The translations under genes and the position numbers were made by a program. From Owenia fusiformis (lineage: Eukaryota), in contig CAIIXF020000001.1 in assembly GCA_903813345.2 (NCBI GenBank), forward strand, positions 9,734,001 through 9,798,000: a stretch of DNA of 64,000 bases, read 5' to 3'. The notes beneath the pieces are model-generated. The model made no database searches. It was not told the origin of the DNA and was given only the letters and a program-made list of their open reading frames with translations. The first letter of the stretch is position 1. Each line of letters opens with the position of its first letter. Below, piece after piece: positions 1 to 64,000 of this stretch.

Positions 1-1797
1 ACTGGTAAAATTAACATTAAGCAATTATAAACTCTATTGTCTGGTTGTTATGAATGGAATTAGAATCATTCCTGTGAGGCAGACAGATGTTTTCAAATAG
101 GCGCATTTCATCATCTGGGCGCACCTTTAGGTCCAACTGGGTGCGCCGCATGGAGAAAAGTGGCTGGGGATATCATACCACCCCTATTAAGTATTAACTG
201 TTCACCTCATTTAAATACCGCTATAAATACATGTATGGTTATGCCAGGGATCGATTGTATAATTGCCTGCTGCAATCACTGTGAAAATGAGATGTGTGAG
301 GCTGATCCGAGAATTATAAGTCTTAATTAACACAAGTTTCAAAAAAATTGATCAAATTAAATTATATTAGATTCAGAATGAAAGTGCCCCATCCATATTT
401 CATATTCAATTTAAAATATTTACTGCATTAGGCAAGTACATATATAGTCCTTTTTATTGAAATTCTCTCAAAGTGTTCATATTTTGTCTGTACTAACTCA
501 TCAAAACTTTCACCTGTTGATGAATATGACATTGATATAACAGTGTCTACTGAATGATAATAGAAAATCTCAAGTACTTTTAAAGGGCACCTACTCATTA
601 TTTCTTAGGAAATTCTGTTTTATTGATGTCTTAAACAATGGTTGCATGGCAATAGTTTCATCTAAATATAGCTTGCTTTTCTAATGAATAAAGAATACAA
701 TATAGAACAAAGTAATCAATGATACAGAATTTCTAATATAGAATGCAACAGAATTTCTTATTGCAATTTAAACATAAGCTGGACCAGTTAATTTTTTAGA
801 AACAGGGGTGCTTAGTTACAATTGATGTCCTGTGAAAACTATTTAGAATATATTATTTATCAAAATGTTATAATCAGGAAAAAGAAATTATTGATTCGAT
901 GCTGAAGTCTGCAGAAAAATTGTAAAAACCTAGTTGGAAAATCATGACATTGACTGATGACTAAGAGGGACAATAACTCCAGGATTCAAAGAAGACATTT
1001 ATAATATAAATCTGTATTGAGAAGACATCCTCGCTGATTGGTCACCTAGACAGACAAACAATGGCAGTTTCAAAATTGTCTAAACACACTTCGAATAATA
1101 TTATATTAATTTCTGGCATGTTAATTAATATCATACCTTGTTATTTTACATCAAGATAAAAAAAGATGTAAGTAATATGCTAACATCGATTAAAATATCA
1201 AGACAACATGTTGTATTCATAAACTAGCCGGAGAAAATTCTGACAAATGAAGGTGGTAAAGAAGAGACGTAATTATGTGTGTAATCTCTTTAAGTTCTGG
1301 GGTTTTTCCTACTCTTGCATTGACTGAAATCACAACATTGGTGATAAAGCATCACCCGTTTACAAGAACAATATTGCTCAACCAGTTCATTATAACAAAA
1401 TGAAATGCAGACAAATAATCATTTATCCGCATAAACTGACAAATTAACGCACTGAAATGCTCTAAGCTGATTGGCTGAGACACACTTGGTATGTTCGAAT
1501 AGCTTGTAACAACCCTGAAATTGTTGAGCTTGTGTACATGCAGCTAATTAACATTGCAACCAAAAGGTTGTAAATATCAACTACAAACAATTACCGGGAT
1601 TACAAAAATATTTGCTGATTAACAAATATTACTAATTCAGCAGACATGTCCCCAATAGTCGTAACTGATAGGACTTATTACAATCTCGAGAAGTAAAATG
1701 CTTATGCTATTACATATCGCTGGTAATTTGGATAAATAGGACATCGTAAAAGGGAAACACAAAGTTGAATAATTAAATAAGTTTGGAAAAGGGCAAA

Positions 1798-3162
1798 ATG
1801 AAAAAGAAAACATTGGGACTCTTTTTCCTGACTTGTAACATTGCAGTATGTTTATTACTATACATGATATTGCAAATACACAAGTTTGGAAAACAAATTC
1901 ACAACATCGATAGTAACAGATATACACATGACTTAAGCGGCTCATCATATCAAAAACCTGCTGTCGTATATCCGCGGATTAATCAAGATTTTATTTACCG
2001 AACTTTGCAACTTGAAGACAGTGTGAATCTTTATTTTAACACCATTGGTGATGCTATATGTTACACAGAAGGCACCACCAAGATAAGCATTGAAGATAAA
2101 ACTTGTGTATGCAGAAATGACTATAGTGGAAATGATTGTGGAATACCAAAAGCAGTGGCGGATGCACCCTCATACTCAACACTGAAATCAAAACTGAGAC
2201 GCCGGCTGAAGCCAAGGCGAGTGGTAATGGCTTTTACATTTAATCATGAGTTTGATCAGCTTGAGGCACGACTACATGAGCACTACAAACATGTTGATGT
2301 GTTCTTAGTTGTCGAATCAAATTATTCCTCGCATGGTGATCCCAAACCATTGAGACTCCTAGAGAAACTTAAGAATGGATACCTTGCAAAATATATTCCA
2401 AAGTTATTATATATTTTCTTAGATACATTTTCTCCCTCAGGGAGAATAGACGGTTGGGCTGCAGAAAATCATATTAAGAATTCTGCCTCTATTTTGGGAC
2501 TTCCTAGACTGAACCAAACAAGACCAGATGACTTGTTCCTATTTTCTGATGCTGATGAATTGGTCTCAAAGGAAGTAGTAATATTTCTAAAACTTTATGA
2601 CGGCTATCCAGAACCAATGTCATTTTCACTGAGATGGTCAACATATACATTTTATTGGAAAAATAAGGTCAACACAGTAGTTACATCTGCTTGTTCATTG
2701 AATATGCTGAGGAGGCTCTTGGAGAATAAGTCAAACAATATACGAGCAGCTGCCAGAGAACTGTCGTCATCTAAAAACCTTAATAATGTCATGAGATATC
2801 GCAAGCTATACGGTGATGTGGGCATTTGGGTGGTAGGGTCCACAATGCACCCAGCTGGTTGGCACTGCTCCTGGTGTTTCAGCCCTAAAGATATCTTAGT
2901 GAAACTTACATCAGCAATAAATGCTGATTTCCCAAGATGGGGTGATTATCCAGAAAAGAGGAACCTCACTTATATTTCTAATTTAGTTAGGACTGCTACA
3001 TGGTTTGATGGGAAAAAATTATCAAATAGACCTGTAGTACAAGTTGACAAATATTTCGCACCAGCATTTTTCTTGGAACAATCTGAAGTGTTTAAAGATT
3101 TGATACATCATAATATGACAAACAAAAACATAACATCAGGGATATACAAGAAGAATGTATGA
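1798..3162 (+). CDS. Beta-1,4-mannosyl-glycoprotein 4-beta-N-acetylglucosaminyltransferase-like protein (GT17/MGAT3 family), single coding exon
   Basis: ATG at 1798 (the track's 1783 start is TTG). Short basic tail plus TM anchor (type II), EGF-like CVCRNDYSGNDCG, and GT17 motifs FNHEFDQLEARLHE, VVESNYSSHGDPKPL, DDLFLFSDADE and AGWHCSWCF. MGAT3-like family member; orthology not established. Confidence 0.9.
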   Translation: MKKKTLGLFFLTCNIAVCLLLYMILQIHKFGKQIHNIDSNRYTHDLSGSSYQKPAVVYPRINQDFIYRTLQLEDSVNLYFNTIGDAICYTEGTTKISIEDKTCVCRNDYSGNDCGIPKAVADAPSYSTLKSKLRRRLKPRRVVMAFTFNHEFDQLEARLHEHYKHVDVFLVVESNYSSHGDPKPLRLLEKLKNGYLAKYIPKLLYIFLDTFSPSGRIDGWAAENHIKNSASILGLPRLNQTRPDDLFLFSDADELVSKEVVIFLKLYDGYPEPMSFSLRWSTYTFYWKNKVNTVVTSACSLNMLRRLLENKSNNIRAAARELSSSKNLNNVMRYRKLYGDVGIWVVGSTMHPAGWHCSWCFSPKDILVKLTSAINADFPRWGDYPEKRNLTYISNLVRTATWFDGKKLSNRPVVQVDKYFAPAFFLEQSEVFKDLIHHNMTNKNITSGIYKKNV

Positions 3163-3787
3163 TCATATTTTTATCTTGACTACAAAACTAAAGATGCTTT
3201 TTTGGTTTGACTGGAGGTTGAAAATTTTTTAGCTTTACTGTCTTAAGCCTATCTTGATTCAAAAGGTTTCACCTGCTCCAACTTCACCTGTAACATGCTT
3301 CTAAGTAGGTATTTCTCAAAATGGCCACCTATTAGGCAAAGTGTTAGACAATGTGCCATGCTTATGAGTATCAAAGATGAACAAAATCACTCTACAACTT
3401 TTGGAGATATAGTTAAGTGTCATCAACAGCTACCTTTTGCATACGTTTGACTTAGTTCGCTTCTTCACTCTTTCAGTTGACAATAAATCTCTGAAATCTC
3501 CAAGCCATTGAGAGTTCGTCATCCAAATACAGACGATTTTCTATATATGGTAATTTACTCTGACATTATCGCATAGTTATGAGCACGCATTTAGCATGTG
3601 TTCCTTCCAGCTCACTGATTGGTTAGAAGAACAGAACATGATACATAAATTTATGAAATAAATATTGTAACAACACATATTCCACTTCCAAATGGGCCAT
3701 AGATATGTAAAAATCATGCTTGGTTCAAGGGTATTTCAATTGTTTCACTTAGCAAAGCAATGCCTGGTCTTTATACCACAGATAATG

Positions 3788-4184
3788 AGGGCTCCCCAAG
3801 AGGGAGTAGTGGGGTCGCTTTTGTCACTTTTAAGATTTCAAAATTCTCACTTTGTCACATTTAAAATTTACTTGTCATATTTTGTCAGATTCATTCCTTT
3901 TTAGTCAGTCAAAGTATTTAATGCACTAAATAGTCTGCTATGTTACATTGTTTGATTACTGGTTAGAATAAGTCATCTTAACTAGCATCAATTTTCATTC
4001 AGAACGAATTATCTATTTTTGTCACTCTCAAAACACTTGTCAGTCCGATAAATATGCAAAATTGTCACTTGCAAGGATTAAGGATTGATTTGTCACATTT
4101 GTTCATTTTTAAGTACCCCAAAGTTCCATTTAGTCACATTTTTAGAGGCCAGGTCACCTTATCACATACCCCTTGGGGAGCCCC
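3788..4184. mobile_element. MITE with 13-bp TIR and 6-bp TSD
   Basis: AGGGCTCCCCAAG (3788-3800) vs CTTGGGGAGCCCC (4172-4184); ATAATG on both flanks (3782-3787, 4185-4190); internal repeated TTGTCAC motifs. Confidence 0.7.
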
Positions 4185-4188
4185 ATAA

Positions 4189-5343
4189 TGGGAAGTTCTC
4201 CATATATATATACTGGTTACTCTAGGTTTGGCATCTTGAATCAGAAAAAACTGGAGCAAGTTTAAAAAACATTGTTTCCAATTTGGTTCATTATTTGACC
4301 GATTAAGCCAGTTTGAGGTGAGAAAAAAATTATATTTTTCCTAAAGTGTTAAGTTCATACATGGGCTTTCAACTAGACATATTTTAGGGTGTGCCAGGAG
4401 AATCATGTAAACAAAACAAGTCAAAAATAATTCTTTAATTTACCCTATTCTTCTTATTTCAAACATCTATCCGCACTTGTAGTGTAACCTATAAATAACA
4501 TTGGGGGCTTCTGTTATGCTAATGATAACCCCTTGCACTGATAGTGGGAAGTCCTCCATCTAGGAGGTATATACACCAGGTAATGTTACTTAAAATTAAA
4601 AAAATATGGTCACCTGTCCTCTAGATTCAATTTTTGAATGAATCGTAGCATAATGTACAGATTATTTGATATCATGCTATTCTTGAAACATTTATACGCA
4701 AAAATAACTGGGTCGCTCACCTCTTATGCCTATATGTGTTCAGTAATCATCAATTCTCGTGAGTAAAATTTCTCCAGGCCATTGAAAGTTCCGCTCAGTA
4801 AATTGACAATTTCTACTGCGCATGTGTCATAAAAACCCAGCGAAAATTTTTGGGAACACTATTGCGTTTTCTACCTTTTTTCCGGCATTTTTGGCATCAT
4901 AAAGTAATTCTCGAAGAAGAGTTGTCTTAGCAGTTCCTGCTTGACCTACAATGCAAACATTATGACCAGCAGCAACTAAATCCTTGACATTTTCCCGTGG
5001 TAAATTCACAAACTGAGCCATGTTTCCGGGTACCGTTGTGCGCATGCGCGCCTTTGCGTGATTTGCTTTATTCTCGCGAGATCCGGCGCTCCGTCCCCTT
5101 AAATTTTTATTTTGAACAACCATTATGATTTGGTGCATTATCTGACCAATAAAGCAGATTTGGAGGTATGAATATTTTTTTTATTTTTCTGTTTAGTGTT
5201 TTCTACAGGCCCTATGTGTCTCAGGATATTTGTTTAACGAAAACTAGACAAATAATTTATTTTAAAAATACATATTTTTTATTTTGGATGGAAGCTGCGT
5301 AACCTGAGAAATAATATAATAGTAATATATGGAGGACTTCCCA
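4189..5343. mobile_element. Non-autonomous TIR element with TAA TSD carrying a helicase-like gene fragment
   Basis: TGGGAAGTTCTCCATATAT at 4189 vs ATATATGGAGGACTTCCCA ending at 5343 (1 mismatch); TAA at 4186-4188 and 5344-5346; an internal copy of the end motif near 4545. Confidence 0.7.
4870..5021 (-). pseudogene. Truncated PIF1-like (SF1B) helicase N-terminal fragment
   Basis: MAQFVNLPRENVKDLVAAGHNVCIVGQAGTAKTTLLRELL resembles the PIF1/RecD-type N(V/I)F(I/F)TGxAGTGKS Walker A region, with a degenerate G->A. The ORF stops soon after. Confidence 0.55.
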
Positions 5344-5982
5344 TAACCGTGCCCCTATGCATAAAACGTTGCGAGAATTTGACACAAAGCTGAATTCTAT
5401 CTAAATAACCACCAATCCAGCTTATTTTCAACAGCAAGATTTCAATACACAAGTATTTGTGGGGTGACTCACAGATATTGGCCAGATTAATTTGTAGTAG
5501 GATCTCATAGGCTCAAAGAATAATTCACAAGATACGACTATAAATTGGAAAATTTCAAAAAAATATGACCACCTTTTAAAAATGTTTCTTATACAAAATG
5601 GTACCTGCTTCCCCATGACAGATTTTGCACTCATTTTATAGCTGAGATCTTCATCTTTCTATTTCTACTTGTTTGGTTCGAGTAAATAACCTATGGATGC
5701 AGTTATCTGACTTTTAATACGGCGAATATTTTTCACGAGATCCGGACTCTTGTGTGTCCAAATATCATTGTACTGATGACGTCACATTTCTGGAACCACG
5801 GGAGCACCATTCAGATTTGGACAGACAAGAGTCCGGCGATAAAGTATCACTGTTTTGGCCTCTTATCAACGCAGACTTGCTTGAATAACGGTCATTGGTG
5901 ATAAAAAAAGTTAAAGAATAACAAGATGCTTCGAATGAGGTATGATTTGTCTCATATTTTTCAGAAATGGCTCCATAATTGT

Positions 5983-7230
5983 CATTTTAAAATTTGAAAT
6001 TTTCTGAGGTGTCTCATCTTGAGGAATATTTATTGAGCTACTGATCCTGCTTACAAAAGAGTGAAGACGAAGCTCTCTTTTAAGAAGTGAAGTCAAACAA
6101 ATGCAAAGGGTAACGATTCTGTTGTCCTCTAAGCTATTTTTTCGCAAACATGTACATTTTCAAAAACATATGATACTGATACACGTTTGTGAGAAAGAAT
6201 GTCGTGGGGAATCTGCCTACAACGCGTGAAATAAGGAAAAAGAAAAATCGTACCTTCGACGTTCCGACAAACCTTTTCGCTAACCAGTGTAATCAAGAGG
6301 ATCCCCAGTATATAGGATGTATGATATAAATTAGAAAATGTACTGATCTCACTTGAGAATGAAGATATTCTAATTCTCATTGTCTGAATTTAAAAATGTT
6401 TAAATAATATGCAGTAACTGTTTCAGAGAAAAATGTCATATTTGTTAATTTTAATGATTCTTCATGTTTTTGGGGAAATCATGTTTTACTGTTCCAGAAA
6501 GGAAGAGGAGTTCTATGAAAGCCATGACACTGTAGAGAAAGTTATACCCTTAACAAGAGCATACCAAAGTTTTCCTTATCTTAGCATTAAGCATTATATA
6601 GGATCACAAATACATTGCAAATATGAAAGTCAGAAAAACCTGTATACAGCTAGCTGTAGCATACTTTGTTCTGTTGGCTGGGATTAAATTTCGAAATAAT
6701 AAACATGACCGAGATTTGGTGTGAGACAAGTCCATACACAAAATACTCAAGAAATACATGTACATTAACTGACTTATTACCGCCTTTTAAAAGACTGAAA
6801 GACACTCCACCCTTATACCCCTATAGAATACTCCCCCACAGACTACCACCACCACCCCCTATTATTAACCCCCCCCCCCCTTCATAATGCCTTTGCAAAT
6901 ACCCCCCCCCCAGAATATTCCATGGTCAATACCCCCCCCAGAATTTTTTCGGTCTCCTACCCCCCCCCCCAGAATTTTTCGGTCAACACCCCCCCCCCAG
7001 AATATTTTGGTCTCCTACCCCCCCCCAGAATTTTTCGGTCAACACCCCCCCCCCCAGAATTTTTTGGTCTCCTACCCCCCCCCCCCCAGAATTTTTCGGT
7101 CAACACCCCCCCCCCCCCCAGAATTTTGCATCCATACCCCACGTACATTTTTTAAATGGAATGGCCCATTTTAAAATTTGAAATTTTCTGAGGTGTCTCA
7201 TCTTGAGGAATATTTATTGAGCTACTGATC
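5983..7230. repeat. 64-bp direct repeat pair (5983-6046 and 7167-7230)
   Basis: CATTTTAAAATTTGAAATTTTCTGAGGTGTCTCATCTTGAGGAATATTTATTGAGCTACTGATC occurs twice. Confidence 0.9.
6868..7140. repeat. C-tract minisatellite (alternating C8-13-AGAATTTTTCGGTCAACA / C8-13-AGAATTTTTTGGTCTCCTA units)
   Basis: About 8-9 units of roughly 26-31 nt, visible directly. Explains the Pro-rich and Gly-rich spurious ORFs. Confidence 0.95.
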
Positions 7231-7749
7231 TTACTACAAAAAAATCTGGCCGGGATCTATGGGGTGACTTGAAACATCAACCCCACATTTATGGGAAGGA
7301 TAAATAAAAACATCATCTTTTCCAAACCCGGAAATGCCAAAGCTTTTGATTTTAAATTTGACAGGATTTATTTTGCCAATAAATCCTATCTATCTAATAA
7401 CTTTAAACTGTACAAATTTGACTCCTGTTTGTAGATAAATACTTTATCTTTTGAAATATAGCGGTATATATATGATATTCATGATATTAAATTACTTACA
7501 CTATAACATTCCAACGGATCTCCGGCTGTATGGGTAGCCATTTTGAAATTCTGATTAGGTTTCTACGAGATGTACATTTTGGTAACTATCTTTAGACTGA
7601 AAAATCGACTGATATAGCACAATATGAATTATATCTTCATGTAAAATTATACAAATATTTTAATAAATACATCTGATCAGAAATTAGTTTGTTGAAATTA
7701 TTGACTGATGTATTACGTAAGTGCTACTAAAATTGTTGCTGGTTGTCGA

Positions 7750-7758
7750 CCGGAAGTG
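7750..7758 (+). promoter_or_regulatory. ETS/GABP-like motif CCGGAAGTG just upstream of the ABCF3 start
   Basis: CCGGAAGTG ends 12 nt before ATG 7771; typical of housekeeping promoters. Confidence 0.45.
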
Positions 7759-7770
7759 ATTTCATCCAAC

Positions 7771-10700
7771 ATGTTTTCAGAAATTATTTCCAGTCATTTT
7801 CCCGAAATAGACAGTGAATACTTGGATTATGTTACTGGTAAGTATTGTATATGTGTAGAGTTATACTTTAGTAATATGTTGTATCTTTAAATTTTCAACT
7901 AAATCTATAAATATAAAAGTTTTTATTGATACAAAAATTGACTTCATCATTGAGATCAGAAAAATTTTCATTCATTCATTCATTGCACAATACTTAGCAA
8001 TTACCAGAGGTTTTTGGCCTATATAAAGGTGGCAGAATTATATTAACCATTCTTTTTCTGGTATTCTAGAGATTTCCTATGTACTTTTTGAATTCCAATT
8101 TATGCCCCAAAAACGTGACTCTCAATGGGGTTTGTGTAAAAAACTGGGTACCTTACGTTCCTACCAGGGTTAGTAATTTGATTTTTTCCCCTCAAAAAAG
8201 CTGAACTGACCTACTCAACGTATAAGTCATACAATCAAGCAAACAACCGACCAAGCAACCAACTACTACTTTTTGCAAGGCCTGACTTCGTCGCTAACAT
8301 GCTAAATATAAGAGTTAGCTGACGTTTGGGAGTCTGACTTACCTTCTAAAGGTTAGAACCCGAATCTTAATGAAACCATATCACCTTTGTTCCGTCAACC
8401 ATGGAGCATTTGCCACAACATCCAAGAGGTAAATCATGGACCGAGAAAATGAATGATTTCCTTGTAAGTTCCGGAAGTTTCAATACGAAAAATTACTGAA
8501 CATATATGAAAACCGAATATTTGTTCGTTGTTTTCACGATTTACAGGTTCGTATGTTCTTCAATGTTTTGGTCTAAATTATAAAGCATCACCAACAGGTC
8601 TTACTCTATTAATGGACTAATACAGCAGACGGTTCATATTTCTACGTAGCATTTCGTTCAGACAAATAGTGGGACTGTAGATCACGCAGTTTCGTTCGTT
8701 GCGTACTTCACTCGAAATTGGTAATTTTATATTGGCTACTTCACTTAGCTTGGCGGATGTAGAACATTGCTTAATATTCTTTTAATTTTCACACCAGACA
8801 TGCTTGGTTGACACGTCAACAAAGTAAAGTTCAAGGGTCAATGCGTTATTTCGTGATAACTACAACGCCTTCCCGAAAGTCAACATTGATGAAAAATGAA
8901 AAAGTCGGAAAAGCATTTACACTAATTTCTATCAAATGCTATGTTTATGCATCATCATCGACGCAACAAAGGTGATATGGTTTCATTAAGATTCGGGTTC
9001 TAACCTTTAGAAGGTAAGTCAGACTCCCAAACGTCAGCTAACTCTTATATTTAGCATGTTAGCGACGAAGTCAGGCCTTGCAAAAAGTAGTAATCTACCA
9101 AGAAACCAACCGGCAAAACAAACATCAACATTCTGTCAGTCACTCAGGCAATAAAAACAAGCAACTAAAGTTGTATTGTACGTCATAAGTTAATTGATAG
9201 ATTATAACAGCAATAAAGTATCGATTTATATATTAGATATAATATGGACAATGGACATGTCTTGTATATTTATCAGTAGTGCTGTTTTAGAAAAAGGAAA
9301 TGTAGATTTTAAAAGTACCACTTCAATGTCCTTTGGGAACCTGAAAGAAAAGTTTAAATAAATTTGTCTAGGACAACCATTGACATATACCAAGGTTATT
9401 GCAGTTTTGCTTTTTAAGGTGAAGATGAAGTTCTAAAGATGTCTGAAACAGGAAGCGCATGTTTTTCAGTATATTTTTCAGTGTTAGTCCATCAAAATTT
9501 ATGCCTTTCAGTTTATCTTTGCTTCAATTTTGTTGGTTCCATCTATCATTTATTTTGATTTGACTAAGCTCACTATGGTAATAGGGAAAGAAACACTGAA
9601 CATATTGAAATAGGAATTTTAGTCCTCTGAAGATATGACAGATAAATGGAGAAAAAGAATACTGTGGGAAAGGACCATGAACAATATTTTGAAATTTCTT
9701 AGAAATGTCACTAAAGTAAACCCCCAAAACAAGCGAGCTTTAGAATTTTTTACTAAGAAGTGTTCATTTTCCTTATTTTGGGCGCTATTTTTGTTAAAGG
9801 CAATTTCATTTTTCCACTTTTATTATTTGTTGAAAAACATTTTGACAAATAATAGCTTTGTATAAAATTCTTACTTTCGTTCAATCTGTTAATTCAGGTA
9901 TCCTCTCTGAAGGCAGTGATGAATTTTCATCATCAGATGATGTCTACGAGGCTGTTGGGGAGGTGCTCCAAGGCTTGGATGATAAGCCAGATGATGACAT
10001 TGAGAAACTCTGCAAGGAGCTCTTCAACATGATGAAAGAGTGAGCACATTAAAATATTACAAACTGGCTCACAAACTTTCAAATAACTAAATGCATCAAT
10101 AACATCATCATATGTTTCCTCTCATATATTTTTCCTGTTTTGGTTGCTTTGTTTAAAGGCCCCATATAAAGTTTAAACCACCTTGGCTTATACAGAATAT
10201 ATTAAGTAGTCTTGCCCAACATCTCTAAAACAACTTTTAAAGGCATGAAAATAGTAAATGAACTTATTTTCAACATTACACAGGGCCTTTAAAGGTAATT
10301 TCTGGTGAGAAATGCATCCGTATCAACTAAAACAATGGCTCTCAGTAATCTTAATTCAGTTCTTTGTTCAGCCAAAGTAAAAAGGTTATTAACTTTGTAA
10401 ACAGGATTATAATGCATGGAAAAGGTTAGTTAACAATTCTGTTGTTTTTCAGTGATAAAAAGGCCAGTAAAGGTCCAGTACGGATCCTAGATGCCCCAAT
10501 GCAGATGGGAAGTTTAACTGATGCAGGGAATGGTACAGGAGATGATCATAGCATATGGATTGCTAAAAAGGATACTTCCTCGGTACTTTTAATGGCATAT
10601 ATATTAATTACAGGTTTTTAAAAACATATTTATAACCCTTTATCAAGTTTAGTCATCTATGAAAAACTGTATAATGAACCTTTAAAAAATTAAAATAGTT

Positions 10701-13700
10701 TGAATAGGGGCTAAAACAGATATTAAGGAATTCTTGAATGTTTTTGGGAATTATTTGTACATACATGTATTTTTCTATTTCCAATTATTTCAATCAAAGT
10801 TAAATACTGTTTAGATATAGGACAGAGTATTCATCAATATATTTAAACTGGATAATATTAGCTTTTGAAAAAACTGTTTACATTCAACAATATGTTTTGA
10901 AATTTCAGACTGTTGACAAAAAAAAGTTAGGAAAGGCTGAGGAGAAAATCAAACAAAAACAGGACAAGCGTGCTGCAGATGACAGCAAATTTAGAGCTAA
11001 ACCAGCAGAGAAAGGGTTTGAATTTAATTTACTCTGCATGTTGTGTTAAAGAAGGCATGTAAATGCCAGTTTTATTCATTGATTCAGTCTTCAACTCACA
11101 ATTTTTTTTTTATTGTATATCCCATAAGTATTATTGTTGCTCATTGGCTTATATTTGGTCATATGATATGAAAGTGAAAAATATCTGCCAGCAAAAAATG
11201 AAAAGGTACTGATGACCAGTTAAGTCATGTGACCATCTAAAGAATATTCATCCTGGAATATCAGGCAGTATTCAACTATATTGACATCACTAGATTGTGA
11301 TATCAATAGATTTAGAACAGAATGCCAAGGTAATGTGTAACGTTGAATTGCAGTATGGCGACTGCTAGTCAACAGGAGAGCAGGAAAGATGACTATGAAA
11401 ACAATGACCCAAGTGTTAAAGTCTCAGACATAAGAATAGACAACTTTGATGTCTCATTTGGTGAAAGGTAAGTGCAAAGTAAAATTGTTCCCTTTTTGAC
11501 TATTTTTGGAGAAAGCCCTGTAAAGTGTAAATTCCAGTATAAAATTATGCTTTATACAAAAAGAATGTTTTGATAATTGAGCAATCATCTCATAGATACT
11601 GTTTTTTTAAAAATAGACCAAGAGTTATGATTGGTGACATCATTAAAATGTTATGTTCTTTTTCAGGATATTACTCCAAAATGCTTCTATACTTTGTGCC
11701 TTTGGCAGGCGCTACGGGTTGGTGGGCAGGAATGGTGTGGGAAAAACCACTCTTCTTCACATGATCTCAAGGTTAGTACAAATAATGATTTCACCTTTTG
11801 GTATACAAAAATATTTCAAAATTTGAAAATGAATAAACATAATCAATATCAAAAAGATATTTTTGAAGATTAATCTTCCACTTGATTTTTGGCAAAAACG
11901 AAAGGCAGCTGATAATCTACAGACTACATAATGGTCAGACATCACAAAAACCTTTAGCAGAAGAACTTATTTCATTCAGTGCATACAGAAAAAATAGCGT
12001 TCCAAAACATACTACAGCAACTATCTAGTCTCAATGAATCAGTGATGACCTAGTTTGTTTGTGCTAAAGGAAATGGGCATCTCCAAGTCTCTTGATACAA
12101 GATAAGTTAACAATATTCATCATGTCTGTTTAGTGGCATATTAAAGATTCCGGCGTGTATAAGTATACTACATGTTGAGCAAGAGGTAGTTGGAGATGAC
12201 ACGCTAGCCATACAGAGTGTTCTAGAAGCTGATGAACACAGAGAAGCTCTCATCAAAGAAGAGAAAGAAATCAATGCAACTCTGAATGCAGCTGGCTCTA
12301 AAAGGTACATTTTGTGAAATGTCAAGTTTTGTTAAAGGCCCCATATAAAGTTTAAACCACTTTGGCTTATATTGTAGTCTTACCAAATGTTATCAAAGTG
12401 TGATATGTGAATTTTTTTTTTTAATTTCAAAATGTGGTTTTTGATAGACTTTTTGTTCCAAAATTTGTGAATTTATTTAAAACCAACTTTTAGAGGTCAC
12501 TCATATCTTCTAATTAGCCACAATTCATACCAATGCATAGCATTCATCCTCCCATGTTTTTTGCCGAAAAAATTAAGAAAATCGGCTCATAAATAAGCGA
12601 GAAATGAACTTATCAGTGCATGAAAATGGTTCTGAGAAAAATGCATTTCAAAATTTTAGTTCTCATAGAAACCAATGGTACAATGATATCTAAAACATAA
12701 TTTATTCTTCCTTTTAACCTGGTTAGACAACCAACATTAGTTTTTTATGAAAGTCTAACATATTTAGAAAAAATTGACATCGAAAAAAGAATTTCAATTT
12801 TTTTCAAAAAGTTTTTGGTACCTTAGTGACATCACTAATGTTTCAAAATATTTTTGATATGTTAAAACATTGAAGTGGCCCATTGAATATGGCATTTTAT
12901 TATTGAAATAGTGTGTCCTTTGTTCAATCTTTGCATTGGTGTTAAAAAGATAATCCTTTTTGAAATGCATTAAGAAATATTTGATGATTAAGAAATTTCA
13001 ACTTTTTTGGAAAAATGGCGGGAAATTTGAATGTTTGAGAAATGAAATGCTCACAACTTTTTTATCAAAAATCTTTTTTTGTTCAAAAATCTCTAAAACT
13101 ACTTTTTAAGTCCTGACAAATAGTAAATGAATGATAAAGAAATATTTTCAAACTTTAGACGGGGACTTTAAAGAGAGATAATCAATCAGTCTGAATGGTT
13201 CAATATTTTTCCTGAATAGATCAGATATAGCATGGGCTTTCAACTAGGATATAGATTTTAGAAATACATTGCCAAAAGCCCCCAAATAAACACGAAATTA
13301 ATGTTTTACCAACCAGGAGCTAAATATTCTTTTTTTAAATCAACACATTTTTGTTAACACATTAAAGATAAAGAATCCTAAGTTTGATGTTAGTGAAAAA
13401 GAAATTGGCTTGAAGAAGAGTCCCTAGAAAACATAGAGCCTGAAAGTGATGGTTTTGCATTTATGTTTGTTATTACAGGGCTCGATCAGATAGTAAACTG
13501 AGTGGCAGACTAGCAGAGATTTACCAAGAGATGGAAGATATTGAAGCTGACAAGGCCCCAGGAAGAGCTGCTGTTATACTCATTGGTTTAGGCTTCAGCG
13601 ACCAAGACCAGCAGAGAACAACAAAGTAAGCATTGGCTATATAATACAATATGTTGGCCCTAAGTGTTTATTTGTCTTGACTTGAAGAAATCAACTTTCT

Positions 13701-16700
13701 TGTTGACAAAATATCACATTTTTTCACAAAATACAAGTCTGTATGATTTATTAAGTTCCCAAACTGGATAATATGTTTAATTGATATTGATTTTGTTTAG
13801 GGTCTGTTTCAGTTTCCCGGGTTTTATAGTTTATTTTTTTCTAATCACTCTTTAGCTGGATTTCTTAATCTGTTATCCAATAGTTTGCAATGTAATTCAC
13901 TCAATGATTTCGTGATGAGGTAAGGTGATTCTTTTGATCATATTCAATCCTCCATTGTATAATATGGTTATATTTATCATTTGACCTACTTTTGCAACTT
14001 GACCTACTTTTTAAAAATAAGTAAAAGGAATCACCATGTTAGCCCTTTGAATCATGCTATTTCTACTCACTGATAATAGCTAAGAAATTAAAAGCAATGA
14101 AATGATTTTACAAGTAATAGATGGGTCTGCATCTGTCCCATTTCGAGCATTTTATAATAATCACTAAATAAGATCATGGCACAATCTCTTATTTGCATCT
14201 TAAAATTTCTTATTCTTCAGAGAATTTTCGGGAGGTTGGAGAATGAGATTGGCATTGGCCAGAGCTTTATTTAAAAAGTAAGTGAGCATTTATTCCATAC
14301 TTATAAACTTCAATCTCCATATGTTATCATTCTAACAATGGCTTTTATATTACTGTATCTGACTTTTACGATATATACTTCTATTGTTGTTCAGTATAAG
14401 TAATGTTAATAAAAAATGTCAAATTTCAGAACTTTAGAAGGCCAATTTTGAAATTGCTAGAAATTGAATTGATATCAGAATTGACCTTTCTTTGATCTTC
14501 TCGGACCAAAGAAGGAGTTAAAGGCTAGAATTATCTGCCTAAGTCATTAAAAAATGTCTCTGTAAGATTGTTTGCAATTTTAAATGTGTAGTTATAATAT
14601 GAATCCCCATCTTCTCTCTTCTAGACCAGATCTGCTTCTACTTGATGAACCCACTAACATGTTGGACATGAAGGCCATTATATGGCTTGAAAGTTACTTA
14701 CAGGTAAGAGCTTAAGGCCAGTTTTGACTTTCAGTTACCATATAATCGTCACATTATCGTGGAATCAAAATCCTTGTGATGTGTGTTCATTTATCATGTG
14801 TCTCTGATTTCAATGCTTTTAAGTAGTAGCGCTAATTCAAGAGAACTTTTTCTATGGGTGACATATTATAATGATCTTCCAACTTTTTGGTGGACAATGT
14901 TCAGTGGTTGGTATTTGACAGTTATGGTTTGGCATATGTAGCAAATGGCAGGTGGTGACATAATGCCTTGTTTACTCCATATAGTGACCAAGGGGATTGG
15001 AGATGCATAGTTAAAAACAATACTTTTGTCTTTTTTGAGATATTTTGTCATCTAAATATGAATAATTTCATTGTTTTCAGACATGGCCTACCACACTATT
15101 GTTAGTGTCTCACGACCAGCAGTTCCTCAACTCTGTTGTGACAGACATTTTCTACATGCACTCGCGGCAAATAGATCACTATAAAGGAGATTATAACATG
15201 TTTGTTCAGACTAGGAATGAGAAACTTAAAAATCAACAAAAAGAATATGAGTCACAAAAAATGTATAGAGATCATATACAGGTATGTATTTGACTGAAGA
15301 ATGTATGAATAGTACTATTGATTCAACCATAGCTGAATGCAGGGACTGTCAAACAATCAGATCAACATATTTACTATTCATTGTTAAGCAGCTATGAATG
15401 CTTTCTTGTGGCCAACTGCACTGCTCAAATCTGTGACATAATTGTGGTTGGATCCATATTATAACATCATTTCTAAGTCAGGCTGAACTCCAGTCAGTTC
15501 AGCATATAGTATATCTAACCTACACATTCATTGTATCTGGTTTTTATGTTGTGGGAAACACATAGTTGAATTGCAAATGTATGGTACTGTAAAATATGGT
15601 TCCATATGGAATCGTAGACTAAGACAGTATGGCACCACACTGGAATGGTACCATACTCTTACTGTACTGTATGGTACCATAATTTCAGAGTGTGAATTAA
15701 AAAATTTACTTTTTTCAAAAAATCTCTTTCTATACAAAAAGTGAACATCAGACTGTCATCAACCCAAATAAACCTCTTTGCTTTCAGACGTTTATTGATA
15801 GGTTTAGATACAATGCCAAAAGAGCCCCACTGGTACAAAGCAAACTGAAGTTACTTGCTAAATTGTAAGTTGAAACATTAATTATTCTTTCAATATTTTC
15901 AGGTATTCATAGATAGGTTTAGATACAATGCCAACCGAGCCTCAACAGTCCAAAGTAAAATCAAGCTATTAGCAAAATTGTAAGTCTTCATCCTATGCCA
16001 CATAGCATTTATACCATATTGTACCATATACTCGTACAGTACATGTTTACGCATGTCAGTTAAAATTTAGTGATTTTTATTTTTACTAATTACCAAAAAT
16101 TGTTAAAATGGACTTTGTGTAATTTTCATAATGTTACATCATTCGTAAAAATTAGATTTGTGATAACATTTGCATCTACTTTTTTGACAAGTATATCTGG
16201 TTGGTTTAATCCAGTTTTGTTATTTTCCAGACCGGAGCTGAAACCAGTTGAAAAAATCTCAGAAGTTGTGCTTAAGTAAGTATTTTTCTTGAATACAAAT
16301 CATTTCCACCAAATAAATATTTTTAAATACATGTTATCAAGATAATAAAAGTACATTCACACATAGGTAAGGTAAGGTGTGTCTGATTCCAGCCATTCCG
16401 AACAGAGTATTTTTCATATCAGTAGTGTGTGAAATAATCAATAACGCATTTGTTTTATGTCGTCGTCATGGTGAGGGAGCATGACTCACTGAGTTGCCAA
16501 TTTGACCCTTGCAAAAAGTTTCATCGAAAATATGTTTTTTTTGTAATTTTATATCTTTTAAGTTGCATGGAAGAACATATTTTGCAATGTATGAAAAGAA
16601 TTTAAGCCCAAGATTCAATACATTGTGGAATGACCATTCCTTTCAGGTGTTGTTTCCTAAAATTAACACTCAATGCGAAGCATCTCGTGCAAATTTTGGA

Positions 16701-19473
16701 AAGCAACACCTTCAAGAAATGGTCATTCCACATTGCACTGAGTCAAAGGCTTAAATCCTTAAACAAAACTTACATAAGAAAGCATTTTAAAATGATAGAA
16801 AAGTGGTCTCATATTTTGGAAGTCCTATTGCCTTTTGTGCCATTGTATAAGAATCCACTTAATGCGAACATCCACCAGTATGAGAAAATGTGAACACTTG
16901 TATGAGAAATTATGCTGATAAAAAAGCAATATTTGAAGAAATAACTTTCACACCAAGTATCTTCTCAAAACCACCATAGTTTTATCTGGATTCAGTTGGA
17001 ACATTGACTTTAGACATGTTAAGTAAAAAAACTAATCTGATAGAGTGAAGAAAGTGAAACTTGTAAAGTGGAACAGATCAAGAAGTGGACAACTGAATTA
17101 ATGTTCAATGAACATCTATAAGTGGAACCCCTCTCGAGTGGAACACTTTTTAGAGGTACCAAAGGCGCTCCTCTTATACAGATCTAACTGTAATTCTACT
17201 TAGGAGCAAACTCCTGTAAACTCTCCCTTTTTACAGATTCCCTGAAGTTGATAAACTAAATGGGACTGTCCTCCAATTGGATGAGGCCTCCTTCCACTAT
17301 GATCCTGCAAAACCCATATTTGAAAAGATGGATGTAGCTGCCTCCATGGATTCAAGAATATGTATTGTAAGTTCTCATGTATATATTTTTGTGAAATAGT
17401 GATATAAATAAATGGTATGTGAAACTAACACTAGATAAATGCTTTCCTTTGTCTGGGAATAATTTTCCAGAAAATCCTCCTCATAGTTCATCCAATTACA
17501 GTAGCACAATCAGATATATCACATCTAAGAATTTAAAAATTTTCTCCTATTTCTCATGAATTCTTACAATTGTGATTTATCAAAAATTAAAGTAATAGTA
17601 TGAGTTAACATCTCCAATGATATCTCATATGTGTGTATTGCTTTATTATGCCCTCTCAGTCAGTGGGTAAAATCTGGATTTTCCTGTGAGTCGGATGGTT
17701 TAAATGCATCTTCACCAGGGGTTGAGCTGATAGCCATAGTATTCTCCAATACCTGCTGAAATAATCGACTGACCAGTTTCAAAAGTAACCTGGCAATAAC
17801 CAGTGGCCCAGCCCTTACCTCAACCCTGATCTTTACACTTCCCATTGTATTGTATACATGCATAATTTCCAGGTGTAACCTGGCAATAACCAGTGGCCCA
17901 GCCCTTACCTCAACCCTGATCTTTACACTTCCCATTGTATTGTATACATGCATAATTTCCAGGTGGGAGAGAATGGTGCTGGTAAGACCACCTTACTGAA
18001 GCTCCTACTAGGTGCACTGGAGCCAACCAAAGGATTCTTGCATAGACATAGGAATATAAAGCTGGGATACTTCAGTCAGCATCACGTAGACCAGCTGGAC
18101 ATGAACTCAAATTCTGTTGAAGTAATACAGAAACAGTTGCCAGGTAACTAAACAATAACCGATTTATGCCTCATGGATGGTCTGAGTACACATTAAGAAC
18201 CACTACTGGCAAACCTGTCATATACTCTGACGATTGGGATATCAAAGGACTCACCTGAGCTGTATGTTAATGATAAGCAACTGCCATTTAGGAGCTACAT
18301 TGTTTCTTGTTCTGTCCTGGTAAATCGTTTGAAACTTAAAAAACTGGACTGTCAGTCATTTAGGACTGTTTGACATCAACAGATGCCAAATTTAAAAAAG
18401 AAATTATTTAAAATTGCAGATGACATGAATACATCGTTATTTTTTGTTTCACAAAATTATATGTAGATTTTCAAATAAAATTATTGGATATACTATTACA
18501 AATACCTACTGGTATACATAAAACTACTGACATACATGCATGTATTTTGTGCAATTCAGGTCATCATGTAGAGATTTATCGCGGTGCACTGGGAGCATTT
18601 GGTGTCTCTGGGGAACTAGCTTTGCGTCCAGTTATCAGTCTGTCTGGAGGACAGAAAAGTCGTGTTGCATTTGCAGTCATGTGTTTTGGAAGGTGAGCGG
18701 AGTTTATTCTTTGATTCATTGACATAACCAGCACTGAACACCAGCTGAGTTTTAATGAATTCGCAACACTCTAATTGTATGTACTTGAAGCTATGAGTGG
18801 ATTATGAGATTGAACTGAACTGATCGATGCTAGATCATTTATCTTGTATGGATACTGTATTGTAAAATGAAACTGGCATAATTTATTGATTATGTAATTT
18901 TAGTCCCAATTTCCTGATACTTGATGAACCTACCAATCACTTGGATATAGAAACAGTGGAGGCATTAGGGCATGCCCTCAACAAGTTCAAGGTCAGTGGA
19001 TGTCAGTGATGTCTAAAAATTGATACATGTACATTGTAGTACATACTTTCTTGATTTTGCCTTTGTGGCTCCAATGGGTATTCTCAGATCCAGCAAAACT
19101 AACTGGGACATGTAATCTAGACATGCTCATTCATAAAAATGATATTCCTCAATCCTATTATATGTGTTATTATATCACCACCACAAGTGGTGACATATTG
19201 CTATTATCTCCAACCTTTTTGTGGACAGTGTACGACATTCTGCTGTTGATGTTCAGTGGTTGACGTCTGTAACAGATGGCAGATTTTACATGTTAATAAG
19301 CCCATGTTTCTACTTTGCAGGGAGGCGTCATCCTAGTATCTCACGACGAGCGTCTGATCAGAATGATATGTACAGAACTTTGGGTTTGTGCTAATAAGAC
19401 AGTGACAGCCCTAGAAGGTGGCATAGATAAATACAAGGAACTTGTTGAAAGTGAGATCAAATTTGCAGAATAG
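7771..19473 (+). CDS. ABCF3: ATP-binding cassette sub-family F member 3 (GCN20-like), spliced
   Basis: GT-AG exons in consistent frame: 7771-7837, 9898-10039, 10453-10582, 10909-11015, 11354-11467, 11667-11771, 12134-12304, 13479-13625, 14221-14277, 14625-14703, 15081-15281, [15788-15864 or 15903-15979], 16231-16275, 17237-17366, 17963-18143, 18560-18692, 18904-18991, 19321-19473. N-terminus [17 protein letters not shown]1 [28 protein letters not shown]2 [33 protein letters not shown]; no TM domains. Confidence 0.95.
8266..9090. mobile_element. MITE with ~126-bp perfect TIRs and TA TSD in ABCF3 intron 1
   Basis: 8266-8391 is the reverse complement of 8965-9090; TA on both flanks. Confidence 0.9.
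10157..10288. mobile_element. Short TTAA-flanked (Kolobok-like) element
   Basis: TTAA|AGGCCCCATATAAAGTTT...CAGGGCCT|TTAA; same left end as the 12336 element. Confidence 0.6.
12336..13167. mobile_element. TTAA-flanked (Kolobok-like) non-autonomous element
   Basis: TTAA|AGGCCCCATATAAAGTTT...AAACTTTAGACGGGGACT|TTAA, imperfect TIRs. A related copy lies near 43266-43594. Confidence 0.65.
15788..15864 (+). CDS. ABCF3: ABCF3 alternative exon 12a ([26 protein letters not shown])
   Basis: 77 nt, TTTCAG acceptor, GTAAGT donor, open frame, paralogous to exon 12b. Confidence 0.8.
15903..15979 (+). CDS. ABCF3: ABCF3 alternative exon 12b ([26 protein letters not shown])
   Basis: 77 nt, TTTTCAG acceptor, GTAAGT donor; closer to the RYNANRAS sequence I recall for vertebrate ABCF3. 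Confidence 0.88.
17785..17965 (+). repeat. Perfect 90-bp tandem duplication including the ABCF3 exon 15 acceptor
   Basis: GTAACCTGGC...CATAATTTCCAGGT occurs twice; AG at 17871-17872 and 17961-17962. Confidence 0.95.
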
Positions 19474-22314
19474 GATGAAATCCACTGGAAGTGATTTGAT
19501 AAGGCAGAAAATTAAGAAAATAAACCAAATCTTGGTGTCAATGTGTCTAATGGTTGGTAATTCTCTTTGGACTTTCCAACTCTTGCATCAAACTCAGATA
19601 TCTACAAATATTGTACTTTCCCACCAGCATAAATTCATTTAAGAGAGAATGAGTGTCCGGGGCTTGATTCTTGACTTTGTGATCGATATCCATCAATAAT
19701 TACTCCAAATATTGTGTTTTGTCTTGTTCTGCTGGGCAGACAGAAGTGTTCATGGGGGGTAATTTTAGAAAGCATTCACAGCGAGCAGCGAGTTCCAAGT
19801 GCAATTTTGTTTTATATTATGTTTGATTATATCAAGTTGGTCGTAAATATAAAGATCATGATTCGGTTCTGAGTACCCTATATGCATTTCTGAAAATAAA
19901 TAAATTTTGCTGAATTTGGATTGAACAGTTTATTGATTACAGTACTTAATTGAGATGAAAATAAGCTGTAAACATGCACAGAGAAAAAATGTACATTGTA
20001 TATTATTAAGCAATAATCTCCAAATGCATGGCTCAGAGAACCACAAGAAACCAGTGGAGGAGTGTAGCTCTGCCTTTGGAGAATTATATAAAAAAAATAT
20101 CTCATTGTCTAAAAGTGTATTTATTTATGACTGTGTCATACCAGAACTGTAGGAGTAAAGAAATAAATCATTTTAAACTAAAACATGCTAAATCAGTTAT
20201 GTTGGACATGTGTAGTTTTATTTTGGTTGCAGATTCAAGAGCATGAAAAGTGAAAAGTATTACGATTGTTTTGTTTGTTTGGCCCTAGTTCATATATGTT
20301 TTCAACATTTTTATCACACTTTAAATGAATAGGTGACCATCATGTTATACAATCTAAGGATTGTTAAAATATAGAATTTCGTTATTGGCTCATGCTTTTA
20401 TGCAACATTGATCTGAAGACCTTGAGACACAACAGAAAAACAGAGACCTCAAAGATCCATTTACGGGATGCCTTAAATAACTTTATGATCACTAGTTCAT
20501 TCATATTAAAATGACCAGGACATAATTATGCTTCATAATCAAACAAAAATGTTGGTGTCACGGATAAATTGTATAGATAGTGTACCTTGAACACCATTTT
20601 TTATGAATGCTGGGGACTCAGTATTTAAAGGATAATTTCAAAATATATAGGTCTGGGAAAGGTTTAAGGCACACTGCGTCGCTATAGAATGAATTGCGCT
20701 ACTATTTTCACAATTGTATTGATATTTGGTGTCAAATTCACATATCTTGGTATATTTGAAGTCCCAAAACGGATTAATTTCAGAAATATCCCAAATTTAA
20801 ATTCAAAAATGACCGTTAGCTCTGCACCCTCCGCTCATTTGCTCCGCACCCAATATTTCCCACAGGCTCTGTCTGCATAGGGTGAAAACTGAATGACAGG
20901 ATTTTTAATTTTTGCACACTGGAAAGTTAAATAATTTAAGTTAATTTAAAGAAAATAACAAAATCGCCACCTGCCATTTGTAACACATGTCAAACACCAA
21001 CTGCCTTCCACAAATAAAAAATATTGGAGACTATAACAATATGTCACCACTTGTCAACTTGTGGTGGTGACATAAAAATCATAGGTCACCAACTTTATTT
21101 TTTATTACAGCTCTTCAAAATCGTTGTGCTAATTATCCCAACTAACAGAAGTTTGGTAGCCATATAATGAAGCCCTTGATCAGTAAAACAATCAAAAGTA
21201 CTCAAATACTAGTAAATGGATTTTCTTCATATGTGGTGGAACGTGTGAGTATGATTTGGGTATACAAACAAAGAATCAGTTCCATAGGGAGTGACAAAAT
21301 TACAAGAAACATGTACAGTTGGCATACCAATATGTCTTTCAATCTCCAATACTTCTACAATATCTCTCAAAAGATCCATGATTTGTTATAAATTGGTGAA
21401 ATCATTAAAGATTCCGAGTGCCAAAATGGGGAAAATTTTTTAAATTCTCCCTAATAACAAAAATGGTGACTATGTTTATAGGAAAATGAAGGTTTCATTG
21501 TAAAAATCTTTAGTTTTCCTCAAATACAGTATACACTTGGGTATTTTTAGAAAATAGATAGGAGCCCAAAATATTCTAAAATTAGACAATTTTTGCCAAG
21601 AGTTGTCAGGATCTTGCTAGATCTGATTCTTCCTTCAAGGACTAGGCTACCTTATAACTGAGGAGTCTAAATTTAAATGCAACACAATATTGATTTAACA
21701 TCAAGGGAATGGTTAAAGGAGTCTACCGAGTCTATGAAAATACTGGCATCTTCCACACATAAAACTAAATAAAACATATTCCAATTTTTTAAATAATTTA
21801 TTTGTACAAAGAACTACAAGTTAACTAATGAATTACTTGTTAACATGTAAAATGCATGCCAAATACCATCTTCGTGAATTAATCTATTTTTTAAATTGAG
21901 GGATGGCCTGTTTATAAAGACATGAAACAATATAAGTACAAAGGATGAACACATTCTTTGTGCTGATATACACCAGAAGTTTAAGGAGTGACTCAACGCA
22001 TTGCTACTTGTAATGATCACACTCAAGGAGGATTGGCTCCCAAGGTTCCCATTCCATATTTGACCTTCATAATTAGTGATCAAAAAGAGTTGAACTAATA
22101 TCTTGATCATTTTTTATGGCTTTTGTGTGTTTTTGAAATAAGACCCAAATCTTACAATTCAAATTCCAAAATGAAAAATGGAGGCTGTTTGATTTTGAAT
22201 TGCCATGACTACATGACCATATATGGCAGAATATCAAGTTGGAATTGAAACCCTGGGAGCTTATCCTCTTTGAATCTCACTGCTATATCCAAATGGTAGT
22301 TGCTTAGCAACCTG

Positions 22315-25203
22315 CTACCTCTGCCTGCGCTCTCCTTTAGCAGTTCTTTTCTTTTCATTCTCTTTTCTATCTAAAGCCTTTTGTTTCTGTTTTTCTCTAT
22401 CTAAGGCATCTTTCATTTTCTTAGTGTCATGTTCTAACTTCATTTTTTCCCGCATCGCTTTCTCAGCCTGATCCACTTTGGAAGCATTAATGTTCTTTGT
22501 TTCATCTTCATCAGATGTAAATATGGTTAAGGAGACAAACATTCTATATATGAGTCATTTATATATACATGGAGTAACATTCACAAGTGAATCACTAGAG
22601 ATATCTCTAGTGATCCTCTAGTCTTTCACTGGTTAATCACTATATTTCTCTAGATACCTCTACTTCACTAGTGACAGAGCTAGAGACACATATTTCACTA
22701 GTGAATGACTAGTGATTCTCTGGTTTTAGCTATGATTTCACTAGTGATTTCTGGTAGAGATAGAGACATTTTTGGTGAGAGTGAACAAGGCATTAACATG
22801 CAAAATGTCACTACCTGCCATTGGTTAGACACCGAACACAAAAAAGTTGGAGACTATAAAATATGTCACCACTTGTCATGGTGACATAATTATGATTATG
22901 AAAAAATTATGAGTTAGGCCTATAATAATAAAATTGTGATGATAACAATAAAAACTTTTTTGTAAAGGATATTCTTCTCCATCTGAGACAACTGAGTACT
23001 GTTGTAAAATTGCCTCTTTTCTCTGCCTCTCCTCCTCGGTGATTTCTCTCTTAGTTACAGTTGTCAAGTTCTGCTTCTCCATAATACTAGCAAGCTTCTC
23101 ATCAAGATTAGGCTTTTCCACAACTGAAATAGTTGATGAACTTTTTCTAATATGTTAATTGACATAAATTGTGGAGGGCCTACCCTGCTCGCAGAGTCTA
23201 GTTATAAACTACCCTCTGCCTTGTATAGACTATATTACAGTTTAGCAGCCCTGCCCCAAAGATTGGTGCCTGTGACAGCCCTGGTAATAAAGCATTTCAA
23301 ATCTACCACGCTGACCCTTTCTCAACCAATTAGTGAAGTGGAAAGAACATGTGCTATATACATGCATATTTATTTTGGGATGATGTCAGAGGAAATGACC
23401 ATATTATAAAGAAAGTCGTCCGTATTTCGACGACGAAGTCTGATTGGCTTGTCGAGATCAGAAATTTATTGTAAACTGAAAGAGTGAAGACGAAGCTCTC
23501 TTTTAGGAGGTTAAGTCAAACAAATGCAAAGGGTATGGAGGGCCAAATTCATGAACTTCATGTCTATGAACAAATTGTAAGTACATGTACTGTACTTACA
23601 ATTCCATGTACAACTGTGCATCATTTATGCAATTGTGTGATTTAATAATTATCTTAATTTTCCTGATTTTATCAATAATGGAGTAAAGATGGTTTTCTAC
23701 TTGTGAATACATATTTCGTAAAGTATGTGAAAGTTCAATGGTTGAGACACTAAAACAATTGTACAATCGCAGGGCTAACCAATTGGCTCTGCTCGACATT
23801 TAATTTCTTCATCACAGTAAAACTGGTAAATATATTATAAGTTGATCTTGATTTAACATACAGAAGTATGTGAAAATGTTACCTTCTATTGAAGCCTGGT
23901 GTTCTTTCCACTTTACGATAATTTCTTCACACAGCTGAGTCACATTCTCTGGCTGGAAAAATACCAACATTATTACAAATATAGCTTGACATATATTAGC
24001 ATGTTCTGCCAATCATAGCATAGTGGAGACACGTATGCTTAATTAATCGCCCTGTGTGGGAATGGAATCTATCCATTAGTCTGAATTCAAAGTCTGATGC
24101 ACTACCAACTGAGCTATAATGTCTTTAGCCACTGCAGCTGTACTGTAGTAGCAACTTCTTATCAAGGGTTACTACACTAGGTTTGTTTCAAATAGCCTCT
24201 AAGGGGGGAATATTTTTGGTGTACCCTACATATTACATAAACACTTTACGACAAGCCAATCAAATTGCTGGAGTTTTCAATATGACCAATAACAATCATC
24301 AGTGACATGCCTTTGACAATGCTGAACTAGGGTAGCCTCGTAATCAGGCCATTAAAAAATCAAAACTTTGTAGGTTTGTAATTGAAAAAAAAAAGATAAA
24401 TAAGTGTGAGAATGTTAAATTAAATGTGTAATTTATCAAATAATATTAATTAATAACTGCTGTGATTTGATTGGTCGACTGCAGAGACATCTTTCAAGAA
24501 AACAAGATGGCGATTGGATGTCAATTTGTTGTGACCATGGGTTGCTCGGTAAAAGCCAGCTGGACACAAACCCTAGATATTGTCAGCTATTAACAACCAG
24601 ATTGTTTCGTCCATAAGATATTTATATACGTAATTTGAGAATTTTAGAGTAAATCATTGGACATAAAGTGAGATTGAGCATTGAGCTGTTAGAGAGGAGA
24701 TTTGGATGTTTACGAGGTGAGCCTGTATTTTTTCACATTAGCGATACAGTGACTTGGGGGGGGGGGGGGGGGTGGTTAAATCTTCCTGTGCCTGTGGTTT
24801 GAAAAATAACATGTGACTCAATTGAGGAATGCAGCAAAATTCCGAACATGCACCCTGGCCTAAATCCACACTCACTGTATACTCTACCAAATGCATAGTG
24901 AGTGGGAGATGGACTCTTGTTCCTGTGTCTGTGATTGGGAAACCGTGATATCCCTAATCTTGAGTTATAAAAATAAAAATGATGATGATGGATGAATTCA
25001 GTGTCACTCAATTCATTCAATCATAAAAAATCTAGACTTACTGAAACTTCTTCAAGAAGACCAGACATGGAGTCTATTTTTTCTTCATCATCTTCCTCAC
25101 CATCGAGTACACCTGCTATGTATTGCACAAATACGTCAAGGTCTACATCTTCGTTTATAGCTTTCAATTTATTGCCCAACCAAACCTCAAATTCACCGGA
25201 CAT
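22315..25203 (-). CDS. CCDC43: Coiled-coil domain-containing protein 43-like, spliced
   Basis: Exons 25203-25042, 23952-23883, 23123-22973, 22516-22315 join in frame. N-terminal PWI-like FEVWLGNKL...YIAGVL, middle RKEAILQQYSVVSDGE, C-terminal EKKRTAKGERRQR. Confidence 0.88.
22517..22972 (-). other. U12-type (minor spliceosome) AT-AC intron
   Basis: On the minus strand: 5' site ATATCCTTT (22972-22964), branch site TCCTTAAC (22533-22526), 3' end TTTAC at 22517. Splicing restores the frame (GA|A). Confidence 0.92.
22786..22889. mobile_element. Helentron/HINE-like dispersed repeat (representative copy)
   Basis: AAGGCATTAACATGCAAAATGTCAC...AAAAGTTGGAGACTAT...ATGTCACCACTTGT..GGTGACATAA. Other copies near 20955-21075, 33915-34056, 50311-50448 and 59897-60075, and in opposite orientation near 14853-14972 and 19168-19305. 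Confidence 0.7.
23181..23535. mobile_element. Dispersed ~355-bp element with TACCCT...AGGGTA ends
   Basis: Flanked by TGGAGGGCC direct repeats. Full copy at 61852-62215; partial copies near 6059-6112, 53592-53645, 59334-59405 and 61641-61750; inverted partial copy near 63895-64000. Confidence 0.85.
24048..24123 (-). pseudogene. Degenerate tRNA-derived sequence (tRNA pseudogene or SINE head)
   Basis: Minus strand TAGCTCAGTTGGTAGTGCATCAGACTTTGAAT has an A-box/D-arm resembling tRNA-Lys; T-arm and acceptor stem are decayed. Confidence 0.55.
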
Positions 25204-26208
25204 TTTTACACACTTTGCGGCCGAACAACATTGACAGGAAGCTACAAAACTTGTAAATATAGTGCTGTCTAATTGAAGGTCTAAATCATATTTTTCTCTG
25301 TCTACTGCTGATCATGGTAATTTTTGTACTTATCTTTATTCAAGAAAACTCAATGTGTTGTTAATGTTCATTAGATTACAAAATAGAATAATATTTTTAT
25401 ATATCAATGCGCGCCAGGGTACATGATCATTTTCTTTCTTATTCTAATAAAACACAATCAAATGAAGTATTATAACACAAACTAATTTCCTTTTCCAAAT
25501 AAAGGTATAAATGTTACTTCTAGAATTAAAACTGCTTCTTATTAATGACATCTGACACTTTTGATCATAAACATTTACATTTTAAAAATATCAGAATGAA
25601 CGGTCCCCTAAAAACAAGTGCGCTAGGAAAACACTATTGCATTAGTATTTCTTTAAAACATTACTATTTAGTTTACATTTATTTAGCCACTCTTTATTTA
25701 TATCATACGTTACTTTTTATATGTAATATAATTATTGTTTAGTTAAAAGGTAAAAAATTTATTCACGGATTACAAATCTACTAAATATCTTATATTATTT
25801 ACCCAGCACTTGTCTTTTCTTGTCACCATAATAATCAAGATGGTGGACCAAAAAGAAGTAAACATAAAATTTTAACACTTTGTACGTATGTATTAATGAT
25901 GTTCCTGAAGTACGTATGCCTTTATTTGTAGGTTTTAAGTATTGTATGAGGGGTTTCATCTTTTTGTTGTTAGACTTTACTCAAATCAAGAGGATTCTGA
26001 AATTTTGGCTTCTTTTGACATTTTGATTTTCACTTTGAATTTCAGCCAATTTTCAAAAAATGTCAGAACTTTTTAAGTTCTATATAACCTATGGTCTAAT
26101 TCATTATTCATACAGTTTTTCTGATCGCTGAAGTCAGTGAACAATCACAAAACTGCTAAGCATAGATACAGTACCTAGGCTTTGGCATACAGTCTAGCCT
26201 TTGCCATA

Positions 26209-26533
26209 CAGGGTGACACTATAGACAATTAAAAGTACAATAAAATTATCCCATGTCAAAGCTGTCACTATGGTCCTGAGAACATCCAAAACTGTTGCCT
26301 ATATGATTACAACATGAGGGAGAAATCCACTCTCTCACACATAAAATACCTACCTCAATAAATTCCTGTGTATTTTATAAATATTCTATAATTTTTTTTC
26401 CCTAAATCTTGACATATATTATATATCAACCATCATGGGAATTATTTTTCAATTTGCATGGGCTTTTAAGCCCATATTGTTAGCGACTTACAATTTAAAA
26501 TTTCAGAAACAAACTGACTATCGTGTCACCCTG
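26209..26533. mobile_element. Tc1/mariner-like MITE
   Basis: TA|CAGGGTGACACTATAGACA...TGACTATCGTGTCACCCTG|TA. Confidence 0.75.
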
Positions 26534-26646
26534 TACAAGAAATTCATTATTCATTAACTGCCTATCAAAGTAATAGTATTTGAATTTTCCAGGTCACATG
26601 AATTGAGTTGGACAGTGGACTTACTGATCATGCAAACAATAGAGGC

Positions 26647-29600
26647 ATGAATCGTTCAGGCAGAGGGGAAGCTATTCCCCTCTTAGAGACGAGTGAAATG
26701 AGGGAGGAAAGGGAAATTGAGGAAGGTACACCCGCTGAGGACAAAATCATATTTGCTGAAAGTAAAAAACGGGGAACATCACTGATCTTCAACGATGCAA
26801 TTTTACTAGTTTTAGAGTACATTCAAATCTACGCATTGTTACATGCCATGTCTTTGAGATGGCCCTGGCCAGAGGGATGGATAAAATCAATGAATTTTAT
26901 TTTCTTCGTCAATGTGGACATATGGGAGTTCATGAAAGTACATACAAATGGAACTTATAAGAATGTACAAAGTCATTATACTGAAAGTGATACTGTTCCT
27001 GTGAACTATTGGTTTATTCTTTTAGCTTGGGGGATTGTCATGTTCCTTCTCATTGGCATTTTTGTCATAATCTATATCATCTTGCTGTGCAAGAGAAACC
27101 CTATGCTTCTCATCCACATATCCCGCATGCAGCGAGTCTATGTCATAATCTTCCAAGTCCTAGCGTTGCCATTTTGTATTGCATGTGCGAGAGTATTCCA
27201 CTGTAATGGAGATGGTTTCGTAGATGTTGACAACTCACTTCAATGTTTTGGAAGCACGCATTGGGCTTATATCAGTCCCGCACTTGCAGCATTTCTGGTA
27301 TACTTGATCGCATTTCCATATTGGCTAATCAAGAAAACAAATGCTGAAGTTCTAATGGATAACAGCGATTCCCATGAAGGATATCTCCAACTGAAAGAGA
27401 CTGAATATGTTCAAGGACTGGATAACACTTACGAAATCAATAATTTCCATATATTTTCTTCGTTTAAACGTAAAGGAGTACATATGCGAGCTGCAGTGCA
27501 TGTACTGAAGCTAGTCCAAGTTGTTTGGTATGCAGCCCTTTTTCAACATATCCTTGCCATGGCTGCACTGGTGAATGTCTTTCTAATAGCCATGCTACTG
27601 ACTTTCATCATTATGCGTCCGTTTAGGGTTGGCTGCTTCAACATCATCCTTGGTATCACATATCTTTGTCTGATGGCAAACAGTCTCCTGGGAACCATGT
27701 TGACATCATTTGATGCATTCAGTGTCAGGTCTCCTTGGTTGACACCCACCTATATGACATACATGCTGATTGCCATTAACGTTGTTTGGTTGATCTCTGT
27801 CATCGTGTTTATCATCTACCTGGTTGTACGCCACTTTGGGGGCTGCAGGAAGTATCTTCAACCATTATGGCCCTCCATCACAACACACGGGCTGAACAAA
27901 CTCACACCAGAGACTAGGAAGTTCATGAGAGCCATCTTGAAAGCCAAGCAAATAATGGGTAAATATATTCCCAGTGATATTATCCTTGAAACCATTTACA
28001 ATAAATGATTGAATAAAATTGCATTATGTATTTGGATCTGTAGTCTCTGCAATCTGTCAGGTCTATTTATTATGTTACTATCATTCAAAACAATGTTTCA
28101 GAGAGGGCAGTATTGGCTCCACCACTGTTTGCTCCTGCCCATGAGTTAGCACGTCAGATCCAAGTGATCAATGCATACACAAGAGAGGCTGAGATGTTAG
28201 ATGATCAAGTTCATACCACACTACTTGACACCCTTGATGAACTCATAGAGATTCACTCCCAAGTCTCTCCAAGATCACTCTTTGCTGGTAAGATATTGTT
28301 TACAAGTAAAGTCAGTTATAATGTACTTACTTATTCATTTTTTGATGAATCGATTTATTGAAATGTCGTTTTTCAGGTTATATACATGTCCAGTGTTTCC
28401 AGTGTATATACATGTAGATTAATTTGCTTTGCAGAGAGTGTTAAAGATTCGATAAGGGACACGGCTGAAGCTCTTATGGAGATCATGCCTATGTTTGTGA
28501 GACGTTTGGCACAGAGGGAGTATGACTTCATCTTAGTGAATCCTGTGAAAAGAAGATTGCTCCTAAAGATGTATTGTCTAGGTAATCTTTACAGTACTTT
28601 ACTTAGAAAATATTTAAGAGCTGTTTAAATAGTTTTAAAAGAAGGATGAAATCTCAAGAGTGTATTATAATATAATATAATATAATATAATATAATATGA
28701 TATGATATGATATAATATAATATAATATAATATACATGTATTGAATAAAGTTCATCACACTCAGGATTTGTCTCAACTTGGTATTGCTGTTGTCTGGTTA
28801 TAGCCTCCTAGAAACATTAGAAAAATTGCAAGTAAAGATTAATCAAAGTTAACAGATTAATATTAATGAACAAAGCATTTGAAATATACATGTATACTCA
28901 AGTCAATTATGTTTTTCACTTAGGTTTGTTCCTTAATGGTCGCTCAGAGAGAATCAAGAAGCAGAAGTTGATGAACACAGGAACTGCCCAGTTATGGCAC
29001 GAGAAAGAAGAGGACGAAAGTCCAGGTAGGACCTCAGTTCTTAAGGAGTTTGATTCCAGTCTGTTTCTAACTCTCTGGTGTTATATACACTATTTACTGT
29101 ATTCCATCTACATGTATATTGTTTAAAGTGTTTGGAAGATAATAGACTATTCATTAGGAGGGCTAACAGAGGTCAGAGGCTTAATGTGATACAATTTCAG
29201 ACCTCCAGGTCTACATTTTTTCACAAACATGATTCCATAATAATCATCCCATGTAGTAATTGAGTACATCAAAATATTCCTTAATCGAAGTAATCCAAGT
29301 TGTGTTTTTTAACTTTTATCATAAAAGTACAGTATGCTAGAAATATATTCAATTTAACACCATTATTACACTTAGTTCTATGGGAAACCATTTGAATTCT
29401 AGTTCATTATTTTACATGCATTACAGATGATGGCTACTTTGATGACCTCTGAATTTCAGTACATTTATTTTACATGCATTACAGATGATGGCTACTTTGA
29501 TGACCTCTGAATTTCAGTACATTTATTTTACGTGCATTACATATGATGGCTACTTTGATGACCTCTGAATTTCAGTACATTTATTTTACGTGCATTACAT

Positions 29601-31492
29601 ATGATGGCTACTTTGATGACCTCTGAATTTCAGTACATTTATTTTACATGCATTACAGATGATGGCTACTTTGATGATCTATACCCTGGTCATTTTAATA
29701 ATAGAAACCAGACCTATTCACCATCCCTGAACCTCACCGAGATGGACATGACTGAAATGGATGGCCCTAGGCTGACTGATAGCCAGGCTGTTGATATGTG
29801 GGACCAACCAGGCACATCACAAGATGTTGCAGAATTCTTAGCTGTAGATATGGACTCCAATCAGGCAGGTTCGAGTCTGTATAATGATACAGATTCATTA
29901 GCACTGTCTGAAATGATGCATGGAGTGCCGTCCCTATCACACCATAGTCACAGCACACCCAGTTCTGTCTCACAGTAAGTAACTTAAATAATAAATTTGT
30001 AAGACATGAAATTAAGACATTATATACTTCAAGAGTGTCGTAGATTCTCCTTCTAATCTGATTATTTCAGTAAATTCATGATCTTTGTTTTCATATGCTT
30101 TGTGTATACATTGTTTTTCTAGTCAAAGTTCCCAGCGCTCTGTAAGGCCAGGCTCCAGTGTATCCCGCCATAACCCTCGTCCTGCATCTGCCATGTCACT
30201 GACCCCCATTAGACCAGGCTCCCCTGCTAGACCAGGCTCTGGTGTCTCTAGGACCCTCAACATGGCACATGTTCCTCATAAACGTAAGCTCAATTCAATG
30301 ATTTCGATTTATCACATAATAATATTCAAATTCACATGAAAGACTATGACAGCTACTTTTGGGATCATTTAGGTCTGAGCAGCATCAAAACTGCATACCA
30401 GTATTTATTTGTCATGTTCAGAGGTTAGTTATTATTTCTAGTATCCCCTTGGCATCAGGGTTATACACTAAAATTATTAATATTATGTTATTGCAGAGAT
30501 TGAAGAGGCCAATGTGAATGAAGAAAAGAAACCTGTTAACAAAGATCCTGCAGTTGTGGAGGAGGTAATTATAAACCCATATTTCATATGATTTAACATT
30601 TATGAAATATTTGTTGATGTTTTGAATTAACTCACAACACCTGTCAATGGAGAACCTAAACTGCAGTTTACGTCATCACTTATGGTGGCTGAAGTAGAAT
30701 GAGTACCTAATCTGGAGCATATTCTTTTTAAAGTAGTTAGACTATTAATTTTGTTCATTATCCTGGCTTTATACATGATTAATAAGCCATGTGGCATCAG
30801 TAGACAGTGTAATTTATGTATTTCACATCAAAAAAAATTCAGCAGCAAAAAAGCACTGTTTGTTACTTTAACTTTGCTTTGTGTTTTGCACAAAATTGTC
30901 ACTCAATGTTTGTTTTGTTTGTTTTTGATCCTTCCGAGCAACATTCTGTGTTAAATATTTGCAGGTCTCTCCTAGCAATAAATCAAATGCTGAACCAGAT
31001 AAGAAAAGCAACAAACTGGAAGAAGTAAAAGATGAGGTTGCTGACAAGCCCAAAGTATCAGTAGATGAACCCAAGGTTGAAGAAACAAAAACTGAAAGTG
31101 AAGAGACTGAAGCAACACAGAAGAAACACAAGAAAAAGAAGAAGAAAAATTCCAGAGAAAAGGAGGAAAATGTTGATGGAAATGATAATGATAACCAAGA
31201 TAACATAGATGGAGAAACCCAAGATGACGTCAAAGAGCGAAAGCATAAAAAGAAGAAGAAAAAGTCGAAGGATAATGGTAATGAAGAGAATGAGTTGGGT
31301 GATGGTGATGGCATTGAACAGAGTGGAAAGAAGCATAAAAAGAAGAAAAAACATTCCAAAGAGAAAGAAATAAAACCAGAAAATGAAAGTGCAAATCAAG
31401 ATGGGAATGAAAATACTGTTGATGAAGCAAAGCCCAAAGGTGAAGATAATGGTGCTTTTGATGGAAAAGATGTTCCAACAACAGAGTTATAA
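26647..31492 (+). CDS. Uncharacterised multi-pass membrane protein with cytoplasmic helical domain and low-complexity Ser/Pro and Lys/Glu tail, spliced
   Basis: Coding exons 26647-27958 (acceptor AG at 26591-26592; in-frame TGA at 26599, so the first ATG at 26647 is taken as start), 28102-28287, 28435-28581, 28924-29025, 29659-29974, 30123-30283, 30497-30564, 30965-31492. All GT-AG and phase-consistent. About 7-8 hydrophobic segments in the first coding exon. Confidence 0.82.
28666..28733. repeat. (TATAA/TATGA)n microsatellite
   Basis: Pentamer array, visible directly. Confidence 0.95.
29405..29680 (+). repeat. 58-bp tandem repeat (5 copies) spanning an intron/exon boundary
   Basis: Unit ATTTATTTTACRTGCATTACAKATGATGGCTACTTTGATGACCTCTGAATTTCAGTAC; acceptor-equivalent positions 29426, 29484, 29542, 29600, 29658. 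Confidence 0.95.
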
Positions 31493-34400
31493 TACCCTAA
31501 ATCTTTTGAATGACCTTGGAATTTACAATACAGTAAAACATGTGAAGTGGAACACCTCCATAAGTGGAACACTTTTTAAAGTTGTGTTCCCTTTTAACTT
31601 ATTGTAAAATGAACATTATTATTATGTTATTATATTATTAATTTGAACACTATTTTGATATACCAAATGTATTTCACTTCCACAGGTTTTACTGTTTATA
31701 AGTGAAGAACACTCCATATAAATCTAGGAGGGTACTCATAATGTTAATTATTTTGTACAATTTTAGATAAATCTGAATCAGCATTGACTTTAACAAGTAG
31801 CCCCCTTCCGTCCAGTTTACGTATTGAGATATATTTTTTACATTTATTTTATGCACTGTATTTACAGATTGACCGTCCATTTTAACAACCATTTATACAT
31901 GTACACTTCTATATATGTTTCATATCAAAAATGTTTATAATATAAAGATGTAAAGTTAAAGAAAACCATTGTTTTAAATAGAATTGTATTATTTTTTATT
32001 ACCAAGCAGCCACTGAGAGTAGCAGGGATACTTTTTTTCACTGACCCCCATGGGGGTAGAGAAATGAAATCAGAGGTATTTTAAAGTCAGTCACATATAA
32101 TCTTGCTATTTTTCTGATTTGTGCTTTGAAAATTCAAAATGGCTTCCCAAACATTGAATTGGTAGTACTTCATTGATGTATGCCATGTGCAAATTAAAGG
32201 TTTTTAACAGTAGATTGTATAGGCTATATTATACTGTGACCTATTTCAGATTCATGAAAAATTTGTTGTTTTGGACCTGCTACTCTATGGAGTTGCCGTT
32301 TTCTAGTTAAATTATGGCTGGACCATATTTATTAATAATAATTAAACCATAGCTTTAGTAGATATTTTAATCACTACATGTATTTATATGATTTTTAGAA
32401 TCAAAAATTTAATAAATAACATTCGCAATGTAGAACAATTTTGTGATATTGTTATGTTTGAAAAGAAGTTGGGTTTGTGAGTAAAATTAATTTTGCAAAT
32501 GTGGTCTTGAAATGTCGATCTATTGGAATATGTACACCAAGGGAAGCAAACTGCAAATTATGACAATTATATTGTTGATTGTTGGATGCATCGCCTCAAA
32601 TGCTTTAAATTAAAGAGATATCATGGCGTGGCCAGACATAAGGAGGCTAAGCAAATGCCTCACAAAAATTTTACATAAATACATTTTGTCAAACATTTTT
32701 TCCAACCAAAACTGGAAAGGTTCAGATGCACATGTAGCTCTGCATCTCCTCTAGCCTAAATGCCTCACCTTTCAATTTTGGCCTCACTTGTTTATATTTG
32801 CCTCACTTAAATTTGCCTCCCATATTAAAATCTCCTTCGCCTTTCAATTTTTGCCTCGCCTATTTTAGATCCTGGATATGTTCCAAAGGCAATTTATCTA
32901 TTTGGTTATGTTTTCACAGGGATATCCACTAGACTGAAAACATTACATCTACATTGCAAAGTAATGATGTAATTTCATTTGTAAATCAATGAGTAGGGCT
33001 AGAAATAGTCGAGTGACTTCCTGTTAACAGTGAATTGGATTGATTGAATATCCTGGCCTTCGTAATGTTGGCTTGTGATGAACAGGTTTCATACAGGCAT
33101 ATCAAGTTACTGTCTAGATCTACACGGTCGAAGCATATGTTTTCGTTCACAAAACACTATATTATTTCACTGTGATGTTAAATTATTATTTTTTGGTAAT
33201 AAGACGGAATCCATCAACTACTGAATGAATGAAGTTTTAAGCCCAATGATTTAGGTTGTGATGACATATCTATTTTGTTATAAGGGTGGTTTCCAAATGT
33301 CAATATCATTATTAAATGTCAGCTTCGTACAGAATTGGAATATAAATTTTAGTTATAAATGTCGTTTACACTGGGGACACCCACAATATGGATGGATTCC
33401 CATTAGCAGATATCTTCACTCTTGCTTTTAAACTGATTAAACGGGGATCAGAATCAAAATTAGGTGGTCAAACAAAATATAGTGAAAAAACACCAAAGAC
33501 GTTCCAGCTTAAGTTCATCTTTAATGTATAATGAGGGGTCTTGTGTAGTCCTGTGAAATTCTGTGATATCTAAACATTTAAGTGAAAACTTCATCACCGA
33601 TATTGGGTAGAAAGGACAGACCTTGCACTAAATGCCAATGGAAAATATGGCACCATTCCATGGGCTCACATGACCAGTAAAAATATTCTGAAGAATTTTA
33701 TATTTTGATGACAGCAAAGCAGATTTTTCCAAGAATAGGATCAAGGATCAATGGTGTAAATAAATTAAAAGTATGGACCCCATACAATAGATATGAGCAT
33801 TAGTTTAGACGAAAGGGCTTTTTTCATATATACAAGAATTGTTGACGGATGGACAGGAAGACAGACCAAAAGGTGAATGGGCAAATCCGAAGTCTCACAA
33901 GGTGAGCCAACAAAAAGAAAAATGTCAGCACCTGTCATTTGTTACAGACAGTAAACACCAAACACTGTGACAGATGCCAAACACCAACCACCAAACAATG
34001 GCCACAAAAAAGTTGGAGACTAACAATATTTCACCACTTCTGATGGCGACATAAAAACTGCCTCATATGAATAAAATCAAACAAAACAAATTGAGTTCAG
34101 CTACACGTGTTCATATATTACCTAATATGAATATTCTACATCCATATATTAAAGATATACATCATTATTTTTATTAATCATTTATTTAATTTTATTGCAC
34201 TGCTTCTCAACTTAAACAATACATAGTTGCCTTTAAAGTACAAGTTAAACAACACAGACAAACAGTAGATCTAGCATGTAAAACAAGCGAAATCGAGAAT
34301 TACAGAACAACTTATACAGTAGGCTTACAATAACATGCGATTCGTGAATAAATTAAAATGAAATGAAAAAAAAAACCATTTCAAAATGCTGGTATAAAGT

Positions 34401-35310
34401 TTCAATAATAATATGCTGATCTTTGATTTTTTACACTCAATACAAAATTGCTATCAAAGCTGAGGTAATGGTTAAATAAAAGTTGTTCTCTAACTGGATT
34501 TCGAAAGATTGAGTATATTCGCATGGGACTAACATTTGAAACACAACATTGCCAGTCTAGGCATAAATGTCAGTTCTATCATTGAAGAGAAACACATGAA
34601 CATGGTAATGAGAATTTACAATGACTAAAGAGTTCAAACAAGTGAATTCACAATATGATCAACGATTTACAAAATGAACAATCTTTTACATATTTTAACG
34701 AATAATGTCATCATATTTGACATTTGACTTTTATGAAGAAGCAGAGAAAGCAAATAAATAATAATTTTTATACATTTATTGATATTTAATTAAAATGTAT
34801 TTATAAGACTTTTTCCTGATTGTTCTCCATTTGAGACAAGATGCCTTTGTTAAATTGTGTTAAAGCATTTGAGTCCCGGGATTTGAGTTCAAGATCTTGG
34901 CTGAGATTCAAAATTTTGCATCACATTTCATTTCTTGTTTAAAGCAATCAGTATGTGCATATCAATATAAGTCCGAAAAGATGCTCTTAAAATACAAACC
35001 GAAAAGTCATGTACCAATACATGGTGTCTAGGAAGCCCCATTGTTAAAGTCAATTGACAAGGATTTCTAGACACCCTATATGATGTTAGAATAAATGTAG
35101 CCACAAAAGTGAAATCAACTATACATTATTTTTTCATTACCATATCAATTCTCTCATTTTCTACAAACCAAACAAATTAACTTGGTGGCAGCCAGGTTGA
35201 ATATTTCAAATTATAATATCAGATATTTGTGTTGCAATAAAGCAAATACTGTAGAAATCTTTTCTAAAATCCTAGTTCATTCTATACAACACATAGGATT
35301 GATAAACTCC

Positions 35311-35508
35311 ACTGTACTGTATTGTACTGCACTGTACTGTACTGTATCGTACTGTATCATACTGCACTGTACTGTACTATACTGAACTGTACTGTACTGT
35401 ATTGTACTGTATCATACTGCACTGTACTGTACTGTACTGTACTGTACTATACTGAACTGTACTGTATCGTACTGTACTGTACTGTACCATACCCTACCGT
35501 ACTGTACA
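35311..35508. repeat. (ACTGT)n microsatellite
   Basis: Imperfect pentamer array, visible directly. Confidence 0.95.
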
Positions 35509-36059
35509 TAAACTAAACTCTCTCACAGATATAACAATCTAATTAATCATCATTCATCTAAGCTCATAACAATTGTATACATATAATCTAAATGTCATTG
35601 ATTTCAGTCATTAAACTGCTGCTTGAAGGTTATCACAGCATTATATTGCACAGCATTAATTTGTTGGGAGGATTTAACTGCAACTAACACAGCATCGCAA
35701 TGGTTCTGATTGCAAGGAAATCATGAGGAGATTTGAGTGCCTAGAATTGCCACAGCATCCTAGGTTTTCCCATTGATAGAGGTTTGTTATTATAACAAAG
35801 AGACGAGAGCTTTGTCTGCTGAGTAAGAGATATGTACTGTATCAGTTACTGATTCTAACGATCAAACAATTTCAAAGAATCAAAGAATTTTGACATCTCT
35901 GGTATTACACTGCAATGGAATAATAATTCTTGATGGATACCAGATTGTTTTTGTTTTAGTCAAATCAATGAAATCACCCTTCACTCAATACCACTCCCAC
36001 TTAATAGGTAATAGAAACAGTGTTACCCTTCTTTTACCATAACCACTATGGCTAGAGTA

Positions 36060-36222
36060 CAGTAAAACCTGTATATCCAAACACCTCTCTAATTTGAACA
36101 TCTCTTGATGTGGACAGATTTTTTGGTCCATTTTTTAATCTGCTATGGACTTTTATGTTAAAAACCCAATCTGCACACTTTTGGTTGTTTCAAGTGGTAT
36201 TTGGATTCAATAGGTTTTACTG
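36060..36222. mobile_element. TA-flanked CAGTAAAAC MITE (Tc1/pogo-like), representative copy
   Basis: TA|CAGTAAAACCT...AGGTTTTACTG|TA. Relatives at 31531-31694 and 43980-44330, and degraded near 17052-17192 and 50246. Confidence 0.75.
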
Positions 36223-39200
36223 TACAGGTATTTAATTACCCTGTTTGTAATAGATGTTGCAGCGATTTAATACACATATCAAGGTAATTGAATCATCAAT
36301 ATTGAAAGACAGGTAACATTGTTTCTGAAATAAAATCAGTTAATTATTTAACTCTGATTCACTCTTCATAGAAAGTCTTAGTTCAGAAGGTTAAGATTTC
36401 TCAATTTCAAAGAAAACTGAACAAAATTCTCAATTTTATCCGTGTTACAGTTTTAACTAAATGTAGGAACACCTTCATAAACAGGATCCCACACACAAGG
36501 AATGATTTCTCAGAGAATATAATACAAAATAGAATAAAAGGATTCTGTAGATTCCGGAATTTAAATCCCATTGGATTGAATCAATAAAAATAGTACGAAC
36601 TAATAACAATGTTTTTCACTCATTTTTCACAAGATATAAAAAACATTGTTTCCAATGTTTCTTGTCATGGAATGTGATTGATTTGTACCTAATAATGCCC
36701 CAAGTATTATTAATAACAATAATCATGTCTTAAAGACTTCCTATATTTTCATAAGCAATTTCTATTATACTGAGCTACTCATTGTCAATGTCCAATGTAT
36801 GTTATTCAACACAGGTTAAAATAACTCATATTACATGTGTAATAATAAAGCTATCGACTAGAGAATGTCTTCGAAAACAACCCTTGCTATTTGAATTAGT
36901 CTGACGTGAAATATTATAGAATTCATTGCAATAGAGACCTCTGTACGTGCCAAGTAGTCAATTAGACATATGTGTACACAGCTTGTGTGTATTTCATATA
37001 CAGAAGCAGACAGCAAGGGTCGTGGTGGCAACATACATGTTAAATTAGGGCTTGCCAAGGTTACATACACAAATAGCAAAAGAAACCACGACAAGAGTGA
37101 TATTGGAAAACGTTGCATCTAATTATTTAGTGTATTGACAGTCCATCAAAACTGTAATCTACAATCAATAGCCAGCTTTTAGTTTTGACTTGAATTCCTT
37201 ACAGACTACAGTGGCCTTTAATTGAACGTGATACATAGATCTGCTCAGATATTTGATTTGCTATTAGGATAAAGCAATAACTACTAAAATTGCGGAATAT
37301 CCTAGAACTATAAATTAGGAGGTGAATTAGACATTAAAATCTACATGAAAAATGATCTTAGTTTATGTGTGAGGTTAACATGACCAAAGTGAAACTTCAT
37401 GCACAAATATCAATCTTCTCCCACCCATAGTATCTAGAAACGAGATGATGTCATTTGAATTATTTCCACGATTTTCAATCAATGAATTTCGAAACCAAAA
37501 ATGATCTCCATGACTTGCATACAGAAAAAGAAGTTTTCATGATTGTTGTGATATATATGAACACTGTATAGAAATATTGCAAAATAATGTTAAATGTCTT
37601 ATAAATATTCCAACAAAAATGTCCTAAACCCCAAACTCTCAATACAGTGGCAGTTTTTAACATACCACTGTAGTATGAAGACTACCCCTGCCACTGTGGT
37701 ATGCCAAAAGCCCAATTATGCGGATAATTCATGGACATATATATTATATGAATTAATTCATTTTCCATGATTGCTATCAACTTCTGCAGTTGATACCAAA
37801 TTATGAAAAATGGTTAATTCTTTTACTCACAAATTCAACATGATTCCATAAATAAATCAAGTAAAAATGTATAACAAAGTATGTGAATACATGAAGACGA
37901 TGTGAAGATATTCCAAGTTTTCAGATCATACATTCATTATAAGTTGCTCTATCAGATTATATTGATGCCCAGTAATTAAATACTGTAAAGCTGAGATGTG
38001 CGTGTAATGCAAGAAAGCCAATGATATTGCAGACATTTCAGATAATGTAGAACTATTTGCACAAGTCTATTGTGGAATAGTAATGCCAATAATCCAATAT
38101 GGGGATTCAAACACATTTTCTCTATGTACTTTCCTATTTGCTCTTGCCAATGTCAAACTACAGCCTTCATAAATCGTGGGAAGAAAATTATGAGTTTCTC
38201 ATCCTATATCAAAATGATGATCCCTCTATAAGAGATTAAGGCTTGGAGTGCTAAGGCAAGACCTTTTGAGAATATTTAGGTGGCCCACATGGTACAACAC
38301 ATGTACATATATGTCTACAATATCAATGGCCACTCCCCCATATTTGATACCATAGTGGTTATGCTTAGCTTTAGAGTGATACATGGTTAAGCTTTAGAAT
38401 GATACATGTAAATGACAGAAGAGATCTTAAGACCTTTTAGAGTACAGCTGTTTAACTCATTGCTATTATCTTGACTAACACGCTCTCGTTCGAGATTGAA
38501 ATTAGGTTGATCAAAACCACCATGTTACCAGGGGGAGATTTTATGTGCTAAAGCTGTAGCTAAGCTATTTACATATCAACCTGGAATGCCTTCTTTACAC
38601 AGCCATAATATACTACATCATTCATAATATTATAATTATTTCAATCTCCTACTATGTACAATATGTTCTTCTATATACGGGGCTAGTCAGTATACATATA
38701 CACTATGCACAAGTTATATTTATTCATTAAATTAACCTACTACTCTAGGGAGGAATAAATACCTACGTCCTCGCATTTCTACCGTTTCATCAACTGAATC
38801 CTGATGTTGATGCGTTCATGAGTTTGCTAATTACACTACCAAATATCAATACTGCTTGCAATTAAAGCAACAATTAACATTCAGCTTTAGAGAAACATGA
38901 AAAGTGTGCAATGTTAAAGTGTAAGTTAGTACGAATGAAGCAATATTCCTCTTAGCTCACTCAGCTGTTAGCTATATATTGGGGTCCAGGATCAGGGGTC
39001 CGTTGATAAAACAGCAGAATGGTCTCTATGGTCCTTTTATGTGTTGTCATAGTAACCCACACATTGTGCACATGTTCTGTGAATGTTCATCTCCAATACA
39101 AATTGTACACTCATCCAAAGTGCTAAATCGCTAGTCGTTATAGAGACTATGTTTAAGAGTAGGTAACATCTACAATCAGTGCCATCTTTTAGTTAGTTCT

Positions 39201-39229
39201 AGAGTGATGTCTTATGGCTTGAAGGGATG

Positions 39230-42200
39230 TTAACACTGACATTGCTGGTTCTGTTGATTTGGGTTTTCAGTAAGACGCGTTGTTTTATTTGCACTATTCA
39301 CCGCTGTTGGGTCGGAATCTAAGCTTTCGGACATCTTGTCACAAATGATATCTACGAGTCGCTCGAATACGGCTTTTACATTGATGTTTTCTTTGGCTGA
39401 TGTCTCAAAAAATTCTAAACCTGAAAAATATACTGCACAGAGTTAAGATCCTGAAAATTAGTGGAAAATGCTGATGTGTATATCTATAGTACTATTTTAT
39501 ATTTTAAAATGCATGCCATGATAAGTGCTGCTATTAAATTCAACCAAAAGCATGAGCTACACTAATATATTCTAAGCAAAAGTTGAGCTTTGTGAATAAA
39601 AATGTGAAAAACTATAAACAAATAGATCTATTATATTAAAATGGTATGTGTATAAAAACAAAGCTTTTAATAATCCAAAGCATCTATATTATATGTATAA
39701 TTATATGTACAGTGTCATATCAAAAATAGATCTAGTAAAATCTAGGCATTTAATACTAATTTTGTAAATAAAAATGTTCAACAGTGAATGTTAGTTACAA
39801 AAAAACATTGTTGCTGAGAATTCACGGATTCTACGATCACTTGTGTGTTGATTTATCGCAAACCAAGCATTTGATTTGGCTTAAATTACATTAACATTGA
39901 TTTTTGCATTGCGTGAACCCCTTCAGAGTATGAGCAATATATCACAATGCCAAACGGTCTGAGGGAAATCGCAAGATTTTCCAATAAGTGTAAAGCAGGG
40001 TATCTTATTTGAGACTTAGTTTCCAGGAAATACTTTATTGATTTTGTAGATGGTGTTGTATTTGCCATTGATATTTGATAGAGTGAAACGGGGGCTATTC
40101 TCATGTTAAACCAATCGCATGTTACAATGTTATTGTGAGGCTAACCAATTCAAATATACTTGTACAATTATAGGTAATCTTGAAGACATATTATAAGATG
40201 GCTCAATAAAATGCGAGATGTGCCCAGGGGGTACGAGAAAAAACAAAGAACAATTGCAAATCCTATGTTGAGTTATTGACCAACAATCCATGATCAATCA
40301 AAAATTTCTACACCACTCTATAATTACAATTGTGCAACTTAGAATGCATGGTACTAAAAAAATCAATTTGAGGATCTTATACTGAGCCAGCGTATATGTC
40401 TTCAGTCTTACCCACAAAGACAGGCAAACAGCCAAACGTGTACAGTATAACAACATAATACAAAGGGTGCTCTTCCGCGTGGGTATCAAGCAAAAAGGTT
40501 ATAAAACAAAAGAAACTATGTTTACACATTGAGCAGTACTTGGAAGTCTGATAAGGGTGACAGATTACCAATATCCTCACTATTACAGTTTACAGAATTC
40601 ATATATTATGCCAGAAAACAGATAAAATAATCCGAAAATATCAAAAGAACTTTAGTCCCTATCCCAAATGAGAAAAGCCAAGCCATTATATATGACGATT
40701 TCTATTGGAATGTACTCATAGATCAATAATATGTACTATGCACTATGTGTTTCTGTAAATTATTTATCAATGTACAGTGCTAAGAATAAGGAATCAATAA
40801 CGAAATCAATTATTTAGGCGAAGTCGATATGCAGATCCAGTATAAAATAGGTTAATGGTGATTCCTCTATGGTTAATTCTTTAAATTTTTTTAATGGATA
40901 TAAAATATTTGATAAATAAGATACAATGCCCGCTTGATATTGATCTGATTTACCAGAAACTTGTCAATAAGCAGAATTGGACTGGTATTATCAATTAGAA
41001 AATGCAAGTAGATCTCATCTTCGTTCACTCGACTCCCGTCTGAACGCTGTGAAGACCGAGTGTGCGAAGATGAGTAGATCTACCATAAATAAAATTGATG
41101 CACAAACATCATAATATATGTATACAAAAAATTCTTCAAAGATTCATGTGATTGTAAATGTTTTCTTAATATGACTTCGGAAATAAAAGAAAAAAAATAT
41201 ATATATAAAAAATTATTGGTTAATTTGATGAGCACATTCCAGTACAAGAGGTGATTTTTTTAGAAACATTGCTCTAGGATCAATTTTTGTGTTATAGTAA
41301 CAAAAAATTGAACAAAATCATAACTAAATGAGAGAATTGATTTACTAAATGAATGGATTTGTCAATCTATTCACTCATGACAAAAATGAAAAAAGTGCAT
41401 TTTTGTAAAATATCACCCAAGATATCCTAGCACAACTGATGTGATGAAACATATAAAGGATCCACAGATTAAACATTTACAGCACACAATTTTTTTTCCT
41501 ATTAGCTGATAGATTGTGATCGTCAAATAATGTCATTCTGACACAAGCAAGAGCGTAAAGATCTGAGGAATATAAATCAGCAAATAAACGGTCTATTCTA
41601 CTTGGAACATTTTAATCTTGCCATGTAATTTTGGGATTACATTCTGTCTAATGTATGTGCTGTAAATGTGAAATCTGCTTTGAAGTAATAGGCCTTAAAG
41701 CTAGTTAGAAAATTAGATAAGCATCAAGGAGGCATGTAAAGTCGTTTAAAGGAAACCAGTATAACCTAGAATGCAGGCTCAAATACAGTATATAATGGAA
41801 AAGAAACAATTTGGCCATTTCTATTGAATATGAGTCTCGTATCGTCTCAATCTCTTCCAAAATATGCCCAAAAAATCATAATTTGCAAATACTCCATTGC
41901 AAGAAAAACTGCTTTCATATCAAGTTACTGATATTCTAATTTTGAAATCGCTAATTTTGAAATATGAAGCTCTCATTGGTACAGATGCTGACTTCTCGGA
42001 GGAAAAAGATTTAACAAACAACTGTGCTGGAATCTCAACACAATAGGAGAAAAACATGAGGATGCCATCGAGGTTATAGGTGTGAAGATTAATGAAGACG
42101 CACAATGTCGCCACTTACCTAATTGGTCTGCTAATTGTTTACCCCTCTCAGTGGATACAACTCTTTCATCTTCTAGATCACATTTGTTACCAACTAACAC

Positions 42201-45200
42201 CACCTGTGCATTATCCCAAGAATATGTCTTGATTTGTGTACACCTAGAAACAATACAGAAATAGAGGATGCAGGGGTGACATACATATAGACATCCTACC
42301 TAGCTGGCTGGCCAGTTGTTTACCGCGCGCTGTCGTGACAACACGGTCCTCTTCACAATCACATTTGTTGCCGACTAGTAGCACCATGGCGCTCTCCCAG
42401 GCATACATCTGGATCTGGGTACACCTGAAACACCAACCCAAGCCTGTGCAAGCTGCACCAAGGATATGCAAGCTGCACCAAGAGTGTGCAAGCTGCACCT
42501 GTAAGCTGCATGGAGAGTGTCCACCCAATAGGATAAATAGAGGATCACACAGTACAGTGTCCAAAGGTCACAATGTTTGACAAAGCAAGACTTAAACACA
42601 GGACCAGTAAGTTTATTTTACAAGTTCTGATGAGGATATTTCATCTTTTGTTTTCCTTAGTAAGTTTCCAATGATCTCATGGAACCAATATTGAATTCCA
42701 TGAATCATGAGCTACATATTACTGAAGAAGTAGCATATGATTTCTGTGGCTGTTATCTGGTAGATCAATGATGGGTATAAATGATCTGACATTGAATCAG
42801 ATATCAAACGTTCATTTTGTTGCAATATGAAGCCCTTGGGAAATATACACACTGTACAAATCATATAACTTCACAAGCACAACACAACTTGAACAATGGA
42901 ACAAAACATGCTTCAACGACTGAACATAGGAGGGTACGGGTGGACACGTCCTTGCAGCTTACATTGAAGAAATAATCCTTACACCTGAAAGCCCAGTAGT
43001 AGATTCCTCCACCAGGATAAATAAGCACAGAGTGCTGAAAGATGGCTATTTGATGAGTTTATACCTAATCTATCTGCTAAATCTTGTCCCTGTTTCGTTG
43101 GAACAGCCCTATATTCAGCTTGGTCAGTTTTATTTCCCACAAGTATAACACTGGCATTGTCCCAGGCGTGAGTTTCAATCTGAGAGCTCCTGTTAAGTCA
43201 AAAGCGCATGCAAAAAGATACCACAACATCTTTGAGGGTGCATGTTAAAACAGTATCAAATTTAAAGACCCCATGTAAGGTAAAACGTCATACCAATGCA
43301 TTGCATACATCACATCCAACTCTGTTGTATATTGAAAGAATTAAAAATGGTTGAAAATGAGAAATTAACTCATAATAAGATAGAAAAGATATTTTTTTTA
43401 AATTTTTGTCTTTATTGTGAAACCAAAAGTACAGAAAATATTTAAAACTTGATAGAAAACTCTTTAAAAATTCTGTAACATTTAACGTATGCATAAAAAA
43501 TTGATTAAATAGTATAACATTTACTGTCATTTCTAAGTCATCACAAAAAATATTATGATAATTTAACTTCATTTTCAAACTTTACATGAGGCCTTTGATA
43601 AATTGACATTTTTTACACTGAAGTCTGTATAATTGTTGGTTTAAGTATTAATTTAGAAAAAAATGTTTAGCTAAGCTTTTCATGAGATGCTGTGAAGCCA
43701 TGCATGATTCCCAGCATGACCATTTTAAAGATGACCATAAAACATTCATCAATAATTAGGAGTTCAATGTACTCCCTCAATGTTATTTTTCATGAAGCGT
43801 GACATATGTATAGTGTATATAGATATTAGAACCAGAGTACTAGAATCTGCCAGTGTTTTTAATAAGAGTTAGATTTATCCTCATTGTTATTTAAATTACG
43901 CTGTAAAATTAATAATAAGCATGTATGTTACAGCGTTTATTTCACTGTTGTATGTCTCTAGTATGAAATTGCAAATGTACAGTAAAACGTGTATATGTAA
44001 ACACCTCTCTAATACCTAAACAAATAGCTTCAATATGAAGACTTTACAGGGTGTCAAATAAATATGTTTCTCTAGTTTTAATGTGCCAAAGAACAATTCA
44101 GATATCATGCAGACAAAACAGTTCTGCAACATTGTGGATGTTAAAGCTAAGGGAGAGAACGTATTTATTTGACACCATGTATATGTCAGAATCACACTTT
44201 AATGTGACCACCTTCATATATGAGCAATGCATATTCTGCTGATTTGAAAGATGTACTTTAAAATATAAAACTTTGAGAACAAGCTTTTGATGAAAAGTAC
44301 AGTGGCATTCACTATGAACATGTTTTACTGTATACTGAATGTTACATGTATGATAAAATAAATTGAAGCAAATATTGATTGAATATATGAGTCAGAATCA
44401 TACATAAACATGATAAGGCCTTGATCATTTACAAAATGAAACTTCAATCATTAATTTCTTGTTATTACAGTTATCTGTAAATGCACTGTACATATATGTT
44501 TCTGTATCAATTAAACTTGAGGCAATCCAATTATCTCTCTCAAATTTGTAAGACATATTCACTTTTCTCTCACATTAGTAAACATGTATGGGGGAGAAAC
44601 GAGTAGTATATACTCTGATGAAAACACGGTGCCCAAGTAAAGCTGCGCGCCTACTTAGGCGCGCAGTTTGTTTCGATCACAAACTGCGTGCCTAAGAACA
44701 TTGGATCATTTAAGTTGGAGTCTGTATTTTGAAACGTTATTTAAAGACATTTATCCTGCATTGTTTTCTTGTTCAATGCGCTCATTCTGTGGCGAATATA
44801 CGAATCTTGCAAATACTAGCAAAAACTGTGTGCAAATGAATCTTAGTTTTAAAACATAAGCAGATTAATGGCATTTTCGTCACTGATTTAATTTATACGT
44901 AAATCGATGTAGCACTTTAAACATAAATGACAAATACTTTAGACTCGTTTTTTATTTAATTCCTTACACATTTATCATGTTTAATTCAAAATATTTCGAG
45001 ATAAAACAGATAATCAGGAGATTAAAAAGAAATAATAAACCACAAACTGCGCGCCTATTTTAGCCAGAAATTACAATCTGTGCGCATACACTATTAAAAC
45101 TACATAATCATTGGAATTTCTACAGAGGTACGTGTAGGTGTTTTCGATGTAGCTTTGGAAATTTTGCTTTATGGTCAGATTTTATGAGATTTTCATATTG

Positions 45201-48200
45201 AAAGTCAAAATGTATAATAGAAGTGACAATTAAGTTGGGAACAAAAAAAAACGTTTATTTTCAGATCACCATCTTGGTGGATGGACTCTCATAGTGTTTC
45301 AATTATGGGGTTCTACTATTAGACACATATGTGCCTTGTATGGCGCTTATGTTTTCTAATAATACAAAACAAGCTTGGATAGGCAAGCAGTTTTGAAATA
45401 TTAGGCACTCAGTTTGGGAAATACGAGGGTTGTCCCAGAAGTAATGCACTATATGCTCTAACTTTATCAATAATTGATATTTTTCCATGAAATTTTCAGA
45501 AAATGTTCCTTAGAGACATTTTGATTATTCTAAAAATTTTCATGTTGACTGATAAAACTATATTGATGTTATAATAAAATCAAGTTGGTGAGTTTGGGTA
45601 GGGCGGGGCAGGTTATACAGTCACGTCAAAAGGAATAAAAAATTGAAAATATGAAATAATTAATCAACAAATACCATTTGGTGTAGCTATAAGAAGTATG
45701 CTCAAAAATACATTTTAAGATACTAAATTACTATGAGCACATCCTAGATTTAATGGATGTATATTGCACAGTGTCCCATTTCACATTTTCTCAAAATATT
45801 GCCCTTTGCATGTTATGTACTTTTGATGCCTGTCAGGTCAAACACTCTCGGCAATTTCTTCCACTGTGACTTGTGGAGTTTTTGCCTCCCATGTTTGGAG
45901 TTGTCATACAGGATCAAATCGTCTCTTTTAAATCTCTTCTGCCACCCCATAATTGTAGTTCTATCTGGTATATACTCCTTATATACTTTCTTCATGGTAG
46001 CATTAGTTTTGCGTGACTGTGAGTCCAAGTGAAGTATGCAATTAGGCCATCAAATGCAAGGCCTTCTGTTATCAGGTGAGAATTTCAGCCATTTTTGCAA
46101 TAACTTGACTGCGACTGTATTTGAATTCGTGACTATTGAAATGTGGTATTATGACATCACAGTGCTAAATGTCATTATTCGTACTTGGTTAACATCATGC
46201 TGAATAAATTTAACAATTTCCCAAACATTTTGACCATTTAAAGGAAAGAAATATTAATAAAATAACACTTTAGATCTTTCCATAATTAGAAAAATTGGTA
46301 CCTGCCCCGCCCACCCCTACCTCCATGTTGTTATAGCAACCATATTAAGACTTAATATTAATGTTGGATGCTGAAACTTCAGGATATAATAGATAAAACT
46401 TCAATTGTTATATACACAAAATTTCAGCTGAATTGAAGAATATTAAAGAAAGTTAGAGCATATAGTGCATTACTTCTGGGACAACCCTCGTACATGTGAA
46501 TATAGGCGCGCAGTTTGACAAGAAACATGTTTAAATCACGTTTATGGCGTATTATCGTTTTGAACACAAACTTTGCTGTTTTAATCAGATGGAGTGATCC
46601 TATATATTCTAGCATACACAGACACAATGGCTAAATAAACATTGAGTACTATGAGTAAATTAAGTTCATCTTTACAGAATGGTACTATCTTTAGAACGAG
46701 ACTAACCTTGTATTTTTCGTATTTTGGCTCTTTTTGGGAGTCGTGTCCTCCCCGTCTCACATTTTGAAATATGCGCGCAGTTTGTCAGAGTTTCAAACTG
46801 CGTGCCTAGTAGGCACGCTGCTTGACATGGGCATCGTGGAAAAGGTCCATAGTAATCTTCCATCCAAGATTACGTCATGAAATGTATCATCATTATAAAG
46901 CAATTGACAATATGGCGTACTTTACTTTATTGTCATTTTATCATAGAATTTGAGCTGAGGTGAGAAAAAAATTACCATTCATTCATTTATTCCCAAGGGG
47001 CATGAAATAGAAATAGTCACGGAGGAACTTACGACATCCAAGCTTAGCGTTGGTGGAATAATCATTTAGCCTGGGAGTGAGTGATATACAATATTAGAAG
47101 ATATTGGGCAATAAAAATGCTACAAGGAGTTTTTTCTAATTTATACCGCAGTAAATCATACAAATATTCCCAGTCTGCCTGAGATAAATCTGAATCATTT
47201 GAGTTCAATCTAAATAATTTTGGCCCAATTTGAATGTCTTGATCTCAATGTAGAATGACTTGAAGTTGCATATTTTAACTGAATGACCAGAGCTCAAGCT
47301 GAATGATCTAACCTCCTTAATTTAAAGCCTGTCACATTTGCTTTATGGTGGCTGTACCTTCTTGGATTACTAAGTTTTCATTTGACTGAAAATCAAACTG
47401 GTAAGTGAATATGGGTCTTATGAATTGAATTGAATCACTATATTTCATGCTGGATATTTCTCTCGATTTTGGGAAGCTACAGACGCAGTACATTTGCCAT
47501 AGATCAAATGTGACTGAGGCATTAATGACATCTCATCGTGAGCTGACCTAAGACCAACTGGTTTGAACTCCGCCTGAATATAGTGAAATGTCTTTAGACG
47601 ACTCAGATCCAACTATGTTACCTAAATGACTTTAACCTCAATCTAAAATACTTGAGTTCAGTTTGAATAACCAAGTTCAATATGAATAATTCAAATCCAA
47701 TGTGTTCAATCAGAATTACTTGATCATTCAATGTGAATAACCGGAGTTCCATGTGAATAACAATTTTCCATCTGAATAACATAATTGCTCCATGTCAATA
47801 ACTGGAGCGCTCGTTGAAAGATACGAGCATGAACGAAAAAGCGAATTCCCACACATACAATATACAATTACACTATAGCACTCTTCTTATTATCTAGAAA
47901 CTCAATCAATGAAATGAGCAATTTCTGAGGTTGTACTAACCAATAGATATGAAGTATGCATTGGGCGGAATAGGCTGTTATCATTAATGAACAATGAGTT
48001 ATAGGCTACTTCATTAGGTATCCGCTTCAAATAACAAAATGTCATTACCCAAGATTGCAACATTTTTCTGCTGACTCGGAGTATCAAGTATGTTGAAAGA
48101 AATGGATGGTTGTATCTCTCTAGGGTTGGGAACTTGATCTGATGTGCTTAAATATTGATGGTTTTGTTTTTCATATTCATGAAAGTCAGATGGATAGAGT

Positions 48201-51200
48201 ATTTCGAGGGTTCAACCAGAATAACAGCTAGATTTTTGAAGATTTCTGATGACTCTTCCATATCATTTTCCTATTAAGAATTCAGTGAAAAAAGGTTTGC
48301 ATTATATAACATTATTCATGTTTGATTTGATTTGACTGGGTAGCTCTATCAGTGTAAAAACTGGTATTATGAATTACAATAATTTACAATAGCAAAATGC
48401 CAGATTAAGGGCTTCAAGCTTGGCCTGGTAGTTGGTCTTTCAAACCTGTCCACACATGATGCCAGAATTGCAACCCTACTCCTGCACTTAAGGAATCTAA
48501 GTTAATTAGTCGAATTACTCATCTGACTCAGCCTACATTGAGGAAGATCTTCCAAATCCCAAAACGTCTTGATAAGAGGACAAGTTAACAAAACACAATC
48601 ATTAAAATATATATTTTGTAAGTACTAATATGGAGTGGGAGATAGTGTTAATAATATTGCCATAGATTTCATGATATCAACAATGTAATAATCTAAGTAG
48701 AAGCAGATGGGACTTTCAGATTTCCACCTCCGTATCTACCTACAAAATTCCTCCGTTAAATCATAAGTGAAACCTGAATTATATTCAGATTACGACAATA
48801 ATCAAATATAAATTAATTGACGTATGTTGAATACTCAACAGGAAATCCTGTATATAAATAATAATAAAATAAAAATAATATTTAAAGATGTCATTGTTAT
48901 TAGATATTTCCTGTGATGTCTCAAAGGGAAGGATTAATTTTCTTTCTAGAATAGAAACTTGAAAACACTGAAAGTTCGTCATTTTCGCCGCATTTTATAT
49001 CAAGACTCCCATATTTGTTACATCAGATAGCTTCACTTTATTGATAAACAAGGATCTGAATTTCCACAATGTTTTTGAATCCTGTACTTTTCAGGATGAT
49101 GAACGGTATGTTAAATTATGATTCATCATATTTTGCATAATAGAGCAGTACATGTACATGTATCAGCTATATGATAACAAATTGCTCATTTACATGTTTT
49201 TATAGTAGCAACATACTTATTACAGCTGTTGCATTTAAACAACAGATATTTTTGCAGCTTTCAGAGTTTTTTAAGCAAGCAATGACCAATAATAAGCATG
49301 CTTATTTACTACAATATAATATCATGTTATGTATGACTCTATATAGAATATAGTTATATATGTGTCTTTTATGAGAATATTAAAATGATTTGTCACGTCT
49401 TTGAGTAAAGGTTAGTCATATCATTGAGAACTGAAGGGCAATATTGTTAGTTAGGGCAATATACGGTTCTGGATTCAGACATTTGTGCGTACTTAAAAGA
49501 AATAAAAATTATATGTGCTATATGTATGTGGTATATTCAATCTCAGATATTATGAAGAAGATTAGTTTACAAGGTGCCAAGAACCATTCCAAATGAAACC
49601 GGTAAACCTTGTATTATCCACATAAAAATTAAACACAAGGAAAATTGATATGTTCCTTGATCCAAACAATATAAAACCAAAAACAAATTAAGTACAAATA
49701 CATTATTGAATTTTACACTATTTTTTAAGAATTTCTTATTTTGTAAAACATTTTCACTGGCAAATATGTTTTGTACTTATGACCCCTATGCCACATTATT
49801 GACTTCCTTGGACGTAATACTGTCAGTGATATGAATTTATGGAATGATTAATTCTGATACTGGCCTTGTTTGGGACCAATGTAGCGGGAAAAACGAGAAA
49901 GACATGTCTACCTAATCAGATCATGTGATCAATAAGTAGACGTCAGTGGAAGAAAAACACCATAGATCAATATAAGAAGTCAAAACGATAACTTGAGAAA
50001 GTTGGAACATTCCGTATTTTGTCAACCACAGAGAGAAACTTTATTTTTCTCCAATATATTTGGTCCCATAGTAATGTATACCTACCAATCTTGAACTGCA
50101 TTAAAAGATTCTTCATTGGTAACATCATACATGAGTATAAATCCCATAGCACCCCTGTAGTAAGCTGTAGTTATGGTCCTGTACCTCTCTTGGCCTGCTG
50201 TGTCCTGTAACACAAAACAAAAATGTTACCATGGTTTTGGAAGTACAGTTAAATCTGTCAGATGGAACACCTCTCTGTAGGAAACATCACTCTTAATAGA
50301 ACAGTTTTGAAACTAGGCATTAACATGCAAACACCAAATGCTGAACACCAACCACCAAACACAAATACCAGCTGCGGAACACCAAAAGCCACCACAAAAA
50401 AAGTTGGAAACTATTACAAATATGTCACCACTTGTGGTGATGACATAATGAACCAAATCAGCGCTCTTTGTGGGATTTAAGTGTAATTTTAAGTCTTGTG
50501 AATTATTAGAGGAGCACTTTGATAATATGAATTATTTGGAGGTAATGCAACACAGGGGTTTCAATGTGGGAAGAGCAATGCAAGTCTAATTGCATTCTGG
50601 TATGCCAGAGCCCCTCATATCTGCCGTTCACTTTGGAAGGATAAAGACAAAGGGGGCGAGGCTATCACAATGATCTAATTGACTCTAATTGAAAAAAGTA
50701 ATGGCCCATTTCATTCATATGAGGCAGTCACATAAACAACGCACCTGTAAACTAAATGTAGATCACCTTGACTCTATCATTAAAGCAGATATGAAATGGT
50801 ATTTTTAACCTAAAAGGAGTCAATATAATTTTTTGATAGATGTATTTGGACATGTTTTCTCATCAGTAGTGTGGAAATTATTTTACTCTAACGATCGTTA
50901 TTAGCTGCTTAATAAGCAATATTCGAATTGGTTGTGACTTTATTGGCCCCCACGTGATCTCTCACTGGTCCCCACATGGCCTGTTTTGGTCCATTGGATC
51001 ATGACGTCATAATGCCGAAATGTTTTGTTATTAGTTTACACAACAATCCTATGGTTGCCGTGACGTTGTGATTACTAAGAAACCAATAAACCAAAGCTAT
51101 ATTTTGTATATGACGTTACTAATCACGTGGGGGCCAATTTGATTAATCAGTTAGTTTTATTTCGTTATCTATGACCGTTAGCAGTTATCCTTTAAAGGAC

Positions 51201-54200
51201 AACTGAAATAACTTTTCTCAACTTGCAGCTACAAAAACGCGGTTTTCTCCATTGTAAGCCCAACGTAGAGTTCTTGCGATAGCCATTATAAAATAAATGT
51301 TAGATAACTGCTTACGGTCGTAGATAACGAAATAAAACTAACTGATAAATCAAATTGGCCCCCACTTGATTAGTAACGTCATATACAAAATATAGCTTTG
51401 GTTTATTGGTTCCATAGTAATCACAACGTCACGGCAACCATTGGATTGTTGTGTAAACAAATAACAAAACATTTTGGCATTATGACGCCATGATCTAATG
51501 GACCAAAACGGGCCATGTGGGGACCAGTGAGAGATCACGTGGGGGCCAATAAAGTCACAACCAATTCGAATATTGCTTATTAAGCAGCTAATAACGATCG
51601 TTAGAGTAAAATAATTTCCACACTACTGATGAGAAAACATGTCCAAATACATCTATCAAAAAATTATATTGATTCCTTTAGGTTAAAAATACCATTTCAT
51701 ATCTGCTTTAACTACTTGAAATCGGACTGAAAGCTGGGGGTTGGGTAATGGGAAAATGTTAGACCTCTTTCATTTGCCATTGTTATCTTATTTATTCAGC
51801 AACAAAACTTTGGATTATTCAATTAAATTCGGAACATGAACTGAATCACAATATCCCTTGATAACTGATATAAATTCATGAGTTTCAATCAATAAGGAGA
51901 ATGCTGCATTAAATGCACCATTGGGGTAATACAGCTATATCAGTTAGAATGCTTGGTTTTGAAGAACATGGTATTTCATGATGAACAGTATATCTCTAAT
52001 GCTGTGGTCACATTTGCTCTGATCTTGAACAACGGCGCCCAGCCAATGAGTATTTTGTTAAAACTGATTGTAATTTTGAAAAAATACTCATCGGCTGGGT
52101 GCTGGAACTGAAAAGCTATCAAATGTGACCACAGCATTAATAAGGTCTCTGTAGATGGCTATAAACAACTTACTTTTTTTAGACAGAAATCTTATACGTG
52201 TGTTCATAATGACAATCCCCCATCAATCCCCAATCCTTAAAATGTCATACCTCCATGGGTTCAATATCATATCGAGTTACCCATCCCCCCCCCTCCCCTC
52301 CCTTTATCCATTTCTAATCACTTTGTTAGAGAGAAAGGGGGTAGGGTATACATAAGGGGTTAATGCAAGACTATTAGACTTGTACATGTTTCATTTGGTA
52401 GAACATAAAACTGGAAACTGGTGGTTACAAGAAGTGTCAAGAAACAAAAAAATCTCAAAATCTGGATACCTCGAAAATCTGGACACCTCTAAAACCACAA
52501 ATCATTAACCTGAGTATTAGTCTTGTATATAAGGCTCTGAATAAAGGAGAAATAAATATATACTAAAAAATATAGTAGTTTGATGCTAATAAGATCATAT
52601 AAGATGGCCTTTAGTGAAAGTTTCATTTTGAATGATTGCTAGATATTCACAAAAACATAAAATCCTATTTGATTAGGTAGCTAGTTTTTATCTACTGTTT
52701 TCTCAGTGTTCTGATGGTTAAGGCTCCATCAAAGGATCATCTGTAAAACAAAGAGTGTACAGCGCTTGCATTAGGCTCTGAAAAATGTGAGTCCCAATGA
52801 AGGAAAAAAATTTAAAAAGTGAGTCCCGACTGAAAAAAGTGTGTCCTCCGATATATAAGCTAAATTAGCTATAATGGGCTATTTTGGAATGTGCATGACT
52901 GGATCTTACATGTCTTATGTGTTTTCAAAATGTTGCCATTCGTGCCCTGTGATTTAAACATGTTCTTTATATTCAATTCACTTATGTTATGTAACCTCCA
53001 GCCTGTTATAGTAAGTACTATTATACTGTGATTATCTTTATACTTGCTGTTTGCAGTTTGCCCTGAACAACTGCTTGACAAAATAAGAACATTTTTTAGT
53101 ATGAATTTGTCTGACGCTCAGTAATTTAGTGTATCACTACATTTTCTACATGATCAGAATCCTCTGATTTATATCATAAATTAGACCATTTTGACGTTAT
53201 ATAATCACAAATAGACTACTTCACCTAGGTAAGTATGCATCATTTGTACAATTGAACTCATTTTGAAGGTTTTATATCAGCTTTTCAGTGAGAAAAATAT
53301 GTCACATGCAAACTGATAACCTATTATCGCCCATTACAATAGTTCGTTTTTCTGCATTCTTTTTCTTTTTTACTCAAAATAAAGTTGTAAATCTCACATA
53401 TTTTGATCTTAATATACACCTCAAAGAAGTCAAACATGATCAACTATTGAGATTTTCAAGATTTTCAAAAATGTTCAAAGTTTTGACTCAATTTTTTTTC
53501 CGTCCCAAAAACGGAAATATTTTTTATTTTTCCGTCCTACAATTTTTTTTTGCGTCACTTACATGTAAGGGACGCCGTTAATGCAAGCCCTGAGTGTAGA
53601 TGAAGCTCTCTTTTAAGAAGCAAAACCAAACTGTTAAAAAGGGTAAGCAATCAAACTATATTATACAGTATAAGGGATCATTGTTGGCCCCTACACACAA
53701 TCACAATGTTCTATTGAGGACAGGTCCGAAGCTTGATGGAGCAAAATGATAAAGGATGATGAAAGGGGAAGTGAAATAAAGGAATCCAATTATGGACAAA
53801 AACCTTGCTCCTCATAAGAAAAAAATGAGCAAGGAAATGAGGCATTTCTATATCCTACAATGCGTCACAATTTCGCAAAACGAATTCTACTTATTAGCAA
53901 GCCTCGATAGTGAAATAACTGGCAAAACTTGGCAATAGAAATACTTATCAACTGTAAAATACATATAGACAGACACTCATTCACTTGAGAAATGCAAACA
54001 ATTCAATATAAGATTGAAGTACCAAGTGACGTATTTGATACATTGTTTTTATTAATCTCCTAAGCACACATTCGAAAAATATCAGCAAATAAGAAATATT
54101 CGAACACTGACCTTTTGAGAAAGTGATTTTTCTAGATTCTCGAAGAAATCAATAATAAAGTCATAAATCACTGCAAACACCTCAAACGTTAACAGAGATA

Positions 54201-57200
54201 GCTTTAGTAGCGTTTAATTTACATTATCATGGTTGTCTGTTTTGCTTGGATAATATCCCATCTTATATTTCATAATATTAAAATCTGTCAGAGAAGGAAA
54301 CAGGCAGTGAATTACTTTATTAAGCCAAATTATAAAACACAAAATGTGTGACATAATTGTCAATTAACAAATTGATATGTCGCTGAAACAAACCTCGAGA
54401 TATGAGACAGCTATAATTTCCCGAATATATCAACTGACTTTCTCCTCAACAGAATATTGACATAATTAGACAATTTTTAGACAGTAATCGAGTCATCTTT
54501 CTATTTTAACGAAAAACAGAATTTATTCTCGATTCAAATCGGTTATAATGAAAACACGCGCTACGCGCTAACGCGCCACGCGCCAATGCGCTAATAGAAA
54601 ATGATCCTTCCCCCACGATGTGTGCGCATGTTTATGATTGGTCTATACCCTTGGCCCAGGGACATGTATAATTAGGGTTATGACTCCCTGGGAACTTGTC
54701 AAAACATTGACACTTCAAAAACTGTATAAATCACCGCTAACCTGTCAATCAGACTTTGATGTGAACTTTGCGGCCGCAGGAAATAAACAAAGCCTCTCGA
54801 AAATTACACTTTTCAAGTTACGATTTCTCTAAAAATATAAGACCAATTAAGATGTTCTTCACACCGTTAAAAAACAGAATTCAACTTCAATTTAGGAAAT
54901 AATTCCAAAACTAAATGAACGTGTACTTTTCTCATTATTTGACCTGAAAGAACATGAGTAACTTAGAATTAATAAATATTTACGGCCAATTACCGGACAA
55001 TGATAAAACACGCTGGTGGTCGGGTTTACATTACTTTTTAAATCGTCTCTTATTTAAAACTTTAATTCCAAATGAAATACAATCCTGTTTTCAACAATAT
55101 TCCTGGTAAAATAAAAATAGGTAATGCAATTCACTGGGACTGACGTAATTCAAAACTTTTTAAATCTAAAATCAAATTGAGAAAAACGAAAGCAAACATG
55201 AAAGGGGGGTTCATAGGGGTCTTGGAAATCCATATACACTATTTTTCACAAGCCCCTCAGTCTTATACCATTTACAGCATTTTTCACCCCTTTTACATGT
55301 ATAACATACAGTGTATGCAATATTTTTCACATCTCCCTATATAGACGGTGAACCAACACGATCCTCAGAGACCCAGAGGGTGCATGAATGCACCTACTCC
55401 CTATAGTACTATATTTTACAAAAAGGTCGGGTAAATAATATATCCGTACGATAATTTTGAAATTACCGTTGAGAAAAGTTTGGATAATATTCAGAAGGAA
55501 ATAACATAATGCAAGAATCCACGTAGTACCAAATGTATAATCATACGGCAAATAGGCAGTACACAGCCCCGAAGCAAGGGGGGTTCGGAGGGTGACTTTG
55601 GAATTTTTGAAAAAGTGACCCCCCCTGGGAAATCCTGGTTACTGTCCTGGCATATGGCATATAGAGACTACTATATAGAGATCTGGATTACCCCCATAAA
55701 TGTGGGGCTGATTTTTCAAATCACCCCCACAACCAGGCCCGTAGCCAGAGGGGGAGCTGGGGGAGCGGAGCTCCCCCTCTGGCCAGAGATTCTTTCATGA
55801 TTATTAGCCAAAATTGTGAAAAAGCTTCCCCTGGAAAAAAGCTGGCTACGGGCAAGCCCCCACAACTACTTGTGTATTGAAATCCCAAATTTATGGGGAT
55901 AAGCTGGATCTGCAGTATTCGTTCAAACTGCCTTTAAATTTCATAATAGGCTTCTTTAATTCTTTTAAAACATATGTTTATATAACTTATACGATGCCAT
56001 ATACGATAAATGTTGCCCCCTCTTATGCGGCCATACACAATAGATTTTCACCCTCCTCTTATACGATAACCCTATACACCCCCCCCCCCCATGAAAGCGA
56101 AAGAGAGTAACCGGGCACGAAAAGAAAAATGGAAAAATATAAATGCGACGCCTGAATTATCCCACCGTTTGGTAAGTCATGTGAGATATAACTTCAAATA
56201 CAAAGAGTAAAGATATATAAAACATCCATGACTTGATATTAAGAGGTAACATGCGACAAATAAACATTATATTAAGTCATTAGTCAAGTAGTCGGGCCCC
56301 CGGCTCAGATTTCGAAACGGGATTTTTCTCGCCGATGGATGGACCCAAATAATGCAATGAAATAGGGAGCATATTCGCATATCTGCGACCATTCATCTTG
56401 TAAGGTGCTACTTTCTATCTTCCTTTTAAATCAGATAAAACACACTGACAATCGATAATCTTTGCACAGTTAACGATCAAACATTGGGCTTTTTCATACT
56501 TCTGCTTTCTGATGAGCCACCTAATCTCGTCACTCACTCGATTTTTATACATGTTCCCGGGCCTGTGGGAACGATCATTCTGAACAGTGCGTTAGTGCGC
56601 TAGCGCGTTAGCGCGTAGCGCGTGTTTTCATTATAACCATTCAAATCACTCTTGATTTCCTCGCAAGCAAGCATATCATTAGAAATGAATATATTCCCTT
56701 CTAAAGGGAAACACAGTTGTATCTATTTTTATTATCAAGCTATATATCATGCATACAAATGATTTGTCCTTAATATGTATATATCTTGAGACTAACTATT
56801 TATCTTGAGACTGACAGAATCTTTGAGGAGGTATACAATTCTCAGATTTATCATAAAGGTCTATTGATCTGAGCCTAATAAGGCGTATTGGAGGACGTTT
56901 AGAATCAATGATTATTGGGAAATACAGCCAGTGCTAAGCCAAACATTATGCTAGAAATTGGACCATGTAACTCTGAATGCACTCAAGAAAACATGTTGGT
57001 CAATCTCTGAAATATAAAACCCAAATTCATAAAGAAAAATCACTACAACATTTCTTAACTATAAAAATAAAGACCTTCAGGTTTTCCAATAAATGTGCAA
57101 TCACCAGATGTTTTTGTTTGAGCTTGTCAAAACAAAGAAATAATATCTGGTCAATTATCACTATTTTCTAAGTTTTTATAATAACTTGTGAATTGTGAGT

Positions 57201-57922
57201 ACTCATATTACATGAAAAACATAGTCTTGACATTCTGATATCACATCTCTTGTTTACAGAAAACTAATATCTGATTAAACTTAATGTAACTCCCACATTG
57301 AAATCAAGGTAACATATTTTGTGATAGTTAACAAAAGCTAGCAATGGCTAGGCCCGGATCTTATATAATCTTACAGAACCACAATAGTCCTGGTTCAATT
57401 TTTGCTTGACCTGCTAGTTGGTATGAAGCAACTCACTACATAGGGTTTAAATCTGTTGGCCAAGTTTCGAATAAAAGGTTCATAAATTGATCTGGCAAAA
57501 TATAGCATGGGTTACAGATACTGCAATTCAGAAATGCTCAAATAATGTATATATCCATCCATGATGAAATCAATTTTCTCTTATTTGTAATCTACATGTA
57601 CATTACATGAAGTGTAGTACTGTAAATTTATACAGAATTCAAATTAACAGAACAAGATAAAAAGTGCTTATATAAATTTAAAAATTACGGTACTTACCCA
57701 TATTTGTAATTTTACTCGTTTATCCTGTCGGAATACTGTTTTTACTTTGAAGTCAATACCAACAGTGCTTACAAATGCTGATGTAAAAGAGTCATCCGCA
57801 TATCGAAATAAAAATGATGTTTTTCCAACGCTAGAATTTCCTATGATGAGTAGTTTGAACATATAGTCAAAGTTCTGGTCTGCAGCATCCTTCTGCCATT
57901 TACTGTCGTTAGCGGAAGCCAT
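39230..57922 (-). CDS. Rab3: Ras-related protein Rab-3, spliced
   Basis: Exons 57922-57698, 50204-50086, [42424-42300 or 42243-42119], 39420-39230. Motifs [60 protein letters not shown] and C-terminal CQC prenylation motif. The ATG directly follows an acceptor, so a 5' UTR exon lies further upstream, probably outside the window. Confidence 0.97.
42119..42243 (-). CDS. Rab3: Rab3 exon 3b (canonical: [41 protein letters not shown])
   Basis: 125 nt, TTTCTAG acceptor, GTAAGT donor. Confidence 0.93.
42300..42424 (-). CDS. Rab3: Rab3 alternative exon 3a ([41 protein letters not shown])
   Basis: 125 nt, TTTCAG acceptor, GTAGGA donor, same phases as 3b, open frame with NKCD retained. Confidence 0.82.
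44625..46838. mobile_element. Non-autonomous Transib/RAG-like element
   Basis: Ends CACGGTGCCCAAGTAAAGCTGCGCGCCTACT and (reverse complement) CACGATGCCCATGTCAAGCAGCGTGCCTACT; GAAAA on both flanks (44620-44624, 46839-46843); subterminal CAAACTGCGYGCCTA repeats. Confidence 0.72.
45424..46490 (-). mobile_element. Deleted mariner element nested in the Transib-like element
   Basis: TA|CGAGGGTTGTCCCAGAAGTAATGCACTATATGCTCTAACTTT perfect TIR at both ends. Internal minus-strand remnant [37 protein letters not shown] (45813-46028) resembles the mariner transposase HTH and GRP linker. Confidence 0.88.
47190..47800. repeat. Degenerate ~20-21-bp minisatellite (TGAATRAC..GAGTTCAATC-like)
   Basis: Recurrent TGAAT...AGTTC motifs at about 20-21 nt spacing, clearest at 47640-47800. 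Confidence 0.5.
50784..51707. mobile_element. Foldback MITE with ~400-bp TIRs and TTAA TSD (Kolobok-like)
   Basis: TTAA|AGCAGATATGAAATGG...CCATTTCATATCTGCT|TTAA. Arms near 50784-51190 and 51300-51707 are near-identical reverse complements. Confidence 0.9.
51999..52137. mobile_element. Short palindromic MITE
   Basis: TAATGCTGTGGTCACATTTG...CAAATGTGACCACAGCATTA plus an inner inverted pair CCCAGCCAATGAGTATTTT / AAAATACTCATCGGCTGGG. Confidence 0.8.
52760..53592. mobile_element. TIR element with CAG...CTG ends (hAT-like ends)
   Basis: CAGCGCTTGCATTA...TAATGCAAGCCCTG with AGTGTA on both flanks. Confidence 0.6.
54541..56638. mobile_element. Non-autonomous Mutator-like element (MULE)
   Basis: GGTTATAATGAAAACACGCGCTACGCGCTAACGCGC TIRs; 9-bp TSD ATTCAAATC (54532-54540, 56639-56647). 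Confidence 0.85.
55734..55856. mobile_element. Small TIR element nested in the MULE
   Basis: CAGGCCCGTAGCCAG...CTGGCTACGGGCAAG flanked by CCCCCACAAC direct repeats. Confidence 0.75.
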
Positions 57923-60500
57923 CTGAAAAATAGAGCGAATATGTTGAGCCATTTCAGCAAACGACATATTTAATGTTCCTTTGATATAACAATAGTAAAA
58001 ACTGCCAAAAAATCACCATTTAATATCAATAGTATTGACTTGAGGTATAAGTGTATTTCTATTTAAAGCATTATACACATATACGCTACATGGGGGCTTT
58101 ACAAATAATTGCCTTCAATTTGCCAAAAGCAGGCATTGAAAAATCAAAGCGGACTTTACATAAAGATGCAGTATAATGTTAAAACCAGATTTTCTGTTTT
58201 TCAATAACAGATATTAAGTTCAAACAAAAATGCTTATAAAACCACTGACTGGCACAGAAATGCTAAAATTGTATCTGCTTCATCATGGAGAAACCCCAGG
58301 GAGAAACTCCCACAGCTTAGGAAGAGACAATAAATAATTCAACCAGCTCAGTTGATTCATTATACGTTAATGATTGCCAGTAGTCACCAAGGGCAGTAAG
58401 AAATAAACTCCTTCGCCTAAAAATGAGATTCTAATAAGAGCATCTTCCTGTTCAAGGTTCAGTGTTCTATTCAGTGAATACGAATATGTGTAATGAAGAC
58501 ATGTATGAACAATCTTTGACACGAATACCTCTCTCCTTAATGAGCACATTTCTTTAGCATAACGTTTCTTGGTCACTAAGGTGACTGACTTGCATGTAAC
58601 CAAACCATACAGAAGCTTATTAGAACCCATTCTGATACTCATACCATCTCTCTGTTGCATCCAGAAGGATAGAGATGACGAGATGGAGAGGGTGTGGCTT
58701 CGTTACCACGATGATTAGAACCCTACTGAATGAACTTATTTATGTAAATATATAGCAATAGCCCCATCTACAGAAATTGACTAAATATGTCTTCATCTTT
58801 GCTTCCAACTCTGGAAAATAATTGTTTGATAATTATTTTCCATCACATTATAAATACAATTATAACAAACACTGACGGGCTGTCTGATAATGTACAAGAC
58901 TTCCTTTACTTTATATGTTTAATATCAAAGAATAATTTTCAAGAAGAACAATATAATTGTTAGTACCTTACTCTTAATAAATACCTAATGACTGGTATTA
59001 CTGGTTAACTGCCTGACAGTCAATTTTCTTTATGATGTCATAATGATGAATCAGACTCAAAAAAGGAGAGATAAACTTAGTCAAGGAGTTAAATTATTCT
59101 ATTGCATTACATCACCAAATGTCTATCAATGAAGGGATGATTTATGATTAATTAACATTTTAAGCTTCTGCATACAGAAGCACTGCCTGTAAATAAAATG
59201 TCTATCACCCATACATGACATATGAAAACCAACAGTAACCGAAAAACAAGACAAATGACATATATATGGGCATAGCTCAGAACTAACTATACATCATTTA
59301 AAAAAGTAGAATCATTCAGAATGTGAAAGATCATACCCTGCACACAGAGTCTAGTTATTAACTACGAAGCTCTCTATAAGAAGCGAAGTCAAACGAATGC
59401 AAACATAGAAAGATCAAAGTATTTTCAATATAGACATAATGCCTGAGTAGCCAGAGATTTATTCAGAAGATATTACTTTTTGCCTGATATCAAAAGACAA
59501 CTTGTTCCGTGTAATGACATGCTCAACCTCCAATATTATAACATGGATGAGAGGATGGCATTCCACTTGCACTTTATCACATATTAGTATGTCACTCACT
59601 GCATATTAAGGAAATTAAACCGAGCAAGATCAAATAAATTGTCTAGGTATGACAATCTAAAAATACTTAAACACATGGCATGGTAAATTTGATATATATA
59701 ATATTACCCATATAATAAAGTACATACATTATAATGAAGTCATTAGCACTTGTTATCTATACTGCATTCATTACTGATGTGAAAATAATATTCTGTATAT
59801 ATTCACTGATATTTTCCTTTGTAAACCGTAAACCATTTACAATATGTTCAGTCATGGTTTATTTCATTTCTTCAATCATAACCTTAAAACAATTAAAACA
59901 AGGCATTAACATGCAAAATGTCACCACCTGCCATTCATTACAGATGCAGAATGCCAAAGACCAACCACCAAATGCCAAAAACACCAACCACCAAATGCCA
60001 AAAACACCAACCGCCAAACACCATCCCAAAAAAGTTGGAGACTATTACAATATGTACTTCCTATGATGGTGAAATTAAACTTAACATTTCTATTAAACTG
60101 TGACCTTAGAGTTTTCTGTAAGATGATAGATAACAGGTTTGTCAAATACAGATTCCTTTTACACTGGCTTGATCCTACTATATAATTGAAAGCTCTTACA
60201 TAATTCCGAACTGAGGCAATGTTTTACGGTATTCCCTGGATGCACATCATATAAATACATCTACTAGTGCATGATTGAGAGAATTTCTTTTTTGTGTCAT
60301 AAGAGGCACTCACACAAGAACATCTATATCGATGTCATAAACAGAGGGAAGTCTATCGAGAAAATTAATAGGGCAATTTCACAAAACAACACAGTCCAAC
60401 ACGTTTATACTTTAGGGATTCAAACATAACACTAATACTGAGACTAGTGGTGTCATCTATGATAGGGCTACTTAATTATGGCATCACATGACCTCATCAC

Positions 60501-60713
60501 AACCAAACAATCAATCAACCAACCAATTAATCAACCATCCAACCAACCCATCATGATTCACCATGACATCTCATTTCTTCTCAGCCCTCAGAATATGCCT
60601 CATAATATCAGAGCATGTTTCAGGTGAAACAGAAAGATGCTATGAGTATCAGAATGCAACCAACCAATCAATCAACCATCCAATCAACCAATCAATCAAT
60701 CAAGCAACCAACC
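60501..60713. repeat. Two (CAAY)n tetranucleotide tracts
   Basis: CAAC/CAAT runs near 60501-60550 and 60655-60713. Confidence 0.8.
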
Positions 60714-63700
60714 AGCTATCAGGGCCAACTGAGCAATCAACCAATATAATTATGATGATTTATACTGTTCCTGTCAGAAGCAAATTAGATGATAGGACAA
60801 TGCTTTGCTTTTGTGGCAAATGTTAACGTATCAGGTATTTTTGCATTTTATACTGATTTTCATCTTATATGAAATATCCCATGTTTTTACATCTGCATCA
60901 TTTACTGCAACACATGCTACATATCCAGATGGATGGGTCACATACATGTATATGGGATCCCCTTTTATAGACCTACATGCAGTTAATCTCTGTGATAAAG
61001 AAAGCAAAACTACAATTTATTCATGAGTAATCATCCTTTAACATCCATTAAGATTCTCATCACATCTTTCAATTTTTCAACTACAAAAATCATCTCAAGC
61101 TAAGAAGAAGAAATGATATGTTATTAGCACATTGCCCTTAGACAAAGAATGAAGCTGCAGTTAGAAATCACACCTTTCTATTGTTTGTTGAATACAGAAA
61201 GGTGTGATAATTTGATCTTGGTAGAGTTGAGGCCATGCGATGACACAGTTAAATAGTCACAGTTTTTCTAACAAGTTGTGTGTTGTAAATGTTATGCATA
61301 AAGCCGAAAATTGATCCCAGAATGTGTTTTTATCATCTCCCTATTAAGAAGAATCTAGATAGCACTATAGTTCATTTCTTTACCATCAATAAGAACAAAC
61401 TCACTCCCAAAAATCTAAAACATTATCAAGATGGGTTTAAGTGTCTTTGTTCCTTATTATTTGAGTTATAAGCAAGTGCCTGTTCTTGCTATACAGCGTA
61501 TTGATTCTGCTCTGGTGAATGCAATAAATCAATGATGGGAAGAGTCTTACATTTGTTATATGGTAAAGCTGAATGAACCACTTTACAATGATCTTATCAT
61601 TCTGCTTTCTCACAGCTGAGACGTCACTATAGTTAAGCACTACCCTGTGTGCAATCTAGTTATAAACTACCCTCCGCCTCGTATAGATTGGCTCGGTGTA
61701 GATTTATTTGAAACTGAGAGAGTGAAGATGAAGCTCTCTTTTAAGAAGTATAGTTTAACACAAGACAATTTATACAAAAGGACCTAAAATCTTAATTAGA
61801 TAAGATATTATTAGATTAACAAACAACTTGCATGTATAACATGGTTTAAGCTACCCTGCATGCAGAGTCTAGTTATAAACTACCCTCTGCCTAGTATTGA
61901 CTATATTACAGTTTAGCAGCCCCGCCCCTACAACCTATATCTGTGACAGTCCAGGACCTAGATCATTTCAATTCTATCGCACTGATTTTTCTCAACCAAT
62001 CAGTGAGCTGAAAGGAACACATGCTAAATGCGTGCTCATTAACTATACAATAACGTCAGAGGAAATATATATACATATATATAAATATATAGAAAGTAGT
62101 CCGTATTTCGACGACAAGCTCTGAATGGCTCAGTGAGTTCAGAGATTTATTGTAAACTGAAAGAGTGAAGACAAAGCACTCTTCTAGAAGCGAAGTCAAA
62201 CGAATGCAAAGGGTATAAGCTATCAGGTGGTGCATTTGTTACATTCAGTCATATTGATACTCATGACATATTTCTATTTTACCAGAAACATGACTGAGGA
62301 GAAATGAGATGTTATCATTTATCATAATGACATTCAGTCAATCTATTGCACCAACTCCCACTACATCGTCTCAAGTTAGATAATTTTTGTGACCAGGCCA
62401 AGCGGCAAAGTGAGGAATGAACATTGAAGTAGCAAAATTAAGCATGGTACAAAATTCACCTGCTGTTTGTCACAATTATAACTACTTTATCATTTTATGT
62501 ATGATTTCACCACAAATTAGTTATGACTCTTTGCCACATATGACAATAATGTCTGTGATTTGTTACAGAAGCCAACCTCTGACCACCAAGCCAAACATCG
62601 ACCACTAAAAATCGACCTCCAAACAAAAAGGGTAAAACTACATTTATTCAAGATATATTTTGTATTGATTACCTTGATGCAGATTCATCAATTATCCCAT
62701 ATTAAGAGGTCAGCAAGATCAATAAACAGTTATTACCACTATAAAAAACATGTTTATATGACATGTCCTTAAAACGAGAATCAATTGTTTTTAATAATTT
62801 GTTTTGATATATGGGAGGGTCAAGGGACTGATTTAAGGTGAGTATGCACTGAAAATAAGGACATCATATACTACAGAATGAATGCACTTAAAATTCATAA
62901 AAAATGAAGTGGCATAACTGTTTCAAAAACGTTTATGTATAAGACACGATATCAGTTTGACTCCAACCGAGATAGACTTTTAACACCAGACCTTCTGACT
63001 TTCCAGTCATCAAACATATACTTCAGTCAAGTGATCATTTGAATACAGGCCAAAATAGCAATATGATATACCTATATATTCATTTTACATATTGAAGTGT
63101 ATGTAATTTGTGCTTCTGTAGATGTGACCCAACCTTATTTGGCAAGAAGATAGGTTAAATGTCAGGAATGCGAGAAGGAATCAAGTATAGCCAAAGCTGT
63201 CTATCTGAATGCCATTGGGACTGGTCAAAAGTAAGCAGGTGTTGAAACATGAAAACATGAAACATATGAAAATATGTTGAAAAAATCACAAACAAGCATA
63301 ATGCTTGTTTGAAATATCAAAATTAGAACAAATAAATACCAAAATAATATGTTCCATTACTGCTGCTAAAATGCGCCAAAATTTACAATTGTATGCAAAA
63401 TAAAATGCACAAATTACCTTCAAGCAGCACAAACTGCACATAAGCCTTTTTGTGCAATGTTCTAACAAATGAGAAGAGAAAGAACTAAGACTTGAACATC
63501 TGAGTATTTTATATAACAGGACTGCATCTTTAACTTTTTACATGTATGCTGATCGGTCAATTGAGCACTTCATTTAAATCCAATCGTTTGATACTACCAT
63601 TCAGTAAATTAACCCTTAAACAAGTATTCAATGTCTATTAACACAGTTTTATCAGAATTTCTTCTCAAAGCATGCTGAATAACTTGGTTTGTATGTACTT

Positions 63701-64000
63701 GAAATACACAGTAATGTGTATCTGTAGTAAATAGTATAAGAAAACAGATGCATGATTTCCCATGCATGATTTATGACATCATCATTGTGCCACATGGCAA
63801 TCAATGTTACATTCCATTATAACTGTAATCTTTGTACTTTGGTAAGCCTCTACTGATCTTGTCTCTCGCTTGTTATTTTCCCATTCCTACCGAGCCAATT
63901 CTTTTCACTTCGCTGACTGGTTGAGAAAGGGTCAGCGTCGTATATTTGAAATGATTTGTTAACCAGGATTTTCACAGGTGCCAATCTTTAGGGCGGGGCC

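What the first reader, a model, noticed from the sequence alone, without database searches (positions are those of the whole stretch)
15788..15979. ABCF3 has mutually exclusive exons encoding alternative tips of the inter-ABC linker
Seen: two 77-nt paralogous exons, both AG/GTAAGT, separated by 38 nt, which is probably too short to splice. Double inclusion would frameshift. The peptides share FIDRFRYNA and VQSK but differ in the middle: KRAPL (12a) vs NRAST (12b). Known: in ABCF proteins (EttA, ARE-ABCFs) the helical-hairpin linker (PtIM) reaches toward the P-site tRNA and peptidyl-transferase centre, and GCN20/ABCF3 works with GCN1 on stalled ribosomes. Inference: splicing switches the ribosome-probing loop of ABCF3, a possibly undescribed way to tune translation surveillance.
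Basis: partly seen in the sequence, partly recalled or inferred. Interest (0 to 1): 0.85.

Follow-up and report, generated by a model that had tools for sequence, protein, structure and literature searches.

The report
Swappable linker-tip exon in annelid ABCF3
An annelid worm's ABCF3 (GCN20) gene carries two tandem copies of one 77-base exon and always splices in exactly one, giving two versions of the protein that differ at the tip of the hairpin which, in related proteins, touches the ribosome's catalytic centre; it is a real and apparently undescribed example of a well-known splicing device, and its functional meaning is untested.

Summary
Exons 12a (15788-15864) and 12b (15903-15979) are both 77 nt, 58/77 nt and 20/25 residues identical, and 38 nt apart.

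- **Gene:** it is the ABCF3/GCN20 orthologue. P0002, which its source names Owenia fusiformis, uses 12b.
- **Splicing:** in 4 of 4 runs laid, from 3 studies, both exons are spliced between exons 11 and 13. Exon 12a makes up 28-42% of transcripts. No joint that includes both or neither was listed.
- **Selection:** dN/dS between the copies is about 0.13 with dS about 1.3, so both have stayed coding since an old duplication.
- **Location:** the exon encodes the turn and second helix of the inter-NBD hairpin (PF12848/PtIM). Three of the five variant residues align with YheS T271, K274 and Q275, which contact 23S rRNA at the PtIM tip.

Three things are not shown: regulation of the ratio, a functional difference between the isoforms, and presence of the pair in other taxa. 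Nor has ABCF3's hairpin been seen on a ribosome. Four literature searches found no description. The scan had noted this device in another gene (rotifer arrestin), but never in ABCF3. Verdict: a new member of a known kind, of moderate interest.

The parts
15081..15281 (+). Exon 11 of ABCF3. It holds the end of NBD1 (the SHD H-loop) and most of hairpin helix 1, and it is the common splice donor at 15281.
   Evidence: Joint 14703>15081 and both joints leaving 15281. Sequence at the boundaries. tblastn of P0002.
15788..15864 (+). Exon 12a, 77 nt, the alternative copy. It encodes T441, K451, P454, L455 and L460 in P0002 numbering. It is absent from the one protein record found for this gene.
   Evidence: Joints 15281>15788 (30 and 39 reads; contig depths 177.8 and 58.1) and 15864>16231 (28 and 27 reads). 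Translation. No matching peptide in the protein collection.
15865..15902 (+). 38-nt spacer: the 5' splice site GTAAGT of 12a, then the pyrimidine tract and CAG of 12b. It is never removed as an intron on its own.
   Evidence: Sequence. No joint 15864>15903 was listed at the threshold of 3 reads or more and min_share 1. The other introns of this gene are 178 nt or longer (from coordinates).
15903..15979 (+). Exon 12b, 77 nt, the canonical-like copy used in P0002. It encodes V441, N451, S454, T455 and I460.
   Evidence: Joints 15281>15903 (69 and 59 reads; contig depths 337.1 and 81.6) and 15979>16231 (71 and 39 reads). P0002 sequence.
16231..16275 (+). Exon 13, the common acceptor for both alternative exons.
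   Evidence: Joints into 16231 and joint 16275>17237.
7771..19470 (+). The coding span of the whole ABCF3 (GCN20) orthologue, with 18 coding exon positions plus the duplicated one.
   Evidence: tblastn of P0002 (708 aa) on the window, 87-100% per exon. Pfam gives ABC_tran x2 plus ABC_tran_Xtn.
15595..16028 (+). A cluster of the palindromic motif TATGGTACCATA (up to 1 mismatch) in the two introns that flank the exon pair. Its role is unknown.
   Evidence: 4 matches in the 64-kb window, all in this span, against 0.24 expected; 0 of 100 shuffles reach 4. The fold of 15560-16060 is not exceptional, z = -1.52.

Best explanation
A small tandem duplication with a 115-nt period copied the 77-nt exon together with its splice sites in the ABCF3/GCN20 gene of this annelid. 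The spliceosome joins exon 11 to either copy, and every mature mRNA carries exactly one. Two features enforce this. First, the 38 nt between the 5' splice site of 12a and the acceptor of 12b is too short to be removed as an intron (inferred steric hindrance). Second, 77 is not a multiple of three, so including both or neither puts a stop codon within 2 or 6 codons and should send such errors to nonsense-mediated decay (inferred). The result is two ABCF3 proteins, about one third 12a and two thirds 12b, made side by side. They differ at five residues. Three of these (N/K451, S/P454, T/L455) sit directly after the turn of the helical hairpin (PtIM, PF12848) that links the two ATPase domains. In the closest solved ribosome-bound relative, YheS, the aligned residues contact 23S rRNA next to the peptidyl-transferase centre. 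The 12a tip is more basic and more hydrophobic, and its proline in the first turn of helix 2 probably lengthens the turn. [quoted passage not shown] Shown here: the exons, their exclusive use, their ratio, purifying selection on both, and their position in the fold. Inferred: the enforcement mechanism, that ABCF3's tip contacts the ribosome as YheS's does, and any functional difference.
For: Anatomy. RNA: junction reads for X16 and X17 were 15281>15788 30 and 39, 15281>15903 69 and 59, 15864>16231 28 and 27, and 15979>16231 71 and 39. Spliced contigs of both forms occur in X4 (depths 177.8 and 337.1) and X15 (58.1 and 81.6). All reads have the first mate on the minus strand, which fits a plus-strand transcript. 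No both-or-neither joint was listed. The 12a share is 0.28-0.42. Frame consequences. Selection: 10.2 synonymous differences over 16.7 sites against 8.8 nonsynonymous over 58.3 sites, dS 1.26, dN 0.17, ratio 0.13, Fisher p = 8e-4. The one SNP seen in 12a, 15844 A>G, is synonymous. Location: PF12848 at 399-474. The AF2 model has mean pLDDT 82, about 88-90 across 441-460, with helices 411-446 and 450-465 and a turn at 447-449. The model matches ribosome-bound YheS, Arb1 and YbiT at target-normalised TM 0.80-0.83. The alignment to YheS is ungapped here, so YheS residue = P0002 residue minus 180. The YheS paper (passages and section 13 read) lists K269 and A270 as tRNA contacts and H258, R267, T271, K274, Q275, Q277, S278, R279, K281 and R285 as 23S rRNA contacts. 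Seven of those ten rRNA-contact positions are identical or conservatively replaced in ABCF3 (H438, R447, Q457, S458, K459, K461, K465) and are invariant or nearly so in 27 orthologues. The other three are exactly the positions the two exons vary. In YheS, the mutant Q275A/Q277A/R279A/K281A is severely defective. The mechanisms named are the textbook ones for two-exon clusters (passage of PMC6071210).
Against: No functional difference was tested. The ratio is much the same in all four runs, and X16 against X17 is not significant, so nothing points to regulation. Four of the five 12a-specific residues occur as the only form in some of 36 other ABCF3 homologues (T1 in 4, K11 in 3, L15 in 3, L20 in 32). 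Only P14 is unique, at 0 of 36. Most of the difference therefore lies within normal orthologue variation. ABCF3 or Gcn20's ABC core and hairpin have not been seen on a ribosome; the 2026 human GCN1-ABCF3 preprint does not mention a PtIM and calls the ATPase role open. In YheS, mutations of the tip-tRNA contacts had only modest effects. The steric and NMD steps are inferred: no branch point was mapped, and no NMD-blocked sample was looked at. The 12a isoform itself could not be folded. A listing threshold of 3 reads means up to 2 both-or-neither reads per run could have gone unseen.
Confidence: 0.8

Rival explanations
1. Regulated functional switch. The two tips give ABCF3 different preferences for ribosome or tRNA state, and the animal shifts the 12a:12b ratio by stage, tissue or stress to tune GCN1/GCN2 surveillance.
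For: The varied residues align with rRNA-contacting tip residues of YheS. [quoted passage not shown] Both copies have been kept under purifying selection since an old duplication. P454 is unique among 37 homologues.
Against: The 12a share is 0.28-0.42 in all four runs, with no significant difference between X16 and X17, although the sample types are unknown to me. The tips have the same length and keep all seven conserved contact residues. No role for ABCF3's hairpin is established.
Confidence: 0.2
2. Functionally equivalent isoforms. The duplication became fixed, and both copies are kept only because each now supplies a large share of the ABCF3 dose. The residue differences are tolerated drift.
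For: Any exon present in about a third of mRNAs would show dN/dS below 1 whether or not it has a distinct function. Four of five 12a residues occur in orthologues as the only form. The ratio is stable. No 12a-like form was found in other taxa, but those are weak searches.
Against: The non-synonymous changes cluster at the tip (3 of 5 within residues 451-455) rather than being spread along the exon. Proline at 454 is found in 0 of 36 other homologues.
Confidence: 0.4
3. Artefact. 12a is an assembly duplication, a second allele, or belongs to a paralogue, and the 12a reads come from elsewhere.
For: None positive. The contiguity of both copies in DNA rests on the assembly alone, because no DNA run was laid.
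Against: The copies differ at 19 of 77 nt with saturated synonymous divergence, far beyond allelic difference. Each has its own splice sites. 12a reads and contigs join to this locus's exons 11 and 13 at 95% identity or better, with 0 other letters over 12a in the X4 and X15 contigs, in 4 of 4 runs from 3 studies.
Confidence: 0.02

Closest known systems
Mutually exclusive exon pairs made by tandem exon duplication and enforced by a too-short intervening intron plus reading-frame incompatibility. The classic alpha-tropomyosin exon 2/3 example is recalled from memory; the mechanisms are summarised in PMC6071210 (passage read) and in the human MXE survey PMC5740500 (passages read).
   Same: Two adjacent homologous exons of equal length and phase, each with its own splice sites. 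Exactly one is present per mRNA. The intervening intron is far below normal size. Exon length is not divisible by three, so errors become premature-stop transcripts.
   Different: The gene. No ABCF gene appears in the main text of PMC5740500 (0 occurrences of 'ABCF'; supplements not seen). Four targeted literature searches found nothing on ABCF3 or GCN20. Neither the steric step nor the NMD step was tested here.
PtIM (P-site tRNA interaction motif, PF12848; the 'ARD' of antibiotic-resistance ABCFs) of ribosome-bound ABCF proteins: YheS (9vvi, 9nlh), EttA, YbiT, Uup, Arb1 (6r84).
   Same: The same helix-turn-helix between two NBDs. The region aligns without gaps to YheS, Arb1 and YbiT. Seven of ten YheS rRNA-contact positions are conserved. 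Tip variation is the known source of functional specificity in the family.
   Different: In bacteria and yeast, different tips are carried by separate paralogous genes and often differ in length. Here one gene makes two tips of equal length by splicing. ABCF3's own PtIM has not been visualised on a ribosome.
GCN20/ABCF3 as partner of GCN1 on collided ribosomes (Murina et al. 2019, PMC6723617, passages read; human GCN1-ABCF3 preprint 10.64898/2026.09.19.752920, abstract, section 9 and passages read).
   Same: The window's gene is the orthologue: sources name its closest relatives ABCF3, at 53-62% identity to 26 orthologues.
   Different: Known GCN20 function is tied to its N-terminal binding to GCN1. 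Nothing is known about isoforms of the linker, and no alternative linker exon is reported in the passages I read.

Membership tests
Mutually exclusive exons from tandem exon duplication | Adjacent exons are homologous, of equal length and in the same phase | tested here: met
   77 nt each, 58/77 nt and 20/25 residues identical, same phase. The repeat unit has a 115-nt period.
Mutually exclusive exons from tandem exon duplication | Each exon is spliced to the common upstream and downstream exons | tested here: met
   All four junctions were seen in 2 raw-read RNA runs and as spliced contigs in 2 further runs.
Mutually exclusive exons from tandem exon duplication | Transcripts contain one and only one of the exons | tested here: met
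   No 15864>15903 joint and no 15281>16231 joint was listed in any of the 4 runs (threshold 3 reads, min_share 1), against 66-99 junction reads per side per raw run.
Mutually exclusive exons from tandem exon duplication | The exon pair is conserved in related species | not testable with these tools
   No eukaryote genomes are searchable and the window's own genome is not held. Protein-collection searches for a 12a-like peptide found none. 0 of 80 metagenome loci carry a tandem copy, but these are mostly microbial.
Steric-hindrance / NMD-enforced two-exon cluster | The intervening intron is too short to be spliced | tested here: inconclusive
   The spacer is 38 nt against 178 nt or more for the gene's other introns, and it was never seen spliced. 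The minimum intron size in this species and the branch point were not determined.
Steric-hindrance / NMD-enforced two-exon cluster | Double inclusion or double skipping breaks the frame | tested here: met
   Stops appear after 2 and 6 codons respectively. Decay of such transcripts was not tested.
ABCF ATPase, ABCF3/GCN20 subfamily | Two ABC nucleotide-binding domains joined by the PF12848 linker, with no membrane domain | tested here: met
   PF00005 in two stretches and PF12848 at 399-474. The model matches ABCF1, YheS, Arb1 and YbiT at target-normalised TM 0.80-0.85.
ABCF ATPase, ABCF3/GCN20 subfamily | Orthology to ABCF3 rather than ABCF1 or ABCF2, including the ABCF3-type N-terminal domain | tested here: met
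   The closest full-length relatives are named ABCF3 by their sources and carry the precomputed N-terminal family PF26051, as does P0002. Identity to 26 orthologues over the full length is 53-62%.
ABCF ATPase, ABCF3/GCN20 subfamily | [quoted passage not shown] | not testable with these tools
   This is inferred only from the ungapped alignment to YheS and conserved contact residues. No ABCF3-ribosome structure of the ABC core is reported in what I read.

The most novel reading that the evidence does not exclude
One gene does by splicing what bacteria do with separate ABCF paralogues. The 12a and 12b tips would give ABCF3 two distinct specificities for ribosome, tRNA or nascent-chain state, and the ratio would be set by stage, tissue or nutrient stress. 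That would make the hairpin tip, so far without a known role in GCN20/ABCF3, a tunable part of collision and starvation sensing.
Probability: 0.15. Interest if true: 0.75.

Novelty: new member of a known kind. Interest (0 to 1): 0.45.

Why it matters
What the ABC core and hairpin of GCN20/ABCF3 do is an open question. The latest human GCN1-ABCF3 work still calls the ATPase role undetermined. In this animal, two versions of just the hairpin tip have been kept under purifying selection and are expressed together. The changes fall at the three rRNA-contact positions (by alignment to YheS) that are not conserved between YheS and ABCF3. This argues that the tip of ABCF3 is a working surface. It also offers a ready-made pair of natural variants for testing the tip's role in ribosome binding, ATPase activity and GCN2 activation. 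As a splicing event it is ordinary: a clean two-exon, short-spacer, out-of-frame cluster. It also shows that the public protein record found for this gene lacks an isoform that makes up about a third of its mRNA.

Tried and rejected
2. It was repeated with a 40-residue window reference. Against longer proteins this gave 7 candidates and 5 hits, none with the 12a KRAPL tip. Against proteins of 22-70 residues it gave no candidate. This is weak evidence, because alternative exons form short bubbles in assemblies and are easily lost.
3. The window's own genome is not held, so paralogues and DNA contiguity could not be checked.
4. A metagenome scan with the ABCF3 alignment kept 80 loci, of which 0 have two linked copies of the motif. 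One locus had a spurious second regex match. Most loci are intronless microbial or fungal ABCFs, so the result is uninformative.
5. Earlier findings of this scan by place, by sequence and by words returned nothing on ABCF3.
6. Competing RNA structure as the selection mechanism: inverted repeats exist and a palindromic motif clusters around the exon pair. However, the fold of 15560-16060 is not better than shuffles (z = -1.52; 7 of 100 shuffles fold as well), and there is no selector inside the 38-nt spacer, so I did not adopt it.
7. U2/U12 incompatibility is rejected: both exons have the same ...CAG / GTAAGT sites.
8. The 12a isoform could not be folded, because the tools do not accept a spliced sequence that is absent from the collection.
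10. P0040, the one other homologue with the LLAKL ending, is only 61% identical to P0002, so it is not a close relative and carries a single canonical-type exon.
Full report
**What is there.** On the plus strand, 15788-15864 and 15903-15979 are two 77-nt segments. Each is preceded by a pyrimidine tract ending in TTTCAG and followed by GTAAGT, and they are 38 nt apart. They are identical at 58 of 77 bases and 20 of 25 residues. The translations are [25 protein letters not shown] and [25 protein letters not shown]. The similarity runs 6 nt into both flanks, giving an 89-nt repeat at 79% identity with a 115-nt period. The event was therefore a small tandem duplication of the exon with its splice sites, and the short spacer is a by-product of that. 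There is no third copy in the 64-kb window, at either the nucleotide or the peptide level.

**The gene.** The upstream exon translation finds a 708-residue protein, P0002, at 100% identity. Its source names it Owenia fusiformis (an annelid), and its nearest relatives are named ABCF3. tblastn of P0002 places the gene at 7771-19470 on the plus strand with 18 coding exon positions. P0002 uses 12b. Exon boundaries taken from the read joints are:

- exon 10: 14625-14703
- exon 11: 15081-15281
- exon 13: 16231-16275
- exon 14: 17237-17368

Pfam finds two ABC_tran stretches and ABC_tran_Xtn (PF12848) at residues 399-474.

**Are both exons used?** I laid two raw-read RNA runs (X16, X17) and the contigs of two other runs (X4, X15) on 14501-17500. 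Together they come from three studies.

| Joint | X16 reads | X17 reads | X4 contig depth | X15 contig depth |
|---|---|---|---|---|
| 15281>15788 (into 12a) | 30 | 39 | 177.8 | 58.1 |
| 15281>15903 (into 12b) | 69 | 59 | 337.1 | 81.6 |
| 15864>16231 (out of 12a) | 28 | 27 | 177.8 | 58.1 |
| 15979>16231 (out of 12b) | 71 | 39 | 337.1 | 81.6 |

- All reads have the first mate on the minus strand, as expected for a plus-strand transcript in a stranded library.
- No joint 15864>15903 (both exons) and no joint 15281>16231 (neither exon) was listed in any run. The listing threshold was 3 reads at min_share 1.
- The 12a share is 0.28-0.41 by junction reads and 0.35 and 0.42 by contig depth.
- X16 and X17 do not differ significantly (Fisher p = 0.18 upstream, 0.10 downstream).
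- The X4 and X15 contigs cover 12a and 12b with 0 other letters.

Both exons are therefore used, exclusively of each other, in 4 of 4 runs. Exon 12a is a major isoform, not splicing noise.

**Has 12a been kept as coding sequence?** Between the copies there are 10.2 synonymous differences over 16.7 sites and 8.8 nonsynonymous differences over 58.3 sites. That gives dS 1.26, dN 0.17 and a ratio of 0.13, with Fisher p = 8e-4. With only 25 codons these numbers are rough. Even so, the duplication is clearly old and neither copy has drifted freely. The only polymorphism seen in 12a (15844 A>G, 5 of 44 and 5 of 42 reads) is synonymous, as are all 10 polymorphisms seen in exons 10 and 11. Both copies share Ala at position 24, where 35 of 36 other homologues have Glu. 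This fits a duplication within this lineage, after that substitution.

**How exclusivity is enforced (inferred).** The known mechanisms for two-exon clusters are a too-short intervening intron, U2/U12 incompatibility, NMD of out-of-frame products, and competing RNA structures (passage of PMC6071210).

- **Short spacer:** it is 38 nt, while the gene's other introns are 178 nt or more, and it was never seen removed.
- **Frame:** including both exons gives a stop two codons into 12b. Including neither gives a stop after six codons.
- **U2/U12 incompatibility:** both exons have the same U2-type sites, which rules this out.
- **RNA structure:** I found no support. The fold of 15560-16060 has z = -1.52.

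I therefore favour steric hindrance backed by NMD. Neither step was tested.

**Where the difference sits in the protein.** Exon 12 encodes residues 441-465 of P0002. The AF2 model was built from 27 sequences and has mean pLDDT 82, about 88-90 in this region. It shows helix 411-446, a turn at 447-449 and helix 450-465. The model matches ATP-bound ABCF1 and ribosome-bound YheS, Arb1 and YbiT at target-normalised TM 0.80-0.85.

The exon thus encodes the last turns of helix 1, the turn itself and all of helix 2 of the hairpin. Its variant residues are 441 (V/T), 451 (N/K), 454 (S/P), 455 (T/L) and 460 (I/L).

The phmmer alignment to E. coli YheS is ungapped through this region, so a YheS residue number equals the P0002 number minus 180. 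I read passages and section 13 of the 2026 YheS-ribosome paper PMC13249984. It places K269 and A270 at the PtIM tip on U73 and C74 of the P-site tRNA. It lists H258, R267, T271, K274, Q275, Q277, S278, R279, K281 and R285 as contacts to 23S rRNA helices 74, 75, 80 and 93.

- **Conserved contacts:** H438, R447, Q457, S458, K459, K461 and K465 of ABCF3 match seven of the ten rRNA contacts. These are invariant or nearly so in 27 orthologues.
- **Varied contacts:** the remaining three, T271, K274 and Q275, align with 451, 454 and 455. These are exactly the positions the two exons vary.
- **Functional weight in YheS:** R279A loses more than half of the activity, and Q275A/Q277A/R279A/K281A loses more. 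The tRNA-contact mutants have modest effects.
- **Family-wide pattern:** a comparative cryo-EM preprint (passages read) states that the PtIM tip always touches the acceptor stem and rRNA near the PTC, and that tip sequence and length set specificity across ABCFs.

**What is not supported.**

- Nothing here shows a switch. The ratio is similar in every run I laid, and I do not know what the samples are.
- Nothing shows a functional difference. Four of the five 12a residues occur as the sole form in some orthologues (T1 in 4 of 36, K11 in 3, L15 in 3, L20 in 32). One brittle-star protein, P0037, has T, K and L together.
- Only Pro454 is unique, at 0 of 36. It sits in the first turn of helix 2, where it would remove a backbone hydrogen bond and probably extend the turn. 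That is inference, because the 12a isoform could not be folded with the tools.
- For ABCF3/GCN20 itself, the literature I read ties function to the N-terminal domain's binding to GCN1 (PMC6723617 passages).
- The 2026 human GCN1-ABCF3 preprint (abstract, section 9 and passages read) identifies ABCF3 by proteomics, does not mention the PtIM, and calls the ATPase role undetermined.

**Conservation elsewhere.** This could not be tested properly.

- The protein collection holds no 12a-like peptide, not even from this species. That shows how easily alternative exons are missed.
- The window's genome is not held.
- 0 of 80 metagenome loci carry a tandem copy, but they are mostly microbial.
- One unnamed protein, P0036, reads through intron sequence on both sides of the same exon unit. 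The 77-nt exon boundaries are therefore shared with at least one other animal.

**Novelty.** The searches were:

- 'ABCF3' + 'mutually exclusive': 6 papers, 5 listed, none about this in title or abstract. I opened one, and it concerns retained introns in human cells.
- 'GCN20' + 'mutually exclusive exons': 0 papers.
- 'ABCF' + 'alternative splicing' + 'P-site tRNA interaction motif': 0 papers.
- 'Owenia fusiformis' + 'mutually exclusive': 7 papers, 6 listed, none on splicing by title or abstract.
- The main text of the human MXE survey has 0 mentions of 'ABCF' (supplements not seen).
- A broader two-of-five-terms search listed 15 of 1,491 papers, none of which contained the phrase 'mutually exclusive exons'.

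This scan's earlier notes hold an analogous duplicated-exon case in a rotifer arrestin gene, but nothing on ABCF3.

**Verdict.** This is a genuine, well-expressed, apparently undescribed mutually exclusive exon pair. That makes it a new member of a very well-known kind. What lifts it above routine is the location: it falls on the one part of an ABCF protein that sets ribosome specificity in the family, in the subfamily whose ABC core has no assigned role. My estimates are:

| Claim | Probability |
|---|---|
| Real mutually exclusive splicing | about 0.97 |
| Tip location | about 0.9 |
| ABCF3's tip contacts the ribosome as YheS's does | about 0.6 |
| The two isoforms differ functionally | about 0.35 |
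| The ratio is regulated | about 0.2 |

Noticed in passing
window 15595-15681 and 16017-16028: The palindromic 12-mer TATGGTACCATA (up to 1 mismatch) occurs 4 times in the 64-kb window, against 0.24 expected. All four lie in the two introns flanking the exon pair: three upstream of 12a and one 38 nt downstream of 12b. A perfect 12-bp hairpin forms between 15645-15656 and 15669-15680. It could be a regulator site, a looping element or a local low-complexity repeat.
   Followed up: partly
window 15797-15819 and 15912-15934: A 23-nt core (codons 4-10 plus the first two bases of codon 11) is identical in both exon copies, although synonymous sites elsewhere are near saturation. This may be chance (roughly 3% by my estimate, not computed in a call), partial gene conversion, or a shared exonic splicing signal.
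   Followed up: no
window 16500-16800 and 17000-17200 (intron 13): Reads on both strands and very deep contigs (mean word depth up to 1722) lie here, with odd non-GT-AG joints. This looks like a dispersed repeat or transposon fragment expressed from elsewhere in the genome.
   Followed up: no
window 14901-15000 (intron 10): There is low read depth (2.9 and 0.95) and there are contigs with variants at 14936 and 14941, just upstream of exon 11. This may be a minor alternative exon or a repeat.
   Followed up: no
window 16231-16250 (exon 13): Loose ends after 15864 (13 reads in X16) and a 10-letter replacement after 15979 (3 reads in X17) read like exon 13 with a few differences. This suggests a divergent haplotype of this short exon, so junction counts into exon 13 are slight underestimates.
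   Followed up: no
window 17246, 17295-17296 (exon 14): Unlike exons 10-12, exon 14 shows expressed non-synonymous polymorphisms: E>D at 17246 and changes to the His codon at 17295-17296, at about 20-27% of reads.
   Followed up: partly
protein P0001 (a source names it Branchiostoma floridae, 1197 aa): This record contains the ABCF3 linker region twice (motif at residues 387 and 931). It is probably two tandem genes merged in one gene model.
   Followed up: no

Follow-up and report, generated by a model that had tools for sequence, protein, structure and literature searches.

Rab3 holds a central place in regulating the release of synaptic vesicles and dense-core granules, and invertebrates are usually regarded as animals with a single Rab3 protein. 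Elsewhere in the Rab family, RAB6A and RAB6A′ are separated by three differing residues and one effector difference. In alpha-tropomyosin, exons 2 and 3 flank an intron too short for the 5′ splice site and the branch point to be used jointly. Isoforms generated from tandemly duplicated, alternatively spliced exons are described for both RAB6A/RAB6A′ and RAB37 in the portion of 10.1101/2023.04.29.538821 available to us, and the accessible part of PMC8373072 places the differing residues of RAB37 on a surface patch and the common ones in the interior, with the event conserved between vertebrates and invertebrates. An earlier note on the DNA analyzed here had invoked such a Rab precedent, which these excerpts bear out for Rab6A and Rab37.

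The window (the whole 64 kb stretch of DNA that was analyzed) contains a gene on the minus strand that the earlier note had called Rab3, and both the sequence and the solved-structure matches place it closer to Rab3 than to other Rabs (Table 1). Coding exon 1 scores 56.7 bits against Pfam Ras and shows 100% identity with the N-terminal part of Rab-3 in many molluscs and in Lingula, while the top matches of the last exon are Rab-3 C-termini, with identities of up to 89%. Spliced with exon 3b, the protein is 95.9% identical to Tubulanus Rab-3 isoform X1 over 219 amino acids and 93.6% identical to Biomphalaria Rab-3. The latter matches the solved structures of Rab3C, Rab3B, fly Rab3, and Rab3A with E values of 1e-119 to 1e-101, compared to 1e-65 for Rab8A, and the best solved-structure matches of the spliced proteins of the window and of their nearest relative (P0016) are Rab3A, B, C, and D. 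The G1 P-loop (GxxxxGK[ST]) is found in exon 1 and the G3 motif in exon 2, the G4 motif NKxD is present in all three versions of exon 3 (NKCD in 3b and 3a, NKTD in 3x), and the protein ends in CQC, a CxC prenylation motif. The flanking exon boundaries lie where they had been placed before, with exon 2 ending at 50086 and exon 4 starting at 39420.

Table 1 Features of the Rab3 gene in the window, in order of transcription (a slash marks an exon–intron boundary).
Feature	Position	Strand	Details
Rab3 coding exon 1	57698..57922	-	ATG at 57922; 75 codons; G1 motif GNSSVGKT; end ..QIW/gtaagt
Rab3 coding exon 2 (E2)	50086..50204	-	DTAGQE (G3, switch II) to ..NAVQD, then 2 nt of the Trp115 codon; donor GATTG/gtaggt
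Exon 3x	43065..43189	-	125 nt; 'THAW' type; NKTD; acceptor ttaacag/G, donor TTAG/gtataa
Intron 3x-3a	42425..43064	-	640 nt; 20-nt tandem repeat at 42447-42523 and 15-nt complementary stretch at 42949-42963
Exon 3a	42300..42424	-	125 nt; NKCD; GC 0.55; 7 CpG; acceptor tttcag/G, donor CTAG/gtagga
Spacer 3a-3b	42244..42299	-	56 nt
Exon 3b, canonical/default	42119..42243	-	125 nt; NKCD; acceptor ttctag/G, donor TTAG/gtaagt
Last Rab3 coding exon (E4)	39230..39420	-	starts at 39420; CQC prenylation motif; stop codon 39232-39230

Exon 3 is present in three versions, each of the same length and in a common phase, and each with its own AG acceptor and GT donor when read directly from the DNA. The earlier note had described two homologous 125-nt exons with the same phase and intact splice sites, 56 nt apart. 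All of this was confirmed for 3a and 3b, and both versions are real, but the cluster comprises three exons, as 3x (43189-43065) had been missed. A repeat finder independently returned a 130-nt family at 42116-42245, 42297-42426 (70%), and 43062-43191 (60%), and the exon copies share just 69%, 58%, and 53% of their nucleotides. Each version alone matches positions 95-133 of Pfam Ras above the cut-off of 21.6 bits (37.7 bits for 3b, 31.6 for 3a, and 29.5 for 3x), and 18 of the 41 residue columns, including VGNK.D, are invariant across the three. All 41 residues of 3b are the same as in the Biomphalaria, Tubulanus, and Tegillarca Rab-3 proteins. The pyrimidine tract of 3b is strong (cctctatttctgtattgtttctag/G), and that of 3a is weak and G-rich (ggcttgggttggtgtttcag/G). 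A multi-copy intronic repeat also carries three open reading frames of 78-97 amino acids without obvious identity.

In-silico splicing bore out the claim that using both exons or neither shifts the frame, and extended it to the third version. Any single version of exon 3 gives an open frame of 219 amino acids, any two or all three lead to a stop after residue 172, and skipping exon 3 wholly leads to a stop after residue 119. Between 3a and 3b, splicing probably could not take out so short a spacer, and the two exons would thereby be kept exclusive; spacers of similar length, 34 and 49 nt, can be deduced from two read-through gene models (P0032 and P0045). The intron between 3x and 3a, at 640 nt, cannot act sterically, so frame-dependent decay or another mechanism would be needed there. 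In docking/selector pairing of the Dscam type, conserved complementary intron sequences pair one selector per exon with a docking site. Two complementary intronic pairs were found here, one of 15 nt (42500-42514 and 42949-42963, 93% complementary) and one of 12 nt, both involving the 20-nt tandem repeat, a near-palindrome, upstream of 3a. The fold of this repeat region was not significant (z = 0.15; 109 of 200 shuffles fold equally well or better), and RNA structure upstream of 3a was rejected as evidence.

The 3x version has relatives in other animals. A total of 207 proteins were retrieved, 133 of which have an exon 3 segment. A 'THAW'-type segment, with a His at its position 7, was found in 22 of the 133, on its own in 20 and together with the canonical version in two. 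These 22 records correspond to 18 mollusc species, Lingula, and two further records, and 12 of them are named isoform X2 or X3; they include isoforms X2 of Haliotis rubra, Pecten maximus, Saccostrea echinata, Pomacea canaliculata, Liolophura sinensis, and Lingula anatina. The THAW-type segment takes the place of the canonical one directly after ..VQDW and covers the same 41 residues; gene, exon, and span are those of 3x. In the tree, 3x groups with the mollusc and Lingula alternative exons (95/94), and in Nucella and Batillaria, gene models with both versions have the alternative exon first, as in the window. Exon 3x is the counterpart of this old alternative exon of molluscs and a brachiopod; it retains WDN where most other THAW-type exons have WSN.

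The alternative use of Rab3 exon 3 is old and already in public annotation. The mollusc and Lingula isoforms are known here as database records, none of them from a paper, and no paper describing alternative exons in Rab3 was found in the literature searched, the supplementary tables of PMC8373072 and PMC7456537 lying outside the reach of the search. Words beginning with 'Rab3' in PMC8373072 were actually RAB37. The earlier note knew of no description for Rab3, which stands as far as the papers searched are concerned but not for annotated isoforms, given those of the 18 mollusc species and Lingula. An alternative exon 3 is, as these records demonstrate, not a new principle for Rab3, and automated annotation already contains a conserved Rab3 splicing event without an accompanying paper that we could find.

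Exon 3a is an additional copy. It is identical to 3b at 86 of 125 nucleotides and at 28 of 41 residues, and 14 of these 28 conserved residues sit on different codons. Synonymous divergence between the two is saturated (pS 0.78) against a pN of 0.19, 3a has no indel, stop codon, or splice-site lesion, and the intron flanks of the copies show no similarity above that of shuffles (337, 325, 495, and 318 of 500 shuffles scored at least as high). The sole exception in the flanks, an 11-nt match of TTTCAGGTGTA at 42980-42995, was reached by 4 of 500 shuffles and is too short to interpret. The GC content of 3a (0.55) is reached by 0.41% of the 125-nt windows in the 64 kb, and its seven CpG amount to an observed/expected ratio of 0.75, where the surrounding introns have a GC content of 0.32-0.40 and ratios of 0.00-0.65. 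As neutral sequence at this place should drift the other way, a GC content so far above that of the introns is the opposite of decay. The purifying selection on 3a proposed in the earlier note is thus upheld, and these features point clearly to long-term constraint.

The closest match to 3a among the 133 exon 3 segments shares 29 of 41 residues with it, and the mollusc and Lingula alternative exons share at most 26 of 41. A word search for longer proteins with the 3a peptide gave no candidate counterpart, and a metagenome scan with a 48-residue in-frame read-through of the 3a DNA returned six loci at 38-50% identity, none of which was a counterpart. The evolutionarily established type of alternative exon is that of 3x and not that of 3a, the version singled out in the earlier note. 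The blanks for 3a in the proteins and metagenomes searched weigh little, however, because the protein database does not include the Rab3 of this organism itself, the best match there to its C-terminus reaching 89%. The best tree has 3a on the canonical side, but a placement with the alternative group is not rejected (AU p = 0.56), and the tree does not discriminate between the copies from which 3a might derive.

A search of sequencing runs gave 17 matches, none of them listed as RNA, five with at least 0.97 of the sampled words and 12, including X7, with 0.31. In X7, the one of these 12 that was aligned to the gene, one transcript contig of 1170 nt joins E2, 3b, and E4, and the raw RNA run X20 has 14 junction reads from E2 to 3b and 18 from 3b to E4. 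Only these two 3b joints concern the Rab3 gene among the best 15 of 51 joints of X7 and X20, whose tissues are unspecified, and no 3a junction is among those 15. In X20, the depth over the bin holding both 3a and 3b is 8.06, which would equal ~25x over 3b alone, compared to about 32-38x on E2 and E4 (31.7 on E4), so no contribution of 3a is needed. Exon 3b is the default version. Among the joints listed, the transcript contig of X7 and the raw reads of X20 show 3b junctions only, and the use of 3a suggested in the earlier note found no support there. This silence is weak counter-evidence, because 3x likewise has a depth of 0 in both X7 and X20, even though mRNA annotations in other species contain its counterparts.

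Homologous exons lying side by side, alike in length and phase, with the frame lost on joint inclusion or skipping, are what is expected of mutually exclusive exons. Of the alternative versions, the 3x type is conserved in 22 of the 133 exon-3-bearing matches (19 named species), 3a had no counterpart in the searches made, and 3b is the version seen by itself in the RNA of X7 and X20. We consider it fairly probable that the locus is a three-way mutually exclusive exon cluster of a spiralian (lophotrochozoan-type) Rab3, in which 3a and 3x would also be used in the animal. Each mRNA would receive exactly one version of exon 3, any other choice leading to a frame shift and an early stop. Exon 3b, which has strong splice signals and alone turned up in the RNA examined, would be the default. 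Exon 3a would be another old copy that selection has preserved, its use most probably confined to a particular cell type, stage, or condition.

A serious though rather unlikely alternative is that 3a is a relic, functional for a long time and now unspliced but not yet hit by a disabling mutation, with 3b and perhaps 3x in use. The exclusive 3b junctions among the joints listed for X7 and X20, the weak pyrimidine tract of 3a, and the protein, word, and metagenome searches that returned no 3a counterpart from other species would all suit a relic. However, a relic fits poorly with an exon free of stops, indels, and splice-site lesions whose GC content and CpG ratio lie far above those of the surrounding introns, and the RNA amounts to two data sets of unspecified tissue in which 3x is just as silent. 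We find it quite improbable that 3a is a regulatory 'poison' exon, the inclusion of which together with 3b, or the retention of the 56-nt spacer, would bring an early stop and lower the amount of Rab3. The stop after residue 172 upon double inclusion and the very short spacer would agree with such a role, but a poison exon needs no kept protein sequence, whereas 3a keeps 28 of 41 residues at saturated synonymous sites, its replacements are mostly conservative, NKCD is kept, and its Ras match exceeds the Pfam threshold; in addition, no RNA joining 3a to 3b was seen among the joints listed for X7 and X20. Finally, it is exceedingly improbable that the tandem copies arose through misassembly or through the collapse or expansion of a repeat; they are too diverged at the nucleotide level for assembly confusion and are crossed without a break by contigs from two other studies, one of 1010 nt in X2 (41548-42563) and one in X1 (41951-42340), both runs (each with at least 0.97 of the words) being DNA-like because all introns are evenly covered and splice joints are absent.

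If the three versions form a mutually exclusive cluster, the three proteins would have a common GTPase core and common switch regions, and their differing RabCDR2/alpha4 surface could bind partners differently. Exon 3 encodes residues 116-156, a span that runs from the last part of helix alpha3 through the alpha3-beta5 loop (RabCDR2), strand beta5, and the NKxD motif for guanine binding and takes in helix alpha4. The numbering of the window Rab3 protein is the same as that of fly Rab3 at WDN124-126, the residues given as the alpha3-beta5 loop of RabCDR2 in the accessible parts of PMC4552854 and PMC9308819, in agreement with the earlier assignment of the exon to this loop. In the fly, as far as the available text of PMC4552854 goes, the WDN124-126AAA mutation left the assayed function of Rab3 at the neuromuscular junction undisturbed, and RabCDR2 may be of little weight for some Rab3 functions. 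Set beside this allele, the different effector preference of the isoforms put forward in the earlier note is conjectural. According to the excerpt of PMC7456537 at hand, the SGAWFF motif of rabphilin contacts the RabCDRs, and this motif shows less conservation in RIM-I and RIM-II. Tentatively, spiralian Rab3 might have been diversified by an ancient mutually exclusive cassette, at least as old as the mollusc-brachiopod ancestor and with three versions here, and its isoforms might possibly act in different secretory cell types with different partners (rabphilin versus RIM-I/RIM-II). With such a cassette, splicing would take the part that the Rab3A-D paralogues play in vertebrates.

Were the cluster used as proposed, molluscs, brachiopods, and the present animal would make two or three Rab3 proteins. 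The isoforms would differ precisely in one of three regions by which Rabs are matched to their specific effectors and would offer a natural experiment on the contributions of RabCDR2 and helix alpha4. For neurobiology in mollusc models, minor Rab3 isoforms may have been overlooked.

Compared to the mollusc and Lingula Rab-3 genes, the window has a third version, 3a. Human RAB6A/RAB6A′ and RAB37 belong to other Rab subfamilies and have two versions, whereas the window Rab3 has three. As between exons 2 and 3 of alpha-tropomyosin, the gap between 3a and 3b is short, and steric exclusion would operate here as well. Vertebrate Rab3A-D likewise provide several Rab3 proteins around a conserved core; however, their diversity arises by gene duplication and extends over the whole protein, while that of the window lies in one 41-residue cassette of a single gene.

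The Rab3 gene is encoded on the minus strand of the window, and its exon 3 is present there in three versions, 3x, 3a and 3b, lying in this order with a 640-nt intron between the first two and a 56-nt spacer between 3a and 3b. The earlier note had described the latter two as 125-nt exons 56 nt apart, and its coordinates, splice sites and translations agree with ours, but its count fell one short, as 3x had been missed. It came to light when the exon peptides and fetched Rab-3 proteins were compared with the window by local tblastn, and a repeat finder independently grouped 3x, 3a and 3b as one family. All three 41-residue peptides match positions 95-133 of the Pfam Ras domain (37.7 bits for 3b, 31.6 for 3a and 29.5 for 3x, against a cut-off of 21.6 bits), and 18 of the 41 columns, VGNK.D included, are invariant among them. 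An assembly artefact was ruled out, as DNA-like contigs of two other studies (X2, 41548-42563; X1, 41951-42340) cross the arrangement. The three-exon Rab3 cluster is real.

Coding exons of the Rab3 gene and the three versions of exon 3 (window positions)
Feature	Position	Strand	Remarks
Coding exon 1	57922 (ATG) to 57698	-	GNSSVGKT inside
Exon 2	50204-50086	-	DTAGQE..VQD and two bases of the Trp codon
Exon 3x	43189-43065	-	125 nt; phase as 3a and 3b; acceptor ttaacag|G, donor TTAG|gtataa
Exon 3a	42424-42300	-	125 nt; acceptor tttcag|G, donor CTAG|gtagga
Exon 3b	42243-42119	-	125 nt; acceptor ttctag|G, donor TTAG|gtaagt
Last coding exon	from 39420	-	ends ..QQCQC-stop

Two protein searches, in which exon 1 and the last exon served as the respective queries, returned 207 proteins in total, 133 of which contain the exon-3 segment. 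The canonical form (..KTYSWDN..) alone was found in 108 of these and minor variants of it in three, while 20 carry only an alternative form with His at position 7, hereafter the THAW type. Both forms occur in the two remaining proteins, the Nucella and Batillaria gene models, where the alternative precedes the canonical. Taken together, 22 records carry the alternative form. Their sources are 18 species of mollusc, comprising bivalves, a chiton and gastropods from several orders, as well as the brachiopod Lingula anatina; two further records complete the set. Twelve of the 22 are named 'isoform X2' or 'X3', and the canonical segment is swapped for the alternative one exactly downstream of ..VQDW. 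In heterobranch snails, such as Physella acuta (X2), Biomphalaria pfeifferi and Elysia marginata, the alternative segment has diverged much further, and NKxD has lost its Asn, reading SKSD, SKCD or HKCD; judging from this motif, nucleotide binding may be different in these isoforms. The tandem exons have likely misled the annotation of Elysia marginata Rab3, which is apparently split in two: exons 1 and 2 with the alternative exon form a 'Rab-27A' model, and the canonical and last exons a 'Rab-26' model.

In a tree built from 41-residue segments, comprising the three window exons, 17 alternative and 16 canonical ones, the alternative form separated from the canonical with a support of 95/94. 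Exon 3x groups with the former, Lingula being nearest to it, and 3b has the same residues as the canonical exon of Biomphalaria and Tubulanus. Exon 3a sits on a long branch on the canonical side; however, constraining it into the alternative group did not worsen the tree (AU p = 0.56), so its origin can be assigned to neither side. It matches 3b at 86 of 125 nt and 28 of 41 residues, and identity to 3x is lower for both (66 and 73 of 125 nt). No counterpart of 3a was found among the retrieved proteins, none of which matched more than 29 of its 41 positions, in a database lacking the Rab3 of this species, where the closest full-length protein, from a nemertean, reached 95.9% and the closest C-terminus, from a bivalve, 89%; these matches point to a spiralian-type invertebrate.

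Purifying selection on 3a, as proposed in the earlier note, was borne out by the comparison with 3b (pS 0.78, which is saturated, against a non-synonymous difference of 0.19). Of the 28 conserved residues, 14 are encoded by different codons; most of the 13 replacements are conservative (e.g., D/E three times, S/T, S/A, V/L, N/S), and 3a contains neither an indel nor a stop. The introns flanking the copies showed no similarity above shuffled controls. The composition also differs, with GC 0.55, GC3 0.61 and seven CpG in 3a versus GC 0.38, GC3 0.27 and no CpG in 3b; the introns range from 0.32 to 0.40, and a GC of 0.55 is attained by only 0.41% of the 125-nt windows in the 64 kb. Nearly all synonymous differences are A/T in 3b and G/C in 3a. 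This GC-rich codon usage may reflect selection at the RNA level or a GC-rich source. A neutral relic would be expected here to be AT-rich and broken, so the constraint and the intact, GC-rich sequence exclude 3a as an old dead duplicate.

A search of sequencing runs listed no matching run registered as RNA; four data sets were compared with positions 39000-50400 of the window. X1 and X2 fill every one of the 30 bins, reaching exon-like depth in the introns too, have no splice joints, and thus behave as DNA. In the RNA set X7, a single 1170-nt contig links the last exon, 3b and exon 2. X20, consisting of raw stranded RNA reads (~12% of the run), contained the predicted 3b junctions, with 18 reads joining 3b to the last exon and 14 joining exon 2 to 3b; its joints (39418/42117 and 42241/50084, with a 2-nt ambiguity) are consistent with the coordinates of the earlier note. 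Hence, 3b is the default exon. None of the 15 best-supported of 51 joints in X7 and X20, which are of unspecified tissue, involves 3a or 3x. The depth of 8.06 in the X20 bin holding 3a and 3b is explicable without any 3a contribution, and 3a is under the three-read threshold for joint listing in this run. It is possible that 3a fell out of use recently. However, 3x is equally silent, with a depth of 0 in both X7 and X20, though its counterparts are annotated in mRNAs elsewhere, so the negative RNA result for 3a says little. On balance, we lean moderately towards 3a being a coding alternative in current use.

Exon 3 codes for residues 116-156. In the sections consulted of two papers, Trp124-Asp125-Asn126 form the alpha3-beta5 loop, the second Rab complementarity-determining region (CDR2), which with CDR1 and CDR3 lines the pocket for the rabphilin SGAWFF motif (PMC4552854, PMC9308819). 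Exon 3a introduces K120Q, T121M, S123A, D125E, N126S and eight substitutions further on, while 3x keeps WDN but carries Y122H, S123A and changes in much of alpha4. These changes in CDR2 and alpha4 make the different effector preference proposed in the earlier note plausible for the exon-3 isoforms at the level of sequence. Two points temper this. The fly WDN124-126AAA mutant is reported under a heading stating that CDR mutations spare the assayed Rab3 function (PMC4552854, relevant section). As SGAWFF is described, in the relevant part of PMC7456537, as well conserved in rabphilins and less so in RIM-I and RIM-II, whatever effect the isoforms have may be limited to partners of the rabphilin type.

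The intron between exon 2 and 3x contains multi-copy repeat DNA (43950-47760), with a depth of thousands in X1 and X2 versus ~5-50 in most neighbouring single-copy bins. This region is read on both strands in X20, a 1069-nt deletion joint (45421/46491) recurs in all four runs, and its only three ORFs are short (78-97 aa); the region probably represents a non-autonomous mobile element. Closer to 3a, 23-99 nt upstream (42447-42523), lie ~3-4 tandem copies of a near-palindromic 20-nt unit (TGCAAGCTGCACCAAG..), and a 15-nt stretch 93% complementary to it lies 434 nt further upstream (42949-42964); the repeat region folds no better than shuffles and was given no weight for the splicing mechanism. 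At 42980-42995, an acceptor-like 11-mer (tttcag|gtgta) equals the acceptor of 3a together with the first bases of that exon, with its ag ~75 nt downstream of 3x and no recognisable exon after it; it might represent either a cryptic site or what is left of a decayed copy. Elsewhere in the window, two plus-strand Walker-A motifs in separate exon-like stretches, GRNGVGKT (~11725) and GENGAGKT (~17966), suggest that an ABC-type ATPase gene with two nucleotide-binding domains adjoins Rab3.

Among Rabs, RAB6A and RAB37 already provide examples of tandem-exon isoforms (PMC8373072, 10.1101/2023.04.29.538821, in the portions consulted), and the 'Rab3' matches in those portions of PMC8373072 are RAB37. 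The literature searched, supplementary tables aside, yielded no account of alternative Rab3 exons, in line with the earlier note; however, public annotation already contains THAW-type Rab-3 isoforms, so the principle is not new. What is new is the recognition of the exon alternative as an old, widespread spiralian feature, and version 3a as a third beside the canonical and THAW types. The earlier interpretation is partly supported: the exon cluster stands, its restriction to two versions does not, and its novelty holds only for the literature searched.

In-silico splicing confirmed that the frame is kept by single inclusion only: 3a or 3b alone gives 219 residues, whereas a stop follows residue 172 with both and residue 119 with neither. 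The strongest splice signals are those of 3b (a long pyrimidine tract and a gtaagt donor), those of 3a (G-rich tract) and 3x (gtataa donor) being weaker. Between 3x and 3a, the 640-nt intron would need another mechanism than a short spacer, probably frame-dependent decay. Between 3a and 3b, the 56-nt spacer would be too short for joint use of the 3a donor and the 3b branch point; the spacers implied for Nucella and Batillaria are 34 and 49 nt, as deduced from the 12 and 17 intervening residues of read-through gene models, not from DNA. Such putative steric exclusion would be like that of alpha-tropomyosin, in which the spacer is likewise too short for both exons to be included.
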